From contig JBCBZT010000004.1 in assembly GCA_039815185.1 (NCBI GenBank), positions 64,001 through 128,000 of the forward strand: a stretch of 64,000 bases of DNA, written 5' to 3'. Both the position numbers and the translations under genes were made by a program. Numbering within the stretch: the first letter of the stretch is position 1; every line of letters begins with the position of its first letter. The DNA is from Cyanobacteria bacterium P01_A01_bin.123. GTDB lineage: Bacteria; Cyanobacteriota; Cyanobacteriia; Phormidesmidales; Phormidesmidaceae. A model generated the notes under the pieces. It had not been told where the DNA came from and made no database searches. It was given only the letters and a program-made list of their open reading frames with translations. Of the stretch, positions 1 to 64,000 are shown one piece after another.

Positions 1-403
1 GAGCTTGGGGGTAGCGATGTTGTAGTGCCTGGGCCAGGTAGGTAAAGGTGGCATAAAAGCTGATGTCCCCTTCGCAGGCAAATACCACGTCTTGCCCGGT
101 CGCCAGATAGGGCCAAACGGTGGCGGCAGCAGCATGCCATGCCTCGGCTAGGGTAGCGGTGTCACGCACATAGGGAAACGTGAGCGGCAGTTGAGTTTGT
201 GCCGGAGACAGCCATTTGGCGATCGCCCGTTGAGCCACTCCCAATCGCCCTTTAATCCCAGCTGGAAATGCCACCACGGGTGCTGATTGTAGGTATCGCA
301 GGGCTTTAACGGTAATCAACTCTGGGTCGCCAGGGCCAATGCCAATGCCAATCAAGGTTCCCCTAGCAACATTAGTCGCAGCATCAGTTAAAGCGTCAGG
401 CAC
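1..403 (-). CDS. cobI: precorrin-2 C(20)-methyltransferase (runs off the window start)
   Basis: Manual translation from GTG at 403 gives GTLIGIGIGPGDPELITVKALRYLQSAPVVAFP...VVFACEGDISFY, the tetrapyrrole methylase signature. Not in the ORF track because it is truncated. Confidence 0.88.
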   Translation of the reverse strand, partial: MPDALTDAATNVARGTLIGIGIGPGDPELITVKALRYLQSAPVVAFPAGIKGRLGVAQRAIAKWLSPAQTQLPLTFPYVRDTATLAEAWHAAAATVWPYLATGQDVVFACEGDISFYATFTYLAQALQHRYPQA

Positions 404-481
404 GATGAGTTTTGTGCTGGGCGGAGCCAGAATCTCTAATAATGGAACAGTTGCTCTCTCTATTTAATCAGGCTCAGCGCT

Positions 482-1180
482 ATGCCCTTGCCCACGGTCA
501 TTTTGCCAGGATACCTGGCCGGGTCTTCCCCCTATGGTGGCATGGAAGCCCACTTAAAAACTTTGGGGTATCCAGCGGTGACGGTACCCCTGACGCGCTG
601 GACTTGGTTACCCACCTTGGGTGGACGCTCAATTACCCCAATTATTAAGTGCTTGGCCCAGACCATTGAACAAACCATGGCAAGCTATCAAGTCGATCGG
701 GTTAATCTGGTGGGGCACTCAGCCGGGGGCTGGATTGGGCGGATCTATTTGGGCAATCGCGCCTATGACATTCACCCCCGCGATCGCGATGCCTCTGCAT
801 GGAGTGGTCATCGCCATGTCGCCCGTCTGATCACGCTGGGAACCCCCCACACCAGCCAAGAACGCTGGACCCGCCGCAATCTCGATTTCGTCAACCAAAC
901 CTATCCCGGTGCCTTTGAGTCAGATGTGACCTACTTCTGCGTAGCGGGTAAATCCGTCTACGGCAAACGCGACCTCAAAGGATGGTTCCCTTACAATAGC
1001 TATCTACTCACCAGCGGCCAAGGTAACTGCTGGGGAGACGGCATTACCCCGATTATTGCAGCCCATCTGGAAGGTGCGACCAACGTGACGCTACCGGATG
1101 TATACCATTCGCCCCAGCCAGGGGTGAGTTGGTACGGCACGCCCAAGGTGATCGAACAGTGGGCTGGCTTTTTGGGTTAG
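482..1180 (+). CDS. alpha/beta hydrolase (lipase/esterase-like)
   Basis: GHSAGG nucleophile elbow, LITLGTPH, GDGITP and a C-terminal His. Confidence 0.85.
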   Translation: MPLPTVILPGYLAGSSPYGGMEAHLKTLGYPAVTVPLTRWTWLPTLGGRSITPIIKCLAQTIEQTMASYQVDRVNLVGHSAGGWIGRIYLGNRAYDIHPRDRDASAWSGHRHVARLITLGTPHTSQERWTRRNLDFVNQTYPGAFESDVTYFCVAGKSVYGKRDLKGWFPYNSYLLTSGQGNCWGDGITPIIAAHLEGATNVTLPDVYHSPQPGVSWYGTPKVIEQWAGFLG

Positions 1181-1210
1181 CGCTTCGCCCAAGCCAGAAC
1201 CGATCGGTTT

Positions 1211-1253
1211 ATATCGCGCTGGCCAGCTTGCTTAATGCACCGAGTATCGCTGG
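1211..1253 (-). repeat. partial (3' half) copy of the 105-bp dispersed structured repeat
   Basis: The reverse complement CCAGCGATACTCGGTGCATTAAGCAAGCTGGCCAGCGCGATAT matches the 3' half of the copies at 2647, 23602 and 47361. It lies immediately after the rhlE stop. Confidence 0.85.
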
Positions 1254-1255
1254 TA

Positions 1256-2557
1256 TTACTGCTTGGCCGAGGATCTGCGCCGCCTACCCCCACCCGTTTT
1301 CACCTGGGGCTGGGAGCGCCCTTGGCCGTGGCGTCGCGGTTGTGACCGTCCCTGACTGGGCCGTGTTCGTCCCTTGCCGTTGCGTCCATTTTGAATCGGT
1401 TCTGGTTGGATGCTAAGGTCCGGCTCGTAACCCTCTAGAACAATCTTGGGAATCTCGCGTTTCAACAGTCGTTCGATATCCCGCAACAGCTTATGCTCAT
1501 CCACACACACGAGGGAAACGGCTTGTCCCTCGTTGCCAGCGCGACCCGTGCGGCCAATCCGATGCACATAGTCTTCTGGCACATTGGGCAATTCGTAATT
1601 CACCACGTGGGGAAGCTGGGCAATATCTAAACCCCGGGCTGCAATATCGGTGGCAACCAACACCCGCACGCCGCCGCTCTTAAAGGCTGCCAAGGCTCGG
1701 GTGCGAGCCCCCTGACTCTTGTTGCCATGGATAGCAGCGGAACTCAGACCGTCCTTTTCTAGCTGCTGAGCTAAACGGTTAGCCCCGTGCTTGGTGCGCG
1801 TAAAGACCAACACCTGACGCCAGTTTTGGGAACCGATCATGTGGCTGAGCAATTCTCGCTTACGGCTTCTATCCACGGGGTGAACGACCTGATCGATCCC
1901 CTCTGCGGTGGCATTTTGGCGGGCGACCTCAATCAGCTCAGGACTGTTAAGCAACCGATCCGCTAACCGTTTAATGTCATCGGAGAATGTGGCAGAGAAA
2001 AGTAAATTTTGGCGATCGCCTCTTTCAGGCAGTAACGCCAGCACCTTACGGATGTCATGGATGAAGCCCATATCCAGCATGCGATCAGCTTCGTCCAGTA
2101 CCAGGATTTCGATTTGCGACAAATCCACCGTCTTCTGCCCTGCGTGATCGAGCAGCCGACCGGGTGTGGCCACCAGGATATCAACCCCCCGTTGCAGCTT
2201 TTGGATCTGTGGATTGATTTTGACACCGCCGAAAACCACTGCCGATTTCAGCGACAAGTGACGACCGTAGGTTTCCACACTGTCACCAACCTGGGCTGCC
2301 AACTCCCGAGTTGGAGTCAGTACTAGGGCTCGAATGGGTCGCCGCCCCTTCTTAATCGGTTTTACGCTCAGCCGCTGCAACATTGGCAGTGTGAAACCGG
2401 CCGTCTTGCCGGTGCCAGTTTGGGCACCCGCCATCACATCTTTACCTTCCAGAATCACAGGAATCGCTTGATGCTGGATCGGGGTGGGCTCACTGTAACC
2501 CTGCTCGTCGATGGCGCGCAGGAGTTCGGCCGAGAGGCCGAGGGTATCGAATGACAT
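1256..2557 (-). CDS. rhlE: DEAD-box RNA helicase, RhlE/CrhC type
   Basis: Q motif, [31 protein letters not shown] and a basic C-terminal tail. Confidence 0.93.
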
Positions 2558-2646
2558 TAGGGGTATTACTCCGGATTTGCCTTCTCGGTAGCAGCATTTG
2601 CAGACTGGAACCGATCTGGGCTGGATAAGTGAATTCTTTAGAGAGT

Positions 2647-2751
2647 TATAGCCGTAGCCACAAAGCTTGGTGCGCTACGGCGGGCCAGATTGCCTGTGTG
2701 TTGAGCATCCCAGCGATACTAGGTGCATTTAACAATCTTGCCAGCGCTATA
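2647..2751 (+). repeat. 105-bp dispersed structured repeat, full copy
   Basis: TATAGC...GCTATA ends. Nearly identical to 47361-47465. Confidence 0.92.
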
Positions 2752-2980
2752 TCTTATTAACTATTGCTTTATGCCAAACTCAAAACTCCATCCTATGTCA
2801 AAACCCTACTGCAAGAGAAATGACCTGTTGGTTTAAAGGCAATTCTCCCCGTTACAGTATTGGGAGCAGCTTCATTTCAATCCACCTGCTGGCTTTGGTT
2901 TCATCCCAACCCATGAATAAATCTGTGGGTGATAAGGGCAGATTTGCGGGGTGAGTGGCTGTTTTGAGCCTTGGGGTGAC

Positions 2981-3565
2981 TTATGAGGCAGCTCGATCAC
3001 CCGATCTGATTTTTTCGATGATGTCATCTGTATCGACAATAACCGCAAACTCATCGTGCAAGCTTGCTAAGGCAGTTGCATGGATTTCTTCTGATGTGTA
3101 GTGTTTACCGTCATAACTCGTTCGTTCAAAAGTGGCCGTTCCATCTGAGACTAAAAACACCCTAAACCCAAGATTGGCCGCCATCCGGATTGAGGTAGAA
3201 ACACAATGGTCGGTTGTTAAACCCACAACGACGAGTGAATCAATAGTGTTGTCTCGTAGATGCGATTCTAGGGATGTGCCAATGAAAGCACTATTAACCG
3301 TCTTTTGGAAAATGGGTTCATGGCTCAACGGTTTCACTTCAGATTTAAACTCGCAGCCAGGTTGATCCGCTCGCAACGGAGATTGTGGCGAAACTGATAA
3401 ATGCTGGATATGGATAACAGGGCGACCAGTTCCCCGCCAAATCTGTAAAAGCCGAGCCATATTGTTTTCTGCCTGGAGATTATTACGTTCTCCCCAAACG
3501 AAATCGTCGAATCCCTGTTGAACATCAATGAGCATTAACGCGGTATTTGAAGGAATATTTGCCAT
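2981..3565 (-). CDS. isochorismatase-family cysteine hydrolase
   Basis: TALMLIDVQQGF, K-x2-NSAF, GLTTDHCVSTS. ATG at 3565 preferred over 3592. Confidence 0.9.
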   Translation of the reverse strand: MANIPSNTALMLIDVQQGFDDFVWGERNNLQAENNMARLLQIWRGTGRPVIHIQHLSVSPQSPLRADQPGCEFKSEVKPLSHEPIFQKTVNSAFIGTSLESHLRDNTIDSLVVVGLTTDHCVSTSIRMAANLGFRVFLVSDGTATFERTSYDGKHYTSEEIHATALASLHDEFAVIVDTDDIIEKIRSGDRAAS

Positions 3566-3772
3566 GATTTTCAATCCAACCCATAGGAACATGTAATCGT
3601 GTGAATTAGCTGGATCAACAACCTACGTAAAACCTGTAAGCTAGCATGGGAAAACCAGGCGACCCGTGGGCTGAAAATCGTCTATCGTTTCCATTGAATA
3701 TTATTTTTGCTGATCCTGCTTTATGATTAGCAACCCCAACTGTTTAAACCCACCTCGGAGTTTTGAGGTCAA

Positions 3773-4459
3773 ATGAAAACAGCTCCTCGTTCACTCGAAC
3801 AAACATTCATTGACAACATCCATCAAATTCTATTGTCGGGGCTAACCCTGGAAAGCCAAAATCATTTTGATCCAGTGGTTGTCCATCGGCTGCCGTCCCC
3901 TTGGCAGTTAGTGGGTGCAGGTAATTACGCCGCTGTCTTCTGCCATCCAGACTATGCTGATTACGTGGTCAAGGTCTACGCACCAAGACGTCCTGGTTGG
4001 TTAGATGAGGTTGCGGTTTATCAGCGGTTGGGGCAACATCCCGGATTTTCGACTTGTTTCCATGCCGAGCCCAATTTTTTAGTTCTCAAACGTTTAGAAG
4101 GCGTTACCCTTTATGACTGCTTAGCACAGGGCAAAAAGATTCCTAAGCAGGTGATTCAAGACGTTGATTGTGCATTAGCTGACGCTCGCGATCGCGGCCT
4201 AAACCCCCACGATATCCACGGTCGCAATGTCATGATGTACCACGGTAGAGGGCTAGTCGTCGATGTTTCGGACTTTCTCAAACCCGAAACTTGTACCGCC
4301 TGGAACGATCTTAGAAAAGCCTACTACTGGTTTTATCGACCCTTCCTAGCCCCTTTGAGTTTGCGAGTGCCTTACAGAGTACTGAACTGGGTTCGTAAGG
4401 GTTATCGCTGGTTTCGACGCATGCGGCGACGATGGTCAACAGGGCGAGCAATGCTATGA
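3773..4459 (+). CDS. Ser/Thr protein kinase-like protein (minimal kinase fold)
   Basis: GAGNYAAVF glycine loop, VVKVY, HDIHGRNVM catalytic loop, VVDVSDF. Confidence 0.8.
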   Translation: MKTAPRSLEQTFIDNIHQILLSGLTLESQNHFDPVVVHRLPSPWQLVGAGNYAAVFCHPDYADYVVKVYAPRRPGWLDEVAVYQRLGQHPGFSTCFHAEPNFLVLKRLEGVTLYDCLAQGKKIPKQVIQDVDCALADARDRGLNPHDIHGRNVMMYHGRGLVVDVSDFLKPETCTAWNDLRKAYYWFYRPFLAPLSLRVPYRVLNWVRKGYRWFRRMRRRWSTGRAML

Positions 4460-4526
4460 ACAGCCTGGTCAACGATCTCAGATCAAAGATCTAAAGTGGG
4501 GAGAGTTCTATCGAAGAAGGCCCACT

Positions 4527-4892
4527 ATGCGTCTTGCCTCCCTGCTGATGATCGTGCTTGTTAATATTGTTGTCTTTATCGGTGGCGTTGTTGTTGGGGT
4601 TACAGGCCTAATTGCTATTGAAGACTACCTCGGTGCCAAGGTTAGTGTCGCAGGTATCTTAATGTTAGAAACCAATGACGATCCGACTGCAAGCGCATTG
4701 CCCCCTAAGGGTTACTACGTTGAATCTAGCGGCGCTCAGCGACTATACATTGACACTGCGGAAGTAGACAGCGCTGCGTACCTCGATCGAACCATTCGGG
4801 CCTACGGCAAACTGGATACCATCTGCGGCCCAGATGGGTTGCCTTGTTATCCGGTGGTGACACAGGCCACCCTTGACGAAATCCCTCGTTAG
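4527..4892 (+). CDS. hypothetical membrane-anchored protein
   Basis: AGAAGG before the ATG, hydrophobic N-terminal helix, and a C-terminal CGPDGLPC Cys pair. Confidence 0.6.
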   Translation: MRLASLLMIVLVNIVVFIGGVVVGVTGLIAIEDYLGAKVSVAGILMLETNDDPTASALPPKGYYVESSGAQRLYIDTAEVDSAAYLDRTIRAYGKLDTICGPDGLPCYPVVTQATLDEIPR

Positions 4893-4951
4893 GAGTGATG
4901 CGGTGTCGGGACGTATCCACAAGCGATCGCTGTGTTTTGTGCCTCTAAGGG

Positions 4952-5395
4952 CTATGTCGATATCAACAGTTTTTTATTCTGGGGAGGAAAGATTTCAATA
5001 TTTTGGCTATTTTGAGTTGCGTCTGTAATCATCTGCCGACCTTGATGAATCGCTGCATAGATAGCCTCTTCATAACTGGTTCGCTCAAATGTCAATGTCC
5101 TTGACGGCCTGGGCTGGGTAATCAACCAACTAACCAGGCCTTGACGATGCAGAACGTTGATACCACGGACAATGCCAATGCAGCCTGGAACACCACACCC
5201 ACAAGTGATGATGTAGAACTGGCCATCCTGATGCATAGATTGAACTAATGCTGCCAAATCTACAGCGTAATAACTAAAGTCAGTGAACGCTTGACCATCC
5301 ACGAAAATTTCAAACGTCAGATTTGGAGGTTGAGTATCTTCCGCGCGACGCTCTCCCAACTTACAGAAGACTTTGAACTGATTGACTAAATCCAT
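4952..5395 (-). CDS. hypothetical protein with CGCG-x3-C motif
   Basis: Open frame containing IITCGCGVPGC. The longer 5518 start runs through a palindromic repeat, so ATG 5395 is preferred. Confidence 0.55.
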   Translation of the reverse strand: MDLVNQFKVFCKLGERRAEDTQPPNLTFEIFVDGQAFTDFSYYAVDLAALVQSMHQDGQFYIITCGCGVPGCIGIVRGINVLHRQGLVSWLITQPRPSRTLTFERTSYEEAIYAAIHQGRQMITDATQNSQNIEIFPPQNKKLLIST

Positions 5396-5417
5396 GTCTT
5401 CAAAAAGAGACTGATCA

Positions 5418-5504
5418 GATCCCCCTTTCCCCTTAAAAAAGGGGACAAGTCCAGTCTCAATCGGGATAGGCCCCTTTGCAAGGGGGCGGCGACAGCGGGG
5501 GATC
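5418..5504. repeat. GC-rich palindromic REP-like element
   Basis: GATCCCCC...GGGGGATC termini with internal CCCCTT-AAAA-AAGGGG and CCCCTTTGCAAGGGG hairpins, of the kind common in cyanobacterial intergenic DNA. Confidence 0.65.
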
Positions 5505-5526
5505 CTCAACAATAACAATCAGTACT

Positions 5527-6375
5527 CTAGAATTGGACGCTGCCAACAGTGTCGTACCAAACTGTACTGGCTGAGGTCAAGATTGCAGGCCACTGCGCGT
5601 CTGCCAAAGCAATATTGCCAGGGATATCAGCCGACCATTCTTCCTGTACGGCTAGGCTGTAGTTGAGATAGAGTTTGCCATCTTCAATCGTCCAAGCTTC
5701 AGGGACGGTTGACGCCAAATTGCCTTCACTCAACGCCTTAGCGCAATAGCCACCATACTGAGGGGCATAGGCTTCAGGATTGCTAGCAAACAGCTGCTTG
5801 TTTTCATTGCTAGAAAACTGCCAGGTCGCACCATTCCATTCGTATGTGTACGCGCTGCTGCCTTCAACCGGAGCACCTTCGGTAAAGTAAGCAACGGGAT
5901 CGTAGCCCCGAATCGCTAGACTATCGCCAGTTGCAGGGTCAGCATAAACCGCTGGAATCTCAGTCCCGACAATAGCAGCAGCACACGGGTCTGCGGCAGC
6001 AGCACACGGGTCAGCAGCGGCACATGGGTCAGCAGCGGCACACGGGTCAGCAGCACATGGGTTAGCAGCGGCGCAAGGGTCAACGGCAGCAGCACAAGGG
6101 TCAACGGCAGCGGCGCAAGGATCTACAGCAGCAGCACAGGGATCTACAGCAGCAGCACAGGGATCTACAGCGGCAGCACAAGGGTCAACGGCGGCTGCAC
6201 AGGGATCAGCAGCAGCACAGGGGTCAACGGCTGCACAGGGATCAGCAGCAGCACAAGGATCAACCGCAGCAGCACAGGGATCAGCACTGACAGGTTGCAT
6301 GTGAGTGAAGGTACCCACAGCAGTCAAACCTACAATAGAGGCAACAACAAGTGCGGAAAAATATTTGACTTTCAT
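5527..6375 (-). CDS. exported YHS-domain protein with 16 (D/N)PCAA repeats
   Basis: Signal peptide, Cys-Pro repeat tract, and a C-terminal AIRGYDPVAYF...FSSNENKQLF...YAPQYGGYCA...GKLYLNY YHS-type domain. Confidence 0.85.
   Translation of the reverse strand: MKVKYFSALVVASIVGLTAVGTFTHMQPVSADPCAAAVDPCAAADPCAAVDPCAAADPCAAAVDPCAAAVDPCAAAVDPCAAAVDPCAAAVDPCAAAVDPCAAANPCAADPCAAADPCAAADPCAAAADPCAAAIVGTEIPAVYADPATGDSLAIRGYDPVAYFTEGAPVEGSSAYTYEWNGATWQFSSNENKQLFASNPEAYAPQYGGYCAKALSEGNLASTVPEAWTIEDGKLYLNYSLAVQEEWSADIPGNIALADAQWPAILTSASTVWYDTVGSVQF
5974..6282 (-). repeat. coding tandem repeat of 15-21-bp units encoding (D/N)PCAA(A/V)
   Basis: 16 units, 103 codons, directly visible. Confidence 0.95.
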
Positions 6376-6547
6376 AGGATAGTTAGTTGCAAAGCTAAGA
6401 GGATTAGGAAGTTTCGAAACTTGAAAATCGAGTCGTGTTTTCTCAAAACACAGCTGAAGCTATAGTGACATCTCTCCATTCACCAACATGAGTAATGGAT
6501 AAGAAGGCATTTAGAAACCCATTAATTCAGTAGATCGCTGGGGCAAA

Positions 6548-9500
6548 TTACTGGCCATAAAGCTGGTGAAATAATCCAGGACTTTCGGTATCACCCACTA
6601 CCAGATCACGAAGCAAATCATAATGCCAAGACTTTAAAACCTGTGCACTCTGGATAGCAATGATGTGTAGTTTGCTAACCTGATCAACTTGGCTAGCCGC
6701 TTCTAAGGCAGATTGAGCCATCCAGTCTGCAAGGGGATGTTCCCACTGCTGCAAAAACTGATCAATCAGATCGCGATCGCCCCCATTGCCGCCCACCTGA
6801 CCATAAAGCTGTTTTCCACCCACAGGTTTAATCGATTTGAGCGCACTATCCTTGAGCGATCGCCACTGATCTGCCAACAATGGTGGCAACATCCCCAAGG
6901 TGTATTTCTTTGCAGGACTCAGAGACAACCCACCGACTTCTGGGCCACTGTGGGTCAGCGAAAAGTCATACAGGCTTTCAAAAAAGGGCTGAATCACTTC
7001 CCGCTCTACGACAAAGCCGAGATGTAAGCCCGCCTCAGAAAAATCTGCCAAATCCACGTTGCCCCCGCCCAAGCGCAGCAGCTCAGCCTGTTTGTAGGCG
7101 CGGTAGCAGTCTTTTTGACTGGCAGACTGGAGGCAATACCAAACGCGATCGCCCAATGCCTGCCGTACCGCACGCTTAATTGCCTTGGGGTCAATCTGCG
7201 CTGCGCTTTCACTGAGTTGGGACTGGAGGGTCGCGATGTGAGCTTCTTGATCTTGAATCGCAGAGGTTTGTTGTTGCAGGTCGCTCTGCAATGATTGGTA
7301 AGCTTGCTGCTGTTCAGTGGAGAGTTGATTATTTTTTTGCTTTAGTAGGGCCACTTGCTGAGTTAGGGTTTCAATCTGGCTGTCTTTTTCACTCAGCAGT
7401 TCATCTTTTTCCAGCAATAGCTGAGTCTTTTGGTGCAGTTCCAGCGCGCTCAGGCCGGCTCGCAGCAGGTTGAAGTAAAACGGGTCAGCTAAATCTACCG
7501 ATCGAGAGTCACCATTGGGCGTATGCAATGTGCCTTGACGCGTGGCAAGCTGCACCGTAATGCGATCGCCACCAGTATTTTGAATCGTCAACTCGCGGCC
7601 CTGCTGGGTTTGATAGGTGGCACACCCATATCGCCGCTTGCTGTAGTAGAACTCTGCGCGGGTTAGGAGTTGCCCGGTCGTTGGGGGGGGAGTGGGGGAG
7701 TGGGGGCTCGCCCTGAGCGAAGTCGAAGGGAGTGGGGGAGGAGTGGAGTTGGCAAGGAGCGGTTGGGGCGAGGTAGGTGTTTCAGAATCACTGCTGTTAA
7801 CTTTAGGAATATCGGGTTCGGCAACGGGTTCGGCAACTTTGAGTAAAGGCCGAGGGGGCTTCTGCTGGGTGGGTTCTTTAACGCCGATTAGCTCTAGCTC
7901 GACGTTTCTTTCCCCTTTCCATTCGTTCAACTTGAGCTTGTAGGCAATGTCTACCTGGTTCGGCAGAGGATAGTAGTCGCCCCAACGCCAAGCGATCGCT
8001 TTCATCGTTGCTGCCAAACTGCCGCCGCCGTGGGCAGCTTGACCGAGGGTGAGTTTGAGATGCGATCGCGTTTTGCCCACCGTTTGCTGCTCTAAAATCC
8101 GCACATTGGGGGTCCAAAACACCGGGTCAGGATTATCAATGCCGCAGGGGTGGAGTCGGTCGATTTGAGTGTACAAATCAAGGGTAAGCTGGGCTAGATT
8201 GGCCTGCACATCGACAGTAATTAGGGGTTTGAGATGCTCTAGTTCAAGCTGTTTGCGGGCAAAATTGCTCAACCGTGACTTCACCTGGCGCAGATTCTTC
8301 GCGGGGAACGAGAAGCCGCCTGCTGCCCGGTGACCGCCAAATTTGTTCATCAGATCATGACAGCTTTGCAGGGCATCGAAGACGTTGAACTCAGGGATGC
8401 TCCGGGCGGAACCGCGAATTTCTTTTTGGTCTTTGTCTTCGTAGGTGCCAATGAAGACGGGGACGCCATAGCGTTCTACCAGCCGAGACGCCACAATGCC
8501 AATCACCCCATGATGCCAATCGGGTTGCACCAGCACCAGCACTCGGGTTTCTACTAAATCGAGGCGGCCTGCGGCTTGTTCGGCCTCACACCAGGCGATC
8601 GCAGCTTCTTCAATCTGGCTGCACATGGCCTGACGCATTTGATTGGCTTCTTCGCACTGCATGGCCCGCTGCAAAGCCACACCCACATCGTCGGTGGTGA
8701 GCATATCAATCACAATCTGCGGATCGGCGATTCGCCCCACCGCGTTGATTCGGGGCCCCAAGCGAAAACCAATGGCCTCGGGTTTGAGTTCCCCCTGTTG
8801 GTTGCTTAACCCCGCCACCTGAATCAAGGCTTGTATACCGGGAAGGCGCGATCGCGGCAATAGCCCCAACCCCCGTCTCACCCAGCGCCGATTCACCCCA
8901 GTCAGCGGTGCCAAATCAGCAATCGTCCCCAGGGTAAATAGCTCCAGCAGTGGCGCGGTCAAATCCTGAGTGCGACGCAACGCCTGAGCCAAACAGATCG
9001 CCAAAATATAGGCTACTCCGACCCCAGCGACTCCCCGATAAGGCGATTCTGGTCGAATTAACTTAGGATTCAAAATGGCATTCGCTGGAGGAATCCGGGG
9101 CGGAACGTCGTGGTGATCGGTCACGATTACGGCCAAGCCTAATTCCCGAGCCCGAGCAATCGGATCAAACGCTGCAATGCCGTTGTCCACCGTGAGAATC
9201 AGACCCACCCCATCCCGGTGAAAATCTTCCACAATCCGGGTGTTGATACCGTAGCCTTCTTGCATGCGACTGGGGATGGCATAGTCTACCCGTGCCCCCA
9301 AAAAACGCAGTGCCCGCAGCAGCAGGGCCGTACTGGTCATGCCGTCGGCATCATAATCTCCACAAATGGCAATCTTTTGTTGGGTGGCAATGGTATTGAC
9401 CAGCAGTTCCAACGCCATCGGCAAATCGGGGAAGTCTTCTAGGGGCGAGGGCAGTTGCAGTTGCTCAGGCTCCATAAATTCCACCGCTGCGGGCGTTTGA

Positions 9501-9790
9501 TCAATGCCGCGATTGACCAACACCTGGGCTAGCAGTGGCGACAATCCCGTCGTCGCCACTAAATCTTGCACCGCTTCTGGTGCCTCTGGATAAATCTGCC
9601 ACCGCTGACGCGGTAGGTTACCCTGTGAGGACTGTTTGGGAGTGTTCGTCTGATGATCCGTGCTTGAACGTGTGGGCGACTTTGATGTTGCCTTTGTCGC
9701 AGCAGTTTCCGATGCCGCGTCGTCCCCATAGGGCAGAGAATCTGGCACAGCGTTTAAATCAAAATTTTCAGGCGTAACAGAATCAGGCAC
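6548..9790 (-). CDS. recJ: single-stranded-DNA exonuclease RecJ with a long C-terminal extension
   Basis: GDYDADG, TVDNG, TDHH, GTIAD, GPRINAVGR, GSARS and GGHRAAGG motifs, followed by about 440 extra residues. Confidence 0.93.
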   Translation of the reverse strand: MPDSVTPENFDLNAVPDSLPYGDDAASETAATKATSKSPTRSSTDHQTNTPKQSSQGNLPRQRWQIYPEAPEAVQDLVATTGLSPLLAQVLVNRGIDQTPAAVEFMEPEQLQLPSPLEDFPDLPMALELLVNTIATQQKIAICGDYDADGMTSTALLLRALRFLGARVDYAIPSRMQEGYGINTRIVEDFHRDGVGLILTVDNGIAAFDPIARARELGLAVIVTDHHDVPPRIPPANAILNPKLIRPESPYRGVAGVGVAYILAICLAQALRRTQDLTAPLLELFTLGTIADLAPLTGVNRRWVRRGLGLLPRSRLPGIQALIQVAGLSNQQGELKPEAIGFRLGPRINAVGRIADPQIVIDMLTTDDVGVALQRAMQCEEANQMRQAMCSQIEEAAIAWCEAEQAAGRLDLVETRVLVLVQPDWHHGVIGIVASRLVERYGVPVFIGTYEDKDQKEIRGSARSIPEFNVFDALQSCHDLMNKFGGHRAAGGFSFPAKNLRQVKSRLSNFARKQLELEHLKPLITVDVQANLAQLTLDLYTQIDRLHPCGIDNPDPVFWTPNVRILEQQTVGKTRSHLKLTLGQAAHGGGSLAATMKAIAWRWGDYYPLPNQVDIAYKLKLNEWKGERNVELELIGVKEPTQQKPPRPLLKVAEPVAEPDIPKVNSSDSETPTSPQPLLANSTPPPLPSTSLRASPHSPTPPPTTGQLLTRAEFYYSKRRYGCATYQTQQGRELTIQNTGGDRITVQLATRQGTLHTPNGDSRSVDLADPFYFNLLRAGLSALELHQKTQLLLEKDELLSEKDSQIETLTQQVALLKQKNNQLSTEQQQAYQSLQSDLQQQTSAIQDQEAHIATLQSQLSESAAQIDPKAIKRAVRQALGDRVWYCLQSASQKDCYRAYKQAELLRLGGGNVDLADFSEAGLHLGFVVEREVIQPFFESLYDFSLTHSGPEVGGLSLSPAKKYTLGMLPPLLADQWRSLKDSALKSIKPVGGKQLYGQVGGNGGDRDLIDQFLQQWEHPLADWMAQSALEAASQVDQVSKLHIIAIQSAQVLKSWHYDLLRDLVVGDTESPGLFHQLYGQ
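7705..7730. repeat. short dispersed repeat embedded in frame in the recJ linker
   Basis: GCCCTGAGCGAAGTCGAAGGG (encodes PSTSLRA) inside a GGGGAGT tandem tract. Confidence 0.6.
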
Positions 9791-10018
9791 GATGGGGCAA
9801 CAAACAGCGCATTAAATTAGAGCGTCTGTACTAGCATTAGAGACTGCTTTAAATGGTAACCACGGTCGCGCGCTATGGTAGCGGGTCTCGGAAACTTTAA
9901 AGAATTTGGAACAGGGTCACAGGACAAAATGCTATCCCCCAGATCTACCACCACACGATGCTGACTCTAGCCACGTATGTGGATTAACTGCCCAGCACCA
10001 GCCAAGTTAAGGTCAGCA

Positions 10019-11530
10019 TCATCCCATCGATAAAGCTTCCAATAATGCCCGTAACTTCAACTGAATCTCTGCCACCTCCTTGTCTGGATCAGAGCCCGCG
10101 ACAATTCCGGCTCCGGCATATAGGTTAGCGACCTGGCCTTCCAGCAGGGCTGAGCGAATGCCGACGATGAATTCACAGTTACCCTGGTGGTCAATCCAGC
10201 CTAGGGGTGCAGCATAGAGCGATCGCTCAAAGGGTTCTTGGCTGCGGATAAAGTCCCAAACGCGATCGCGGGGCACGCCAGCCACTGCTGGAGTTGGATG
10301 TAGCTTTGCTAGTACTTGCAAAGCGTTTGTCTGGGAGGAGATTTGCGCCCGAATGGGGGTGTGCAAATGTTGAATGTTGGCCAGTTGCAACAACCCTGGC
10401 GTGGTGCAATATTTAGGGCTTAGACCCAAATTAATCAACGCCTCGGCAATGAACTCAACCACCAACCGATGCTCATGACGCTCCTTAGCGCTTTGGAGCA
10501 GCTGCTGAGCTAGGGCAGCGTCTGCTTGGGCGAATGTCCCCCGGGGGGCAGATCCGGCGAGGGCGTCACTGAGCAATTGTCCGCTACTGATACTCAACAG
10601 TCGTTCTGGACTGGCCCCAATGAAGGTTTGTCCTTGGCCATTGCTAACCGAGAATAGGTAGCAGTCTGGATGGTTGCATCGCAAGTTTTGTAAAGAGGCC
10701 ATCAATTCAAACGGAGCAGCAGCTTCCACGGTCAATCGGTGAGCCAGCACGACTTTATGGATTACCCCTGCTTCAATCGCGTTTAATGCCTTGACAACTC
10801 GAGTTCTAAAGGCTGCCAGCTTCTTCTTAGAAGGCTGGGATAGCGAGGGAAATAGACCCTTTAGATGCGCTCCCCCTTTGCCCTTGGCAGGGCGATGGTT
10901 AAAGACTGTTCCCGGTAAGTCATCGCTGGCTCGCTGTAACTGGGTCAAATAGCGCCGTACCACATCCATCCAGTCAGTTAAGTCATCCTGGGGAGCAATC
11001 GGTAAATTGAATACCCCCCAACAGTCTTGGCCTTGGCGGGTGAGCTGAAATTGGGGCAGCATTACGTAAGCATCTGAAAAGGGAGCTTGGGTGGTAATGC
11101 TCTGTTCAAAGAAAGTAAAGCTGCAAAAAAATTGAGGTCCCGTGAATGTCCAATTAGAGCAGTTCGAAAAGTCTTCGATTAAGGTGCTTGAACGCCATTG
11201 TTCAATCCAATGACTGGCCTGTAAAAAGCGATCGCTGTTGGTATTCCCATTACGGCCACTGCTACCCCCTAGGCATTCTAGGTTGGAATTTGCCGCACCC
11301 ACGGCAACCATGGCCTGTTGCTGAGCAGAGTTTTCGTAATAAAAGTGCCGTTGGTTAGGGGCAGTCAGGTGATTGAGAGCCATCAGCGGATCAATCGTGT
11401 CAACGGCAATGGCAAAACTGGCAAGTTTGGTCTGATGGTCTCGGCAGGCTTGTTGGTAGCAGTGCTTTAGAAACTGAAATATCTTGGTGTTGTTTTGAAC
11501 GCGTTCTAATCGATGGGGGACTACTGGCAT
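10019..11530 (-). CDS. menF: isochorismate synthase
   Basis: KVVLAH, FIGASPERL, ALAGSAPRG, KERHEH, LHPTPAVAG, YAGAGIVAGS. Confidence 0.9.
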   Translation of the reverse strand: MPVVPHRLERVQNNTKIFQFLKHCYQQACRDHQTKLASFAIAVDTIDPLMALNHLTAPNQRHFYYENSAQQQAMVAVGAANSNLECLGGSSGRNGNTNSDRFLQASHWIEQWRSSTLIEDFSNCSNWTFTGPQFFCSFTFFEQSITTQAPFSDAYVMLPQFQLTRQGQDCWGVFNLPIAPQDDLTDWMDVVRRYLTQLQRASDDLPGTVFNHRPAKGKGGAHLKGLFPSLSQPSKKKLAAFRTRVVKALNAIEAGVIHKVVLAHRLTVEAAAPFELMASLQNLRCNHPDCYLFSVSNGQGQTFIGASPERLLSISSGQLLSDALAGSAPRGTFAQADAALAQQLLQSAKERHEHRLVVEFIAEALINLGLSPKYCTTPGLLQLANIQHLHTPIRAQISSQTNALQVLAKLHPTPAVAGVPRDRVWDFIRSQEPFERSLYAAPLGWIDHQGNCEFIVGIRSALLEGQVANLYAGAGIVAGSDPDKEVAEIQLKLRALLEALSMG

Positions 11531-11939
11531 GGAATTGGAACAATGAAACGTGTTTTAACCCTTGGCCACATCCAGATTCATAGCTCTCCTTAGAGGAGGC
11601 GCAACCCTGCGCCCCTGCTCAAGGGGTCAAATCGGATGTGGTTTAATCCACTGCTGACAGTCTGGCGCAACTCCCAGGTCGCACACTCCAAGATAGAAAA
11701 GCCTTCTTCCCCTTGATCGGTGCCGCTGCTTAGCCGAACCAGCCGCTTTATATAGCGTCCATCGCTTTGGCCCGATCTAGGCAAATCGATAGGTGAACCC
11801 ATTTTATAGCTTTGCCCCCACTGCTAAGAGTCTATTGGTAGAGTAAATCTGAACAGTGCTTTTGGGCAAAGATGCTTGCGAGACCTATCAAACAGGCTTT
11901 ACCAGTTTCGTCGCTGATGGGTTGACGAATCCGTAGATA

Positions 11940-14900
11940 ATGGCGGTTGTGGGAGGCAGGATATTCGTGCAGGGCGCTAGGTGGCGATCGCGATTAATAA
12001 CGGTAGTGATGGCGTTAATTGTGCTGCCATTGCTAATAGTCGCCGCACACGCAGCTCCCCCCTTCGATTGGGCAAAAAATCCTCTACTGCAGACGGTTTC
12101 AAGCCCTGAAGCGCCCCAGACTAAACAGCAAAACTCAGATAGGACTGTTTTATTTGAGGTAGAAGGGGTGCTAGAACCGGGCGATTCGGTGCTTGAGATC
12201 AACGGTAGCCTGCACGATGTTTACCCTTTTGAAGGTGAAGCCGGACAAACCATCACCATTCAGATGACCAGTGATGAATTTGACACCTATCTGGTTTTGA
12301 TCGATGCCGCCGGGCAAACGATTGGCGAAAATGACGATTCGAGCTTTTCAGACACGAACTCAACCCTAACGGTATCGCTACCTGAAACCGGCACCTATGG
12401 CATCGTTGCCAATGCTTTTGATGACACCGGACGCGGAAACTATCGCTTAACGGTCTCAGTAGCCAGTGCCTCAGAAAGTCAGCTATCAGAGGCCAACCGC
12501 CTGCTTCAGGAGGGCATTGAGCAGTTTGAAATCAGCCAGTTTCAGGGGGCGATCGCGGCTTGGCAGCAAGCGCTAGACATTTACCAGGCCCTGGAAAATC
12601 GCCAAATGGAAGCGGAAACCCTGTTCTATTTGGCCGGGGCTTATGTCTCCTTGGGTCAGTCCCAGCAAGCGGCTGATGTGCTTCAACCCGCATTAGCCAT
12701 CACCCGCGACATCAACGATCGCCAAGCGGAAGCCCTAATCCTGGGTCTTTTGAGTGTGGTCTACAACACCCTGGGCGAATCTCGGCAGATTATCGAGTTA
12801 AGCCAGCAAGCGTTGGAGATTGCGCGGGTAACGAATGATCGTCCGGGAGAATTAACTGCCCTGATTAATCTAGGGAGCGCCTATCAGGCTTTGGGCCAAT
12901 ATCAGCGAACCATTGAAGTTTATCAACAAGCGCTAGAGATTGCCCGCGACAGTGGCGATCCACAAAGTGAGGCCAATACCCTAGATAGATTAGGACTGGC
13001 CTACGACTACCTGGGTCAATCTCAGCGGGCGATTGAGTTGCATCAGCAAGCCCTCGCCATCGCCCGTAACGCTAATGATCGAGAAAGCGAAGGCATCGCC
13101 TTGTACTACCTGGGCAGTGCTTACAATTCCCTGGGGCAATATCAGCAAGCCATTGAGGTTTATCAGCAAGCGTTGACGATTATTCGCGAGGGCGGTGATC
13201 GCCAACGGGAAGCCCAGGTTTTACGCAGTTTGGGGCGGGTTTACCATGCCCTGGGGCAATATCAGCAGGCCATTGAGATCTATCAGCAAGCCCTCATTAT
13301 TGATCGAGACATCGGCGATCGCCGCAACGAAACCGTCTCCCTAGATCTCTTAGGCGATGCCCACAATGGCCTGGGCCAATTGCAGCCAGCCATTGAGTTT
13401 TATCAACAATCTCTTGCCATCGACCGCGATATCGCCTTTCCCCTAGGTGAAGTCCTTTCCCTCAACAATATGGGCATGGCTTTCCTCGATGCTGAGCAAT
13501 TTGGGGAAGCCGAGATTGCCCTGGCACAGTCTATTGAAACCCTTGAGTCGATGCGGGCTGACTTGCCCGATGCCCAACTGATCTCCATTGCGGATCTACA
13601 GGGCTACGCCTATACCAACCTGGAAAGAGCACTGACCGCTCAAAACAAAGTTGTAGACGCATTAGAAGTCACAGAACGCGCGCGGGCACGAGCCTTCGCA
13701 CTACGACTCGCGAGTCGCCTTGCAAATTCTGGAGAACAACCTGCGCCCCAAGCACGGGCGGCCATAGGCGCACCTGAAACCGTCAATCCCCCCTCGATTG
13801 CTGAAATCCAGCAAATTGCCTGTGACCAAAATGCAACCCTGGTCACTTACTCCTTAATTCTCGATCAGGCCCTCTACATTTGGGTAGTACAACCGACGGG
13901 TGAGATTGAGTTTCGCTCAGTTGAGTTTGGCGGGTCTGGCAGTCTTCCCAACCCGATTGCCACCATTGATGGCCCCGTCTATCGCGGTGCCCCGGCCGCC
14001 TCCGAACTTAACACCCTGGTTACCGATTCGCGCGCGGGGATTGGCGTGGTCGGTGGCATCCCCGCTGAACGCCTGAAGGAACTCCATCAAGTTTTGATCG
14101 ATCCGATCGCGGATTTACTCCCGAGTGATCCAGAAGCCCGCGTTGTTTTTGTGCCCCAAGGTAGCCTGTTCCTGGTTCCGTTTACGGCTCTACAAGCCGC
14201 CGACAACAGCTACTTGATTGAAACCCATACGGTATTAACCGCGCCCTCAATTCAGGTGTTGGGGTTAACCGCCAGCGCCCAGCGTGGAACTCGAAATTTT
14301 CTAAACGATCAAGGTGCCCTAGTGGTGGGGAATCCGGTCATGCCTGATGTTTCGATTCCCAGTGGGGAGGGACTACAAGACATTCAGCTAGCACCCTTGC
14401 CTGGTGCTGAAACCGAAGCGATCGCGATTGGCGATTTCTTGGACGTTTCACCCCTACTTGGGGCTCAAGCCACGGAAGCCCAGATCAAACAACAGTTGCC
14501 AACCGCATCCCTGATTCATCTGGCAACCCACGGCTTGCTTGAATATGGTGACCCCCAGTCCTCCGGGGTCCTGGACGTCCCCGGTGCAGTGGCCCTGACC
14601 TCCGGCAATGGCGAAGATGGATTGCTCACCGCTGCTGAGATTCTGGAGGTCGGATTGCAGGCGGAATTAGCCGTCTTAAGCGCTTGTGATACCGGGCGGG
14701 GGCGAATTACCGGGGATGGTGTGATCGGCCTTTCACGTTCTCTGATCACCGCTGGCGTGCCCAGTGTAATTGTGTCGCTATGGGCCGTCCCCGATGCCCC
14801 GACAGCGGCACTCATGACGGAATTTTATCGTCAGCTTCAGCAGGGGCAAACCAAAGCCCAAGCATTGCGACAGGCGATGTTAGCGACCCTAGCGGATTCC

Positions 14901-14951
14901 CCGGAACCTGTTAACTGGGCCGCTTTTACCTTGATGGGTGCGGTGGAGTAG
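11940..14951 (+). CDS. PPC-TPR-CHAT protein 1 (signal peptide; start may be GTG 11967)
   Basis: Hydrophobic N-terminus, pre-peptidase C-terminal (PPC) type domain, 40-aa TPR repeats, and CHAT motifs IHLATHG / LSACDTG / WAAF. Confidence 0.92.
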   Translation: MAVVGGRIFVQGARWRSRLITVVMALIVLPLLIVAAHAAPPFDWAKNPLLQTVSSPEAPQTKQQNSDRTVLFEVEGVLEPGDSVLEINGSLHDVYPFEGEAGQTITIQMTSDEFDTYLVLIDAAGQTIGENDDSSFSDTNSTLTVSLPETGTYGIVANAFDDTGRGNYRLTVSVASASESQLSEANRLLQEGIEQFEISQFQGAIAAWQQALDIYQALENRQMEAETLFYLAGAYVSLGQSQQAADVLQPALAITRDINDRQAEALILGLLSVVYNTLGESRQIIELSQQALEIARVTNDRPGELTALINLGSAYQALGQYQRTIEVYQQALEIARDSGDPQSEANTLDRLGLAYDYLGQSQRAIELHQQALAIARNANDRESEGIALYYLGSAYNSLGQYQQAIEVYQQALTIIREGGDRQREAQVLRSLGRVYHALGQYQQAIEIYQQALIIDRDIGDRRNETVSLDLLGDAHNGLGQLQPAIEFYQQSLAIDRDIAFPLGEVLSLNNMGMAFLDAEQFGEAEIALAQSIETLESMRADLPDAQLISIADLQGYAYTNLERALTAQNKVVDALEVTERARARAFALRLASRLANSGEQPAPQARAAIGAPETVNPPSIAEIQQIACDQNATLVTYSLILDQALYIWVVQPTGEIEFRSVEFGGSGSLPNPIATIDGPVYRGAPAASELNTLVTDSRAGIGVVGGIPAERLKELHQVLIDPIADLLPSDPEARVVFVPQGSLFLVPFTALQAADNSYLIETHTVLTAPSIQVLGLTASAQRGTRNFLNDQGALVVGNPVMPDVSIPSGEGLQDIQLAPLPGAETEAIAIGDFLDVSPLLGAQATEAQIKQQLPTASLIHLATHGLLEYGDPQSSGVLDVPGAVALTSGNGEDGLLTAAEILEVGLQAELAVLSACDTGRGRITGDGVIGLSRSLITAGVPSVIVSLWAVPDAPTAALMTEFYRQLQQGQTKAQALRQAMLATLADSPEPVNWAAFTLMGAVE

Positions 14952-14952
14952 T

Positions 14953-14993
14953 TAGCATTCCAGCGATACTCAGTGCATTTAGCAATTTGGCCA
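14953..14993 (+). repeat. partial (3' half) copy of the 105-bp repeat
   Basis: AGCATTCCAGCGATACTCAGTGCATTTAGCAATTTGGCCA directly after the CHAT1 stop. Confidence 0.8.
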
Positions 14994-15031
14994 AAGTAAT
15001 ATACGCAGCTGCGAGTTTTGGAGGTAGGGCA

Positions 15032-17881
15032 ATGATGAAGCGCTCTAGATGGCGATCGCGTTTGTTAGCCATAACCCTAGCGGTGGCAACCTGGCTATGG
15101 GTCACGGTGCCAGCCCAATCGACGCTTCCCTATTATCAGGAACATAATTTTCCATCGCAGGCGGCTTTTAGCCATGAGGCCCGCCAAACTAAGCAGCAAG
15201 ATTCAGATGGCACAGTCTTGCTTGAGGTTGAGGGCACCTTAGAAGCGGGCGATCAAAGGCTTGAAGATGGCAGTCTCTATGACATCTACCCGTTTGAAGG
15301 GGAAGCCGGGCAATCCATTACCATTCGGATGATGAGTGATGAGTTTGACACGTTTATCGGGGTGGTCAACACGGCAGGGGAATTGATTTATGAATCAGCC
15401 GCGAACTCCAACTTATCGGTATTCTTACCTGAAACGGCAACTTATCAGATCATTGCCACCATTTTTGATGACAGCGGGCAGGGGCAATACCGACTAACCG
15501 TATCAGCGGCTAGCGCCTCTGAAACGCAGCTAGCCGAAGCCAACCACCTACGTCAGCTAGGCATTCAGCAATATTTGACTAGCCAGTTTCAATCCGCACT
15601 GCAATCTTGGCAGCAAGCGATCGCGATTTATCGTTCTAGCGACATTCGCGAAGCATTTCCAGAGGCAAGCCGCCAAGGTGAAGCCGCCGCCTTGGGCAAC
15701 TTAGGACTCGTTTATCATGCCTCCGGTCAATATCAACAGGCCATTGACTTTTACCAGCAATCTTTAGCAATCGCTCGCGAAATCCGCGATCGCCAGGGTG
15801 AAGCCAATGCGCTGGGCAACTTGGGCAGTACCTACAGTAGCCTAGGCCAATATCAACGAGCGACTGACCTACACCAGCAATCCTTAGCGATTAAACGCGA
15901 AATTGACGATCGTCGGGGCGAAGCTACCTCTCTGGGCAATTTGGGCAATATTTACCGTTCCCTAGGGCAGTATGAACAGGCAATTGCCGCTTATCAACAA
16001 GCTTTAGACATTGCTGACGAAATTAGGGATATTGACATTCAAGCTGCTGCTCTAAGCAATTTAGGTCTTGTTTATCTTGCATTAGGTGAATATCAGCAAG
16101 CGCTTGACCTACATCAACAAGCTTTAGCGATTGCCCGTAACACAGGTAATCGTCAGAGCGAAGCTTATTCTTTGGGCCATTTAGGAATTGCTTATTACGC
16201 TTTGGGTCAGGATCAGCGCGCCATTGATTTCTATCAACAACAGTTAACGATTGTTCGCGACATTGGCGATCGCCAAGGGGAAGCTAGTGTCCTCAGCTAT
16301 CTTGGCGGTGTTTACAATACTCTGGGACAATCTCAGCAGGCTATTGAGTTTCATCAGCAATCTTTGGACATTATTCGCGACATCGGCGATCGCCAAGGGG
16401 AAGCCATGGCGCTTAATAGCTTGGGGATATCGTTAATCAGCACCAATCAACCGGCTGAAGCTGAAATTGTCCTCGCGCAATCCATTGAGATCTTTGAATC
16501 CCTGCGAACTGACCTACCGGATGCCCAACTCATTGCACTCGCGGATACCCAGGCAGGCGCCTATACGCTGCTAGAACTGGCATTAACCATCCAAGACAAA
16601 ACAGCCGAAGCCCTAGAAACCACAGAACGTGCCCGCGCCCGCGCCTTCGTGCTGCAACTCGCAAGCCGCCTCTCCAACCGAGAAGAGTCAACTCCCTTAG
16701 CTGAACCTGAGGCCACCCCACCTCCCAAGATTGCCGACATTCAGCAAATCGCCCGCGACCAAAACGCCACCCTCGTCACCTATTCCCTGATTTATGATCG
16801 GGCGCTCTATATCTGGGTCGTGCAACCGTCCGGCGAGATTGAGTTTCGCTCGGTGGAATTGGGTGGGTCTGGCAGTCTTCCTAACCCAATTGCCGCCATT
16901 GATGGCCCAGTTTATCGGGGCAATTCAGACCCGTCAGAACTGGACACCCTGGTTTCAGAAACACGGGCCGGCATTGGTGTGGTTGCAAGCATCCCCTCTG
17001 AACGGCTCAAAGACCTGCATCAAGTGCTGATTGAACCGATTGCCGATTTACTGCCCAGCGATCCTGACGCCAACGTCGTTTTCATCCCCCAAGGCAGTCT
17101 CTTTTTAGTGCCTTTCCCTGCCCTGCAAGATGCCGACGACACCTACTTGATTGAAAAACATACGGTATTGACTGCGCCATCCATTCAGGTCTTTGGGTTA
17201 GCAGCTAGGGAGGAAGCCCAAGGGCGGCGTTCTGAGTTTTCTGATGCGCTCGTTGTGGGTAATCCAGTCATGCCCCAAGCTTGGGCTTTGGGTGATAACG
17301 GGCTAGAAGAACTCCAGCTTGCCCCCCTGCCCGGTGCCGAAGCGGAAGCCTTGGCAATCGGCGACTTCCTCAATGTTTCACCCCTGATTGGTGCTCAAGC
17401 CACCGAGGCCCAGATCAAACAACAATTCCCGAGTGCTCAACTCATTCACCTGGCGACCCATGGCTTACTCGAATACGGCGATCCCCAGTCCTCGGGCGTT
17501 CTGGATGTCCCCGGTGCCCTAGCCCTCACCCCTGGCGATGGCGAAGACGGCTTGCTAACTGCCGCCGAGATTCTAGAAATAGACTTGCAGGCTGAGCTAG
17601 CGGTTCTGAGTGCTTGCGACACAGGACGGGGGCGGATTACGGGAGATGGCGTGGTCGGGCTTTCACGATCGCTGATTACGGCTGGCGTGCCCAGCGTAAT
17701 TGTGTCGCTGTGGGCCGTACCCGATGCACCGACAGCTGCGTTGATGACAGAGTTTTATCGCCAGCTCCAGCAGGGGCAGAGCAAGGCTCAGGCGCTACGG
17801 CAGGCGATGTTAGCAACATTGAACGACTCCCCGGAACCGGTCAATTGGGCAGCGTTTACATTAATGGGAGCAATCGAATAG
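15032..17881 (+). CDS. PPC-TPR-CHAT protein 2
   Basis: GAGGT ribosome-binding site followed by ATGATGAAGCGC, as in paralogs 3 and 4. Same architecture with the His/Cys dyad intact. Confidence 0.92.
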   Translation: MMKRSRWRSRLLAITLAVATWLWVTVPAQSTLPYYQEHNFPSQAAFSHEARQTKQQDSDGTVLLEVEGTLEAGDQRLEDGSLYDIYPFEGEAGQSITIRMMSDEFDTFIGVVNTAGELIYESAANSNLSVFLPETATYQIIATIFDDSGQGQYRLTVSAASASETQLAEANHLRQLGIQQYLTSQFQSALQSWQQAIAIYRSSDIREAFPEASRQGEAAALGNLGLVYHASGQYQQAIDFYQQSLAIAREIRDRQGEANALGNLGSTYSSLGQYQRATDLHQQSLAIKREIDDRRGEATSLGNLGNIYRSLGQYEQAIAAYQQALDIADEIRDIDIQAAALSNLGLVYLALGEYQQALDLHQQALAIARNTGNRQSEAYSLGHLGIAYYALGQDQRAIDFYQQQLTIVRDIGDRQGEASVLSYLGGVYNTLGQSQQAIEFHQQSLDIIRDIGDRQGEAMALNSLGISLISTNQPAEAEIVLAQSIEIFESLRTDLPDAQLIALADTQAGAYTLLELALTIQDKTAEALETTERARARAFVLQLASRLSNREESTPLAEPEATPPPKIADIQQIARDQNATLVTYSLIYDRALYIWVVQPSGEIEFRSVELGGSGSLPNPIAAIDGPVYRGNSDPSELDTLVSETRAGIGVVASIPSERLKDLHQVLIEPIADLLPSDPDANVVFIPQGSLFLVPFPALQDADDTYLIEKHTVLTAPSIQVFGLAAREEAQGRRSEFSDALVVGNPVMPQAWALGDNGLEELQLAPLPGAEAEALAIGDFLNVSPLIGAQATEAQIKQQFPSAQLIHLATHGLLEYGDPQSSGVLDVPGALALTPGDGEDGLLTAAEILEIDLQAELAVLSACDTGRGRITGDGVVGLSRSLITAGVPSVIVSLWAVPDAPTAALMTEFYRQLQQGQSKAQALRQAMLATLNDSPEPVNWAAFTLMGAIE

Positions 17882-17916
17882 TGAGGTTACCCGGTCGATT
17901 TTTTTGAGGTGGGGCA

Positions 17917-20805
17917 ATGATGAAGCGCTCTAGATGGCGATCGCGTTTAATAGCCGTAACCCTAGCGATCGCGACATGGCTGTTAGTGACGGTGCCCGCA
18001 CAATCCACTCTCCCTTTCAATTGGGAAGACAATGTCTGGCTGCAGACAGTTGCGAATCGTCAAAATGTCCAGCAAAACAATGTCCTGCGAACAAAGCAAC
18101 AAGATTCAGGGCAGACAGTCTTGCTGAGGGTTGAAGGGGTTTTAGAAACAGGTGATCTAGCTTTCGAGGATGGCAGCCTCTACGACGTTCATCCCTTTGA
18201 AGGCGAATCAGGGCAAGCCATCACGATTCACATGATGAGTGACGAATTTGACACTTATTTAATCCTGGTCAATGCAGAAGGAGAAGCCATTGGCAGAAAT
18301 GACGATTCAACATCCTTAGAAACCAACTCAACCCTGACAATATTGCTGCCTGAAACAGGGACTTATCGCATCATTGCTAACGCGTTTGATGCCACTGGAC
18401 AAGGAAACTATCAAATAACGGTTTCAATCGCGAGTGATTTTGAGGTTCAGCAATTAGAAGCTGATCGTTTGTTCCTCCAAGGCGGTCAGCAATATCAAGT
18501 CAGCCAGTTTCAAGCTGCTTTGCAGTCTTGGCAGCAAGCCTTAGAGATTTATCAATCCATCGGCATGTCTGAAACAGCAGTTTACGCCTTAAGCGGTATA
18601 GGCAATGCCTATTTTTCCCTAGGTCAATATCAGCAAGCCAGCAGTTTTTACCATCAATCTTTAGAGATGGCTGATGATCTCGGCGATCGCCAAGCCCAAG
18701 CCACTGCTCTTGGCAACTTAGGTCTGATTTACGAAGCTTTAGGTCAATATCAGCAAGCGATTGAATCGCATCAGCAATCCTTAGCTGTCGATCGCGCCAT
18801 TAACAATCGTCGAGGAGAAGCCGTTTCCCTAGGCAACTTGGGTAATGTCTATTATTTTCTAGGTCAATATCAACGAGCCATTGAGTTTCATCAGCAATCG
18901 TTGGCTATCAATCGCAACATCAGCAATCGTCAAGGAGAAGCCGTTTCCCTAGGGAATTTAGGGCTTGCCCATGGCGCATTAGACCAGTATCAGCAGGCAA
19001 TTGACTTGCATCAGCAATCGTTGGCTATCAATCGCGATATTGGTAATCGTCAGGGAGAAAACACGACCCTCGATAATTTAGGGAGTGTCTATTATTCATT
19101 GGGTCAATATCAGCAAGCACTTGACTTGTATCAGCAAGCTTTGGACATCGCTCTCGAAATTGGCGATCGCCAAGGCGAAGGCAACCTCCTTGTCAATCTG
19201 GGTGAAATTCACAATGCCCTGGGTCAATATCAGCAAGCGCTTGACTTGTATCAGCAAGCCTTGGGTATTGCTCGCGAAATTAGCGATCGTCAAGTGGAAG
19301 CCATTGCTCTTAATAACCTCGGTTCGTTGTTCATCAGCACCAATCAATGGGCTGAAGCTGAAATCGCACTAACACAATCTATCGAAGCCTACGAATTACT
19401 GCGAACTGATTTAAGCGATACTCAACTCATCTCTATCGCCGATACCCAAGCCGCTACCTATGCCCACCTAGAAAAGGCATTAACCGCCCAAGGCAAAACA
19501 GCCGAGGCACTAGAAACCACAGAACGCGCCCGCGCTCGCGCCTTCGTGCTGCAACTTGCGAGCCGCCTCTCCAACCCGGAAGAACCAGTTGCCCCAGATG
19601 GCTCTAATCTAGATGGCTCTAACGGTGTAAATTCTGCTTCTATTGCTGAGATTCAGCAAATCGCCCGCAACCAAAACGCCACACTCGTCACCTACTCCCT
19701 GATTTTCGATGAAGCTTTGTATATCTGGGTCGTGCAACCCTCCGGCGAGGTTGAGTTTCGCTCGGTGGAATTGGGTGAGTCTGATAGTCTCCCCAACCCT
19801 ATTGCCACGATTGATGGCCCCGTTTATCGCGGTGATTCAGATGCTTCAGAACTAGACACCTTAGTTGCCGAGACGCGGGCAGGCATTGGGGTTGTGGCTA
19901 ACAGCATTCCTTCTGAACGACTCAAAGACTTGCACCAGATTTTGATTGATCCAATCGCAGATTTACTCCCGACTGATCCCAATGCAAATGTCGTTTTCGT
20001 GCCCCAAGGGAGTCTCTTCTTAGTGCCGTTTGCGGCCTTGCAAGATACTGACGGCACCTACCTGATCGAAAAACACACGGTATTAACTGCCCCGTCAATT
20101 CAGGTGTTAGGGCTAGTGTCTAGGGACGCCCCTGGCCAGAGCAGTGCAGCGTTGTTACAACAAGATAACGCCTTAGTGGTGGGGAATCCGCTCATGCCAG
20201 AGGTTGTCGTTCTGGGTGATGAGGGACTACAACCCATTCGACTTGCTCCCTTACCTGGAGCCGAAGCTGAAGCTTTAGACATTGGCAATTTCCTCAACAT
20301 TTCGCCCTTGATTGGCGATCAAGCCACCGAAGCCCAGATTAAGCAACAGCTTCCCACGGCTTCCCTAATTCACCTGGCAACTCACGGCTTGCTCGAATAT
20401 GGTGACCCCCAATCTTCCGGCGTTCTAGATTTACCGGGTGCCCTGGCCCTCACCCCTGGCGATGGCGAAGACGGATTGCTGACTGCCGCCGAGATTCTAG
20501 AAATGGACTTGCAGGCCGAGCTAGCGGTTCTAAGTGCTTGCGATACAGGGCGTGGACGAATTACGGGAGACGGTGTGGTAGGGCTGTCGCGCTCCTTAAT
20601 TACAGCTGGCGTCCCCAGCGTAATTGTGTCGCTGTGGGCGGTTCCCGATGCGCCCACAGCTGCGTTGATGACGGAATTTTATCGTCAGCTCCAGCAGGGG
20701 CGGAGCAAGGCTCAGGCGCTACGGCAGGCGATGTTAGCAACGTTGAACGATTCACCGGAACCAGTCAATTGGGCAGCGTTTACATTAATGGGAGCAATCG
20801 AGTAG
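17917..20805 (+). CDS. PPC-TPR-CHAT protein 3
   Basis: Same architecture; IHLATHG and LSACDTG present. Confidence 0.92.
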   Translation: MMKRSRWRSRLIAVTLAIATWLLVTVPAQSTLPFNWEDNVWLQTVANRQNVQQNNVLRTKQQDSGQTVLLRVEGVLETGDLAFEDGSLYDVHPFEGESGQAITIHMMSDEFDTYLILVNAEGEAIGRNDDSTSLETNSTLTILLPETGTYRIIANAFDATGQGNYQITVSIASDFEVQQLEADRLFLQGGQQYQVSQFQAALQSWQQALEIYQSIGMSETAVYALSGIGNAYFSLGQYQQASSFYHQSLEMADDLGDRQAQATALGNLGLIYEALGQYQQAIESHQQSLAVDRAINNRRGEAVSLGNLGNVYYFLGQYQRAIEFHQQSLAINRNISNRQGEAVSLGNLGLAHGALDQYQQAIDLHQQSLAINRDIGNRQGENTTLDNLGSVYYSLGQYQQALDLYQQALDIALEIGDRQGEGNLLVNLGEIHNALGQYQQALDLYQQALGIAREISDRQVEAIALNNLGSLFISTNQWAEAEIALTQSIEAYELLRTDLSDTQLISIADTQAATYAHLEKALTAQGKTAEALETTERARARAFVLQLASRLSNPEEPVAPDGSNLDGSNGVNSASIAEIQQIARNQNATLVTYSLIFDEALYIWVVQPSGEVEFRSVELGESDSLPNPIATIDGPVYRGDSDASELDTLVAETRAGIGVVANSIPSERLKDLHQILIDPIADLLPTDPNANVVFVPQGSLFLVPFAALQDTDGTYLIEKHTVLTAPSIQVLGLVSRDAPGQSSAALLQQDNALVVGNPLMPEVVVLGDEGLQPIRLAPLPGAEAEALDIGNFLNISPLIGDQATEAQIKQQLPTASLIHLATHGLLEYGDPQSSGVLDLPGALALTPGDGEDGLLTAAEILEMDLQAELAVLSACDTGRGRITGDGVVGLSRSLITAGVPSVIVSLWAVPDAPTAALMTEFYRQLQQGRSKAQALRQAMLATLNDSPEPVNWAAFTLMGAIE

Positions 20806-20831
20806 TCGGTCGATTTTTTTGAGACGGGGCA

Positions 20832-23468
20832 ATGATAAAGCGCTTTAGATGGCGATCGCGATTAATGGCCTTAACCTTAGCAGTGGCAATCTGGCTGTGG
20901 GTCACGGTGTCAGCTCAATCAACTTACCCTGCTTATCCAGAAGGCAATGGTCTACCACAGGTAGCTTTTAGCCATGAGACCCGTCAAACTAAGCAGCAAG
21001 ACTCGGATGGCACGGTCTTACTTGAAGTCGAAGGCACCTTAGAAACGGGCGATTTAACGCTTGAGAATGGCAGTCTCTACGATATTCATCCCTTTGAAGG
21101 TGAAGCCGGGCAGGTCATCACGATTCAGATGATCAGTGATGAGTTTGACACGTTTATCGGGTTGGTAAACCCCGCGAGACAACCCATTGGTGAAAACAAC
21201 GACACAACGGCCTCAGAGACGAACTCAACCCTGACGATAACGCTGCCTGAAGCCGGAATGTATTTGATTATTGCCATTGCCTTTAATGACGCCGGGCAAG
21301 GGAACTATCGGTTAATCGTTTCAACCGCTAACCCCGCTGAAATTCAGCGATTAGAAGCTAACCATCTGCTCGATCAAGGCAATCAATACTATCGAACCAG
21401 CCAGTTTCAAGCCGCGCTGGAATCTTGGCAGCAAGCGTTAGACCGTTATCAATCGATTGGCGAAACCTATGGCACGAGCAAAGCTCTACGCACCAGCGAA
21501 GCGATCACGCTAGACCACTTGGGTCTTGCTTACTATGCTCTGGGTCAATATCAGCAGGCGATTGAGTTCCATCAGCAAGCCTTAGCAATTGTTCGCGAAA
21601 TCGAGCTTCCTCAACTGGAAGCAAACACGCTGGACAACTTGGGACGGACTTACTATGCTCTGGAACAGTATCAGCAGTCGCTTGAATCCTATCAGCAAGT
21701 GTTGGAGATTGCTCGCGAAGTCGGCGATCGTGAGGATGAGGCCGACGCTCTGAGCAACTTAGGACTCGCCTATCATGCCCTAGGCCAATATGAACGTGCT
21801 ATTGACGTTTATCAGCAATCGCTGGCAATCGCTGGCAACATCGGCGATCGCCAAGGGGAAGCGAATGCCCTCAACAATCTTGGCGGTGTTTATGATGCTT
21901 TGGGTCAATCTCAGCGCGCGATCGCGTCTTATCAGCAGTCTCTAGACATTACCCGCGACATCAGCGATCGCAGCGGTGAAGCCAAGTCTCTGAGTAACTT
22001 AGGTCTATCGTTGATCAACACCGATCAACTCGCTGAAGCTGAAAGCGTCCTCGCGCAATCCGTTGAAATCTTTGAATCCCTGCGAACTGACTTACCTGAT
22101 GCCCAACTTATTGCACTCGCAGATACCCAAGCCGCTACCTACACACTGCTAGAACAAGTGTTGATAGCTCAAGGTAAAACCGCTGAAGCCCTGGAAACCA
22201 CAGAACGTGCTCGCGCCCGCGCCTTCGTACTGCAACTTGCGAGGCGTCTCTCAAACCGGGAAGAGCCCACTACCATAGCCGAACCCGAAGCCATAGCGCT
22301 GCCCACGATTGCCGAAATTCAGCAAACTGCCCGTGACCAAAACGCCACACTGGTGACCTATTCTCTGATTTTTGATCAAGCCTTGTATATATGGGTCGTG
22401 CAACCTTCCGGAGAGATTGAGTTTCGCTCAGTTGGGTTTGACGGGTCTGGCAGTCTCTCGAACCCGATCGCCGCCATTGATGGCCCAGTCTATCGGGGCA
22501 ACTCAAACCCCTCAGAACTCAACACCCTAATCGCAAACTCACGCAGAGGCATTGGCGTTGTCGAAGGAATTTCCACTGAACAACTCAAGGCACTGCACCA
22601 AGTGCTGATTGATCCAATTGCCGATTTGTTGCCCACCGATCCAGAAACCAATGTTGTTTTCATCCCTCAAGGCAGTTTATTCCTGATTCCCTTTGCAGCA
22701 CTGCAAAATGCGGCGGGAACTTACTTGATTGAAGCGCACACGGTGTTGACTGCGCCGTCGATTCAGGTATTGGATTTAACGAGTCAGGAAGCCCAAGGGG
22801 GGAGAAGAGAAGGGTTTTTATTGCACGATAGGGCATTGGTGGTAGGAAATCCAGTGATGCCTGAGGTGTGGCTACCGAGTGAAGATGGCTTACAAGCGTT
22901 ACAGCTTGTGCCCCTTCCTGGTGCAGAAGTCGAAGCGTTGGCGGTTGGCGATTTTTTAGACGTTGCACCATTGATTGGCGATCAAGCCACCGAAGCGCAG
23001 GTCAAACAGCAGCTTGCCAATGCTTCGCTGATTCACTTCGCGACCCATGGCTTGCTGGAATATGGCGACCCTCAAGCTTCCGGAGTGCTGGATATACCAG
23101 GCGCTCTAGCCCTGACTCCCGGCAATGGCGAAGATGGCTTACTGACGGCAGCTGAGATTCTAGAGATGGACTTGCAGGCCGAGCTAGCAGTTCTCAGCGC
23201 CTGCGATACAGGACGGGGGCGGATTACGGGAGATGGTGTGGTCGGACTGTCGCGCTCCTTAATTACAGCTGGTGTGCCCAGCGTGGTCGTATCGCTATGG
23301 GCGGTTCCCGATGCACCGACAGCGGCGTTGATGACGGAATTTTATCGTCAACTCCAACAGGGGCAAACCAAGTCTCAAGCTTTACGGCAGGCCATGTTAG
23401 TGACCCTAAAGAATTCTCCAGAACCCATCAACTGGGCAGCGTTTACGCTGATTGGCGCATCAGATTAG
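20832..23468 (+). CDS. PPC-TPR-CHAT protein 4 (fewer TPRs)
   Basis: Same architecture; IHFATHG and LSACDTG present. Confidence 0.92.
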   Translation: MIKRFRWRSRLMALTLAVAIWLWVTVSAQSTYPAYPEGNGLPQVAFSHETRQTKQQDSDGTVLLEVEGTLETGDLTLENGSLYDIHPFEGEAGQVITIQMISDEFDTFIGLVNPARQPIGENNDTTASETNSTLTITLPEAGMYLIIAIAFNDAGQGNYRLIVSTANPAEIQRLEANHLLDQGNQYYRTSQFQAALESWQQALDRYQSIGETYGTSKALRTSEAITLDHLGLAYYALGQYQQAIEFHQQALAIVREIELPQLEANTLDNLGRTYYALEQYQQSLESYQQVLEIAREVGDREDEADALSNLGLAYHALGQYERAIDVYQQSLAIAGNIGDRQGEANALNNLGGVYDALGQSQRAIASYQQSLDITRDISDRSGEAKSLSNLGLSLINTDQLAEAESVLAQSVEIFESLRTDLPDAQLIALADTQAATYTLLEQVLIAQGKTAEALETTERARARAFVLQLARRLSNREEPTTIAEPEAIALPTIAEIQQTARDQNATLVTYSLIFDQALYIWVVQPSGEIEFRSVGFDGSGSLSNPIAAIDGPVYRGNSNPSELNTLIANSRRGIGVVEGISTEQLKALHQVLIDPIADLLPTDPETNVVFIPQGSLFLIPFAALQNAAGTYLIEAHTVLTAPSIQVLDLTSQEAQGGRREGFLLHDRALVVGNPVMPEVWLPSEDGLQALQLVPLPGAEVEALAVGDFLDVAPLIGDQATEAQVKQQLANASLIHFATHGLLEYGDPQASGVLDIPGALALTPGNGEDGLLTAAEILEMDLQAELAVLSACDTGRGRITGDGVVGLSRSLITAGVPSVVVSLWAVPDAPTAALMTEFYRQLQQGQTKSQALRQAMLVTLKNSPEPINWAAFTLIGASD

Positions 23469-23529
23469 TCATGATGATGAGATCTTAGTAGCGATCGGTG
23501 ACTGAAGTTGCAACATCGACCGCGATCGC

Positions 23530-23562
23530 AAGAAATGCTCCCATCTCTAAAGATGGGAGCAT
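23530..23562 (-). terminator. intrinsic terminator, probably of psbA (possibly bidirectional)
   Basis: Perfect 12-bp stem ATGCTCCCATCT-CTAA-AGATGGGAGCAT, followed by TTCTT on the minus strand. Confidence 0.75.
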
Positions 23563-23601
23563 GACAATCATCACAACTACAAAACAACAGCGCTGGGGCA
23601 A

Positions 23602-23706
23602 TATAGCAGTCGCCAGTCTGGTTAGGACACGACTGCGAGCCAGATTGCTTGTGGACTCAGCACCCCAGCGATACTCGGTGCATTAGGCAATCTGGCCAGC
23701 GCTATA
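23602..23706 (+). repeat. 105-bp dispersed structured repeat, variant full copy
   Basis: Same length, ends and 3' half as the other copies, but a different 5' hairpin. Abuts the psbA stop. Confidence 0.9.
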
Positions 23707-23707
23707 T

Positions 23708-24805
23708 TTAGCCGATAGACGGTGATCCAGGGGTTGCCACTGGCACAACATCATTAGCTGCCAAATCGAGCGGAAAGTTATGCGCATTGCGCTCGTGCAT
23801 CACTTCCATGCCTAGATTGGCTCGGTTAATCACATCTGCCCAAGTGCCAATTACACGACCCTGTGTATCCAAAATGGACTGATTGAAATTAAATCCATTC
23901 AGGTTGAATGCCATGGTGCTGATGCCCAATGCTGTAAACCAGATACCGAACACGGGCCAAGCGGCAAGGAAAAAGTGGAGTGACCGACTATTGGCCTTGA
24001 CACCCAAAACGATCTCATTGGTTCGCCCTACCAGACGACCAAAGTAGCCATGGGCCGCCATGATGTTGTAGGTTTCCTCTTCTTGACCAAACTTGTAGCC
24101 GTAGTTCTGAGACTCAGTCTCGGTGGTTTCCCGAACTAAGGTAGAGGTCACTAGGGAGCCGTGCATCGCACTAAAAAATGCACCGCCAAATACCCCCGCT
24201 ACACCCAACATGTGGAAGGGGTGCATCAAGATGTTGTGCTCAGCTTGGAACACGAACATGAAGTTGAAGGTACCCGAGATACCCAAGGGCATGCCATCAG
24301 AGAAGGAACCCTGACCCAAGGGGTAAACCAAGAACACAGCGGTAGCTGCGGAAACGGGTGCAGAGTAAGCCACACAAATCCAAGGACGCATGCCCAATCG
24401 GTAGGACAGCTCCCACTGACGACCCAGATAAGAAAAAATGCCGATGAGGAAGTGGAAGACAATGAACTGGTAAGGCCCACCGTTGTACAACCACTCATCG
24501 AGGGAAGCTGCTTCCCAGATGGGGTAGAAGTGCAGGCCAATGGCGTTGGAGGAAGGTACCACTGCACCGGAGATGATGTTGTTGCCGTACATCAAGGAAC
24601 CGGCAACGGGCTCACGGATACCGTCGATGTCAACGGGAGGAGCGGCGATGAAGGCGATGACGAAGCAGGTGGTGGCAGTCAGCAGCGTGGGGATCATCAA
24701 TACGCCAAACCAACCTACATAGAGGCGGTTTTCGGTGGAGGTGATCCAGTTACAAAACCGCTGCCACAGATTGACGCGATCGCGTCTCTGCAGAGTTGTG
24801 GTCAT
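23708..24805 (-). CDS. psbA: photosystem II D1 protein, atypical QB-loop variant (365 aa)
   Basis: Near-canonical D1 with Y161, D170, E189, H190, H198, H215, H252, H272, H332, E333, H337, D342 and A344 equivalents present, and Q130. Residues 259-266 are replaced by 13 aa. Confidence 0.97.
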
Positions 24806-24840
24806 GGTTAAGGATAAAGAAAAACGACATGATAAAGCAG

Positions 24841-24927
24841 TTAACTAACTAGATAGTTAAACTAACTTGTTAGTTAATTTAAAGTAGGAATTTAAATCTG
24901 TCAATGACTTTTTAACTAGTTAGTTAA
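24841..24927. promoter_or_regulatory. three palindromic putative TetR operators in the psbA/tetR divergent promoter
   Basis: AACTAAC-TA-GATAGTT (24843-24858), perfect AACTAAC-TT-GTTAGTT (24860-24875), and TTTTAAC-TA-GTTAGTT (24910-24925). Confidence 0.8.
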
Positions 24928-24994
24928 TTTCTTGCGAGAAGCTACCCTGGCTGAACCCAGATGGAGCATCGTATTCTAGGTATAGACACCTTGT

Positions 24995-25669
24995 ATGGAG
25001 CCCGTAGTGAAGTCATCAGCCAAAGGCAAACGATCCGCGACAACTCGAACAGTCCGCAATCCAGAATCTACCAAGGCGCAAATTCTAGATGCTGCTGAGG
25101 AAGAGTTTGCCCGCTATGGGTTGGCAGGAGCCCGAACCGAGCCAATCGCCGCCAATACAGGCGTGACTAAAGCCATGATTCACTACTACTTCGGTACTAA
25201 AGAAGAGCTGTATCAGGCTGTTTTGAAGCGCCACGCAGCGTCTTTTCTAAATGCGGTTGAGCAGCTCGATCTAAATGATTTATCACCTGAAGAAGCCCTA
25301 AAGAAGATTCTGAGGCTTGCTGTCGTGCACGAAAGTACGCAGCCCTATCAAGGTAAAGTTCTGCTCCACGAAGCGATGACCAATGAGGGTAAATATTTCA
25401 AGCTCACGGGATGGGAAGTTCCACTCGGTACATTGGCAGAAGTTTTAGCAAGAGGCGTCAAGGAGGGCTGTTTTCGCACCCTCGATCCTTGGTTAACGAT
25501 GGTTCACATTATGGGGGTGATAACCTTTTACTTCAACGCAGCCAATAACCTTAAGCAACTTGCGCCCTTGAACGACTGTCAAAGTCCAGAAGCAATTGAG
25601 CAATTTGAAGAGTCTGCGATCGCGTTTATCCTAGCAGGTATACTCAAGCAGCCTTTAGTGGACGATTAG
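24995..25669 (+). CDS. TetR/AcrR family transcriptional regulator
   Basis: ILDAAEEEFARYGLAGARTEPIAANTGVTKAMIHYYFGTKEELY helix-turn-helix, plus a TetR-type C-terminal domain (GVKEGCFR). Confidence 0.95.
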   Translation: MEPVVKSSAKGKRSATTRTVRNPESTKAQILDAAEEEFARYGLAGARTEPIAANTGVTKAMIHYYFGTKEELYQAVLKRHAASFLNAVEQLDLNDLSPEEALKKILRLAVVHESTQPYQGKVLLHEAMTNEGKYFKLTGWEVPLGTLAEVLARGVKEGCFRTLDPWLTMVHIMGVITFYFNAANNLKQLAPLNDCQSPEAIEQFEESAIAFILAGILKQPLVDD

Positions 25670-25721
25670 GCTCACAAGGGTTCATCGTGGTCTGGCTGTT
25701 CGGCATCGCCTTCAACACTAA

Positions 25722-25976
25722 CTAGTCCGCTTCTGGATCAATACCGAGTTCACGCAGTCTAGCAGCCAAGACTTCAGCTCGTTGCCGTTCCTGTGCAGCC
25801 TGCTGTTGGGCTGTGGGCTGGACGAAACCTGCGGCCTCAAGAGCATCGGTGAGCGCGGCGGCAAGGGCAGGTTGCTGGATATTTTCCACAGGGTTATCGG
25901 GTAAAACATAATCTGCGGGGAGTGCCTCCCAAGTGATGGTCGGGCTTTGTTGGGTGGGGCGGACTTGCAAAACCAT
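25722..25976 (-). pseudogene. internally deleted Uma2-family endonuclease remnant
   Basis: The typical N-terminus (ITWEALPADYVLPDNPVENIQQPALAAALTDAL) is joined directly to the typical C-tail (QERQRAEVLAARLRELGIDP). The nuclease core is missing. Confidence 0.75.
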
Positions 25977-26052
25977 GAAATGACCTCCCAGACGCAGGGC
26001 CTATCAGCACTATCCCTTTCATCATAAGTGCAATCAGAGATAGGATAAGCGT

Positions 26053-27462
26053 TCAAATTGCAGTGGATGCAGCTGCCACGGGTTGCCGTTCTAAAAGCTG
26101 AAGCATGACGCCACCCCGTGGTGCTAGGGTAACGCCGCGCCGTTGAGCCACAACCGATTGCTGTTTGGCCAATTTGAGCTGACAACGGGACAAAATGGTC
26201 GCGATCGCCAGCTTTAATTCATACTGGGCCAGGGCGGCACCGACACAGCGCCGGGTGCCATTGCCAAAGGGCATGAACTCGTAAGGTGAAAAGGTGTGAT
26301 CGATAAACCGTTCGGGTCTAAACTTTGCGGGTTCAGAATATACCGAGCTGTAACGGTGCAGCATATAAATGCAACCCATCAGCAACATCCCAGGTTCCAG
26401 CGCGTAACCCAGCAGGTTAATGGGCTGTTCGACTCGGCGGGGAAAGGTCACAAAGCCGACAGGATTGATACGTAGGGTCTCGTTACAAAAGGCGCTGAGG
26501 TAAGGCAGTTTGACGATTGCCATGGGAGTTGGGTTTGCGCCCAAAGTCGCTCGCTCATCCATCAGTTGGGTGTATACATCAGGTCGTGCATGTGCCCAAT
26601 AAAGCGCCCAGGCTAATGCCGTGGCAGTGGTTTCGTGACCTGCAAACAGCAGGGTGATCAGTTCATCGCGCAGTTCTTCGTCAGTCATCCCAACCCCAGT
26701 CTCATCTCGGGCTGAAATCAGTAAAGAGAGAATATCAGTACGGTGGCCCTTTAGTGTGGAGGACGGATCCTCGTCTGTGAGTTCTGCCCGTCGAGTGCGA
26801 ATTTCGTCATAAAGGAGTCGATCAATTTCGGCTTGCAGTGGCTTAATGTATCCCCCTGGGCTCCAAGGGCCCAAATCGGCTTGTAGCATGGGGAAAAAGA
26901 TCAGCAGTGCAGTTACGGGTGAACTCACTAGGCCCAATCGTTTTGCCATGAGTGTTTCGAGCTGCTTGTAGCGATCGCCCGCGTATAGCCCAAACACGAC
27001 CTGCAAAATCACCCGCATCGAAATCGTTTGCATGGCATCGCGGGCACAAAAAGGCTGGTTCAGCGGCCACTGGTCGATCACCTCATGGGTCAGTTGGCAA
27101 ATCAGCTCACCATAGGATTTCAGCCGCTCTCCGTGGAACGGTGGCATGACGATTTGGCGACGTTTGCGATGGCGATCGCCGTCGATCAACATCATCGAAT
27201 TACGACCCACTACGGATTCGAGCAAAGCATTCGCCTCTCCGGGCGCACTCAGTTCTCGGGTGTCGTGGGAGAGCACAAACTGTATCGCTTCTGGATGACC
27301 CACCAGATAGAGGGGTTGCTTGAGTGCCCCAGAAATGTCACCGCCAAAGAGGTCTCCATAGCGATCTCGGTTTTGGTTGAGGTAGCCAATCGGGTCAAGC
27401 GCCCATCGCAGTTTTTGGGCAATCTTGGGTGAATGAACGAGGGGTGGGGGTTGCATAGGCAT
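26053..27462 (-). CDS. cytochrome P450 (CYP110-like)
   Basis: AGHETTA I-helix, ETLR, PERF and the FGNGTRRCVG heme ligand motif. Confidence 0.95.
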   Translation of the reverse strand: MPMQPPPLVHSPKIAQKLRWALDPIGYLNQNRDRYGDLFGGDISGALKQPLYLVGHPEAIQFVLSHDTRELSAPGEANALLESVVGRNSMMLIDGDRHRKRRQIVMPPFHGERLKSYGELICQLTHEVIDQWPLNQPFCARDAMQTISMRVILQVVFGLYAGDRYKQLETLMAKRLGLVSSPVTALLIFFPMLQADLGPWSPGGYIKPLQAEIDRLLYDEIRTRRAELTDEDPSSTLKGHRTDILSLLISARDETGVGMTDEELRDELITLLFAGHETTATALAWALYWAHARPDVYTQLMDERATLGANPTPMAIVKLPYLSAFCNETLRINPVGFVTFPRRVEQPINLLGYALEPGMLLMGCIYMLHRYSSVYSEPAKFRPERFIDHTFSPYEFMPFGNGTRRCVGAALAQYELKLAIATILSRCQLKLAKQQSVVAQRRGVTLAPRGGVMLQLLERQPVAAASTAI

Positions 27463-27474
27463 ATTTCTAGAAAC

Positions 27475-28479
27475 CTATTGATTTACCAACACCTCAACGC
27501 CATCAACAACGCGCTGAACCACGCCAGTGAAAAATTCGAGGTCGAGCGTATCAAGCGTGTCCGTGGGTTGATGGTAATGGGGATTTCGAAAGTTGGCTGT
27601 ATCGGTCACCATGACAGCGCCAATGCCGTTTTGCCAAAACGGGACATGATCGCTCCGCGCCAGGTCTGGCAGCAAATCTGGACTTAGGGGCACGGGTAGG
27701 ATAACAGCTGCGGGTTCTTGGGGGCGATCAACGGATTGAAAGGCAGCCAACAGTTCGGGATGATCGGCATCGCCAATGAAGCCAATAAACGTACCGCGAT
27801 CGCTCGGTGGCGTAATCGGCAACCCTTCAGGATAGGTTTGGCAGCCCGGTTGGTTGCAGGTGTAGCCCACCATGTCTAAAATCACGGCCCCTATCAGGGA
27901 GTCGAGGTTTGCAGATTGATTAGCATGGGCGAAACTGCCCAATAGCCCTGCTTCTTCTAAATCGAAGAAAACCAGCCGCAGCGATCGCGTGGGGGGCTGT
28001 TCTGCATAAATTCTGGCAATTTCTAATAGGGTAGCGACGGCGGTGGCGTTGTCGTCAGCGCCGGGGGAATCTTTCACGGTGTCATAGTGGGCACCGACAA
28101 GCAGGGTTTCTGCGTCCTCTGGCGTATTCGGTTGCTCGGCAATCAGATTGATACCCGCCGCAAAGGGTTCCAGTCGGGTTTGCCAGCCTAAATTTTCCAA
28201 GGTATCGACCAGGTAGGTCCGAGCCCGATCGCGATCGGCGGCTTCAAATCGGGGATAGTCTAGCGCCGTGAGATCTGCCACCAAGCGATCGCGTTCCACC
28301 GTTGGCAGACTTTTGGGAAATTGCCCCGGAGAGGCGATCGCGGCAGTCCCAGTGGGGTGGAGTGCAGAGCGTACTGGTGCAGGGATATCATCGGGTTCGA
28401 GGGCCAGGGTGATTAGGATCAAGGCAGCGATCGCAGATGCTATGATCAGCCCCAATCGTTTTCTGAGTATGCGATTCAT
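27475..28479 (-). CDS. M28 family metallopeptidase
   Basis: GAHYD, PGADDNAT, FDLEEAG, LDMVG, SDHVPF and YHQPTD motifs, with an N-terminal membrane anchor. Confidence 0.9.
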   Translation of the reverse strand: MNRILRKRLGLIIASAIAALILITLALEPDDIPAPVRSALHPTGTAAIASPGQFPKSLPTVERDRLVADLTALDYPRFEAADRDRARTYLVDTLENLGWQTRLEPFAAGINLIAEQPNTPEDAETLLVGAHYDTVKDSPGADDNATAVATLLEIARIYAEQPPTRSLRLVFFDLEEAGLLGSFAHANQSANLDSLIGAVILDMVGYTCNQPGCQTYPEGLPITPPSDRGTFIGFIGDADHPELLAAFQSVDRPQEPAAVILPVPLSPDLLPDLARSDHVPFWQNGIGAVMVTDTANFRNPHYHQPTDTLDTLDLEFFTGVVQRVVDGVEVLVNQ

Positions 28480-28487
28480 AGTGCTTT

Positions 28488-30071
28488 TTACCCTTCATGA
28501 GCAGCTTCTGGTAAGACCCCCTGCAGCAGCGGGGCCAATTCGTCTTTGAGTTGTCCGGCTCGGATAAATTCGGCATAGGTATCTGATTCAATCGCCAGCA
28601 ATTCTTCCCGCAGTTGCTCGGCGGCAAATTCCCGAATTTCGGGGTGGCGACCCTCTAGTTTAGAAATATTGGTTTGGACTTCTTCTAATTGGCCTTCGAC
28701 TAAAGCGATTTGGTATTCACAAAATTCGAGGTCGATTTCCTGATTTTGCTTCAGTGCGCTTAATCGATCGAGGACTCGATTCAAGGCCACTCGGCGGGCT
28801 ACCAGTTGGCTGTACTCTACACGTAGGGGTTGATCAGTCAGCAGGTCAAGGCTTTCTAACAAGGGTTTAGTGGTGAGCCCCTGCACCAGTAGCGTAAATA
28901 GCATTACCCCGAAGACTACGGCAATGACTTCTTCCCGTTGGGGTAGAACTGCTGGCACACTCAGCGCTAGGGCCACGGATACTGACCCCCGCAATCCACC
29001 CCACCATAGTAACGTTTGCCCATTGAGAGAAATATCTGACTGGGTGAACAAATTACTCAGACTGCTCAAGCCGTAGATGCTAATGGCGCGAGTGAGCAGC
29101 AAAATGCCAATGGCGATCGCAATGGAATCTAAATAGTTGGCTAGATTACTAAACACCACCTGATCGCCAATCAACAAAAACACAATCGAATTGACAAAGA
29201 AGGCCAAAAATTCCCAAAATTCAGACACCACTAGGCGGGTGCGGGGATTCATGCCAATTCGGGAGCCGAAATTGCCCAAAATCAACCCAGTTGTTACCAC
29301 AGCGATTACCCCGGAACCGCCTAATTGCTCGGCGACTAGGTAGGTACCATAGGCTGACACTAGGGTGAGTGATTGCTCCACCAACGGTAAATCAAACCGC
29401 TGGGTCAAAAACGAAATGCCAAAGCCAATCAGCCCACCAATGCTGACGCCAATGCCAACGAACACTAAAAACTGAGCTATCGTCACCGATACGTCAAACT
29501 GATCCACGCCCACCGCGATGCCCAGGAGCAGATTAAAGGCGACCACCGCCACGCCGTCGTTAAATAGACTTTCCCCTTCCATCAGGGTCGTTAGCCGTTT
29601 ATCAACCCCCAACTCGCGAAACAAGGCCACCACCGACACCGGATCAGTCGCCGACAGGCTAGCCCCTACCAGTAACGCTGTCGATAGGGAGGTCACGCCA
29701 AACACACCTAGCCCAAGGACTAAGCCGCCGATACAAATAATTACACCGATAATGGCATAGAGCAAAATGGGCACTGCGTCCCGCTTGAGATTGCTCCACT
29801 TAATATTCCAGGCGGCTTCAAACAGCAGCGGCGGTAAAAAGATAAACAGAATTAATTCAGGCGACAGGTTGATCAACCGCACATCTAGCACAGCTAATCC
29901 CAACCCCACGAGTAGCAGCAGCAGCGTGTAGGGAATATTGCGTAGCCAGCTTACGGCACGGGATAGGGTGGCGACCCCCAAAGACACCGACAGCACCAGC
30001 AAAAACTGCCGTAAATTGTCTTCGATGACGGGATTTTCTAGGGCGGCTTCGACAGCTAACAGCAGGGACAT
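28488..30071 (-). CDS. Na+/H+ antiporter, CPA1 (NhaP/NhaS) family
   Basis: FLPPLLFEAA, SATDPVSV, EGESLFNDG, GGLRG, and multiple transmembrane helices. Confidence 0.92.
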   Translation of the reverse strand: MSLLLAVEAALENPVIEDNLRQFLLVLSVSLGVATLSRAVSWLRNIPYTLLLLLVGLGLAVLDVRLINLSPELILFIFLPPLLFEAAWNIKWSNLKRDAVPILLYAIIGVIICIGGLVLGLGVFGVTSLSTALLVGASLSATDPVSVVALFRELGVDKRLTTLMEGESLFNDGVAVVAFNLLLGIAVGVDQFDVSVTIAQFLVFVGIGVSIGGLIGFGISFLTQRFDLPLVEQSLTLVSAYGTYLVAEQLGGSGVIAVVTTGLILGNFGSRIGMNPRTRLVVSEFWEFLAFFVNSIVFLLIGDQVVFSNLANYLDSIAIAIGILLLTRAISIYGLSSLSNLFTQSDISLNGQTLLWWGGLRGSVSVALALSVPAVLPQREEVIAVVFGVMLFTLLVQGLTTKPLLESLDLLTDQPLRVEYSQLVARRVALNRVLDRLSALKQNQEIDLEFCEYQIALVEGQLEEVQTNISKLEGRHPEIREFAAEQLREELLAIESDTYAEFIRAGQLKDELAPLLQGVLPEAAHEG

Positions 30072-30147
30072 AGGGGCGTGAGTATTCAGCTAGAGTTGAC
30101 TTGAGAAGGCGTGAGTCAGGGGGAATTTAAACTAAACAGTGCGGCCA

Positions 30148-31920
30148 TTAACCCGCCTTGCGAATAGTGTCTGCTTGGGAAAGGAGAGACTCAGCAAAGG
30201 CGATCGCTTCTCGATGGGACTGTCCGCCTGCCAGTTGAGCCAGCTCTTGCCGTCGTTCTTCGGGAGTCAGCGGGACTACCCGAACCACCGTGCGGACATC
30301 TTGGGGACTTTCAGGATTTCCAGGGCTGGCCGATTGTTTGGATCTCCGCCCTTTGGCGGGTTTCTCTTCACCGACCACCTGTTTACCCACGTGAAAATGG
30401 GTATCCGCCATGGCAGCTACGATGGGTTGGTGAGTCACACAAAGGACTTGATGCTGCCGTCCCAGGTGGTGCAGCTTTTCAGCGATCGCTTGGGCGACTC
30501 GTCCAGATACGCCGACATCAATTTCATCAAACACCAGTGTGCTAACCGCATCAATTTGCGAAAAACAGGCTTTCAGTGCTAGCAAAAACCGACTCATTTC
30601 CCCCCCGGAAGCGGTTTCCGCTAAGGGTTGCAGCGGCTCCCCTGGGTTAGGGCTAAACAAAAACCGAATTTGGTCAGCCCCCGTTGCACTGGGGGTACTG
30701 GGCTGAATATCCACTTTGAACTGAACCCGTTCCATGGCCAGGGGCTTGAGTTCTTCGACGAGACGAGTTTCTAAACTTTTGGCGGTTCGCTGGCGCTGTT
30801 TTGTTAAGGTTTGGCAAGCGGCTTCTAGGGCTTGCCAGGTGGCTTGAGCTGCGGCTTCTAACGCTTCAATGGATTGCCCATCCCCGTTGAGCACCTCTAG
30901 AGAGGCTTGGATTTCTTCATAGTAGGTCAGTAAGTCGGGCAAGTCTCTACCATACTTACGACACAGCTGTTTGAGTTGGCCCATGCGCTGATCAATGTCC
31001 TGCAACCGCTGGGGATCGGTTTCGACCCCTTCGCCGTAAGCATTGACCAATCGCCCCGCTTCTTCGACTTGAGCAATAGCGTCCCCCACCAGATCCAAAA
31101 TCGACTCCACTTCTGGGTCGTAGCGCAGCATGTCGCTCAGTACCCCCTGGGCTTTACCCAGCAAATCGGCGCAGGCTTCAGCTCCCCCATCATTTTCATA
31201 GAGCACCTGATAAACCTGGTAGCTTTGCTGCTGCAGCTCCACCGCATGACTCAACCGCTGATGCTCTTGCTGCAGTAGGGTCAGCTCGTTGGGGTCTTCT
31301 AGATGGGCAGCACTGAGTTCTTGGCACTGGTATTCGAACAGATCAAGCTGCTGTAGGCGCTGCTGTTCAGCTTGACGACGGCGATCGCGGGCTTTTTGGG
31401 CATCTATTGCGGCACTGTAGGCGATCGCTACCGTTTGCCGCTGTTTATGCAAGGCTTTGCCGCCAAAACCATCGAGCCAGTCGAGTTGCAGGCTGGGGGT
31501 GCCCAACTGCATGGTTTGCCCCTGAGCAGTGATTTCCACTAGCAATCGTCGCAGGTCCTCAATTTGCGGTTTGTTTACTACCACCCCATTTAACCGAGAG
31601 CGGCTACGCACTGATCCCTTGCTGGTAGTGAGCTCCCGAGTGCAGACCAAATGATCAGCAAGGGGAATATCCAGCTTCTGTTCGCTCAGCCAAGCCTGGA
31701 GAGCCCCATTGGTGACAAAGGTCGCCTCCAGCAATGCTTTTTGTTCACCACTGCGAATCAATCGCTGGCTGGCTTTGCCCCCGAGGACTGCATCAATGGC
31801 ATCTAAAATAATTGACTTACCTGCCCCAGTTTCACCCGTCAATACGTTAAGCCCGGTTTTGAGCTGAAGATCGAGCTGATCAATCAAGGCAAAGTTTTCA
31901 ATCCGCAAAGAGATCAGCAT
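30148..31920 (-). CDS. recN: DNA repair protein RecN
   Basis: TGETGAGKS, coiled coil, ASGGEMSR, FDEID, VTHQP. Confidence 0.96.
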   Translation of the reverse strand: MLISLRIENFALIDQLDLQLKTGLNVLTGETGAGKSIILDAIDAVLGGKASQRLIRSGEQKALLEATFVTNGALQAWLSEQKLDIPLADHLVCTRELTTSKGSVRSRSRLNGVVVNKPQIEDLRRLLVEITAQGQTMQLGTPSLQLDWLDGFGGKALHKQRQTVAIAYSAAIDAQKARDRRRQAEQQRLQQLDLFEYQCQELSAAHLEDPNELTLLQQEHQRLSHAVELQQQSYQVYQVLYENDGGAEACADLLGKAQGVLSDMLRYDPEVESILDLVGDAIAQVEEAGRLVNAYGEGVETDPQRLQDIDQRMGQLKQLCRKYGRDLPDLLTYYEEIQASLEVLNGDGQSIEALEAAAQATWQALEAACQTLTKQRQRTAKSLETRLVEELKPLAMERVQFKVDIQPSTPSATGADQIRFLFSPNPGEPLQPLAETASGGEMSRFLLALKACFSQIDAVSTLVFDEIDVGVSGRVAQAIAEKLHHLGRQHQVLCVTHQPIVAAMADTHFHVGKQVVGEEKPAKGRRSKQSASPGNPESPQDVRTVVRVVPLTPEERRQELAQLAGGQSHREAIAFAESLLSQADTIRKAG

Positions 31921-32173
31921 GGCGTCAGCAGTACCCTGGTCACTCGCTGTGTTTGAGTTACTAGCTGCGTCTTAGTCACTAGCAACACTTCAGTCACCGT
32001 CAGCATCTCAGTCACCGGAACCCCTCGACCATCAAAGTCATTATGCTACTTGGAATAGTAACGTGTGGCCAAAATTTGCCATTCTTTCTATTGAATCGAA
32101 CCCACGACTCTCCTGCTGTGCGGTCAAATGCTCAAATATGCTGCAAATTTCTTTCAAGGGTCGAAATAGAATT

Positions 32174-32191
32174 GTTACAATCGTTTACAAA
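32174..32191 (+). promoter_or_regulatory. HLR1 (RpaB) direct-repeat site
   Basis: GTTACAAT-CG-TTTACAAA fits (G/T)TTACA(T/A)(T/A)-N2-(G/T)TTACA(T/A)(T/A) exactly, about 65 bp upstream of the ABC1 kinase. Confidence 0.7.
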
Positions 32192-32259
32192 TACTAATTT
32201 TGATTTAATAGTTTTATAGAACGACCGCTTAGCTCACCTATCCACAGATCCCATTGGCT

Positions 32260-34305
32260 ATGAATTCGCCTTCCTCTCGGTACTCCAGCGATATCCTTAA
32301 TCCGCAAACGGTGACTGTTGCTAGTGAGCCTATAGCTGAGCCCATCAGTCCAGTTGATCCGCCTGCTGTACGGCACAACGGTGTGATTAATGATCCTACG
32401 GATGTCATGGTTTACGATCCTGAGGCGATCGCAGACTATTACGATTCCAGATGGCTACGAGTCTTCTGGCGGTTTCTCTCTATCTTTTGGCCATTAGCGA
32501 GCTTTGCCTTATCCGTCTGGCTCGATGCGCGTTTAGGGCTGGCGCAGCGTAATGAACGTAAGCAGGCTGAGCGATTGCGTAAAATTGTGACTCAGCTTGG
32601 GCCCGCTTACATCAAGGTGGGGCAGGCGCTTTCCACTCGACCTGATTTGGTTTCTCCAGTTTATCTAGAAGAATTGACCCGATTGCAAGATCAGCTACCC
32701 GCTTTTTCTAATGACATTGCTTACCGCTTCATTGAAGAAGAACTGGGCGATTCTCCTGAGACACTATATGCAGAACTTTCTCCCCACCCTGTGGCCGCAG
32801 CTTCTTTGGGACAGGTTTATCGCGGTCGCTTAAAGACTGGCGAAGAAGTCGCCGTTAAAGTTCAACGGCCGGGGTTGGCCCAGCGCATCACCTTAGACAT
32901 CTATATTTTGCGACAGTTGGCGCGATTGGCAACTCGACTGATTCCCCAGGTTCGTAGCGACCTGATTGGGATTATGGACGAATTTGGGGCACGCATCTTC
33001 GAAGAGATGGATTATACCCACGAGGGCCAAAATGCTAAGCGATTTGCTCAGCTTTACGGCCACCTGCGAGACATTTATGTGCCTCATATCTACACCCAGT
33101 ACACCGGGCGTCGAGTACTGACCATGGAGTGGATTAACGGGACTAAACTGACAAAGATTACTGAACTAAAAGCCCAGGGCATTGATGCCAGCTATTTGAT
33201 TGAAGTGGGGGTGCAGTGCTCGTTGAGGCAACTGCTAGAGCACGGCTTTTTCCATGCTGACCCCCACCCTGGCAATCTGTTGGCTACCCCCGATGGCAAA
33301 CTCGCCTATCTAGACTTCGGCATGATGAGCGAAGTCAAGCCCTATCAACGCTATGGCTTGATTGAAGCGATCGTCCATATGGTCAACCGTGACTTTGAGG
33401 GATTGGCCCAAGACTATATCAAGCTGGAGTTTTTGACCCCTGATACCGATTTGGAGCCAATTGTGCCTGCCTTGACTAACGTGTTCAACAATGCGTTGGG
33501 GGCTAGCGTCGCTGAGCTGAACTTCAAAAGCATCACCGATGAGTTCTCCGCTTTGATGTACGAGTACCCCTTTCGGGTGCCCGCTTACTACGCACTGATT
33601 ATCCGCTCTCTTGTCACCTTAGAAGGCATTGCGATCAACGTTGACCCTGACTTTAAGGTACTCAGTAAGGCTTATCCTTATGTCTCAAAACGGCTTCTGT
33701 CTGACCCAGCTCCCCAGTTGCGGGCTTCGTTGAACGATTTGCTGTTTAAGGACGGGCGGTTTCGCTGGAATCGGCTGGAGAATCTACTGAAAAACGCCCG
33801 CGACAGTGAAGATTACGACCTCAGCAAGGTGCTGGATCAAACCCTTGATTTCCTTTTCTCAGAGCGAGGAGAATTCATCCGTGTTGGCATTGCAGATGAA
33901 ATTGTTAAGCAGGTTGATACCTTTGGGCAAAGCCTAATGCATAATCTGACTCAAACCGTTCAGGAGCGATTGGGGACCAGATCGCCTCAACCCCCTAAAG
34001 TGGCGACGACAACGGCGGAGAAAAGTCAGGAGCAGCAAAACTTTGATCATTTGGTCAGCATTTTGCAAATCCTGCGGGAAACCGAAAGCTTTGATGTGAC
34101 TAAAGTTGTGGCTATTTTGCCCCAAGTTTTGTTTAGGTCTGAAACCCGTGAAATGGGACAGCGGATTTTCGGAGGACTTGCCCAGCGGGCAGCAACCCGA
34201 TTCATTCGAGAAGTGTTGCTGGCGGAGCAGCAACCGGAGGGCACCGCAATACTGCAGGATTGGGAAACTGTTCCGCGATCGCTGCCTGCAGGCGTATCTC
34301 GCTAA
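32260..34305 (+). CDS. AarF/ABC1/UbiB atypical kinase
   Basis: LGPAYIKVGQALSTRPD, AAASLGQVY, VAVKVQRP, FFHADPHPGN, DFGMM. Start is ATG 32260 or TTG 32254. Confidence 0.93.
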   Translation: MNSPSSRYSSDILNPQTVTVASEPIAEPISPVDPPAVRHNGVINDPTDVMVYDPEAIADYYDSRWLRVFWRFLSIFWPLASFALSVWLDARLGLAQRNERKQAERLRKIVTQLGPAYIKVGQALSTRPDLVSPVYLEELTRLQDQLPAFSNDIAYRFIEEELGDSPETLYAELSPHPVAAASLGQVYRGRLKTGEEVAVKVQRPGLAQRITLDIYILRQLARLATRLIPQVRSDLIGIMDEFGARIFEEMDYTHEGQNAKRFAQLYGHLRDIYVPHIYTQYTGRRVLTMEWINGTKLTKITELKAQGIDASYLIEVGVQCSLRQLLEHGFFHADPHPGNLLATPDGKLAYLDFGMMSEVKPYQRYGLIEAIVHMVNRDFEGLAQDYIKLEFLTPDTDLEPIVPALTNVFNNALGASVAELNFKSITDEFSALMYEYPFRVPAYYALIIRSLVTLEGIAINVDPDFKVLSKAYPYVSKRLLSDPAPQLRASLNDLLFKDGRFRWNRLENLLKNARDSEDYDLSKVLDQTLDFLFSERGEFIRVGIADEIVKQVDTFGQSLMHNLTQTVQERLGTRSPQPPKVATTTAEKSQEQQNFDHLVSILQILRETESFDVTKVVAILPQVLFRSETREMGQRIFGGLAQRAATRFIREVLLAEQQPEGTAILQDWETVPRSLPAGVSR

Positions 34306-34313
34306 ATCAAATT

Positions 34314-35120
34314 TTAGTCCTGAGTATCCAGATCCGATTCTCGCTGAGCTAAAGATTCGGCTAGGGCGTTGAGTTCTGTTTCCCTCGTATTAAGGGCGGT
34401 TTCTCGCTGAGCTAGGGATTGTGTTAGGGCATTAAGTTCGACTTCTCTGGTGCGGAGGGCCGTTTCTTTCTGGGCGACGGAGTCCCGTGCAAGTTTGAGA
34501 TGCTTCTCCAATCCTTCAAGTTCATCCCGATGGGCAGCAGTTTCTAAGGCAAAACGACCGACGTCTTGATTTTGCAGGCCTTCCGTCAAGCTATTGAGTT
34601 GCTGCTCTTTGTTACTCAGCTCAGCTTCTCGGCGGGCGATCACCTCTTGTTCAAACTTGAGGTTTTTTTCTAGCTCTTGAATTTCATCCCGGCGAGCAGC
34701 CGTTTCGAGGGCGCGACGCCCGACTTCCTGGCTTTGTAACGTCAGGGACTGTCGCCACTGCTCGGCCCGTTCGACTTCCTGGGCCAATAACTCAGGGGTC
34801 ATCCCACGGGCCAAATAGGTTGATATCAGATCTAATACCCAATCGGTTGCGTCGTTGATTGTGACGATTACCTCGTCATCTAAACTGCTTGTCTCAGCCG
34901 CTTGGTCTGGGGCAGTATTTAATCCTGTGCTTGAGGGAGGCAATTGAGGAATTTCGACTAGCACGAGCGTACCCTCGTTGAAAGCCACGATTTTGGATGT
35001 TTTAACAAGCTTCGCCGTCGATAACTGCTCCCAGGCCAAGTCTGTAATTTGACGCGCCAGCAATTCTAACTCGGCACCGTGGAGGAAGGCTTTTTTGAGA
35101 ACTCTAGCCAGATAGCGCAT
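34314..35120 (-). CDS. conserved coiled-coil protein with HmpF-like N-terminus
   Basis: MRYLARV...LELLARQ...LVLVEI...EQWRQSLTLQSQE resembles the HmpF N-terminal pattern (recalled). Internal repeats in the C-terminal half. Confidence 0.65.
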   Translation of the reverse strand: MRYLARVLKKAFLHGAELELLARQITDLAWEQLSTAKLVKTSKIVAFNEGTLVLVEIPQLPPSSTGLNTAPDQAAETSSLDDEVIVTINDATDWVLDLISTYLARGMTPELLAQEVERAEQWRQSLTLQSQEVGRRALETAARRDEIQELEKNLKFEQEVIARREAELSNKEQQLNSLTEGLQNQDVGRFALETAAHRDELEGLEKHLKLARDSVAQKETALRTREVELNALTQSLAQRETALNTRETELNALAESLAQRESDLDTQD

Positions 35121-35855
35121 ACTTGAATCGAAATCCTCGACGTCACACAATTAACCACATATCCCAGAGATAATCACACAAGGATAACCACACTTAGCCA
35201 TTCAACCACTGGGTTTATCTTAAGGAAAGCACAGCACACTACAGTCTTAATTATTATGATTTAATAAGCTGCTGTACTTCAGTTACTCGCTAATTTAAGC
35301 CACCAGCTTTTGTTGTCAGTCGTTCATTCAACCCATCAATAGGGTGGGCATTAATGAATGCCGCTGATGAGTTCTCTAAATGTTCAGCCTAAGCATTTAC
35401 CATTAGCCCTGAGGTCATGGGTTTCTTTGTATAGCGTACCCGGTCTAGTTTAATTTTCTAACCAGATCAGTAAGTTCAGCAAGCTTTGCTGCAACTGCCC
35501 TACGCAATCGTTTGCACCCCCATTTTCTTTTAGGTCACAAGCTGTGTGTGGCTTCAAGGCTATCGCTTACCCTTCCTGATTTAATGGACTATGCATCAGG
35601 AATGACGTGTCTTTACACTGTTTCAATCGCTGTAGGCCAATGTTCTCTACTAAAGACCCGGATTCTAGGCGTTACCACGAGGATAATTTGAAGTTCTCGT
35701 TAGGGTCATGTGCCAAAAAAACGATAGGCACATGATCCGCTCCGGCTGTTTTCGTCTCAATTTATAAATAATATCTAAAGCGCCTAATCAGGCTCAGGGG
35801 CAATTCCGTTAGTGCGACCTTACATCCGACCACTGATCGACAAAGAGTAAACATC

Positions 35856-36524
35856 ATGAGTGAATTCTCCATTTCGACTTGGCCGCTCGTAGAGGAAAAG
35901 ATAGATTTTCTGGCGGTTCCACCTGAAAAGCTTTCGAATCTTGATCTGGTGCTTCGGTGCCAGCAAGGGCAACGCCCCGAGCGCAGCGCTTTTGCTGAGC
36001 TGATGCGTCGTTTCCAGTCCCACGTAGACAAGCTGCTGTATCATCTAGCCTCAGATTGGTCAGATCGGGCTGATTTGGCCCAAGAAGTTTGGATCCGGGT
36101 GTATCGCAATATCCATAAGCTAAAAGAATCTGCTAAATTCAAGGGCTGGTTGGGACGCATCACCACCAACCTGTTTTATGATGAATTGCGGAAGCGCAAG
36201 CGGGTTCGCACCACGATTTCCCTAGATGCTCCCCGCACCCTCGATGATGGTGAAGTCGATTGGGATGTGGCATCCGATGATCCCAGCCCAGTCGATGACA
36301 TGATGACACGGGAGTTTTATAACCAGCTCCGCGTTGCGATTGCAGATTTGCCTGAGGCCTTCCGCACGACTATTGTTCTACGGGAAATTCAGGGCTTGGC
36401 TTATGAGGAGATTGCCGAAGTTACCGGCGTTTCTTTAGGCACTGTGAAATCTCGTATTGCTCGGGCTCGTCAACGTCTACAGCTGGATCTCACGCCTTAC
36501 CTAGATGGTCAGCATGAAGTGTAA
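35856..36524 (+). CDS. sigG: ECF sigma factor SigG (RpoE-like)
   Basis: DLAQEVWIRVY, WLGRITTNLFYDELRK, and region 4 LREIQGLAYEEIAEVTGVSLGTVKSRIARAR. Followed by an anti-sigma gene. Confidence 0.9.
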   Translation: MSEFSISTWPLVEEKIDFLAVPPEKLSNLDLVLRCQQGQRPERSAFAELMRRFQSHVDKLLYHLASDWSDRADLAQEVWIRVYRNIHKLKESAKFKGWLGRITTNLFYDELRKRKRVRTTISLDAPRTLDDGEVDWDVASDDPSPVDDMMTREFYNQLRVAIADLPEAFRTTIVLREIQGLAYEEIAEVTGVSLGTVKSRIARARQRLQLDLTPYLDGQHEV

Positions 36525-36607
36525 GGGATGACTGTCAACCACATCCGGTTCGAAAACTTAAGTTTTTAGCTCCGGGAAAATCCTTGGGTTTTTAGCTCAG
36601 AGGGGTG

Positions 36608-36759
36608 ATTGTCCTGGATGTGGGCGAGGTTTACTTGACGAATCAATGATCCCAATCACCGGAGTTGATCGAGGAACTATGAAGTTCTTCCCTGCTCGAG
36701 TTCCTCAATGTTTGTCAAGGGAACTTACGCCTTACCTGAACGGTCAAGCATTTAGTTAA
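36608..36759 (+). pseudogene. degenerate copy of the sigG region-4 coding sequence (or small ORF 36646-36759)
   Basis: Translates GLLDESMIPITGVDRGTMKFFPARVPQCLSRELTPYLNGQ, an ungapped match to SigG GLAYEEIAEVTGVSLGTVKSRIARARQRLQLDLTPYLDGQ. Confidence 0.75.
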
Positions 36760-36944
36760 CTCATTAGACGTTTGACTTTGACAAGATAAGTTAAATCATT
36801 TGAGGGATGTTCTAGAAGAAAAAATCCCCTTATGATTACGGATAGACTATTGGCAACTGCCTAAGCTAGTGTGTTGTCGATGGTGAGTGAACTTGTCTTG
36901 TCATCTTAGTCCAGGCCAAACAATGACTGGGTAAGGGTTCCGAA

Positions 36945-37475
36945 ATGACCTCCAATCTGAGAAAAATCATTGCTAGAGAGCGCCGTACCGACCGGGGCTG
37001 TGAATCAATGTATCAAGAACTAGATGCGATTAAGCGCGATCGCTTTGAGTTGCTGAGTGCCTATCTAGATGGTGAGGTAACTGCCGATGAGCGACGGCAA
37101 GTGAATCGCTGGTTAGCTGATGATGCCCATGCGCAATGTTTATACCAGCGGTTGCTGCGGTTACGCCAAGGCATCGGGCAGTTGCCAATTCCGACCCAAG
37201 ATACTTGTGTTGAGGCCACCATTCAAACCGTATTCGCCCGTATTCAAAGGCGTCTTCGGATTGCTCTGATGGCGGGGGCTGGTACTGTTGCCGTGGTTTG
37301 CTTGGGGACGGTGTCTGGTTTCTTTGATGATCGCCCCAGCGTTTTCCGGTTTGCTCAGGTTCAATCTGGCACGCCCGTACTTGAGGTGGCTTTAGATGAA
37401 CCCGTGATTGAGATTCCCAAGACATCTGTCGCCCCGAACTCCCTCAAGGGTAAATCCTCATTTGATGTGCAGTAG
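36945..37475 (+). CDS. anti-sigma factor (SigG partner)
   Basis: RFELLSAYLDGEVTADERRQV domain plus one transmembrane helix, downstream of sigG. Confidence 0.85.
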   Translation: MTSNLRKIIARERRTDRGCESMYQELDAIKRDRFELLSAYLDGEVTADERRQVNRWLADDAHAQCLYQRLLRLRQGIGQLPIPTQDTCVEATIQTVFARIQRRLRIALMAGAGTVAVVCLGTVSGFFDDRPSVFRFAQVQSGTPVLEVALDEPVIEIPKTSVAPNSLKGKSSFDVQ

Positions 37476-37531
37476 TTCTTTGGCAAGGGGTTGAACCATC
37501 TTAGTAGGGCACCCACAGTGAGTTGGGTGCT

Positions 37532-37945
37532 TTACTCGTTGAAATTTGTGTCGCGCCCTGTCCAATATCCACTGGCTAAATACTGCCCACCCATCTGCTG
37601 CACGCGAACGCTTGTCATTAGGTACATCCAAGCTTGTGCTAATGGCTGATGGTTCATGGTGCACACAGGCCGTTTCTCTCGCTGATATTCGTTGTTTTCT
37701 GGAGCGCGATCGCGTTGGTAATCTTCTAGCTCATCTAAGGCCTCTAAAAGTGACGGGGCATCAAAGCTCAGCAAAACGCCTTGTACCCAATCTTCCCCAT
37801 CTGCCATTGCTGGATAGCCCACAGGCAAGCTGTAGAGTTTTCCTCGGGTTAAGGCTGGGATGCAGGAAATCTGATAACCGCCACAAAATTGATCGTAATA
37901 GGCTTCACCGGGTTTTAAGGTGCCATAGACAAAAACTTGGATCAT
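37532..37945 (-). CDS. gamma-glutamylcyclotransferase family protein
   Basis: VFVYGTLKPG, GYPAM, LDELEDY, YQR. Confidence 0.9.
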   Translation of the reverse strand: MIQVFVYGTLKPGEAYYDQFCGGYQISCIPALTRGKLYSLPVGYPAMADGEDWVQGVLLSFDAPSLLEALDELEDYQRDRAPENNEYQREKRPVCTMNHQPLAQAWMYLMTSVRVQQMGGQYLASGYWTGRDTNFNE

Positions 37946-38108
37946 AGCGATAGGTCAATGACACGGCATAAATTCAGTTCAGATTGAGAGTTGGGGTTTC
38001 TCTGCTTTGTGGCTACCGCTATATTTCCCGGTGGGCCATTCTGAGAGCAAGGCAAACTCTGTAGAATGGTCTTTTACTAGATTTTGACCGCTGGCGGCTG
38101 AATTCCCC

Positions 38109-38870
38109 ATGGCTTTTAAAGACTACTTTTCTAAGCACTCGCCAGACTATGTCAAATATCGTCCGCGCTACCCCGATGCCCTATTTGTATACCTAGCATC
38201 ATTGTGTCCTAGCCATCAACAAGTGTGGGACTGTGGTACGGGCAATGGCCAAGCGGCCCTGGGTTTAACCGCGTGTTTTCGGCGAGTCGTGGCAACTGAT
38301 GCCAGTGAGGCACAGCTACAGCAGACTGTACCCCACGATCAGATTACCTACCAGAGGGCTCCGGCGGAAGCCAGTGGCTTGAGCGATCGCAGCTGTGATT
38401 TAGTGATTGTAGCCCAGGCCCTGCACTGGTTTGACCTTACCCAATTCTATCTAGAGGTCAGGCGGGTGCTCAAATCTGAGGGTGTCTTGGCTGTCTGGTG
38501 CTATGAGCTCATGCAAATTTGCCCTGAGGTAGATCAGCAAGTACGCCATTACTACCAATCAATCGTGGGAGACTACTGGCCTGTGGAACGGCAGTTGATT
38601 GAACAGCGTTATCAAACCATCGTCTTTCCGTTTGCAGAGATTGAATCCCCTGCATTTTCGATGACGGCAACCTGGTCATTTCAGCAGCTAGTGGGCTACT
38701 TGAATACCTGGTCAGCGACCCAGCGATTTTTGAACCAGCACCAGAAGAATCCGCTCGAACAGATCCAGGCTGACTTGGCTATAGCTTGGGGAGATTTGAG
38801 CGCCTGCCGCCCAGTCGTTTGGCCCATTCACTTACGGGTGGGGCGAGTGCAAAATTCTACGCTACAGTGA
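38109..38870 (+). CDS. class I SAM-dependent methyltransferase
   Basis: YRPRYP, WDCGTGNGQ, AQALHWFD. Confidence 0.9.
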   Translation: MAFKDYFSKHSPDYVKYRPRYPDALFVYLASLCPSHQQVWDCGTGNGQAALGLTACFRRVVATDASEAQLQQTVPHDQITYQRAPAEASGLSDRSCDLVIVAQALHWFDLTQFYLEVRRVLKSEGVLAVWCYELMQICPEVDQQVRHYYQSIVGDYWPVERQLIEQRYQTIVFPFAEIESPAFSMTATWSFQQLVGYLNTWSATQRFLNQHQKNPLEQIQADLAIAWGDLSACRPVVWPIHLRVGRVQNSTLQ

Positions 38871-38919
38871 ACCTGGCTAAACGGTATGCTGAAACAAGTT
38901 TTCAACGATACGAGGAACT

Positions 38920-40602
38920 ATGCGGTATCTCATTACCAGTGCCCTGCCCTACATCAACGGTATCAAGCACCTGGGTAATTTGGTGGGGTCGATGCTGCCC
39001 GCCGATGTCTATGCCCGGTTCCTCAGACAGCAGGGCGAGGAAGTGCTCTATATCTGCGGGACTGATGAACACGGCACACCAGCAGAATTGGCCGCCTTGG
39101 AAGAAAACATGGCTGTGGCCGACTACTGCAAACGCCAGTACGAACGTCAGGCAGAAGTTTATAGCCGCTTTGGCCTTTCGTTTGACCATTTTGGCCGGAC
39201 CTCTTCAGAAGAAAACCGACAGTTAACCCAGCACTTTTATCAAAAGCTCGACGAAAATGGCTACGTCGAAGCCCGGGAGATCAGCCAGGTTTATTCAATT
39301 GAAGACGAACGCTTTTTGCCCGATCGTTATGTTGTCGGTACCTGTCCCAAATGCGGTTATGAAAAGGCCCGGGGGGATCAGTGTGAAAACTGTACATCGG
39401 TCTTAAACCCAACGGATTTAATCAATCCCCGGTCGGCTATCTCCGGCAGCGATCGCGTGGAAGTGCGCAGCAGTCAACACTTATTTTTGCGCCTCGATCA
39501 GCTCAGTGATACCGTGCGCACTTGGGTTGAACAGCAAGACGAATGGCCCACCCTGACCAAATCCATCGCCATGAAGTGGCTGAATGAAGGGCTGCAAAGT
39601 CGTGGTATTACGCGGGATTTGAGTTGGGGTGTGCCTGTGCCGCGTGAGGGGTTTGAGAATAAGGTATTCTACGTCTGGTTCGATGCACCCATCGGCTATC
39701 TGGCCGCGACTAAAGCTTGGGGAACCCAGACCGGGGCCAACTGGCTGGACTGGTGGCAACCTGACGGTGAGGTCAGCTATGTACAGTTCATGGCCAAGGA
39801 TAATCTGCCCTTTCACACCATCATGTGGCCGGCCATGATTTTAGGCACCCAAGAACCCTGGAAGCTGGCTGACTACATTAAAGGCTTCAACTGGTTGAAC
39901 TACTACGGGGGTAAGTTTTCCACCAGTTCTAAACGGGGGGTGTTTTTAGACCAGGCGTTGGAAGTATTACCCGCAGACTATTGGCGCTATATGCTGGTGG
40001 CCTCATCGCCGGAGTCTTCGGATTCGGCCTTCACCTGGGAGCAGCTCCAAATTAAGGTGAATAAAGATCTGGCTGATAACCTGGGCAACTTCGTTAACCG
40101 GATTCTCAAGTTTGCCAACTCTCGCTTTGATGGCAAAATTCCGGCGGGTGGGGAACCGGGAGAGCATGAATCCCAACTGGAAACTACCTGCAAAGTGCTG
40201 ATGGAGACCCTGAGCGGACATCTGCACAACATGGAGTTTCGCAAAGCGGCGGAGGCGTTGTGTGCTTTGTGGACAGCGGGTAACCAGTATATCGACGTGC
40301 GAGCCCCTTGGGCATTGTTTAAGCAGGATAAAGCTGAGGCTGCTCTGGTAATCCGGACGTGCATTAATTTGATTCGGCTTTACGCGATCGCCTCTGCGCC
40401 CTTTATCCCGTTCACAGCTGAGAAGTTGTTTTCAGCCTTAAATCTAAGCACAGCAGAACGAAATACTCCTTTTGCCGAGGCGGTTAATTTCAGCGTGCTG
40501 CAACCCGAACGCACTTTTGAGGTACCGCCGCCACTGTTTCAAAAGATCGACGACGATCGCATTGCTGAGCTTAAAGCTCAATTTGGTGGGGAAGATATTT
40601 AG
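38920..40602 (+). CDS. metG: methionine--tRNA ligase
   Basis: ITSALPYING..HLGN, GTDEHG, CPKC/CENC knuckle, YVWFDAPIGY, KFSTS and the anticodon-binding domain. Confidence 0.95.
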   Translation: MRYLITSALPYINGIKHLGNLVGSMLPADVYARFLRQQGEEVLYICGTDEHGTPAELAALEENMAVADYCKRQYERQAEVYSRFGLSFDHFGRTSSEENRQLTQHFYQKLDENGYVEAREISQVYSIEDERFLPDRYVVGTCPKCGYEKARGDQCENCTSVLNPTDLINPRSAISGSDRVEVRSSQHLFLRLDQLSDTVRTWVEQQDEWPTLTKSIAMKWLNEGLQSRGITRDLSWGVPVPREGFENKVFYVWFDAPIGYLAATKAWGTQTGANWLDWWQPDGEVSYVQFMAKDNLPFHTIMWPAMILGTQEPWKLADYIKGFNWLNYYGGKFSTSSKRGVFLDQALEVLPADYWRYMLVASSPESSDSAFTWEQLQIKVNKDLADNLGNFVNRILKFANSRFDGKIPAGGEPGEHESQLETTCKVLMETLSGHLHNMEFRKAAEALCALWTAGNQYIDVRAPWALFKQDKAEAALVIRTCINLIRLYAIASAPFIPFTAEKLFSALNLSTAERNTPFAEAVNFSVLQPERTFEVPPPLFQKIDDDRIAELKAQFGGEDI

Positions 40603-40747
40603 TGAGTAGGATTAGGTGCAGGCGGCGGCTCGCCTGTGCCCATGCTTAAATCGCTCTAGCTTAAATTTCTTGGATTTATAGGCACTCAAAGCTTTGACCA
40701 TCTGACGATCTTTAAGGTATTTCAAGGATTACAAGGTCTGGAAAGCT

Positions 40748-42283
40748 ATGCGTATCCTCATTGTTAATCCACTCCACCCCGCAATCGGCAGCCGTATTCC
40801 CCGTGAACAGTTGCCCCCCCTGGGGCTGCTCTCAATTGGTGGCCCCCTATTAGATGCGGGTCATGATGTCGCCTTTCTAGATGGTGAACTGGGGCCACTT
40901 GCCGATGCAGAAATTGTTCAGCGAGTCGTCATGCATGACCCCCAGGTGCTGATCATCGGTCATTCTAGATCGACTTCAGCTCACCCGATTGTGGTTGAGC
41001 TTACCTGTCGCTGTCGGGCGGAATTACCCAATCTCACCATCGTCTATGGGGGCCTTTTTCCGACCTATCACTACCGAGATATTCTTGCCTGCGAACCCCA
41101 GATCGATGTGATTGTTCGTGGCGAAGGGGAAGCGACTATCATCAAACTCATGGCTGCGATTGAATCTGGAGATGATCTTGCTGGTGTAGAAGGCATTGCT
41201 TTCCGCTGTGACGGTCAAGTGGTTGAAACATTGCCCGCGCCCATGCTCCAAGATCTGGACGCCTATCGGGTTGGTTGGGAGTTGGTTGATCTGAAACGCT
41301 ATAGCTATTACGGTGGCAAGCCGGCTGTCGTCATGCAATTTTCTCGAGGGTGTCCACACCTGTGTAATTATTGCGGCCAACGAGGTTTCTGGGCGCGTTG
41401 GCGGCACCGCAACCCCCAGAAATTTGCAAAGGAGATCGCTTGGCTCCATCACACGTATGGGGTGGAGTTGTTCAACTTAGCTGATGAAAACCCAACTGTG
41501 AATAAGGCGATCTGGCGTGAGCTATGCGAGGCCATCATCGCTGAAAATATACCGATTACGATTATTGGCTCGACTCGTGCAGATGATATCGTTCGCGATG
41601 CAGATATTTTGCATTTGTACCGTCAGGCAGGGGTTGAACGGTTTTTGTTGGGAATGGAAAATACGAACGAAGCCACGCTCAAGACAATTCGTAAGGGGAG
41701 TGCCACAAATACAGATCGCGAGGCCATTCGGCTGCTGCGGCAGCATGGAATTCTCTCCCTAGCCACTTGGGTCACAGATTTTGAGGCGGTGACTGACCGT
41801 GACTTTCTGCGTGCTTTGCGACAGTTGCTTTGGTACGACCCAGATCAGATTATGTCGCTGTATGTTACTCCCCACCGTTGGACGGGGTATTACCGCATTG
41901 CCTCTGAACGACGGGTAATCCAACTCGATCAGCAGAAGTGGGACTATAAACACCAAGTGCTGGAAACGCTTCATATGGCCCCGTGGCGTATTTTCTTGTG
42001 GGTGAAGTTCATGGAAGTAGTGTTGCAGGCTCGATCCAAAGCGATTTGGCGCGCATTTTTGCAGCCTGATCGGGCGGCTCGACACGGTCAGCGTTGGTTT
42101 ACCCGCATGGGGCGGCGCGTTTTTGTCCATGAGTTTTGGCATTTCTTCTTCCGCGATCGCCGGGTCAGCAACGGCCCCACCCTTGAGCAATTTTGGGGCG
42201 CACCCCAAGATCACCAGGAGATTCCGTTACGCCTGCTTCGGCAGTCTCAAAGACCTGAAAAGTCTGTCGCTTCGAAGGGATAG
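40748..42283 (+). CDS. bchE: B12-binding radical SAM enzyme, BchE (anaerobic Mg-protoporphyrin monomethyl ester cyclase)-like
   Basis: N-terminal cobalamin-binding domain, SRGCPHLCNYC (CxxxCxxC), LADENPT, TRADDIVRDADIL. The exact function is uncertain. Confidence 0.55.
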   Translation: MRILIVNPLHPAIGSRIPREQLPPLGLLSIGGPLLDAGHDVAFLDGELGPLADAEIVQRVVMHDPQVLIIGHSRSTSAHPIVVELTCRCRAELPNLTIVYGGLFPTYHYRDILACEPQIDVIVRGEGEATIIKLMAAIESGDDLAGVEGIAFRCDGQVVETLPAPMLQDLDAYRVGWELVDLKRYSYYGGKPAVVMQFSRGCPHLCNYCGQRGFWARWRHRNPQKFAKEIAWLHHTYGVELFNLADENPTVNKAIWRELCEAIIAENIPITIIGSTRADDIVRDADILHLYRQAGVERFLLGMENTNEATLKTIRKGSATNTDREAIRLLRQHGILSLATWVTDFEAVTDRDFLRALRQLLWYDPDQIMSLYVTPHRWTGYYRIASERRVIQLDQQKWDYKHQVLETLHMAPWRIFLWVKFMEVVLQARSKAIWRAFLQPDRAARHGQRWFTRMGRRVFVHEFWHFFFRDRRVSNGPTLEQFWGAPQDHQEIPLRLLRQSQRPEKSVASKG

Positions 42284-42351
42284 CATCAGGGTTTTTGTCA
42301 AATTGCTAAAAGCTCTAAGAAAAAAGAAAGCGACCGCCAACATTTGCCTTG

Positions 42352-42969
42352 CTACTCTAAGGAATCAAACAATTTGTCTTCTAATTGCAGATGAATTTGC
42401 TGGAATTCTTCAGGGGTCAACAACTCAGTGCGCCCATCTTGATTTTGTTGAGCAAAAAACAACAGTGGTTCTAGGGGAGTGCAGATAGTATATTCCTTAT
42501 TTTCGTGGAAAAAGGTGGCTAGGATTTGAAACTCTTCAGCTTCCAGATCGGGGACTTCGTCGTCACCCAACTCCAAAGTAAAGCAGTTATCCTCATTAGC
42601 TTCGGGCACTTCTCCAGTTGCCGTTAGGGTGAGGGCAGACTGTAACAGGAACAAATTTTGCTCAGAAAGCACGGCTTTGGCAGAGGGTAGCAGCGCTTCA
42701 ATATCGGTTTCTTCAATGTCCATTAACACTTCATCATCGGAGGTGTCGTCAGCCTGCCACATGAAAATCTCGATAGGCGTATCCAGGGGCATCAAGATGA
42801 GGTAGCGTGTGTCTTCCAAGTCAATGGTTTGCTCAACTGAGCAAGGCAACGATCGGCCTGATTCATCCACTAAAACAATTCCGGGTTCGTCCATCTCACT
42901 CGCAATGGGGGTCATGCTAGGGGCTAACCAATCAGGCAAAGCAAAGTCTTCAAAGCCCGTATTGCCCAA
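42352..42969 (-). CDS. DUF3727 domain protein
   Basis: GRSLPCSVE, LMPLDTP, SALTLTATG, YTICTPLEPLLF. Usual position after ruvX. Confidence 0.8.
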   Translation of the reverse strand: MGNTGFEDFALPDWLAPSMTPIASEMDEPGIVLVDESGRSLPCSVEQTIDLEDTRYLILMPLDTPIEIFMWQADDTSDDEVLMDIEETDIEALLPSAKAVLSEQNLFLLQSALTLTATGEVPEANEDNCFTLELGDDEVPDLEAEEFQILATFFHENKEYTICTPLEPLLFFAQQNQDGRTELLTPEEFQQIHLQLEDKLFDSLE

Positions 42970-42984
42970 AACATATCGAGTCCT

Positions 42985-43404
42985 CTATCTTGCCCTGCGA
43001 CTATCTAACCACTGCTGCAAAATAATTGCGGCGGCTTTGCGGTCAATCATCGCTTTGTTACGAGATGGAGAGCGATTTTCTGCAATCATCATTTGCTCAG
43101 CCTGGAAGGATGTCAGCCGTTCGTCTGTGTATTCTACAGGGAGCTGTAATGCCTTAGAAAGGCGGTGAGCTAGCTTTTGGACTTGTTTTGCCTGAAAGCC
43201 AAGCTTACCATCCATTGAGTAGGGTAAGCCAACCACCAGAATCTCAACCGTCCGGTCTGCAACGATTTCTTTGAGATCGACGACTAATCCATCAAAGGAA
43301 CGCCATTCTAATGTGGTTAGACCAGATGCAATCAAACCTGTGCGGTCACACCCTGCGACGCCGATTCGTTTGCGACCAATATCTAGGCCAAGGGCTGAAA
43401 CCAC
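42985..43404 (-). CDS. ruvX: RuvX/YqgF nuclease
   Basis: LGLDIGRKRIGVA, VVGLP, DERLTS, IDRKAAAIILQ. Confidence 0.95.
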   Translation of the reverse strand: MVSALGLDIGRKRIGVAGCDRTGLIASGLTTLEWRSFDGLVVDLKEIVADRTVEILVVGLPYSMDGKLGFQAKQVQKLAHRLSKALQLPVEYTDERLTSFQAEQMMIAENRSPSRNKAMIDRKAAAIILQQWLDSRRAR

Positions 43405-43424
43405 AGCAGAGACTAATCCAGATG

Positions 43425-44720
43425 CTAATTGAGTGGTGGGTCAACAGGGTTGCGATCGCCCACTTCCTGACTTTCTAAACCTGCTGCAACGTCAGGATTA
43501 GCCTTGAGTCGTCGCTGTTTTCTCGGCGCTGACGGGCTATGGGCTCCTTTTGCGGAACTCCCGTTAGATGCTGGCAGCGAACCTTGATCAGCGAGCCAAG
43601 ACAGTCGACTCGGGATGGGCTTGCCCGCTGGCTGTAATCCTTGTAAGACATCTGAAAGCTGTAGCCCTTCCAAGGACATAGGCCGCGACTCTCGCAGCTT
43701 GTGCCAAACCGAACGAGACATCATCAAGCTATGGGCCACCTGCGTAGCACCCACCCGAGATAAATATTCTTCACGCTCGGTTTGATAATCATGGGACGCC
43801 AAACTCAAAGACTGATCGGGGAAAGACTGTAACACTCTAGCCATCTGAGCAATCAGCTCAGGATATAGCCAAGTGTAGGCCGGGTGAACAGTGAGTTGAG
43901 CGGTATGGGGTGCAGTGCCCTTACGATTAATCGTCAGGCGAAAATGCCCAATAGCGGCTTTGCGCTGGGGTTCAAACACATAGGCGCTGATGGTCTCTGT
44001 ATGGTGTGCCCAGTGGTTAAACCCATGGGTAATGGTTTGCATGGGGTTGACCTTAAAATCTTGAATTTGGTGGTCAAACACCTGGCGCACTAAGGGTGGC
44101 ATCGAGGCTGTATCAAGCTGATAAAGCAGTTGGGCATCAGCGTTACTAACTGGCAGCAGGTTGGGCAGATCGGGTTCGCGAGCTGCTAGGGAGGCCAGTA
44201 ATTCGGCTTCCATCGACCAGTATGCTACCTGGGCCAAGGGCTGAAACCCATTCTGGCGATACAGTGCTAGGGCTGATTTATGATTAACGTCGACTTCAAT
44301 TAACCAGGTTCGAGCTTCCCAAATTTTTTCAAAGCAGTAGCGTAGTAGTTGGGATCCAACGTCATTTAAGAGGTTTGCTCCCAATTCTGGGGGCAAAGCA
44401 GAATTTATGGCAACGTGTTCCACTTGCCAAGTGCTTTTGGTTCGATTAAAAGGAGAGACGTGGATCACGCCGCAAAGCTGCCCTGACTTTTCGGCGACAT
44501 AAGCCGTCATCAAACGCTGGAGTGGATTGGGGAAGAGACTCAGTAGCTTCAGGGGCCCATACCAGCGCTTGACCTGATCTAAACGCCGTATCGACCGTTG
44601 AGGCTCGGCAATTTTGCCCGATTCGATACCACCATCACAGTGCTCAAGGGTATCTAAATCGCGGTATTGAATCGGACGAATGATAATTTCCGAGGACGCC
44701 GATGGCGTGACGTTAGACAT
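43425..44720 (-). CDS. GNAT family N-acetyltransferase
   Basis: VGSQLLRYC...ALALYRQNGF. Conserved cyanobacterial gene upstream of ruvX. Confidence 0.85.
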   Translation of the reverse strand: MSNVTPSASSEIIIRPIQYRDLDTLEHCDGGIESGKIAEPQRSIRRLDQVKRWYGPLKLLSLFPNPLQRLMTAYVAEKSGQLCGVIHVSPFNRTKSTWQVEHVAINSALPPELGANLLNDVGSQLLRYCFEKIWEARTWLIEVDVNHKSALALYRQNGFQPLAQVAYWSMEAELLASLAAREPDLPNLLPVSNADAQLLYQLDTASMPPLVRQVFDHQIQDFKVNPMQTITHGFNHWAHHTETISAYVFEPQRKAAIGHFRLTINRKGTAPHTAQLTVHPAYTWLYPELIAQMARVLQSFPDQSLSLASHDYQTEREEYLSRVGATQVAHSLMMSRSVWHKLRESRPMSLEGLQLSDVLQGLQPAGKPIPSRLSWLADQGSLPASNGSSAKGAHSPSAPRKQRRLKANPDVAAGLESQEVGDRNPVDPPLN

Positions 44721-45013
44721 GCGAAAAGCGATTAGCAATTACTTGTAAGTGGCAGTACCCTCGGGCATACCCTGGATAATCAGCAGCATACCTTCAAATT
44801 ACGGATGGGGCATTGTTGATTACATTGTTTCTATGATAGCGGTTCGTCATCCCGGTGGGCGATTCAAGCAATCATGACAAGGGCGTCCCTGGATATCTGT
44901 AAAACGTGTTTACAAAACTTATAAACTAGGGCAGGATTTTAATCGTGGCGTTCTCAAAGGATGCCGGTTTACAAGTGCCTTACTTATAGGGCTTCTTCAA
45001 GAGGGAATTTGTC

Positions 45014-45958
45014 ATGTCGAGACTGGCCGCGATTGAACGATATTGCCTCATTGGTCATGGTGTGTCCATGGCCTTTGGGCTAGCTGGGCTGCTGTGGGTC
45101 ATGCCCAACCCCGAATTTTTGCAGCATATACCGGCGGGGCCAACTTTGTTCACCTGGAGTATGGCCGGGGGAGGCGTGATATACATAGCCCTCGGTGCGA
45201 TCGCGGTGGCGCTCTATGCTTATCGCACTTTGGGTTTGAAGTCCCTGTTAGCGTTTATGGTGCCTGCGATTGCGGTTTCCCTGGCAAGTGAACTGTTGGG
45301 CACTAGCACTGGCTTTCCCTTTGGGGATTACAGCTATCTGAATGGTCTGGGCTATAAAATTTCAGGCTTGGTGCCTTTTACCATTCCCCTATCCTGGTTT
45401 TACTTGGGGTTGTCAGCCTATTTACTGGCCCGGACTGGGTTGCTAACCCAACAGCGCCAGCGCCAAGGGGCTGGGCTACCTGCTTGGGTTTGGCAGTTGA
45501 GCTGTTTAATCTTGGGTGCTGGATTGTTGACGGCTTGGGACTTTGTATTGGATCCAGCAATGAGCCAAACGGCAATGCCGTTTTGGTTTTGGCACCAGCC
45601 GGGCGATTTCTTTGGCATGCCTTACCAAAATTTTGCGGGATGGTTGGGAACCGGAATGGTCTTTATGGCGATCGCAGCATTTCTCTGGCGCAAAGATGAT
45701 CGTACAGTCACCCTCAGTCGGTCTCAAGTTATCGTTCCGCTGGTGGTTTATTTGCTGAACTTTGGATTTGCTACAGCTATGAGCTTGGCCAGTGGAATTT
45801 TTGTGCCGGTGCTCTTAGGCCTGCTGGTAGGTGCAGTCCCTGCACTCGTCTGTTGGTGGTGGGCTGATGCCTCAGATATGGTTACGGTTCCCTCATCAGT
45901 TGATGCGGCTGAGTTTGAACCGACACCCTCTGCAATTGCAGGAGCGATGACTAAGTGA
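45014..45958 (+). CDS. cruF: gamma-carotene 1'-hydroxylase
   Basis: SELLGTSTGFPFGDYSY, VPFTIPLSWFY, WDFVLDPAM, GMPYQNFAGW. Paired with cruG. Confidence 0.9.
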   Translation: MSRLAAIERYCLIGHGVSMAFGLAGLLWVMPNPEFLQHIPAGPTLFTWSMAGGGVIYIALGAIAVALYAYRTLGLKSLLAFMVPAIAVSLASELLGTSTGFPFGDYSYLNGLGYKISGLVPFTIPLSWFYLGLSAYLLARTGLLTQQRQRQGAGLPAWVWQLSCLILGAGLLTAWDFVLDPAMSQTAMPFWFWHQPGDFFGMPYQNFAGWLGTGMVFMAIAAFLWRKDDRTVTLSRSQVIVPLVVYLLNFGFATAMSLASGIFVPVLLGLLVGAVPALVCWWWADASDMVTVPSSVDAAEFEPTPSAIAGAMTK

Positions 45959-47199
45959 TTGTCCCGTTCTGCTGGATTGGTCTGGCAGCACTAGATGCAG
46001 GTCAAGGCGTAGAGGCCAGTGGCTTGGCGTTACTTCTCTTGCTCTATCAGTTACCAGCGGTCTTCCTGCTCTTGTCTCGACTCATGCAGGGCCCAGTTCG
46101 CCGCCCGCCACTGTTAACACTACCTCCAACGCTAGATCTGATTGGCAGCGTTTCGGTCGTCGTACCCACCCTAAATGAAGCCCACCGTATTGCGCCTTGT
46201 TTGGCTGGGTTAGGGCGTCAAGGCTATGAGGTGCGTGAAATTTTAGTGGTAGACAGCCGCTCTACAGATGGAACCGTTGACCGAGTTAAAGCTGCTGCTA
46301 TGCGTGACCCCCGGTTTCGCCTGATTACGGATGATCCGTTACCCAAAGGGTGGGTCGGGCGGCCTTGGGCGTTGCATACAGGTTTTTTGCACAGTTCAAG
46401 CCGTAGCCTTTGGGTATTGGGGATTGATGCTGATACCCAACCTCAACCGGGCCTGATTAGTAGCTTGGTACAGGCAGCTGAAGCTGCGGATTATGACTTA
46501 GTCTCCTTATCTCCCCGTTTCGTTCTCAAACAGTTCGGAGAATTATGGTTGCAACCCGCCTTGCTGATGACGCTGGTTTATCGCTTTGGCCCAGCGGGTA
46601 ATCAGGGGGGGATGATCGAACGGGTGATGGCCAATGGTCAATGCTTTTTGTGTCGCCGCACTCTGCTGGAAACCTTAGATGGCTACACCACTGCCCGGTC
46701 TTCCTTTTGTGATGATGTGACCCTGGCTCGCAATGCTGCTCAGTTGGGGGCTAAGGTTGGTTTTTGGGACGGATCTAAGCTGCTCAAGGTCCGGATGTAT
46801 GAAGGGGCCATAGAAACCTGGCGGGAATGGGGGCGATCGCTGGATTTGAAAGATGCGGCCTCTTTTCAACAAACTTGGGGAGATATCTGGTTTCTCTCGG
46901 CGATTCAGGCTTTGCCCTGGTTGACCCTACCGCTGCTGCTTTGGGGCTGGACCCTAGGACAACCCCACTGGCCTGTGACGGTAGCCTTAGGGCTTAATGG
47001 GGCCTTAATTGCAGTGCGGGTTGCTTTACAGGGTGCGATTGCACCGTCCTATGATTTGGCTCAGGCAGATGGACAACAATGGGCCTTCTGGCTCTCGCCC
47101 CTGGCCGATCCGTTAGCAACACTACGGATTATGATCTCTGCCCTCAAAACCCCAACTCAGTGGCGTGGACGCCATTACGAAAGAGAAATAGGGGATTAG
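45955..47199 (+). CDS. cruG: carotenoid 2'-O-glycosyltransferase
   Basis: GT2 motifs VVVPTLNE, GWVGRPWAL, DAD, ANGQC, DDVTLA. Overlaps the cruF stop. Confidence 0.9.
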   Translation: MIVPFCWIGLAALDAGQGVEASGLALLLLLYQLPAVFLLLSRLMQGPVRRPPLLTLPPTLDLIGSVSVVVPTLNEAHRIAPCLAGLGRQGYEVREILVVDSRSTDGTVDRVKAAAMRDPRFRLITDDPLPKGWVGRPWALHTGFLHSSSRSLWVLGIDADTQPQPGLISSLVQAAEAADYDLVSLSPRFVLKQFGELWLQPALLMTLVYRFGPAGNQGGMIERVMANGQCFLCRRTLLETLDGYTTARSSFCDDVTLARNAAQLGAKVGFWDGSKLLKVRMYEGAIETWREWGRSLDLKDAASFQQTWGDIWFLSAIQALPWLTLPLLLWGWTLGQPHWPVTVALGLNGALIAVRVALQGAIAPSYDLAQADGQQWAFWLSPLADPLATLRIMISALKTPTQWRGRHYEREIGD

Positions 47200-47204
47200 C
47201 AAGC

Positions 47205-47236
47205 AAAAAAAATGCCCAGACTAATCGCCTGAGCAA
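47205..47236 (-). terminator. intrinsic terminator on the minus strand
   Basis: TGCTCAG-GCGATTAGT-CTGGGCA followed by a T8 run. Confidence 0.7.
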
Positions 47237-47360
47237 GGAGTTGAAATCATAAAACGCAACTTAACAGTATCAGGTGTCAGCCTATCGTGGGGGTAACATA
47301 GGCAACATAAAGTATGCTGTATACGCTTCAGACTGGGTGAGACATCTAACTCTGGGCTAA

Positions 47361-47465
47361 CATAGCCGTAGCCACAAAGCTTTGTGCGCTACGGCGAGCC
47401 AGATTGCTTGTGTGTTGAGCATCCCAGCGATACTAGGTGCATTAAGCAATCTGGCCAGCGCTATA
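47361..47465 (+). repeat. 105-bp dispersed structured repeat, full copy with flanking direct repeat
   Basis: Near-identical to 2647-2751. Flanked by AACTCTGGGCTAA and AATTCTGGGCTAA. Confidence 0.92.
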
Positions 47466-47473
47466 ATTCTGGG

Positions 47474-48139
47474 CTAATTGTCTTGGGGCGCTTCACCACC
47501 ACTATCCGGTGGATTCGGATTAGCGTCTGGATTATCTGAGCCAGTCTCCGGAGAGAATAAATCGTCATTGCTGGGTAGCGGAGCGGTTGGAGCAGGATTC
47601 GTCTCCCCTGGAAACGGTGATGGTGAACCGTTGAGCAAATCGTTGAGGTCGTTATTGAGGTCATCAAGGTTTTGTTGATCATTGCCATCGGGTTGCTGCA
47701 GCTGATCGAGCCCTGCGGGTAGGGTGGCTAAGGCTACGCGATCGCCGCCGACTGAACGCAGCAAATCTAAGACCTGAATCACATCGGCATAGCGAGCATC
47801 TCGAGCGGCATTGAGCACAATCAAGCCATTGGGGGAGGTTTGCTGATGCTGAATCAACACATCAAACAGCAAATTCAAGCTAACCGGTTGCTGATCGATA
47901 TAGACTTGCCCTCGGTCATCCAAGCTGACATAGAGCTTTTCGCTACCTGTTTCAGTTAACCCCTGTCCAGGAATGGGGGCGCCTGTACTTGCTGACGGCA
48001 AATCTAAACTGATCGCCTGTTGCCGGGTGAGCCCAACCGCTGCCAGAATAAAAAAGGTCAAAATGCAGAAGATGACATCGATCAGCGGCAAAATCTCAAT
48101 CCGAATATCTTCATTGCCCGAGTCAAGATCTAGTTTCAT
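47474..48139 (-). CDS. exbD: biopolymer transporter ExbD
   Basis: IEILPLIDVIFCILTFFIL transmembrane motif, LDLPSA, YADVIQVLDLLRSVGGDRVALAT. Confidence 0.9.
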   Translation of the reverse strand: MKLDLDSGNEDIRIEILPLIDVIFCILTFFILAAVGLTRQQAISLDLPSASTGAPIPGQGLTETGSEKLYVSLDDRGQVYIDQQPVSLNLLFDVLIQHQQTSPNGLIVLNAARDARYADVIQVLDLLRSVGGDRVALATLPAGLDQLQQPDGNDQQNLDDLNNDLNDLLNGSPSPFPGETNPAPTAPLPSNDDLFSPETGSDNPDANPNPPDSGGEAPQDN

Positions 48140-48159
48140 GGCGGCGGTAATTCCTTACG

Positions 48160-48966
48160 CTAAAAATCTACTGGGGGCGGGGTTGGTGGGGGATCAGCCT
48201 TGCCCTTTTCAGTCTTGGGTTCAGCCTTTGCTCCAGGCTTTGGTTCAGGTTTTGCCTTACTAGTTTTATTGGTTGCTCGGGGTTGGGGCAAGTGTTTCTC
48301 CAGGGAGCTCTCGACCTTCAGCAAGGGGGTTGGCTTGCCACCACTGGCTGCCCATGCCTGTCGATAGAGCAGCTCCAGTTCACTCCCCGATTGCCGGAGT
48401 ACCTTAGCTTGGCCAAACACAAAGCCTTGGAATAGACGATAAAAGGCTAAGCTGACGATGGCAATTACCAAGCCAGTCGCTGTACTAATCAGGGCTTGAC
48501 CAATACCTAGAGCGGTTTCGGCTGTGGCATCCCCACCCAAATCACTAAGTCGGATAGAACCCAGGGCGTTAATCAGACCGACTACAGTACCCAGTAGGCC
48601 TAGTAGGGGTGAGAGTGCAATCACCGCTTCTAAGACTTTATCGCCCCGACGCATGGTCGCCAGCTCTTCGTTAGCTGCGGTTTCTAGGGCCAGCCGAAAA
48701 ACTTCGGGGTCAGGATTGCTAAGCTGGAGCGCGGCATAGAGAAAGCGCCCCATGGGTAACCGATTGGCTCGTTGGGCAATCTCAGTAGCGGCAGCCCATT
48801 CCCGCCGAGCGGCCTCGAGTACACGCCCCGACACCTCCCGTTCTCGGGTTAAAATTTTTGACCAAAACCAGACCCGTTCAATTACGGTACCCAAGGTCAA
48901 AATTGACAAGAACAGCAGCGGCCACATAGCAATGCCGCCTTGGGCAAAAATCTCAGCGATATTCAC
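48160..48966 (-). CDS. exbB: MotA/TolQ/ExbB proton channel
   Basis: GGIAMWPL, SPLLGLLGTVVGLI, GIGQALISTATGL. Confidence 0.9.
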   Translation of the reverse strand: MNIAEIFAQGGIAMWPLLFLSILTLGTVIERVWFWSKILTREREVSGRVLEAARREWAAATEIAQRANRLPMGRFLYAALQLSNPDPEVFRLALETAANEELATMRRGDKVLEAVIALSPLLGLLGTVVGLINALGSIRLSDLGGDATAETALGIGQALISTATGLVIAIVSLAFYRLFQGFVFGQAKVLRQSGSELELLYRQAWAASGGKPTPLLKVESSLEKHLPQPRATNKTSKAKPEPKPGAKAEPKTEKGKADPPPTPPPVDF

Positions 48967-49123
48967 AGCTGCCTCCTAACACCGTTAAGCCCTGAATACT
49001 CCATTCATCCTCCTGATCTTGCTTAAGCCGATCTGACTTAGGTCAATCCTGCTCTAGGATAGACGTTGGCGGGTTGCAGCCTGTTACTCTGAGCCCACCG
49101 CTAAGCTTAGAGATTCCGATTGC

Positions 49124-50386
49124 TCAGTCTACACCTTCAACGGTGTCTCGGCCAGTTGCTAGAGTAAGAATTTCCTGGGCGGCGCGATCGCAGGCGCCAG
49201 GATCTCCCAAGCTGCAGCGCATGGCTTGATAGTCGTCTAACATTTGCCGCCGTTTTTCGGGGTCGAGCAACAGTCCCAGACTTGTTTGGGCGATCGCGTC
49301 GGGGGTAGCCTGCCACTGTACAAACTCAGGGACAATCGGCCGCATTTCCGTCAGGTTAACTGGAGAGATGAAGGGAGCTGAGAACTTGAGAATGTGTTTG
49401 GCTATCCAAGCCGTTACTGGGTTAAGCCGATACATCACCACTTGGGGGACATTCATCAGCGCCGTTTCTAGATTAACCGTGCCCGATTTAGCGATGGCCA
49501 GATCTGCCGCTGCGATCGCGTCTGTGGACTTGCCATCAACCAAAGTGGCTTGTAAACCATAGCGATCGATTGCCTGCTGTAGGGCCGGTCTAAATTCATC
49601 TAAAGACACCGCCACTAAAAACTGCACCTGGGGCAAATGAGCCTGAATTTGCTGAGCCGCCTGAAACATGATCGGCATCAGGTACTTAATTTCTTGATGG
49701 CGAGAAGCGGGGAGTAGGGTCACCACAGAGGCATTTGGGGCTAATCCTAGACGTTGCCGTGCGACTTGCTGATCGGGCGGTTCAGGGATTCGATCAACTA
49801 AAGGATGACCAACCCAGCGCACCTGCGCCCCTTTTTTCTCGTAATAGGTTGCTTCTGCCGGGAAAATCGCCAACAGTCGGTTGCAAACCCCCACAATTTG
49901 CTGCGTTTCACTTTCAAATGCCGACCAAACCCACTGCTGTGGTGCAATGTAGTAAACGATGGGTACCGTTGGATGAGCCTTTTGTATGGTTTGACCCAAG
50001 GATAAATTTGGCCCCATATAGTCAATCAAAACAACCCCATCCAGGGAGGCTTGATTGAACAACCGCTTTAAACGCCCCTGTAGTTTTAGGGTGGGGAGTA
50101 CGAAGGGAAGCTGCTCTAAAATGCCCACTGCACCAATGTTTGCAGTATTGCCCACTAGGGTCGCGCCTGCTGCTGCCATGCGATCGCCGCCGAGGGCTAA
50201 TATTTCTAAGGTCAAGTTTTGGGCTGCAGCTTGCACTTGTAGGGCCTTAATTAGCAGGGCACCCTGTAAATCCCCTGATACTTCCCCCGTGCTGATTAAA
50301 ATCCGTACCGGCTGCTGCTCTGCTGCCTCAGCAGCCTTTTCTCGTGCCTCCGTGAGCAAATCGACCCCAAGTTCTGCTGGACTCAT
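49124..50386 (-). CDS. lpxB: lipid-A-disaccharide synthase
   Basis: STGEVSGDLQGA, IDYMGPN, YYIAPQ, VGHPL, LLPASR, KSGTVNLE. Confidence 0.95.
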   Translation of the reverse strand: MSPAELGVDLLTEAREKAAEAAEQQPVRILISTGEVSGDLQGALLIKALQVQAAAQNLTLEILALGGDRMAAAGATLVGNTANIGAVGILEQLPFVLPTLKLQGRLKRLFNQASLDGVVLIDYMGPNLSLGQTIQKAHPTVPIVYYIAPQQWVWSAFESETQQIVGVCNRLLAIFPAEATYYEKKGAQVRWVGHPLVDRIPEPPDQQVARQRLGLAPNASVVTLLPASRHQEIKYLMPIMFQAAQQIQAHLPQVQFLVAVSLDEFRPALQQAIDRYGLQATLVDGKSTDAIAAADLAIAKSGTVNLETALMNVPQVVMYRLNPVTAWIAKHILKFSAPFISPVNLTEMRPIVPEFVQWQATPDAIAQTSLGLLLDPEKRRQMLDDYQAMRCSLGDPGACDRAAQEILTLATGRDTVEGVD

Positions 50387-51207
50387 CGCTGTCCCCCCGC
50401 CTTAGAGCCAGGGATAGCGCCGCGACGATTGCCCTGGTTAGACTCTCGCAAAAATGTTCGTAAGTGATGAACATGGCTATTGTCGCTAAAGTCTGCTTCC
50501 AGCTTTGTCAGGGCTTCTTCGAACGTCAGCCCACTGCGATAGAGAATTCGATAGGCCTGCTTCAATTCTTTATAGGATCGACCATTATCTTCATCAACGA
50601 CCCCGGCTCGCTGTAATCCGACTTGGTTAAGGCGACGAACCCGACTCGGGTTGCCTTCTACGATCATGTAAGGGGGCACATCCCGATCCACACGGGTCAT
50701 GCCTGCGACCATGGCGTATCGCCCAATGTGAACAAACTGGTGCACCCCCACAATGCCGGCCAACCGGGCATAGGACTCGACATGGATATGTCCGGCCAAG
50801 GCGACCGAGTTGGCAATAATGACATGATCACGAATCACACAGTTATGGGCCACATGGGAGTAGGCCATGAACAGGTTGCCATTGCCAATGGTGGTCACTT
50901 CTCCGGCCAGGGTTGGGCGATTAATCGTGACATATTCTCGAATCAGATTGTCATTGCCAATTTTGACAGGACTCGTCGATCCGTCGTACTTCAAATCTTG
51001 GGGTTCCAATCCAATGGCAGCCCCTGGAAAGATTTTGTTGCGTTCACCAATATTGGTGTAGCCGTCAATCACCACATGGGCACCCACCACTGTGCCTGCG
51101 CCTAAAGTCACTTGTTCACCAATGACTGCATAGGGGCCAACCGTAGCACTAGGATGTAGAGTCGCGCCGGAGTGAATCACGGCAGTAGGATGAATCAGCG
51201 TAGTCAA
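50383..51207 (-). CDS. lpxA: UDP-N-acetylglucosamine O-acyltransferase
   Basis: Hexapeptide repeats, PQDLKY, IREYVTINR, HVAHNC, HQFVHIG. Confidence 0.96.
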   Translation of the reverse strand: MTTLIHPTAVIHSGATLHPSATVGPYAVIGEQVTLGAGTVVGAHVVIDGYTNIGERNKIFPGAAIGLEPQDLKYDGSTSPVKIGNDNLIREYVTINRPTLAGEVTTIGNGNLFMAYSHVAHNCVIRDHVIIANSVALAGHIHVESYARLAGIVGVHQFVHIGRYAMVAGMTRVDRDVPPYMIVEGNPSRVRRLNQVGLQRAGVVDEDNGRSYKELKQAYRILYRSGLTFEEALTKLEADFSDNSHVHHLRTFLRESNQGNRRGAIPGSKAGGQR

Positions 51208-51260
51208 GGCAGATCTCCGGAAGTCAGCTTAAGGGGATGCACAGCCAAAGCAGTAGTCAA

Positions 51261-51770
51261 TTAGTCGACAACGGAGAACATGAGTTCCCCTTCACAGGCT
51301 AACCCACCATTGACTTCAGCGATGGCTCGCATTTTGCCAAACCGCTTACGCTTTAGCGCCAAGAGCTCCACCGTCATCACCAGCTGATCACCAGGTACTA
51401 CCGGACGGCGAAACCGGACTTTGTCAATACCAGCAAATAGACAAAGCCCATTTACGCCTGGAAGTTGGGTCAGCACAATACCACCCACCTGGGCCATGGC
51501 TTCAACAATTAAAACCCCAGGCATAATTGGGCGGCCGGGAAAATGCCCTTGGAAGTGAGGCTCGTTGAAGGTGACATTTTTAATACCGACGGCTTTTTCC
51601 CCAGGGACAAAGTCAATGATTCGATCTACTAGTGCAAAAGGATAGCGATGGGGCAGGAGTGCCTGAATCTCCTCTAAGGTAAAGGTTGTTTGCACCACAG
51701 GGGGCGTGGCAGGTTCAGTGTGAGCCTGAGCCGTATTTTCTGGAGAATTGGTATTAGCTAATGTAGACAT
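51261..51770 (-). CDS. fabZ: 3-hydroxyacyl-ACP dehydratase
   Basis: [29 protein letters not shown]. Confidence 0.97.
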
Positions 51771-52062
51771 AAACCTTGTTCAATCAAGCAGGACAAAACG
51801 GGAACACCCCCATGGATAACCCTAGTCTTAAGCCCGAACCCATTATGGTTTGAGTGCACAATCACTGGGGTTCAGCCAGAACAGGATTCAACCTATAAGA
51901 TTCTCCCATTTGGTTGCCCTCCTAGCTAGTCAAAGCTTGGGATTGGCATTTATCAAAGGGGCAAAAGCCAGAATGCAGAATCAGCCGTAAACAGGATTTA
52001 AGCTCAAAGAACTTAGGTGACTTTTCCTTGACTCCTGACTTCTGAATGCTCGATTTTCAAGG

Positions 52063-52977
52063 CTAAAGAACATGCTGGGGCGTAGTCTCAATCGCGACAC
52101 TCAATTGCTTAGCGAACTGAGCATGGAGTTGGTGACTGGCTTTATAGGCAACGATATGCATTGGGGGCAATGGGCCAACTAGGCTGAGATCGCCCACTAA
52201 ATCGAGCAATTTATGCCGGGCAGGTTCGTTATCAAACCGCAGGGGGGGGTTGATCCAACCCGTTTCACTGCAAACTAGCGCGTTGTCTAAGCTGCCGCCT
52301 TTAATCAACCCTTGTTGGCGCAGAGCTTCAATCTGGTGGGCCAGGCCAAAGGTGCGGGCTGGGGCGATCGCGTCGGCAAAGCTTTCTGCTGACATCGGTG
52401 ACCAACTATGCCACTGGTTACCAATGGCAGCCAAGTCGAAATCAATCCCGTAGGTCAATCGCAACTGAGGCGAGGGTACAGCGCTGACGAAGGCATCCCC
52501 TTGTTGCAACGTTATGGGTTCTGATAATTGAACCGTATGGCGTTGAGCAGATTGGGGCGTAACGCCAACGGCGGCGATCGCATTCACCCATTCCAACGCT
52601 GAGCCATCTAGTAGTGGTAGCTCTGGGCCATCCACTTCAATTCGGACATTATCAATGCCTAGCCCCCAAAGGGTAGCCAGCAAATGCTCAACGGTGCGCA
52701 CTGTGGCCTCACCCTGGCGCAGTTCAGTAGACAAGATAGTTTGGTGAACTGTAGAGAGCTGGGCTGAGATTTCTGGCTGTCCGGGTAAATCTACCCGGAC
52801 AAAGACGCGACCCTGATCGGCATCGGCAGGCAAGATGCGAACCTGGATATGATGCCCTGAGTGCAACCCTATGCCAGTGCACTCAATGGTCGTGGCCACA
52901 GTATGTTGTTCCGTAACCATCACCCCAGGTTTAAGCGGATTGGTCAAAAACGTAGAACTAGCGATTGATTCGGGCAT
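52063..52977 (-). CDS. lpxC: UDP-3-O-acyl-GlcNAc deacetylase
   Basis: [36 protein letters not shown]. Confidence 0.96.
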
Positions 52978-55346
52978 TAGAACCGCTCCCCAATACCAAA
53001 GTGGATACGTCCTTCACCATTATCGTTAAAACCGTAATCAACCCGTAGCGGTCCAAGTGGCGTCTGCACCCGAACCCCGGCACCGTAGCCAAATCCACTG
53101 CCCTGTTTACCTCGAACTGGGCCTGGGCTGCCGAGCACTGCAAATCCGCTACCTAAATCAGTGGCTGCATCAACAAAAAATGCCCCGCCAATGAAAGAGA
53201 AGATGGGGAAGCGATATTCTGCTGAAGCCTGTAAGTAGCTACGACCGCTAGCAAGTCCGCCTTCACTGAAACCGCGAACGGAGTTAGTACCGCCTAGGGC
53301 AAAGGCTTCATAGGGGGGTAAATCGCCTAGCACCGTCCCTCCCTGAACGTTAAACGCAAACGCCTGCGGCCCATCCGTAAAGTTGATTAAACTGACCGGG
53401 ATGTAATAGCTGTAGCTGGCCTGCACGCGATTGAGGAAAATATTGCCCAGACCAAGGGGAATAGATTGCTCTGTACTGACTCGCAAAATTGATCCTTGGG
53501 TAGGATTAAGCGAATTGTTGCGTAAGTCTCGCACTAAGCCCAATCGGACTGTCCACAGGTCATCCTGACCAATACCACTCAGGCTTAAAGGGTTCCCTAG
53601 TTCATCTGCGGTTGCAATTGACCCCCCTGCGAACCGGGTCGAAACTCGCTGTACTTGCGTGCCCAGAGAACCTGACCAGCCCCCCCCAAGCGGACGACCA
53701 AAGGTTACCCCGGCCCCAAAACGGTTCACCCGAACTTCGTCACCATTGACTAAGTCAACGTCAATTGGGCCATTATCAAACACTAGGGAAATGGAGCGCC
53801 GAGAAAAAGCATTAACCGTGTATGAGGTGCGGTTCGGGTCGCCTGCAATCCAGGGGTCGGTAAAACTAACGTCAAATAAAAGGTCACGGAAACTGAGCTG
53901 GGTTTCTGCCGAGAACTTTTGATTATTACCCCCAAAGTTGTCTTGACGGTAACTGACGGTACCAAACAGATCGCCTGTAAAGTTAAAACCCAACCCGGCA
54001 GCCACTGACCCCGTGCTACGCTCAATCACGTTGACCACTACATTGACCCTGCGGTTGTCTACCCGTTCTAGGGACAAACGGACATCGTCAAAAATGCCCA
54101 AACCAAAGACGCGCTCTAGGTCTTGCTGAATATCCGATTCGTTGAACACATCCCCCGGCTGGGATTCAAATTCGCGGGTAACGATAAAGTCGCGGGTGAC
54201 CCCCTGTACCGGATTCCCCTCATCGTCGGTCGGCGAACCCTCTGAGTTGAGGAACCGTACATCAATGTTGTCGATAACGCCCTCCGCCACAATCAGCGTT
54301 ACCGTGCCATCGGCAGCAACACGGGGGGCAGCAGTCACTTCAGCCAAGACATAGCCATTATCTTGATACCACTGGTTGAGAGCTAGGATGCCGTTTTGGA
54401 AATCAATCAGATTAATGATCCGTCCGTATTGATCTGCGAAAATCTCATCCACAACCTCTGGGGGCAAGACCTCGGTGTTTGTCACCTCTACCGTACGCAA
54501 AATGGGGTTAGGCTGTACTACAAATGTGACCCGTACCCCCAAAGGCGTGTCTTCTGGAACGGCTTGAACATTGGCAAAGAAGCCAGTCTCAAAGATGCTG
54601 TTGATATCTTGTTGGAGCTGCGATCGCGTGGTGTCACGTCCTGGTCGGGTACTAATCGCGTCGTAAACCTCGTCTTCGAGTTCCGGGGGCAGGGTTGTTT
54701 CATCGACGCCGATAACTTCAACTTCTGCAACGAGCACGCGGGGCTCTTCTTCTGCCTCCTGCTGGGAGTCCTCAAGGGGATCGGGACTGGGCTGAGCGTC
54801 TTCCCCATCCTCTGTGTCTTCGCCCTCCATTTCAGTTGGAGTCTCTATTTCATCACTGGCGTCAGTGTCTTCAGGTGCTTCGATGTCTTCAGGTGCTTCA
54901 GCGTCTCCGGGCGTTTCGGGATCTTCAGCGTCTTCGGGTGCCGTCGGTGGGAAGGCATCTTCGGGGACTTGACTCACCTGGGTTGCTGTGTCGTCTGGAG
55001 TCGCTAGATCTTCTAGAGACATCGGTTCGCCTAGGGCATCAGCAGCGAGTTCACCCGGATTGTCTGATCGGGTGTTGCCTATTGTTCTCTGGGTTGGCAT
55101 CGCAACAGGGGCTGATACTGCCTCAGAAATCACAACCGCTGGAGTCAACAGATGATGAAGATCGGGCTGAACAGAGGCTGGTGCGGCCGCATCATGATCA
55201 GCAGCAGCCGGAGCGGATGCAGGCTCAACTGCAGAGACCGCAGTCGCAGCGGAAGATTCACTAAGGGTTTGCCCCTGGGCGCGATCGCAGAAGCCCCACG
55301 CCGCAGAAATCGTCATTAAAGCCAAAAAAGCTGGAGATAGGCGCAT
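52977..55346 (-). CDS. bamA: Omp85/BamA outer-membrane assembly protein
   Basis: Signal peptide, acidic linker, POTRA domains, GGTNSVRGF and a C-terminal GIGERF. Confidence 0.93.
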
Positions 55347-55367
55347 TACTAGTTACTCGTTCAGACA

Positions 55368-55380
55368 TCCACACACCACA
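55368..55380 (-). promoter_or_regulatory. putative Yfr1 sRNA target site in the bamA leader
   Basis: The minus strand reads TGTGGTGTGTGGA, one mismatch from the complement of the Yfr1 core TCCTCACACCACA (recalled). Confidence 0.6.
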
Positions 55381-55520
55381 ACAAGCGACCCCACTCCTTA
55401 AATCTGAAAACGTTAATCGGTTAAGTTAACGCATTCTTACTAACTTAAAAGTGAGATAACTCAATTGAAACGATGAAACATTTCGCATCAAACGGGAAGA
55501 TCTTACCGCATGAACAGAAC

Positions 55521-56255
55521 CTACAGTTTACTGGCCTGTGCCAGAACCCTATCTAGCACTGCTTGGTAAGCGGCTTCAACGCCGCCAAGATCTTGACGGA
55601 ATCTATCTTTATCCATAACCCGTTGACGTTCATCTGCTTCTGCTTGGTTCCATAGACGACAAGTGTCGGGGCTGATTTCGTCGGCCAAAAGCATTGCGCC
55701 TGAGGCATCTAGGCCGAACTCTAATTTAAAGTCGACCAGAGTAATATCGCACTGATCAAAAAAGGCCAATAGGTGAGTATTAATTTGCAATGCTAGGGAT
55801 TCTAGTTGGCTGACCTGATCTGTTGTGGCTAGGGCCATGACCCGTAAGCGATCGCGCGTCAGCAGCGGATCACCTAGATCATCATTTTTGTAGTAAAACT
55901 CCACCAATGGCGGCGTCAATACCGTGCCCAAGGCCAAACCTGTTTGGCGACACAAGCTCCCGGCTGCCAAATTGCGCACCACCACTTCTAAGGGAATGAT
56001 GTTGACGGCTTTAACCTGCATCTCGCGAGCGCTTGGGGTCGAGAGCCAATGGGTAGCAATGCCTTTGCGCTCCAATAATTGAAATAAATGGGTTGAGATG
56101 GCGCAGTTCATCTGTCCCTTGCCCTGGATACGGCCTCGCTTTTGTGCATTAAAGGCCGTGGCGTCGTCCTTGAAATAGGTCAGCAGTATGTTGGGGTCTT
56201 CGGTAGCATAGACAATTTTTGCCTTGCCTTCGTAGAGTTTTGGGGCCGTAGACAT
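55521..56255 (-). CDS. purC: SAICAR synthetase
   Basis: LYEGKAK, FKDDATAFN, IPLEVVVRN, DFKLEFG, ADEISPDTCRLW. Confidence 0.97.
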   Translation of the reverse strand: MSTAPKLYEGKAKIVYATEDPNILLTYFKDDATAFNAQKRGRIQGKGQMNCAISTHLFQLLERKGIATHWLSTPSAREMQVKAVNIIPLEVVVRNLAAGSLCRQTGLALGTVLTPPLVEFYYKNDDLGDPLLTRDRLRVMALATTDQVSQLESLALQINTHLLAFFDQCDITLVDFKLEFGLDASGAMLLADEISPDTCRLWNQAEADERQRVMDKDRFRQDLGGVEAAYQAVLDRVLAQASKL

Positions 56256-56313
56256 GATTAAAAATTAACTTTGGGAAAGCGCTAGGGAACCCCATTATCC
56301 TACGCTTTCCCTA

Positions 56314-57363
56314 TCAATCCTCAAATTCTTCGGTCGTTACTACGTCTTCAGCTGCCTTCGTGATATCAGGTTTTAGGTTTTGGCGAACCTGCTCCTCAAC
56401 GGTCTGAGCAACCTCTGGATTATCTTGCAGATACTGAATGGTGTTGTCGCGGCCTTGCCCCACATTGCTGCCGTTATAGCTATACCAAGCACCCTTACGG
56501 GTAACGATGCCCTGCTCTTCAGCCATGTCGAGTAAGCAACCGATGGTGGAGATGCCTTGACCAAAGAGGATATCAAACTCGGCAATGCGAAAGGGGGGTG
56601 CCACTTTATTTTTTGCCACTTTCACCTTGGCCCGAATACCGTATTGATCATTCCCTTTTTTCAGCGTTTGAATCCGACGAATGTCAAGGCGAACTGAAGC
56701 ATAAAACTTGAGGGCATTGCCCCCAGTGGTGGTTTCGGGGTTGCCATACATCACGCCAATTTTTTGCCGCAGTTGGTTGAGAAACACCACCGTACATTGG
56801 GATTTGCCGATATTCCCGGTGATCTTTCGCAGGGCTTGGCTCATCAGTCGCGCCTGCAAGCCCACATGGGCATCCCCCATTTCTCCTTCGATCTCAGCAC
56901 GGGGAGTGAGGGCGGCTACAGAGTCGATCACGATAATGTCGATGGCAGAAGATCGAACCAGCTGATCCACAATTTCTAGCCCCATTTCCCCAGTATCAGG
57001 CTGGGAGACTAGCAAATTGTCGATATCAACCCCCAACGCCTCGGCATACACTGGGTCGAGGGCATGCTCTGCATCCACAAACGCGGCTACCCCACCTGCC
57101 TTTTGCACCTCCGCTACGGCATGCAGGGCAACGGTAGTTTTACCCGAACTCTCTGGCCCATAAATTTCAATCACCCGACCTTTAGGCAAGCCACCGCCTA
57201 AGGCAACATCCAGCGTGAGTGCCCCAGTCGGAATTGTGGCCACCTGCATCCGCCCCGCCTCACCCAAGCGCATGATGGAGCCTTTGCCAAAGTTGCGCTC
57301 GATTTGATTGAGCACCATCCCTAGCGCTTTTTGCTTTTCGGAGGATTCGTTTTTGGATGCCAT
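56314..57363 (-). CDS. recA: recombinase RecA
   Basis: [36 protein letters not shown]. Confidence 0.99.
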
Positions 57364-57442
57364 GGTTATTTGGGTCTATGTAGGGTACTCAACGTGAACC
57401 TAGCGTAGGGTAACACTAGATCTAGGGAAAGAGTGCAGATCT

Positions 57443-57455
57443 ATACTATAGTACT
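57443..57455 (-). promoter_or_regulatory. possible cyanobacterial LexA box
   Basis: Minus-strand AGTAC-TAT-AGTAT versus the consensus RGTAC-NNN-DGTWC (one mismatch), 80 bp upstream of recA. Confidence 0.45.
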
Positions 57456-57579
57456 CTTGAACTAAATTGAATGCAAATAACTTTGATCAATTGATGGGGC
57501 TAGACATTTTGCACTGGGTCGAAGTCTACACCCCTACGATATTCTTCCCTCAACGCTTCGCAAATTCCAATGCTCGTCT

Positions 57580-58425
57580 CTATTGGCTCACAATCCCCGA
57601 CCATTGCACCTTCTTCTCCTGGGTGCGGCGGTAGGAGAAGAAGCGACCGGGTTCTTGGTAGGTGCAGTGGGGCGCGATCGCGATCTGGGCATCTGCAAAC
57701 CCAAGCTGCTTCAGTTGAAGGACATTAATGCGGCGGACATCCAGACGGGCACGACCAGGCTGGGAGTCATTCAAAACTGGCGGATTGTCGAAGCTACGCA
57801 AGTGTTGGAGCAGGTCGTCTGGATGGGGGAATTGCCCAGTAGCAACAACAGTCTGGCCGACCTCAGCCGCAACGTGGGTAGAGACTTGGTAAACTTCTCC
57901 TGCGATCGCAGGCCCAATTGCCACTCGTAAATCTTCAACCTGGTTACCCTGCTTTAACAGACGCTGTACCGCAACCGGGACGATTTTGAGAGCTGTGCCG
58001 CGCCAACCGGCATGAATGGCCGCAACCTGTCGGGTTTGACAGTTGGCGATCAGTACCGGGTTGCAATCTGCAGAGCAAACCCAAGCTGATTGTCTAGGGG
58101 CATCGGTCACAATACCGTCGGCTGGCGGGCGTTGTGGCAAACTTTCTGGGGGGCTTTCGAGTTGTGAATTCGGGGGTTGGGTAGCCACCGCAATCGTAGC
58201 TGAAGCTTTCTCAAGCATCTGCGGTATTTCGGCAGGGGTAAGCACTGTATTGCCATGAACTTGCTTTACCCGATGGACGGTAGCATTGGGCTGAAGTGCA
58301 TCAATCAGCGTCTCTGGTGTTTGGGGCCAAAATTGATGGGTAAAAAAGCCGTGGGGCCAATCCGCTAATAGGTCACAAGTGAGGAAGGGCGCACCGTCCC
58401 AAGACTGCCAGTGCCAAGTGTGCAT
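57580..58425 (-). CDS. pgeF: peptidoglycan editing factor PgeF (YfiH)
   Basis: KQVHG, ADG, SADCNPVL, AIHAGWRG, IGPAI, FFSYRR. Confidence 0.93.
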   Translation of the reverse strand: MHTWHWQSWDGAPFLTCDLLADWPHGFFTHQFWPQTPETLIDALQPNATVHRVKQVHGNTVLTPAEIPQMLEKASATIAVATQPPNSQLESPPESLPQRPPADGIVTDAPRQSAWVCSADCNPVLIANCQTRQVAAIHAGWRGTALKIVPVAVQRLLKQGNQVEDLRVAIGPAIAGEVYQVSTHVAAEVGQTVVATGQFPHPDDLLQHLRSFDNPPVLNDSQPGRARLDVRRINVLQLKQLGFADAQIAIAPHCTYQEPGRFFSYRRTQEKKVQWSGIVSQ

Positions 58426-58596
58426 GAGGTTAATCGTGCGAGCTGGATGAAATTTGCAAGTTACAACAAGTTGTCCTTTTACGTTAGACGATTTCTTGCA
58501 GAATTAAGGTATGGTACCAACCCTGCCACCCACATCATAGGCAATGGCCAAAGTTGGACTAAGATCTGGGATATCTCTTTCAGGTTGACTGCATGT

Positions 58597-59007
58597 CGTA
58601 TTCACCATCATCGCATTGGCTTTTTTTCTGGGATTGATTTCACTGTCGATCCGTCACGGGGATTAAACGGAGCATGTGATTTCATTCTCACGGCCAGTAG
58701 TGAACAGTCTATTTTGACTGCCCCGGTGATGACCATCGTGGAAGCCAAAAACGAAAATCTCAAAAGTGGTCTGAGTCAATGTGTGGCGCAAATGGTAGCG
58801 GCTCAATGCTACAACGAGCGAGAGGGGACACCCCAATCTGCAATCTATGGTGCAGTTGCCACGGGAACCAACTGGAAGTTTTTGATCCTGAAGGATACGA
58901 CCGTACAAGTTGACTTGAGTGAATACTACATTACCCAAATCGATCAAATCCTGGGCATTTTGGCTTCCCCCCTAACTCCCCAACCTGCCATCAGCGTTGC
59001 CTCTTGA
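58597..59007 (+). pseudogene. 5'-truncated conserved cyanobacterial restriction-fold protein
   Basis: FSGIDFTVD..GLNGACDF...IVEAKNEN..GLSQCVAQMVAAQ..IYGAVATGTNWKFL is the C-terminal part of a common family. No convincing start is present, and the upstream frame overlaps the pgeF start. Confidence 0.6.
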
Positions 59008-59017
59008 TTGTTGATGA

Positions 59018-59311
59018 CTAGCTCCAGTCTTCACCCTTAGAGCGTGCGCCACGTCCTTTGTAAACTTCCGCTTTTTGATGAATCGCACGGGTTTTTTCAA
59101 ACAGGATATCCTCTGTTAATTTCCAAAGCTTGAGGATCTTGTCCAAATCTGTCTGAATGTCATAGGCACCGGGAAACCCCTTGTAGCGGGTGCGGAGGCG
59201 AGCGAGTTCGGCCAAATGGTAGTCATCGGGTTCTGCTTGCAGAAGGGTTGCAACAACTTGGCGATCGCTGCGGTATTGGGGATGCTGCTGTTCTTTTGAC
59301 TGTTCGCCCAT
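59018..59311 (-). CDS. DUF3288 family protein
   Basis: QQHPQYRSDR, LAELARLRTRYKGFPGA, EDWS terminus. Confidence 0.85.
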   Translation of the reverse strand: MGEQSKEQQHPQYRSDRQVVATLLQAEPDDYHLAELARLRTRYKGFPGAYDIQTDLDKILKLWKLTEDILFEKTRAIHQKAEVYKGRGARSKGEDWS

Positions 59312-59443
59312 GGTGTGACTGTTCTCAATCTAATAGTAGGAAGGGAAGATAGTGGCTCTATCAGTATGCGATAGATTATCGGAGAGGACGGTCAGGGATA
59401 TTAGAGTAAATTTTTGAAATTTGTGTTGAGGAGATCGGGATTA

Positions 59444-60889
59444 ATGGTCTGGAAATGGCTGGGGGGATTAGCGCTGCTGGGATTGCTCAGCCATGGCAGC
59501 ATTGCTCAGGCAGAAATTTGTGAGGCGGATTTAGACGCGCGGGTGGAAGCCATCCTGGCTGAAGAGCCAGCCTTACAGCGATCGCGGTTGGGCATCCGAG
59601 TAGAAACATTGGGCGATCGCAGACTGGTTTATGGTCGCGATGATCAGCACTTTTTTGTGCCTGCATCGAATATGAAGCTGTTTACCACCGCTGCTGCCCT
59701 CCAGGCGTTGGGCCCCGACTTTCGTATGCGGACTGTGGTGCAAGGAACAACCAGCGAATTTGGCCTGACCACGTTGCGAGTTGTTGGACAAGGTGACCCC
59801 AGCTTTAACGATCGGCAACTGGCTGACTTAGCTGAACAGCTCAAACGTCAGGGGATTCAGCAGGTCAGTGAATTAATTGGCGATGATACCTACTTTTCGG
59901 GTTCGGCGGTCAATCAAAACTGGGAATGGGAAGACGTGCAGGCGGGCTACGGGGCTCCGGTCAACAGCCTGATTTTGAATCGCAATGAAATCGGCATGAC
60001 CTTCTATCCCCAAGCGGCAGGACAACCCGTAAGGCTGGAATGGGATGATCCGGCGATCGCGGGGGATTGGCAAGTCGTCAATAATTCCACTACCCTGGCG
60101 TCGGGCGAACCGGGGTATGTCTATGTGGGCCGTGATTTGAGCCGACCCATTCTCTATGTACGGGGTAGTTTGGTCGCGGGTGGCAGCAGCGATACGGCGG
60201 CGATCGCGATTCCGGATCCGGCCAATTACTTTTTGCAGCGCTTTCAACTTGAATTGGCAGAAGTAGGCATTAGCGTCAATCGCACCAGTGTCAGTCCTCA
60301 ACCCAACGTGTCACCTTTACCCGAACTGGCCGCTGTTGACTCACCAGCACTCGCCCAACTGATGGAGGCCATCAACCGCGACAGCGAAAATATCTACGCT
60401 GAAGCTGTGTTGAAAACGCTGGGTGTCCACCAGGCTCAAACCCGACCTAGGGAAGCCAGTCAATCGGGAACTGCGGCAGTAAAGCGTATCCTCCAAGACA
60501 TGGGGGTAGATCCGGAAAGCTACGTACAAGTAGATGGTTCAGGGCTGTCGCGCCACAATTTGGCCACACCCACTGCGCTAGTTTCAGTGCTACAAGCGAT
60601 GGATCAAACGCCAAACGCGGCTGTCTATCGCAATTCTCTTTCCCAAGCTGGGATTAACGGCACGCTGCGCAATAGCTTTCGTAACAGCGCGATCGTAGAA
60701 CAGCTCTGGGGCAAAAGCGGCTGGCTCAGCCGCAATGCGGCCCTATCAGGCTACGTCAACCCGCCTAACTATCCGCCTTTAGTTTTTAGCATCTTGCTCA
60801 ACAATGCCGATACCCGCAGCTCAGTCATCGGTCGGGCCATGGATGATGTGGTGCTTCTGCTAGCCGATTTACATGTTTGTGGAGACTAA
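59444..60889 (+). CDS. dacB: D-Ala-D-Ala carboxypeptidase/endopeptidase (PBP4)
   Basis: PASNMK (SxxK), GDPSF, SEN (SxN), DGSGLSR and KSG, with a signal peptide. ATG 59444 follows GAGGAG. Confidence 0.93.
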   Translation: MVWKWLGGLALLGLLSHGSIAQAEICEADLDARVEAILAEEPALQRSRLGIRVETLGDRRLVYGRDDQHFFVPASNMKLFTTAAALQALGPDFRMRTVVQGTTSEFGLTTLRVVGQGDPSFNDRQLADLAEQLKRQGIQQVSELIGDDTYFSGSAVNQNWEWEDVQAGYGAPVNSLILNRNEIGMTFYPQAAGQPVRLEWDDPAIAGDWQVVNNSTTLASGEPGYVYVGRDLSRPILYVRGSLVAGGSSDTAAIAIPDPANYFLQRFQLELAEVGISVNRTSVSPQPNVSPLPELAAVDSPALAQLMEAINRDSENIYAEAVLKTLGVHQAQTRPREASQSGTAAVKRILQDMGVDPESYVQVDGSGLSRHNLATPTALVSVLQAMDQTPNAAVYRNSLSQAGINGTLRNSFRNSAIVEQLWGKSGWLSRNAALSGYVNPPNYPPLVFSILLNNADTRSSVIGRAMDDVVLLLADLHVCGD

Positions 60890-60919
60890 TACATCCCCCA
60901 TTGTGCGGCTATTCGGGTG

Positions 60920-61918
60920 CTAGAGCATGTCGGGAAAAACCTCTGGTGAGAACATCCGCCAGAGCGCATTGTGATACGGTTCGTAGTACTTTGAATCTTC
61001 TGAGTTGGCGTAGGTTTCAAACTCTTTAGCCATGAGATTAATCATCTGTCGCACCAACTCCCAACCCACTTGAAGCGTCGGATAAAGCATGACGCATAAG
61101 GGAAATAGCTCTTGGGTAATCGGTGAAATATTTTTCTCCAGCACACAGGTCCACAAGTAGACTTGGAACATTTCGACATCTCGAAGGCTAGAAATACGAA
61201 CGGTTTTGCTATCCAACCGACCAGTGTGGCAATGATAGTTGGTGTAAAGTCGGTTCACTCTATCGACAATGTTACGGGCGATTGTCGTGCTATGGGGTAA
61301 GAAACGCTGGACAACCCTTAACCGAGGACTGCCGTAGGCGTAATTGGCTGCTGCCTCATAGGCACGATGTAAGGGCATGTACAGATGATCATCAACGACC
61401 TTGAAATAATCCGTTAATGCGTCTTGCTCGGTACTGGGCGCCTTGGAGAGCATGATTTGCCCGCAATAGTGGAACTGCATGCTCACAAATCCAATGGTTT
61501 TCGGATCGACCGACGTGTAGCGCTTGCGGGCCTGACCAATATCAGCGGAAATCATCACCGAAAGGCGCTGAGGAGGAACGTTTTGGGCATAGGCCGTCAA
61601 CGCCTTCTCGTAGATTTCGTGAACGTCTTTAGCAACTGCCCAAGGATCAATTAGGGAAGGATCAATCTGATGCCGCTGGACTTCGTAAGATAGCAGGGAT
61701 TCTGTTTGGGTCCAGGCTTGAGCACTGGCAGATCTGAGGTCTGAGAGTAACCGAGATGACAGCTCAGAACGGGGTTGATTTGCTTCGGAGTTGCTGAGTA
61801 ACTCGTCTTGCTTCTTAAGACTGGCAACGTATTTTTGAGCCCATAACTCTGAGAGATGGGCTGGATCGTTTTTTTGTAAATCCCCTGTGAGCTGAACTGC
61901 ATTACTGTTATTCATCAC
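60920..61918 (-). CDS. conserved hypothetical protein with a phycobiliprotein/globin-like C-terminal half
   Basis: Long clean ORF. SSLRDVEMFQVY...YPTLQV aligns without gaps to the recalled allophycocyanin beta pattern. Confidence 0.7.
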   Translation of the reverse strand: MMNNSNAVQLTGDLQKNDPAHLSELWAQKYVASLKKQDELLSNSEANQPRSELSSRLLSDLRSASAQAWTQTESLLSYEVQRHQIDPSLIDPWAVAKDVHEIYEKALTAYAQNVPPQRLSVMISADIGQARKRYTSVDPKTIGFVSMQFHYCGQIMLSKAPSTEQDALTDYFKVVDDHLYMPLHRAYEAAANYAYGSPRLRVVQRFLPHSTTIARNIVDRVNRLYTNYHCHTGRLDSKTVRISSLRDVEMFQVYLWTCVLEKNISPITQELFPLCVMLYPTLQVGWELVRQMINLMAKEFETYANSEDSKYYEPYHNALWRMFSPEVFPDML

Positions 61919-62139
61919 AACATCCCTGAAAAGTTTGTGAAAACAAACAACGCCTGATATGAGCGCTATCTGAAATTAGTATTCTTATCCTTCCCACCTT
62001 ATCTTAATAAACCGTAATCCAAATACAGTGGTTTTTCGGAAACGTCAGTGAAATTACAGGTAGGGTTTTTCCGTATACGGCGTGCAATCACACTGACCTT
62101 ATGGCTCGGTTTAAGCTGGACGTGATGCAAATGAACGAC

Positions 62140-63279
62140 TTATGGGGTTGCTGTCTGTCGCTGCTTCAACACTTCAATGATGTCTCCGTTGGCCTTGGGA
62201 AAGGGAAACTGGTCAATTTCATCCAGCGTTACCCAGCGGATTTCGTCGCACTCGATGGGTTGGGGGTCGCCGCTAATGTGCTGGCACAGGTGGACGTTGA
62301 GGGTGACTTTGAAGTGGGTATAGGCATGGTTGACCACGATTAGGCGATCGCCCACGGCAATCTCAATCCCCAATTCTTCTTTAATTTCTCGCTGAATGCA
62401 GGCTTCGATCGTTTCGCCCGGTTCTACCTTGCCCCCCGGAAATTCCCACAGGCCACCGAGTAAACCTTCTTGACGGCGGCGATCGATCAAAATTTGGCCG
62501 TCTTGGCCCTGAATCACGGCAACGCCAATTATTTTGTGGGGCAGTGGCCCTCGACTTTCAGACATGGGAAGTTCCGATTGCAAATTTTGAGCGTGGGCTT
62601 GGCAGTGGGGCCGCCACGGGCAGCGATCGCAGGCGGGATTTCGTCGAGTGCATACCGTTGCCCCTAAATCCATCAGCGCTTGGTTGAAGTCCCGAGCCTG
62701 TTTGGGATCTATCAGTTGTTCTGATAAAGCCCAAAGCTCAGGCAATGTCCGACTAGGGGGCTTAGGCAGGGCTGCCAGACGCGACAATACCCGCTTTACA
62801 TTACCATCCAAGATGGGCAACGGTTGGTTAAATGCAGCACTGAGAATGCCGCCAGCGGTGGTGCGGCCAATGCCGGGGAGCGCGATCGCGGCTGCAAAAG
62901 TCTGGGGAAATTGGCCGTTATGTTCAGTCGCGATCGCTTGCGCGGCACGATGCAGGTTGCGGGCTCGGGCATAGTAGCCCAACCCTTCCCAAGCTTTGAG
63001 CACGGTCTGTTGATCGGCAGCGGCGAGCATCTCAACGGTTGGGAACGTGGCTAACCAGCGTTTGTAATAGGGGATGACCGTTTTTACCTGGGTTTGTTGC
63101 AACATGATCTCTGAGATCCAGATGGCGTAGGGATCACCACGACGCCGCCAGGGTAGATCACGTCCTACCTCGCTGTACCAAGCTAGTAGGGTTTGCCTCA
63201 AGGTTTGCACAATAAAACTCGGCAAGAGCAATACTCCAGCCGAGTCTGTGGATTTCAATTTATTCAAAGAATCACTCAC
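62140..63279 (-). CDS. mutY: A/G-specific adenine glycosylase with a C-terminal Nudix domain
   Basis: SEIMLQQTQV, GLGYYARARNL, LPGIG HhH, DGNV, the C-x6-C-x2-C-x5-C Fe-S loop and a complete Nudix box. Confidence 0.95.
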   Translation of the reverse strand: MSDSLNKLKSTDSAGVLLLPSFIVQTLRQTLLAWYSEVGRDLPWRRRGDPYAIWISEIMLQQTQVKTVIPYYKRWLATFPTVEMLAAADQQTVLKAWEGLGYYARARNLHRAAQAIATEHNGQFPQTFAAAIALPGIGRTTAGGILSAAFNQPLPILDGNVKRVLSRLAALPKPPSRTLPELWALSEQLIDPKQARDFNQALMDLGATVCTRRNPACDRCPWRPHCQAHAQNLQSELPMSESRGPLPHKIIGVAVIQGQDGQILIDRRRQEGLLGGLWEFPGGKVEPGETIEACIQREIKEELGIEIAVGDRLIVVNHAYTHFKVTLNVHLCQHISGDPQPIECDEIRWVTLDEIDQFPFPKANGDIIEVLKQRQTATP

Positions 63280-63296
63280 ACTGCGGAAAGGAAGCC

Positions 63297-63656
63297 CTAC
63301 GCATTATCCTCTTGAGCATTGTCTAATGAGAAAATGTCCGTGTCAGCCAAACTTTGCTCAAAGGTCATGCGCTGCTCTGCACTACGCAAAAAGTAGCCAC
63401 TCATCATGGCAGACGCCAGCAGCTTTCCTAAGCTCTCGCGATTAGTCGTCACCGTGACGTCGAAGTGTTGGGAGGGCAATCCACCGAGTAAGCCCACAAC
63501 ATTTTGCTCCATCATTTGCAGCACATCACGGGAGACAGGCCGAGACAAATGGGCCACGGTTTCAGGTTCCATTGATTGAACGTACTGCAGCAGTTCATTG
63601 CCTTGTCCTGCAGACGACCCAAAAAAGTCTGGGGTTTGACCGGGTGCACTGTTCAC
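63297..63656 (-). CDS. DUF760 family protein
   Basis: NELLQYVQS..PETVAHLS...GLLGGLP..F...LLASAMMSGYFLRSAEQR. GTG 63656 is the likely start. Confidence 0.85.
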   Translation of the reverse strand: MNSAPGQTPDFFGSSAGQGNELLQYVQSMEPETVAHLSRPVSRDVLQMMEQNVVGLLGGLPSQHFDVTVTTNRESLGKLLASAMMSGYFLRSAEQRMTFEQSLADTDIFSLDNAQEDNA

Positions 63657-63895
63657 TTGGCTATACCTCGCTCGGGGAACAACAGATATGAAAGCGGTGC
63701 GGAAAAGTCTGATTAAGAAACTTTTCACGACTTGATGTTACTTTAACAACCCTAAGGGTTCCCTTGAGTGGGTAGAACCGAACTTGGTTATTGCAGGTTT
63801 ACGCATTATTGCGAGTCTGGGAAGGCGGGTATCGGGTTTGTAGGGCCAATGAGTGACTTTAATCGTTGCGCTAATCTGAATTGATCAGCTTTCCA

Positions 63896-64000
63896 TTACC
63901 AAGTGGGATCGACGTATAAATTAATGGTCATTTGCGATCGCCCCCCAGGCACCGCACTAATACAGGCGCAAATCGGGTCTTCCTCGTCGTCTACTTCGAC
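63896..64000 (-). CDS. C-terminus of a small 2Fe-2S ferredoxin-like protein (partial)
   Basis: Manual translation: VEVDDEEDPICACISAVPGGRSQMTINLYVDPTW*. Confidence 0.65.
   Translation of the reverse strand, partial: VEVDDEEDPICACISAVPGGRSQMTINLYVDPTW

Follow-up and report, generated by a model that had tools for sequence, protein, structure and literature searches.

Why should a cyanobacterium keep, divergently paired with a gene for a TetR-family regulator, a psbA paralogue whose D1 product retains everything needed to bind the water-oxidizing cluster and yet presents a rebuilt QB pocket? The question is raised by two genes in a 64,000-nucleotide stretch of DNA (hereinafter the window) from Cyanobacteria bacterium P01_A01_bin.123 (Table 1). 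A prior sequence-only reading of the window had proposed that the TetR protein senses a QB-site inhibitor or a quinone and switches on a replacement D1 that is insensitive to it.

Table 1. Positions of the features of the psbA-tetR locus in the window
Feature	Positions	Strand	Basis or detail
psbA, QB-lid variant D1	23708..24805	(-)	365 aa; ORF, PF00124 and alignment to solved D1
QB-lid cassette, 13 codons replacing IFQYASFN (D1 259-266)	23993..24031	(-)	Alignments to standard and solved D1
Codon 209 = Ala (S209A)	24179..24181	(-)	Family comparison
Operator palindrome in predicted transcribed leader (TTAACTAACTAGATAGTTAA)	24841..24860	.	About +10 to +29 of predicted psbA mRNA
Main downstream operator (TAAACTAACTTGTTAGTTAA)	24858..24877	.	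Abuts/overlaps -10, covers predicted start
Predicted sigma-70-type psbA promoter	24876..24904	(-)	TTGACA (24904-24899), 17 nt, TAAATT (24881-24876)
Upstream operator (TTAACTA-GT/AC-TAGTTAA type)	24912..24929	.	3 nt upstream of -35; palindrome 4 bp shorter here
TetR-family regulator, predicted repressor of variant psbA	24995..25669	(+)	224 aa; PF00440 and PF17938; conserved adjacency

The variant D1 and its rebuilt QB lid

The psbA product matches the Photo_RC profile (PF00124; E = 5.3e-91, residues 28-332) and the solved D1 6wj6_A (E = 1e-215), and shares 89% identity with the standard D1 that resides in its own genome. In an alignment with the Synechocystis D1 (6wj6/7n8o) the standard numbering holds as far as L258. 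The 6wj6 alignment bears out the initial description of a D1 with all its water-oxidation ligands and a rebuilt QB pocket: the Mn4CaO5 ligands D170, E189, H332, E333, H337, D342 and A344 are all retained, the last of these being followed by a 16-residue C-terminal extension, and the YZ pair Y161/H190, the P680 ligand H198 and the non-haem iron ligands H215 and H272 are likewise kept. The Mn4CaO5 ligands and Y161/H190 are, moreover, invariant throughout the alignment of the variant family described below.

The canonical QB lid from I259 to N266 is absent from this protein. Thirteen residues stand in for these eight (a net gain of 5 aa), introducing Arg, Asn and Glu, and the swap removes S264 and F265, both of which contact QB. 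The pocket residues H215, H252, F255, Y246, E244 and L271 are preserved around it, and the donor-side residues and those on the bicarbonate side (E244, Y246 and H252) are unaltered. S264 hydrogen-bonds QB, and S264A and S264G, which occur naturally as alleles conferring herbicide resistance, slow the transfer from QA to QB (in part after PMC4408414). Aligned in the C-terminal register, the family residue that matches position 264 is V, T or A. The only columns that discriminate the variants from standard D1 are the loop and S209A, position 209 being A in 36 of 39 variants and S in 12 of the 13 standard G4 D1 proteins of the same genomes; this comparison supports a specialization of the family that is confined to the QB pocket. 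What the specialization does to quinone binding might go either way, in that a five-residue insertion with Arg, Asn and Glu could equally abolish or retune it. An AlphaFold2 model of the variant D1, based on a 32-sequence alignment, has a mean pLDDT of 33.9, too low for any structural statement on the loop.

Distribution and phylogeny of the QB-lid family

The DNA pattern of the loop was recovered from 45 species genomes and from metagenome contigs, and the loop itself is carried by 15 of the 19 database D1 proteins that were aligned with the window D1, 14 of these 15 being among the 21 best matches of a search with the loop region. Taken together, these matches indicate that the loop is the mark of a conserved D1 family. 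Since 45 other genomes carry the same motif, with synonymous differences at saturation, it is not an artefact, and a frameshift, an assembly error or a pseudogene origin can be ruled out. When 46 distinct DNA versions are compared, pS in the codons of the loop is 0.72 against a pN of 0.16, with synonymous sites near saturation; the loop is evidently under purifying selection. Three residues that the search pattern left free, L267, G268 and A271 (in the numbering of the variant), show no variation; at G260, R261, N263 and E264 it was the pattern itself that enforced the constancy seen in the 45 genome loci.

The variant is found in three of 401 sampled genomes of the phylum, the present one included. 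Most of its carriers, as judged from record titles, are forms of the benthos or of mats, crusts or turfs, and the carriers include the cultured Leptolyngbya sp. PCC 7375 and PCC 6406, Nodosilinea LEGE and FACHB strains and Gloeocapsopsis crepidinum LEGE 06123; hence the function of the variant is directly testable. DNA of the window was also found in marine and coral metagenome runs, whereas a search for RNA runs of this organism yielded none. Four metatranscriptome runs searched at 80% likeness returned only the standard psbA of other organisms, with reduced coverage across the loop and none of tetR.

In a tree computed without the loop columns, all 39 of 39 variants fall inside a clade with 13 standard G4 copies (SH-aLRT 92), from which the D1INT, far-red, G2 and ChlF copies are excluded. 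Within this clade the free tree interleaves the variants with the resident standard D1 proteins, requiring four label changes of which at least two are forced by starred branches; a single variant clade is not rejected by the AU test (p = 0.37). We accordingly do not claim that the variants arose only once, nor that gene conversion occurred repeatedly. Beyond psbA and its regulator no gene is conserved in the neighborhood, the flanks of the 45 loci being heterogeneous. The P450, the M28 peptidase and other neighbors were hence rejected as parts of the system, the P450 standing beside tetR in none of the 45 loci. An Rfam search of the window and of one further locus (L004) matched no family.

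Relationship to the known classes of D1

We found no description of a QB-lid D1 paired with a TetR gene in the searchable literature. The retained ligands, the class markers and the tree support the view that the variant is distinct from the ChlF, rogue, D1', far-red and D1INT forms, in line with the original suspicion that it falls outside the known D1 classes. D1INT (Sheridan et al. 2020, as reported in PMC9740203 and PMC12096807) is a G4-related form whose role has yet to be established and which is altered close to the acceptor side; its defining residues, according to PMC9740203, are W126 and W260. It resembles the QB-lid variant in being a G4-related D1 with acceptor-side changes that co-occurs with a standard D1, and differs from it in both defining residues: the window D1 has Y126, which is invariant in the family alignment, and its position 260 is within the replaced loop and without an equivalent. 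In two genomes examined, the D1INT copies with W260 (GRLIWQYASF) are genes separate from the QB-lid variant. These observations, with the placement of D1INT outside the variant group in the tree, led us to reject membership in that class.

The rogue or sentinel D1 (G2) is likewise comparable in having a QB site without the S264 hydroxyl and an insertion in the de-helix region. According to PMC4408414, its QB site is altered with an insertion near G253, it is without the Mn ligands and bicarbonate-site residues, and it is 63-73% identical to standard D1. The QB-lid variant, in contrast, keeps all the Mn ligands at its much closer identity to the resident D1. With all ligands present, membership in G2 or in ChlF (G1) was rejected; G2 copies (at loci L074 and L085) and ChlF (at L005) are distinct genes. 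The far-red D1 is marked by Y120 (PMC9740203). Residue 120 is Leu in the window D1, and the gene lies outside the FaRLiP cluster, the FaRLiP-type psbA, chlF and psbD of this genome being on another contig (C95) than the window (C35); this class was also rejected. So was the microaerobic D1' (G3), whose markers are G80A, F158L and T286A, as the window D1 has G80, F158 and T286 (T291 in its own numbering).

The TetR gene and its linkage to the variant psbA

The open reading frames confirm that tetR and psbA are arranged head-to-head across a 189-bp spacer (24806-24994), as first noted from the bare sequence. The TetR protein combines an N-terminal HTH domain (PF00440, E = 6e-13) with a C-terminal domain of the TetR_C_29 kind, PF17938 and PF14514 both scoring above their cut-offs. 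The start codon is conserved among the orthologues. Neither of the two cysteines is, and for this reason the protein would not be a thiol-based redox or electrophile sensor, a mode of sensing (NemR-like) that can be ruled out here. The closest solved TetR relatives (PDB: 2qtq, HlyIIR and RutR) were searched for a clue to the ligand and yielded none.

TetR orthologues with 44-83% identity adjoin the variant psbA in 28 of the 45 genome loci and are divergent from it in 27 (27 of the 41 that are informative), with the adjacency persisting down to 44% identity and across several orders. Among metagenome relatives with at least 64% identity, 9 of 9 are divergent to a psbA, which is the QB-lid variant in all four cases where the contig reaches the loop. 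TetR relatives with 45% identity or less have unrelated neighbors, such as an O-methyltransferase, RidA, efflux parts and NfeD, and no pattern pointing to a shared target class emerges from these.

Operators and promoter

The spacer contains three copies of an 18-nt unit with 78-100% identity, which form two imperfect 20-bp palindromes and a third copy with 4 bp missing from its middle; the three palindromes of the sequence-only reading are thereby accounted for. The conserved operator, TAACTAAC-NN-GTTAGTTA, is present at all 27 loci with a divergent tetR. A promoter scan on the psbA strand recovered TTGACA-17-TAAATT with 10 of 12 matches (0.5 expected in shuffles), placing the predicted psbA start near 24869 with a leader of about 64 nt. 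The family form of this promoter is TTGACA-17-TAnnnT, reading into psbA and flanked by the palindromes. In 26 of 28 TetR-linked promoters there is an exact TTGACA with fixed spacing to both members of an operator pair, one just upstream of the -35 element and the other extending from the -10 element across the predicted start. The upstream member is a full-length palindrome in Nodosilinea-type relatives and 4 bp shorter in the clade of the window, and the additional copy in the leader occurs only in this clade and that of PCC 7375.

The operators are thus located on the promoter of psbA and not on that of tetR, and at two loci (L035 and L041), where inserted genes move tetR 1.4-1.7 kb away, they remain with psbA. 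In the 8.09-Mb genome the operator consensus (16 specified bases) is matched with at most one mismatch only at the two full sites in the spacer; a single site with two mismatches (C39:394) compares with a chance estimate of about 2. The early remark that the spacer is devoid of HLR1 (consensus KTTACAWWNNKTTACAWW) also holds, at up to three mismatches: there are eight matches in the window against 10.1 expected, and all are outside the spacer. The conserved divergent tetR, the palindromes flanking the promoter and the uniqueness of the operator in the genome together lend good comparative support to repression by TetR, as do the range of TetR identities over which the adjacency holds and the near-uniform operator positions. 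The idea of a dedicated control, put forward from the single locus, is strengthened by these features, and we consider it likely that TetR represses the variant psbA.

Alternative wiring in other lineages

The linkage to tetR that the sequence-only reading led one to expect is a majority pattern and not a universal one. At 12 of the 45 loci the TetR gene and the palindrome are replaced by a divergent gene for a STAND protein (HTH-NB-ARC-WD40) and by AAGTTA direct repeats, a version seen in the Nostocales, the Chroococcidiopsidales and the Coleofasciculaceae; at one further locus (L049) the variant psbA has the ordinary HLR1-type upstream region of a psbA gene. A Foldseek search with a model of the N-terminal region of the STAND protein gave no match at E <= 0.001; what resemblance there was to DNA-binding HTH domains was weak and local. 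This regulator might act on the direct repeats upstream of the -35 element, probably as an activator. On account of the STAND and HLR1-type loci, a xenobiotic sensed by TetR cannot explain the family as a whole, and these arrangements indicate that an inhibitor-sensing TetR is not obligatory for it. That two unrelated private regulators serve one protein suggests a specific signal that is missing from the current picture of psbA regulation.

Proposed function and alternative explanations

We propose the following mechanism. TetR dimers on the palindromes would, with good likelihood, block RNA polymerase, and psbA would consequently not be transcribed before a small ligand, probably a lipophilic one, frees the promoter of its repressor. 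The variant D1 would then probably enter photosystem II (PSII) through normal D1 turnover, giving a water-oxidizing center with a different QB pocket. The new lid would remove the Ser264 hydroxyl and the Phe265 contacts needed by urea, triazine and many natural QB-site inhibitors, at the cost of some QA-to-QB transfer. As a tentative reading, the two genes may hence form a cassette for inducible replacement of the QB pocket that confers tolerance of inhibitors by substituting their target, the inducer being such an inhibitor itself or a related compound that resembles a quinone. A more far-reaching version, about which we are more doubtful, would make psbA, operators and tetR a natural self-contained "herbicide-resistance" cassette: TetR would sense QB-site inhibitors or quinone-mimic allelochemicals from neighbors in the mat or turf, PSII would become insensitive while still oxidizing water, and in the STAND version the same defense would have been wired a second time, independently.

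Alternatively, the variant might be an isoform that tunes the acceptor side to a physiological state. Regulation would be the same, with an endogenous signal (a quinone or quinol, a lipid or a stress metabolite), and the lid would alter the binding, redox potential or protonation of QB; in dense benthic mats this would help where the plastoquinone pool is over-reduced or where the cells meet anoxia, desiccation or strong light. According to PMC4408414, PMC9740203 and PMC12096807, the other known D1 isoforms (D1:1/D1:2, D1' and far-red) all serve physiological acclimation. The benthic, mat, crust and turf habit suggested by the record titles, the intact donor-side and bicarbonate-side residues, and the presence of two unrelated regulator types and an HLR1-type region, which fit a cell-state signal better than one foreign chemical, point the same way. 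On the other hand, the family is rare and patchy, as befits an accessory trait, and the non-conserved TetR cysteines argue against redox or electrophile sensing through thiols. The known acclimation isoforms are under global regulators and are not known to be under a private repressor such as the one here, with an operator found nowhere else in the genome. We regard such tuning as possible, though somewhat unlikely.

A further reading, which we hold to be improbable, is that of a "closed" D1, in which the longer, polar loop blocks the pocket and plastoquinone is not reduced; as an acceptor-side counterpart of the rogue or sentinel D1, it would park or protect PSII or divert electrons elsewhere. 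The loss of the direct lid contacts and the gain of Arg, Asn and Glu would suit it, as would the tight repression expected of a protein harmful when constitutive, and the G2 proteins offer a precedent for an altered QB site (PMC4408414). However, the Mn ligands, YZ and the CtpA processing site are under purifying selection, which would be pointless without turnover, and the pocket residues H215, H252, F255, Y246, E244 and L271 are retained. As for adjacency without control or a decaying paralogue, with TetR controlling no more than its own gene or one far away and with a loop that is a neutral relic, chance divergent pairs do arise as TetR genes are common, but the deep conservation of the pairing in several orders, the fixed and otherwise absent operators that stay with psbA even when tetR is displaced, and the selection on the loop already disfavor it and make it most improbable.

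Implications and comparison with known systems

A large class of commercial herbicides acts on the QB pocket of D1. The pocket is also a target of natural allelochemicals and among the most conserved protein surfaces in photosynthesis, and hence a conserved and selected D1 that rebuilds this surface while keeping the water-oxidation ligands amounts to a natural experiment on the plasticity of the pocket. Should the variant work as proposed, it would serve as a template for a PSII that tolerates inhibitors or is retuned; the repressor and its operator would come ready for use, with an inducer that might signal chemicals directed at PSII; and evolutionary schemes would gain one more class of D1 next to G0-G4, D1INT and the far-red form. 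What appears to be new, on the strength of the sequences compared, is the family defined by its loop, S209A, the architecture of TetR operators and promoter, and the STAND alternative.

Inducible tolerance through a replaced QB pocket, as tentatively proposed here, has partial parallels in three settings. In the exchange of D1 isoforms (D1:1/D1:2, microaerobic D1' and far-red D1), a ligand-complete psbA paralogue is likewise induced when a particular condition arises and takes the place of the resident D1 via normal turnover, as would be the case here. Those isoforms are marked by scattered point substitutions and are under global regulators, whereas the present one shows a 13-for-8 swap of the QB lid with S209A, has a private TetR (or STAND elsewhere) with a private operator, and lacks HLR1 in its spacer.

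The herbicide-resistance alleles of psbA, namely S264G/A/T, F255Y, V219I, A251V, N266T and L275F (in part after PMC4408414), likewise modify this pocket, and some of them do away with the Ser264 hydroxyl. They are, however, point mutations of the only or main psbA, in contrast to a separate, conserved and regulated paralogue with a rebuilt loop.

Finally, mecA/PBP2a with MecI is a case of inducible target-replacement resistance, and TetR-TetA is the regulatory paradigm. Both share with the psbA-tetR pair a divergent repressor gene and palindromic operators over the promoter, their products substituting or protecting the target of a drug. The difference is that the target here is a subunit of the photosynthetic reaction center, and that the inducer and the insensitivity of the product are, in this case, proposals.

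The window D1 and its genomic setting

The window D1 is collinear with the solved Synechocystis D1 (6wj6/7n8o) at ~90% identity with a single exception: the eight residues IFQYASFN after L258 (259-266) are swapped for a thirteen-residue loop. In this alignment it retains D170, E189, H332, E333, H337, D342 and A344, along with Y161/H190, H198, H215 and H272 and with E244, Y246, H252 and F255; it ends in a C-terminal extension of 16 residues. The sequence-only reading was thus correct in describing a protein that keeps its water-oxidation ligands and has a rebuilt QB pocket. The head-to-head placement of its gene and tetR is likewise borne out by the two ORFs, whose start codons are separated by 189 bp.

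Coordinates of the variant psbA, tetR and predicted regulatory elements in the window
Feature	Position	Strand	Description
Variant psbA	23708-24805	-	ORF, 365 aa; PF00124 (reaction-centre profile), E = 5e-91
tetR	24995-25669	+	ORF, 224 aa; PF00440 and TetR_C_29
Predicted operator	24841-24860		TTAACTAACTAGATAGTTAA
Predicted operator	24858-24877		TAAACTAACTTGTTAGTTAA
Predicted operator, 4-bp-shorter copy	24912-24929		
Predicted psbA promoter	TTGACA 24904-24899; TAAATT 24881-24876	-	17 nt between hexamers; promoter scan, one site

Next to the variant psbA on its downstream side, 17917-23468 (+) encodes a tandem pair of paralogous CHAT-TPR proteins of 962 and 878 aa whose C-terminal halves are nearly identical. 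The organism's genome (8.09 Mb, 133 contigs) also encodes a standard D1, 89% identical to the variant, and several partial psbA copies besides the standard, far-red-type and ChlF genes. A FaRLiP-type cluster of far-red-type D1, ChlF-like super-rogue D1 and psbD (L003, L005, L006) lies on a contig other than the window's (C95:120816-136058). One further copy (L004, C115:448-1209, -) is normal through N247, just short of the QB region, beyond which the sequence is unrelated; no intron was found at the break using Rfam. The D1 match of an Adonisia psbA (L078) ends near the same point (query residues 1-247), where a short run of X prevents comparison with L004.

Distribution and conservation of the loop

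In a protein search limited to residues 246-290, the results of which were dominated by standard D1, the same insertion was present in 15 of the 19 database D1 proteins aligned to the window's, 14 of these being among the 21 best matches; their sources include Leptolyngbyaceae, Chroococcidiopsidaceae, Chroococcales and Anabaena. A DNA census using a degenerate pattern for HGYFxRLxGRxNE, which matches once in the window (0 expected), recovered it in 45 species genomes from a collection of 185,579 species. Among the carriers are three Leptolyngbya sp. (PCC 7375, Heron Island J and PCC 6406), Adonisia turfae, several Nodosilinea, Halomicronema, Coleofasciculus, Chroococcidiopsis, Gloeocapsopsis, Trichormus, Anabaena sp. 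CCY 9613 and Pelatocladus. When the phylum was sampled evenly, 3 of 401 genomes had the pattern, the window's own counted, as did neither of the two other genomes of its family; the QB-lid variant is rare, with a patchy distribution.

Across the family the motif reads H-G-Y-F-[GSA]-R-L-[VI]-G-R-[TL]-N-E-[IVAML]-[ILV]-L-G-[VTA]-x-A-N-S-R-[ST]-L-H-F. Invariance of G260, R261, N263 and E264 among the 45 is circular because the search pattern required them, though L267, G268 and A271 are invariant without being required. All 46 DNA versions of the loop are distinct, with pS of 0.72 and pN of 0.16 over the 13 loop codons. A comparison of 39 variants with 13 standard G4 copies, drawn from six of the same genomes, showed no columns separating the two other than those of the loop and S209A (A in 36/39 variants, S in 12/13 standards). 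By this comparison, all specialisation of the variant D1 is confined to the QB pocket.

Relationship to known D1 classes

In a maximum-likelihood D1 tree that omits the loop columns, all variants fall inside the clade holding the standard G4 copies (SH-aLRT 92), and the D1INT-type (W260), far-red, G2 and ChlF copies fall outside it. In the free tree the variants are interleaved with resident standard copies, e.g. Nostocales variants with the Anabaena standard D1 (SH-aLRT 98), and a single variant clade is not rejected by the AU test (p = 0.37). The variants may have had a single origin followed by homogenisation, or another history.

Three named classes can be ruled out. The D1' markers A80, L158 and A286 are missing from the window protein, and the location of its gene outside the FaRLiP cluster excludes the far-red D1. 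D1INT, defined by W126/W260 in the Fischerella D1INT paper (PMC9740203), is excluded as the window protein has Y126 and two carrier genomes encode their true W260 copies in genes apart from the variant.

The psbA-tetR cassette

In a tblastn search with the window TetR, 28 of the 45 genome loci yielded an orthologue (44-83% identity). The tetR adjacency seen in the window stood at 25 loci, where the gene is divergent and directly adjacent with spacers of about 190-540 nt, and at two where it is divergent and displaced 1.4-1.7 kb by inserted genes (L035, L041); it failed at 12 loci with a divergent STAND-WD40 gene and at one with neither regulator (L049). The others comprise one locus where a TetR-like gene follows psbA on the same strand (L012), a 5'-truncated psbA fragment (L018) and three uninformative loci whose contigs end at or inside psbA (L022, L029, L034). 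Reciprocally, among the 80 best TetR relatives from metagenome contigs, all nine with at least 64% identity are divergent to psbA; four of these psbA genes reach the loop and all four are variants, the other five ending before it. Neighbours of those relatives at or below 45% identity are unrelated. Genes outside the pair vary between genomes, and the P450 adjoining the window tetR recurs at 0 of 45 loci. The conserved unit is the two-gene psbA-tetR cassette.

Individual loci depart from this plan. The insert in L035 (7097-7702) is a HigB/HigA-like toxin-antitoxin pair between the operators and tetR, while the TetR match of L027 (3793-4550) is in two pieces and the gene may be frameshifted. 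At L096 (1463-3482) the psbA divergent to a TetR relative (47% identity) is of the W260 (D1INT-like) type and appears disrupted in its 5' part; no operator-like site is present at up to 2 mismatches. The TetR-like gene of L012 (Pelatocladus, 4894-6792), 47% identical, accompanies an upstream region with a STAND-type repeat array and a TAACTAGTTAGT element; this may be a hybrid arrangement, the contig stopping 593 nt upstream.

The sequence-only reading had also reported three copies of one palindrome in the spacer and no HLR1 repeat; both points hold, the third copy being shorter and no HLR1-type repeat being found there. The predicted psbA promoter matches at 10/12 positions against 0.5 expected. 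When the 28 TetR-linked upstream regions were stacked in the psbA sense, 26 had an exact TTGACA with a palindrome 2-3 nt upstream, followed by 17 nt and a TAnnnT hexamer, and then directly by a second palindrome, AACTAAC-AA/AG-GTTAGTT. The exceptions are L024 and L045, the latter reading TTGACG by eye. Since the operators span about -60 to -39 and the -10 end to about +12, their predicted layout is the geometry of a repressor excluding RNA polymerase. The leader carries a third site in two clades, that of the window and that of PCC 7375. The consensus TAACTAAC-NN-GTTAGTTA is retained down to Gloeocapsopsis, whose TetR is 44% identical, and stays at psbA where tetR is displaced (L035, L041); the window's genome has no further site at up to 1 mismatch. 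No tetR promoter could be placed; a conserved TGTATCCT/CGTATTCT motif ~20 nt before the tetR start codon, read by eye, may be the tetR -10.

Sites within 2 mismatches of this palindrome also occur away from psbA (RidA, NfeD), at 25-550 nt upstream of TetR relatives whose identity is only 36-41% (L108-L111, L155-L165). This kind of operator may predate its link to psbA.

Alternative regulatory wiring

The divergent gene of the 12 remaining regulator-bearing loci (L013, L014, L015, L025, L026, L040, L043, L044, L047, L051, L053, L028) encodes a ~1200-aa protein combining NB-ARC/NACHT and WD40 repeats. The gene is complete at ten of them, is cut by the contig end at L047 and is visible for just its first 31 codons at L028. 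The N-terminal ~90 residues (55-84% identity) give weak Pfam matches to sigma-70 region 4 (E = 0.04-0.1) and are confidently modelled as five helices (pLDDT about 90). The top local hits in fold comparison, weak throughout (E > 0.1), are DNA-binding HTH domains, e.g. SigE/SigD region 4 and KorA. The protein is a probable HTH-STAND transcription factor. Its spacers contain an array of four or five direct AAGTTA repeats, one every 10-11 bp, which lies just upstream of a hexamer resembling a -35 (CTGACA), a position that suits an activator. The TetR half-site shares the core of this repeat (AGTTA/TAACT).

At L049 (4598-5247) a variant psbA belonging to the same clade as the window's has kept neither type of regulator and is preceded by an HLR1-like repeat, TTTACATTGCGTTACAAA, as if an ordinary psbA promoter had been acquired. 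Within the window, GTTACAATCGTTTACAAA (32174-32191, +) matches the HLR1 consensus perfectly, and an ABC1 atypical-kinase gene (32254-34305) follows it after ~63 nt.

Functional implications

The initial observation of a variant D1 with a divergent TetR is confirmed, and TetR control of psbA is strongly supported by the conserved linkage and the operators at the psbA promoter. The comparisons establish the protein family and the selection on it, its pairing with either of two regulators, and the layout of the operators. TetR very likely holds the variant psbA repressed until a small ligand releases it. The product would then likely replace the standard D1 via ordinary turnover and still oxidise water, given that the donor side as a whole and the processing site have been kept. 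That its purpose concerns QB-site chemistry is highly probable, because no other part of the protein differs.

We tentatively place inducible tolerance to QB-site inhibitors first among the possible purposes. With a small-molecule repressor of its own and a regulon of one gene, the system resembles a resistance cassette, and the trait is patchy and found in benthic forms. Classical inhibitors rely on S264/F265 contacts, the very ones lost here. Moreover, S264A/G are known resistance alleles (PMC4408414). Inhibitor sensing and resistance would be a plausible candidate role. Just behind, and likewise tentative, comes a physiological role in which an endogenous signal brings about a change in how QB binds or in its redox properties; the existence of STAND and HLR1 wirings fits this better than it fits tolerance. 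A quinone-blocked 'closed' centre is improbable in view of the conserved donor side.

The portions of PMC4408414, PMC12096807 (an AlphaFold D1 survey), PMC9740203 and a 2026 D1/D2 preprint that were covered, together with full-text searches, gave no account of the loop or of a native TetR-psbA pair. According to Cardona et al. 2015 (PMC4408414), D1 copies are most numerous in Leptolyngbya PCC 7375 and Heron Island J; the word 'insertion' is used twice there, both times for other features.

The psbA-tetR cassette has an unusually clean regulatory anatomy and offers direct experimental handles. The QB-lid variant belongs to the same kind as the known D1 isoforms.

Follow-up and report, generated by a model that had tools for sequence, protein, structure and literature searches.

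A regulator-facing psbA paralogue with a rebuilt QB loop as a candidate inducible replacement D1

The 64,000-nucleotide window analysed here (the whole stretch of DNA, to which coordinates without a locus name refer) carries a psbA paralogue for a photosystem II D1 protein whose QB loop has been rebuilt and whose water-splitting side is standard. The gene (23708..24805, minus strand) lies head-to-head with a TetR-family regulator gene (24995..25669, plus strand). The conserved loop, the intact donor side, the presence of canonical D1 copies in the same genomes, palindromes private to the locus and the detox-type targets of sister TetRs all speak for one reading. The variant is, on balance, probably a replacement D1 whose expression is induced by a ligand and which withstands a natural inhibitor of the QB site.

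The open reading frame comprises 365 codons without an internal stop, the length given in the original prediction, and its product scores 750.3 bits against the D1 profile TIGR01151 (cut-off 596.05). Translation and alignment to the housekeeping D1 of the host (contig C124, 88% identical) and to Synechocystis D1 (PDB 6wj6) place the rebuilt loop at 23993..24031 (minus strand). These 39 bases encode 13 residues where canonical D1 has the eight residues IFQYASFN (259–266), a net gain of five. The replaced loop, the five-residue insertion and the loss of Ser264 and Phe265 that had been predicted are thereby confirmed, as is the retention of H215, H252, F255, L271 and H272. The donor side of the host protein is standard (D170, E189, H190, H332, E333, H337, D342, A344 and Y161). 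The side changes L210F, S222T, V249M and I/V281F, also predicted, are present in this allele, but they form no cluster shared by the clade; L210F, S222T, V249M and V281F occur in 6, 18, 5 and 1 of 52 distinct variant sequences. The further pocket changes of the clade lie elsewhere, at F211, G256, F274 and L275, which vary in 18, 6, 16 and 15 of the 52 variants and in none of 90 canonical sequences, a set picked by its YASF motif and consisting mostly of phage D1. The variation at F211, F274 and L275 may reflect relaxation or compensation.

The loop is 13 residues long in all 52 distinct variant protein regions, with the consensus [VIL]GR[TLM]NE[IVALM][ILV]LG[VTA]xA, in which G260, R, N, E, L, G and A are invariant. 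Counted back from N267 in a register that derives from an alignment, residue 263 is glycine and residue 266 alanine throughout, residue 264 is valine (29), threonine (19) or alanine (4), and residue 265 is polar and variable. S264 or F265 is found in none of the 52, against 90 of 90 in the canonical set picked on that very motif. H215, L218, V219, A251, H252, F255, L271, H272 and E244 are unchanged in every variant counted, and so are H332, E333, H337, D342 and A344. Residue 130 is glutamate, the photoprotective form of D1, in 44 of the 52 and glutamine in the host allele. The residue count leaves aside the most divergent allele, L084 (L084:97-1191, minus strand, on G026:C40), which has a loop of 12 residues (+4), two perfect palindromes and the changes Y254F, F255L, G256S, L271N, W278L, F211L and M214L.

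The original prediction described focused remodelling under selection rather than decay, and named an assembly artefact or a strain-unique allele under relaxed selection as grounds for abandoning that view. Neither was found. Assembled contigs from two of four public runs, both from one study, span the loop with 0 differences (Logan contig X1 record 2, 23899–24107, depth 38.8; X2 record 9, 23676–24107, depth 80.1). X1 may be the source sample, and X2 is another strain, with 26 differences over 24626–25700. When all loci are pooled, the loop occurs in 45 distinct alleles. Codon statistics (Nei–Gojobori over all pairs, which are non-independent and near saturation) for 23 coding sequences give pS 0.70 and pN 0.128 over the 13 loop codons, with pN/pS of 0.028 for the nine core codons and 0.58 for the four variable ones. 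Outside the loop, dN/dS of the gene body is 0.024, against 0.049 for nine canonical copies. By these measures, the loop is under strong purifying selection and, with synonymous sites near saturation, its lineage is old. Decay of a redundant copy, or an artefact, is ruled out for practical purposes by the selection statistics, the exact independent contigs and the fixed loop length. What speaks for decay is that two of the 45 alleles are broken (L004/L106, without the 5' half, and L066, frameshifted), and for this reason the cassette is considered dispensable in some lineages.

Two AlphaFold2 models, both of low confidence, bear on the shape of the loop. The first, from 27 near-identical sequences, has a pLDDT of 35; the second, from 91 sequences, has a mean pLDDT of 57 (59–75 over residues 251–300) and fits D1 with a TM score of 0.59 and an rmsd of 10.5, a weak model from which only the secondary structure is used, as a hint. 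In both, the de helix runs on to residue 267; the second shows G-V-K-A-N as a loop before helix E, in agreement with the alignment register. On this modelling, the de helix is probably lengthened in the variant. Some alleles read GRL-[IV]GRL at the loop, and it may be speculated that the insertion arose as a one-turn duplication.

A longer de helix would also suit a retuned acceptor side, in which the loop alters the redox potential, protonation or specificity of the QB site, or forms a new stromal docking surface. Specificity might then extend to another quinone or to an external redox shuttle such as a phenazine, and the TetR would sense that molecule or a metabolic state. Most of the invariant loop positions are polar, which gives the impression of a built surface and not of a loss of contacts, and the prevalence of E130 points the same way. 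Alternative quinones or exits have been proposed for atypical D1 in PMC4408414. However, in 27 loci the variant has no linked gene for quinone synthesis or for a redox partner, sister TetRs face detox-type genes, and H215, L218, V219, A251, H252, F255 and L271 are unchanged in all 52 variants. Retuning is thus an unlikely reading, though one to be taken seriously.

In a loop-free tree of 37 rows, the variants form no clade and are placed among the copies of Group 4, the standard D1. An AU test rejects variant monophyly for codons 12–200 (p = 0.00015) and does not reject it for codons 201–344 (p = 0.10). The 5' half of the host variant has 82–94% DNA identity to C124 over codons 31–240, and up to 97% to a copy on contig C115. 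It also shares the C-ending codons of housekeeping genes, a preference absent from the 3' part (Phe TTC:TTT 13:3 versus 4:9). Most simply read, gene conversion keeps the 5' half similar to the housekeeping copies and is resisted by the QB half; a codon bias common to both genes could be a partial cause of the likeness. The Q130 of the host allele is therefore probably borrowed. The C115 copy (G000:C115:1-1209) has Q130 as well and is 92% identical to the variant over 247 residues. After codon 247 this copy is interrupted by 468 bases that occur once in the assembly and represent an insertion or a mis-join.

The divergent TetR gene and the operator-like palindromes, which the original prediction did not include, carry most of the functional information. 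The two genes are 189 bp apart. The predicted psbA promoter (24876..24904, minus strand) consists of a -35 box TTGACA (24904–24899), a 17-nt spacer and a -10 box TAAATT (24881–24876); consensus matches occur in the region at chance frequency (2 versus 2.1), and the promoter is conserved in TetR-linked loci. A sequence scan identified the perfect palindrome AACTAAC-N2-GTTAGTT (O1, 24860..24875) abutting the -10 box and a copy with one mismatch (O2, 24843..24858) in the predicted 5' leader. A third operator-like site (O3, 24910..24925), just upstream of the -35 box, has one perfect half-site and three mismatches in the other. O1 is the sole perfect palindrome in the 8.1-Mb genome, and the 16-mer at up to one mismatch occurs at two sites, both at the cassette. 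In five other carriers, the cassette holds 10 of 13 sites, including all six perfect ones, and the remaining three are within the control count.

The regulator is a protein of 224 amino acids that matches the profiles PF00440 and TetR_C_29. Among the best 30 TetR matches in 173 genomes of the order, 27 face psbA, and the loop is of the variant type in all 23 psbA-facing loci that reach it. A regulator gene is faced by 38 of the 40 alleles with readable upstream DNA, namely a TetR gene by 30 and a gene for an HTH-NB-ARC-WD40 protein by eight; among the rest of the 45 alleles, five are cut off and two differ. The palindrome is present at up to two mismatches in all 30 TetR-facing alleles. By comparison, one of 25 other psbA starts has a regulator neighbour (upstream DNA is available for 24, and several are 5' fragments). 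The locus thus shows the anatomy of a TetR divergent cassette, with a TetR_N helix-turn-helix, a C-terminal ligand domain, a head-to-head gene and a palindrome over the promoter, and the TetR would be expected to bind the palindromes and repress psbA. In a TetR tree, 29 of 32 D1-linked TetRs form a supported clade. Those of L084/L085 and L028 fall outside it, and a single origin of the linkage is thus unsupported. Among the contigs listed for RNA run X9, none crosses the loop or lies on the TetR gene, and only psbA of other organisms appears; seven RNA runs shared 5–8% of the words with the query.

The HTH-NB-ARC-WD40 loci (L002, L003, L008, L019, L021, L168, L178 and L181) represent a second regulatory design. 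Here the variant faces an NB-ARC/NACHT-WD40 protein of about 1,200 amino acids with an N-terminal HTH_VMAP-M9-like domain, and all eight psbA promoters contain three to four TAACTTT direct repeats about 10–11 bases apart.

Other neighbours vary. An arylamine N-acetyltransferase gene and an AraC gene lie directly 3' of the variant in two MAGs (L010:3806-4639 and L012:5460-6293), and an amidase gene lies beside it in two loci (L001:3025-4503 and L024:2132-3598). These neighbours are suggestive of aromatic amine or amide handling and are not conserved; across the loci compared, no detox gene accompanies the cassette consistently. In L024 the variant stands behind the amidase without an operator. 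This arrangement may come from a mis-join, because a TetR gene lies next to a psbA 5' stub at the end of a contig in that genome (L060). In the window, a Uma2-like fragment and a cytochrome P450 gene (25722-27462, minus strand) converge on the TetR gene, and three tandem paralogues for secreted PPC-like/TPR/CHAT-domain proteins of 964, 962 and 878 amino acids, the third profile-scanned, occupy 14987-23468 (plus strand). The P450, peptidase and CHAT-TPR genes were rejected as cassette parts, being unconserved beside other cassettes. A hairpin-forming dispersed repeat (23601-23707) lies just 3' of psbA; it gives about 210 BLAST hits across the genome, and its depth in public contigs is very high.

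The targets of related regulators indicate what the TetR may sense. At 12 non-D1 loci with TetR relatives of 42–52% identity, five face Rieske oxygenases, four face FAD oxidoreductases, one lies in a region with an arylamine acetyltransferase and two face nothing clear. The best PDB match for the Rieske partners is dicamba O-demethylase (E 4e-11), and one Rieske gene is followed by an MFS transporter. A further set of 22 sister-TetR loci, three of which overlap with the 12, includes eight flavin monooxygenases of the urate/3-hydroxybenzoate hydroxylase type, six Rieske oxygenases, one EmrA-type adaptor, two D1 and five others or none; three of the eight and four of the six were profile-scanned, the others being assigned by near-identical N-termini. 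None of the partner enzymes reaches an equivalog cut-off, so that annotation is at family level. Because the partners are oxygenases and flavin enzymes, the regulator family appears to respond to small aromatic or heterocyclic ligands.

A second odd D1 was found head-to-head with a related TetR (48% identity) at L046 (psbA 1480-2562, minus strand; TetR 2761-3411, plus strand; G004:C237), with one operator-like site. It differs by D170E, N87A, I89V, G90A, F158L, M172L, V185I, E244D, I259L, F260W and N266H, mostly on the donor side, and keeps S264 and F265. Control by this TetR family therefore need not mean QB-site resistance, and service to a D1 changed elsewhere lends retuning of the acceptor side some support. 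No second D1 of this type was found among 21 further TetR loci. Since the same family serves both proteins, a set of ligand-selected D1 isoforms may exist.

The cassette recurs in a range of cyanobacteria, with a patchy distribution. A search of 185,579 species genomes for HGYxGRL and RxLHFF...WP set further apart than usual returned 28 loci. The same +5 loop is present in 27 of them, and the remaining one, L027, was rejected as a frameshifted canonical psbA. Named carriers belong to Leptolyngbya, Nodosilinea, Halomicronema, Adonisia, Vacuolonema, Coleofasciculus, Microcoleus and Gloeocapsopsis and include a Chroococcidiopsidaceae MAG; a protein search added Anabaena and Chroococcales labels. 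Cultured carriers are Leptolyngbya sp. PCC 7375, Heron Island J, Nodosilinea strains, Gloeocapsopsis crepidinum LEGE 06123 and Adonisia turfae CCMR0081. In an even class sample, the loop pattern occurred in 11 of 301 genomes, the host included, with 0 control matches. Among viruses, the strict pattern gave 0 matches and the loose pattern 12, none encoding D1. In metagenomes, 6 of the 119 loci among the loose-pattern matches listed encode the variant, and the rest are mostly chance. A 24-base pattern over 401 genomes gave 21 matches, of which three are real, a chance-level yield that was kept out of the counts. The best 150 hits of a representative-genome search contained no further loop types.

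Mats, crusts and reefs are the habitat of many of the carrier taxa, and the best-matching public runs are labelled marine and coral. Canonical D1 is also present in all six carrier genomes examined (the host and five others); the host has one full canonical copy and several contig-end pieces. In Nodosilinea (L013, L018, L020, L025, L094 and L097) the cassette site lies between rbcL-rbcX-rbcS and psbO; at L097 this site retains only a broken TetR gene without psbA, and the cassette is elsewhere in that genome. Genome G080 carries two cassettes.

By its donor side and markers, the variant is a Group 4-type D1 that fails a canonical feature of the QB site. It shares with standard D1 (TIGR01151; PDB 6wj6/7n8o) the Mn4CaO5 ligands, TyrZ/H190, H198, H215, H272, E244 and H252, together with G80, F158 and T286. 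The ligand set of Group 3 and Group 4 D1 (D170, E189, H332, E333, D342, A344, H337 and Y161/H190) is complete in it, as in the definition of standard D1 by complete Mn ligands in PMC4408414. It differs from Group 4 in the replacement of I259–N266 by 13 residues without S264 and F265, and in being an accessory, regulator-facing copy.

The Group 2 "rogue" D1, reportedly also treated by Murray in 2012, offers a parallel for a loss of Ser264, and the variant is about 66% identical to one such protein (L051). As described in PMC4408414, rogue D1 is likewise accessory and has lost S264, its QB site being likened to that of herbicide-resistant mutants. Unlike the variant, it is without the Mn ligands and, in most cases, E244, and it carries one extra residue at G253. 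A brake-like role has been proposed for it, and the rebuilt loop might similarly occlude the QB site, so that induced centres assemble but pass no electrons and a chemical signal throttles photosystem II and reactive oxygen. In favour of this, the two distal hydrogen-bond partners of QB have changed, five residues are added, S264A/G also occurs in rogue D1 (PMC4408414), and L084 adds F255L, L271N and W278L. However, rogue D1 silences its donor side, whereas all 52 variants retain H332, E333, H337, D342, A344, E244 and H252, and active water splitting that has no outlet would do harm. This retention is partly due to gene conversion, but the residues other than D170 and E189 are not in the half that was clearly converted. 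A brake is accordingly quite improbable.

The variant is not a member of Group 1, Group 2, Group 3, D1FR or, by its reported markers, D1INT. The G80A, F158L and T286A changes of the low-oxygen Group 3 D1' are absent. D1INT, whose function is said to be undefined, reportedly carries tryptophan at 126 and 260 (Sheridan, 2020); Y126 and G260 are invariant in 27 variants. The far-red cluster of the host lies separately on contig C95, with a far-red D1 (78%) and a ChlF-like gene (54%), labels that derive from identity and clustering with psbD; ChlF lacks Mn ligands. D1INT, D1FR and Group 3 D1' resemble the variant as specialist, water-splitting-competent proteins of patchy distribution (Sheridan 2020, as cited in PMC12096807). 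They keep YASF, whereas the variant does not.

In the preferred reading, an inducible replacement D1, the system would resemble inducible resistance by target replacement. In the two-gene cassette, a TetR dimer on the palindromes flanking the psbA promoter would keep the variant off. A small, probably aromatic competitor at the QB site would bind the TetR and release it, and the variant D1 would then enter photosystem II through normal D1 turnover. To judge from its sequence, it could still split water, because the donor-side ligands are all kept, and with H215, H272 and H252 it would still bind plastoquinone and the non-haem iron. With the Ser264 hydroxyl replaced by Val, Thr or Ala, the Phe265 ring by a polar residue and the de helix probably longer, the inhibitor would bind poorly. 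The price may be slower QA-to-QB transfer, which would account for an accessory, repressed copy beside normal D1. Ligand, induction, assembly and resistance are what we infer from this anatomy. Substitution of Ser264 by Gly, Ala, Asn, Pro or Thr confers triazine/urea resistance (PMC8398153) and Ser264 substitutions slow QA–QB transfer (PMC4408414). The QB pocket residues are listed in PMC6999049 and PMC8398153, and natural QB-site inhibitors exist, for example gliotoxin, on docking evidence (PMC6999049).

Herbicide-resistant point mutants (S264G/A/T) resemble the variant in the lost Ser264 hydroxyl and in residues 211, 255, 256, 271 and 275, changed in parts of the variant clade (PMC8398153). 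They are single substitutions in a housekeeping gene under man-made herbicides, whereas the variant is an old rebuild of the whole loop in a separate, regulated copy. One D1 substitution suffices for resistance. A 13-residue rebuild far exceeds that need and fits a new function equally well. TetR-controlled divergent detox or efflux cassettes and inducible resistant-target paralogues typically have the head-to-head gene, promoter palindromes and one-gene regulon seen here. The difference is that here the target is a photosystem core subunit, for which no case was found in the literature searched.

The supplement of Cardona et al. 2015 (PMC4408414), in its accessible part, contains three such sequences, including those of PCC 7375 and Heron Island J, and the searchable text of that paper does not discuss them. 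Kim et al. 2025 (PMC12096807) describe S264 and F265 as well conserved and, in the passages and supplement available, do not mention the variant. No published description of the loop was found in a literature search whose scope lay outside Sheridan 2020, Oliver 2023 and Oettmeier 1999, and the cassette is apparently undescribed as a system.

To our knowledge, the QB site is considered almost invariant in oxygenic phototrophs, and the D1 isoform switches known to us respond to light or oxygen. Models of QB binding and protonation give Ser264 a central place, and a natural, selected D1 with a whole water-splitting side and a rebuilt loop is a ready-made test of these models. Many mat- and biofilm-forming cyanobacteria carry a regulator-facing spare D1 that probably serves an on-demand, inhibitor-resistant photosystem. 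We propose tentatively, with slightly less confidence than in resistance itself, that these are chemically inducible swap-in photosystem II cores. The TetR, or independently the HTH-NB-ARC-WD40 protein, would sense a natural QB-site toxin or redox molecule, and the pocket would work without Ser264 and Phe265 by another hydrogen-bond and protonation route. The TetR and its operator offer a reporter for finding the ligand, and cultured carriers exist. If the proposal is true, small molecules would join light and oxygen as triggers of D1 exchange, a new level of control over photosystem II, and the switch would testify to chemical warfare on photosynthesis in microbial mats.
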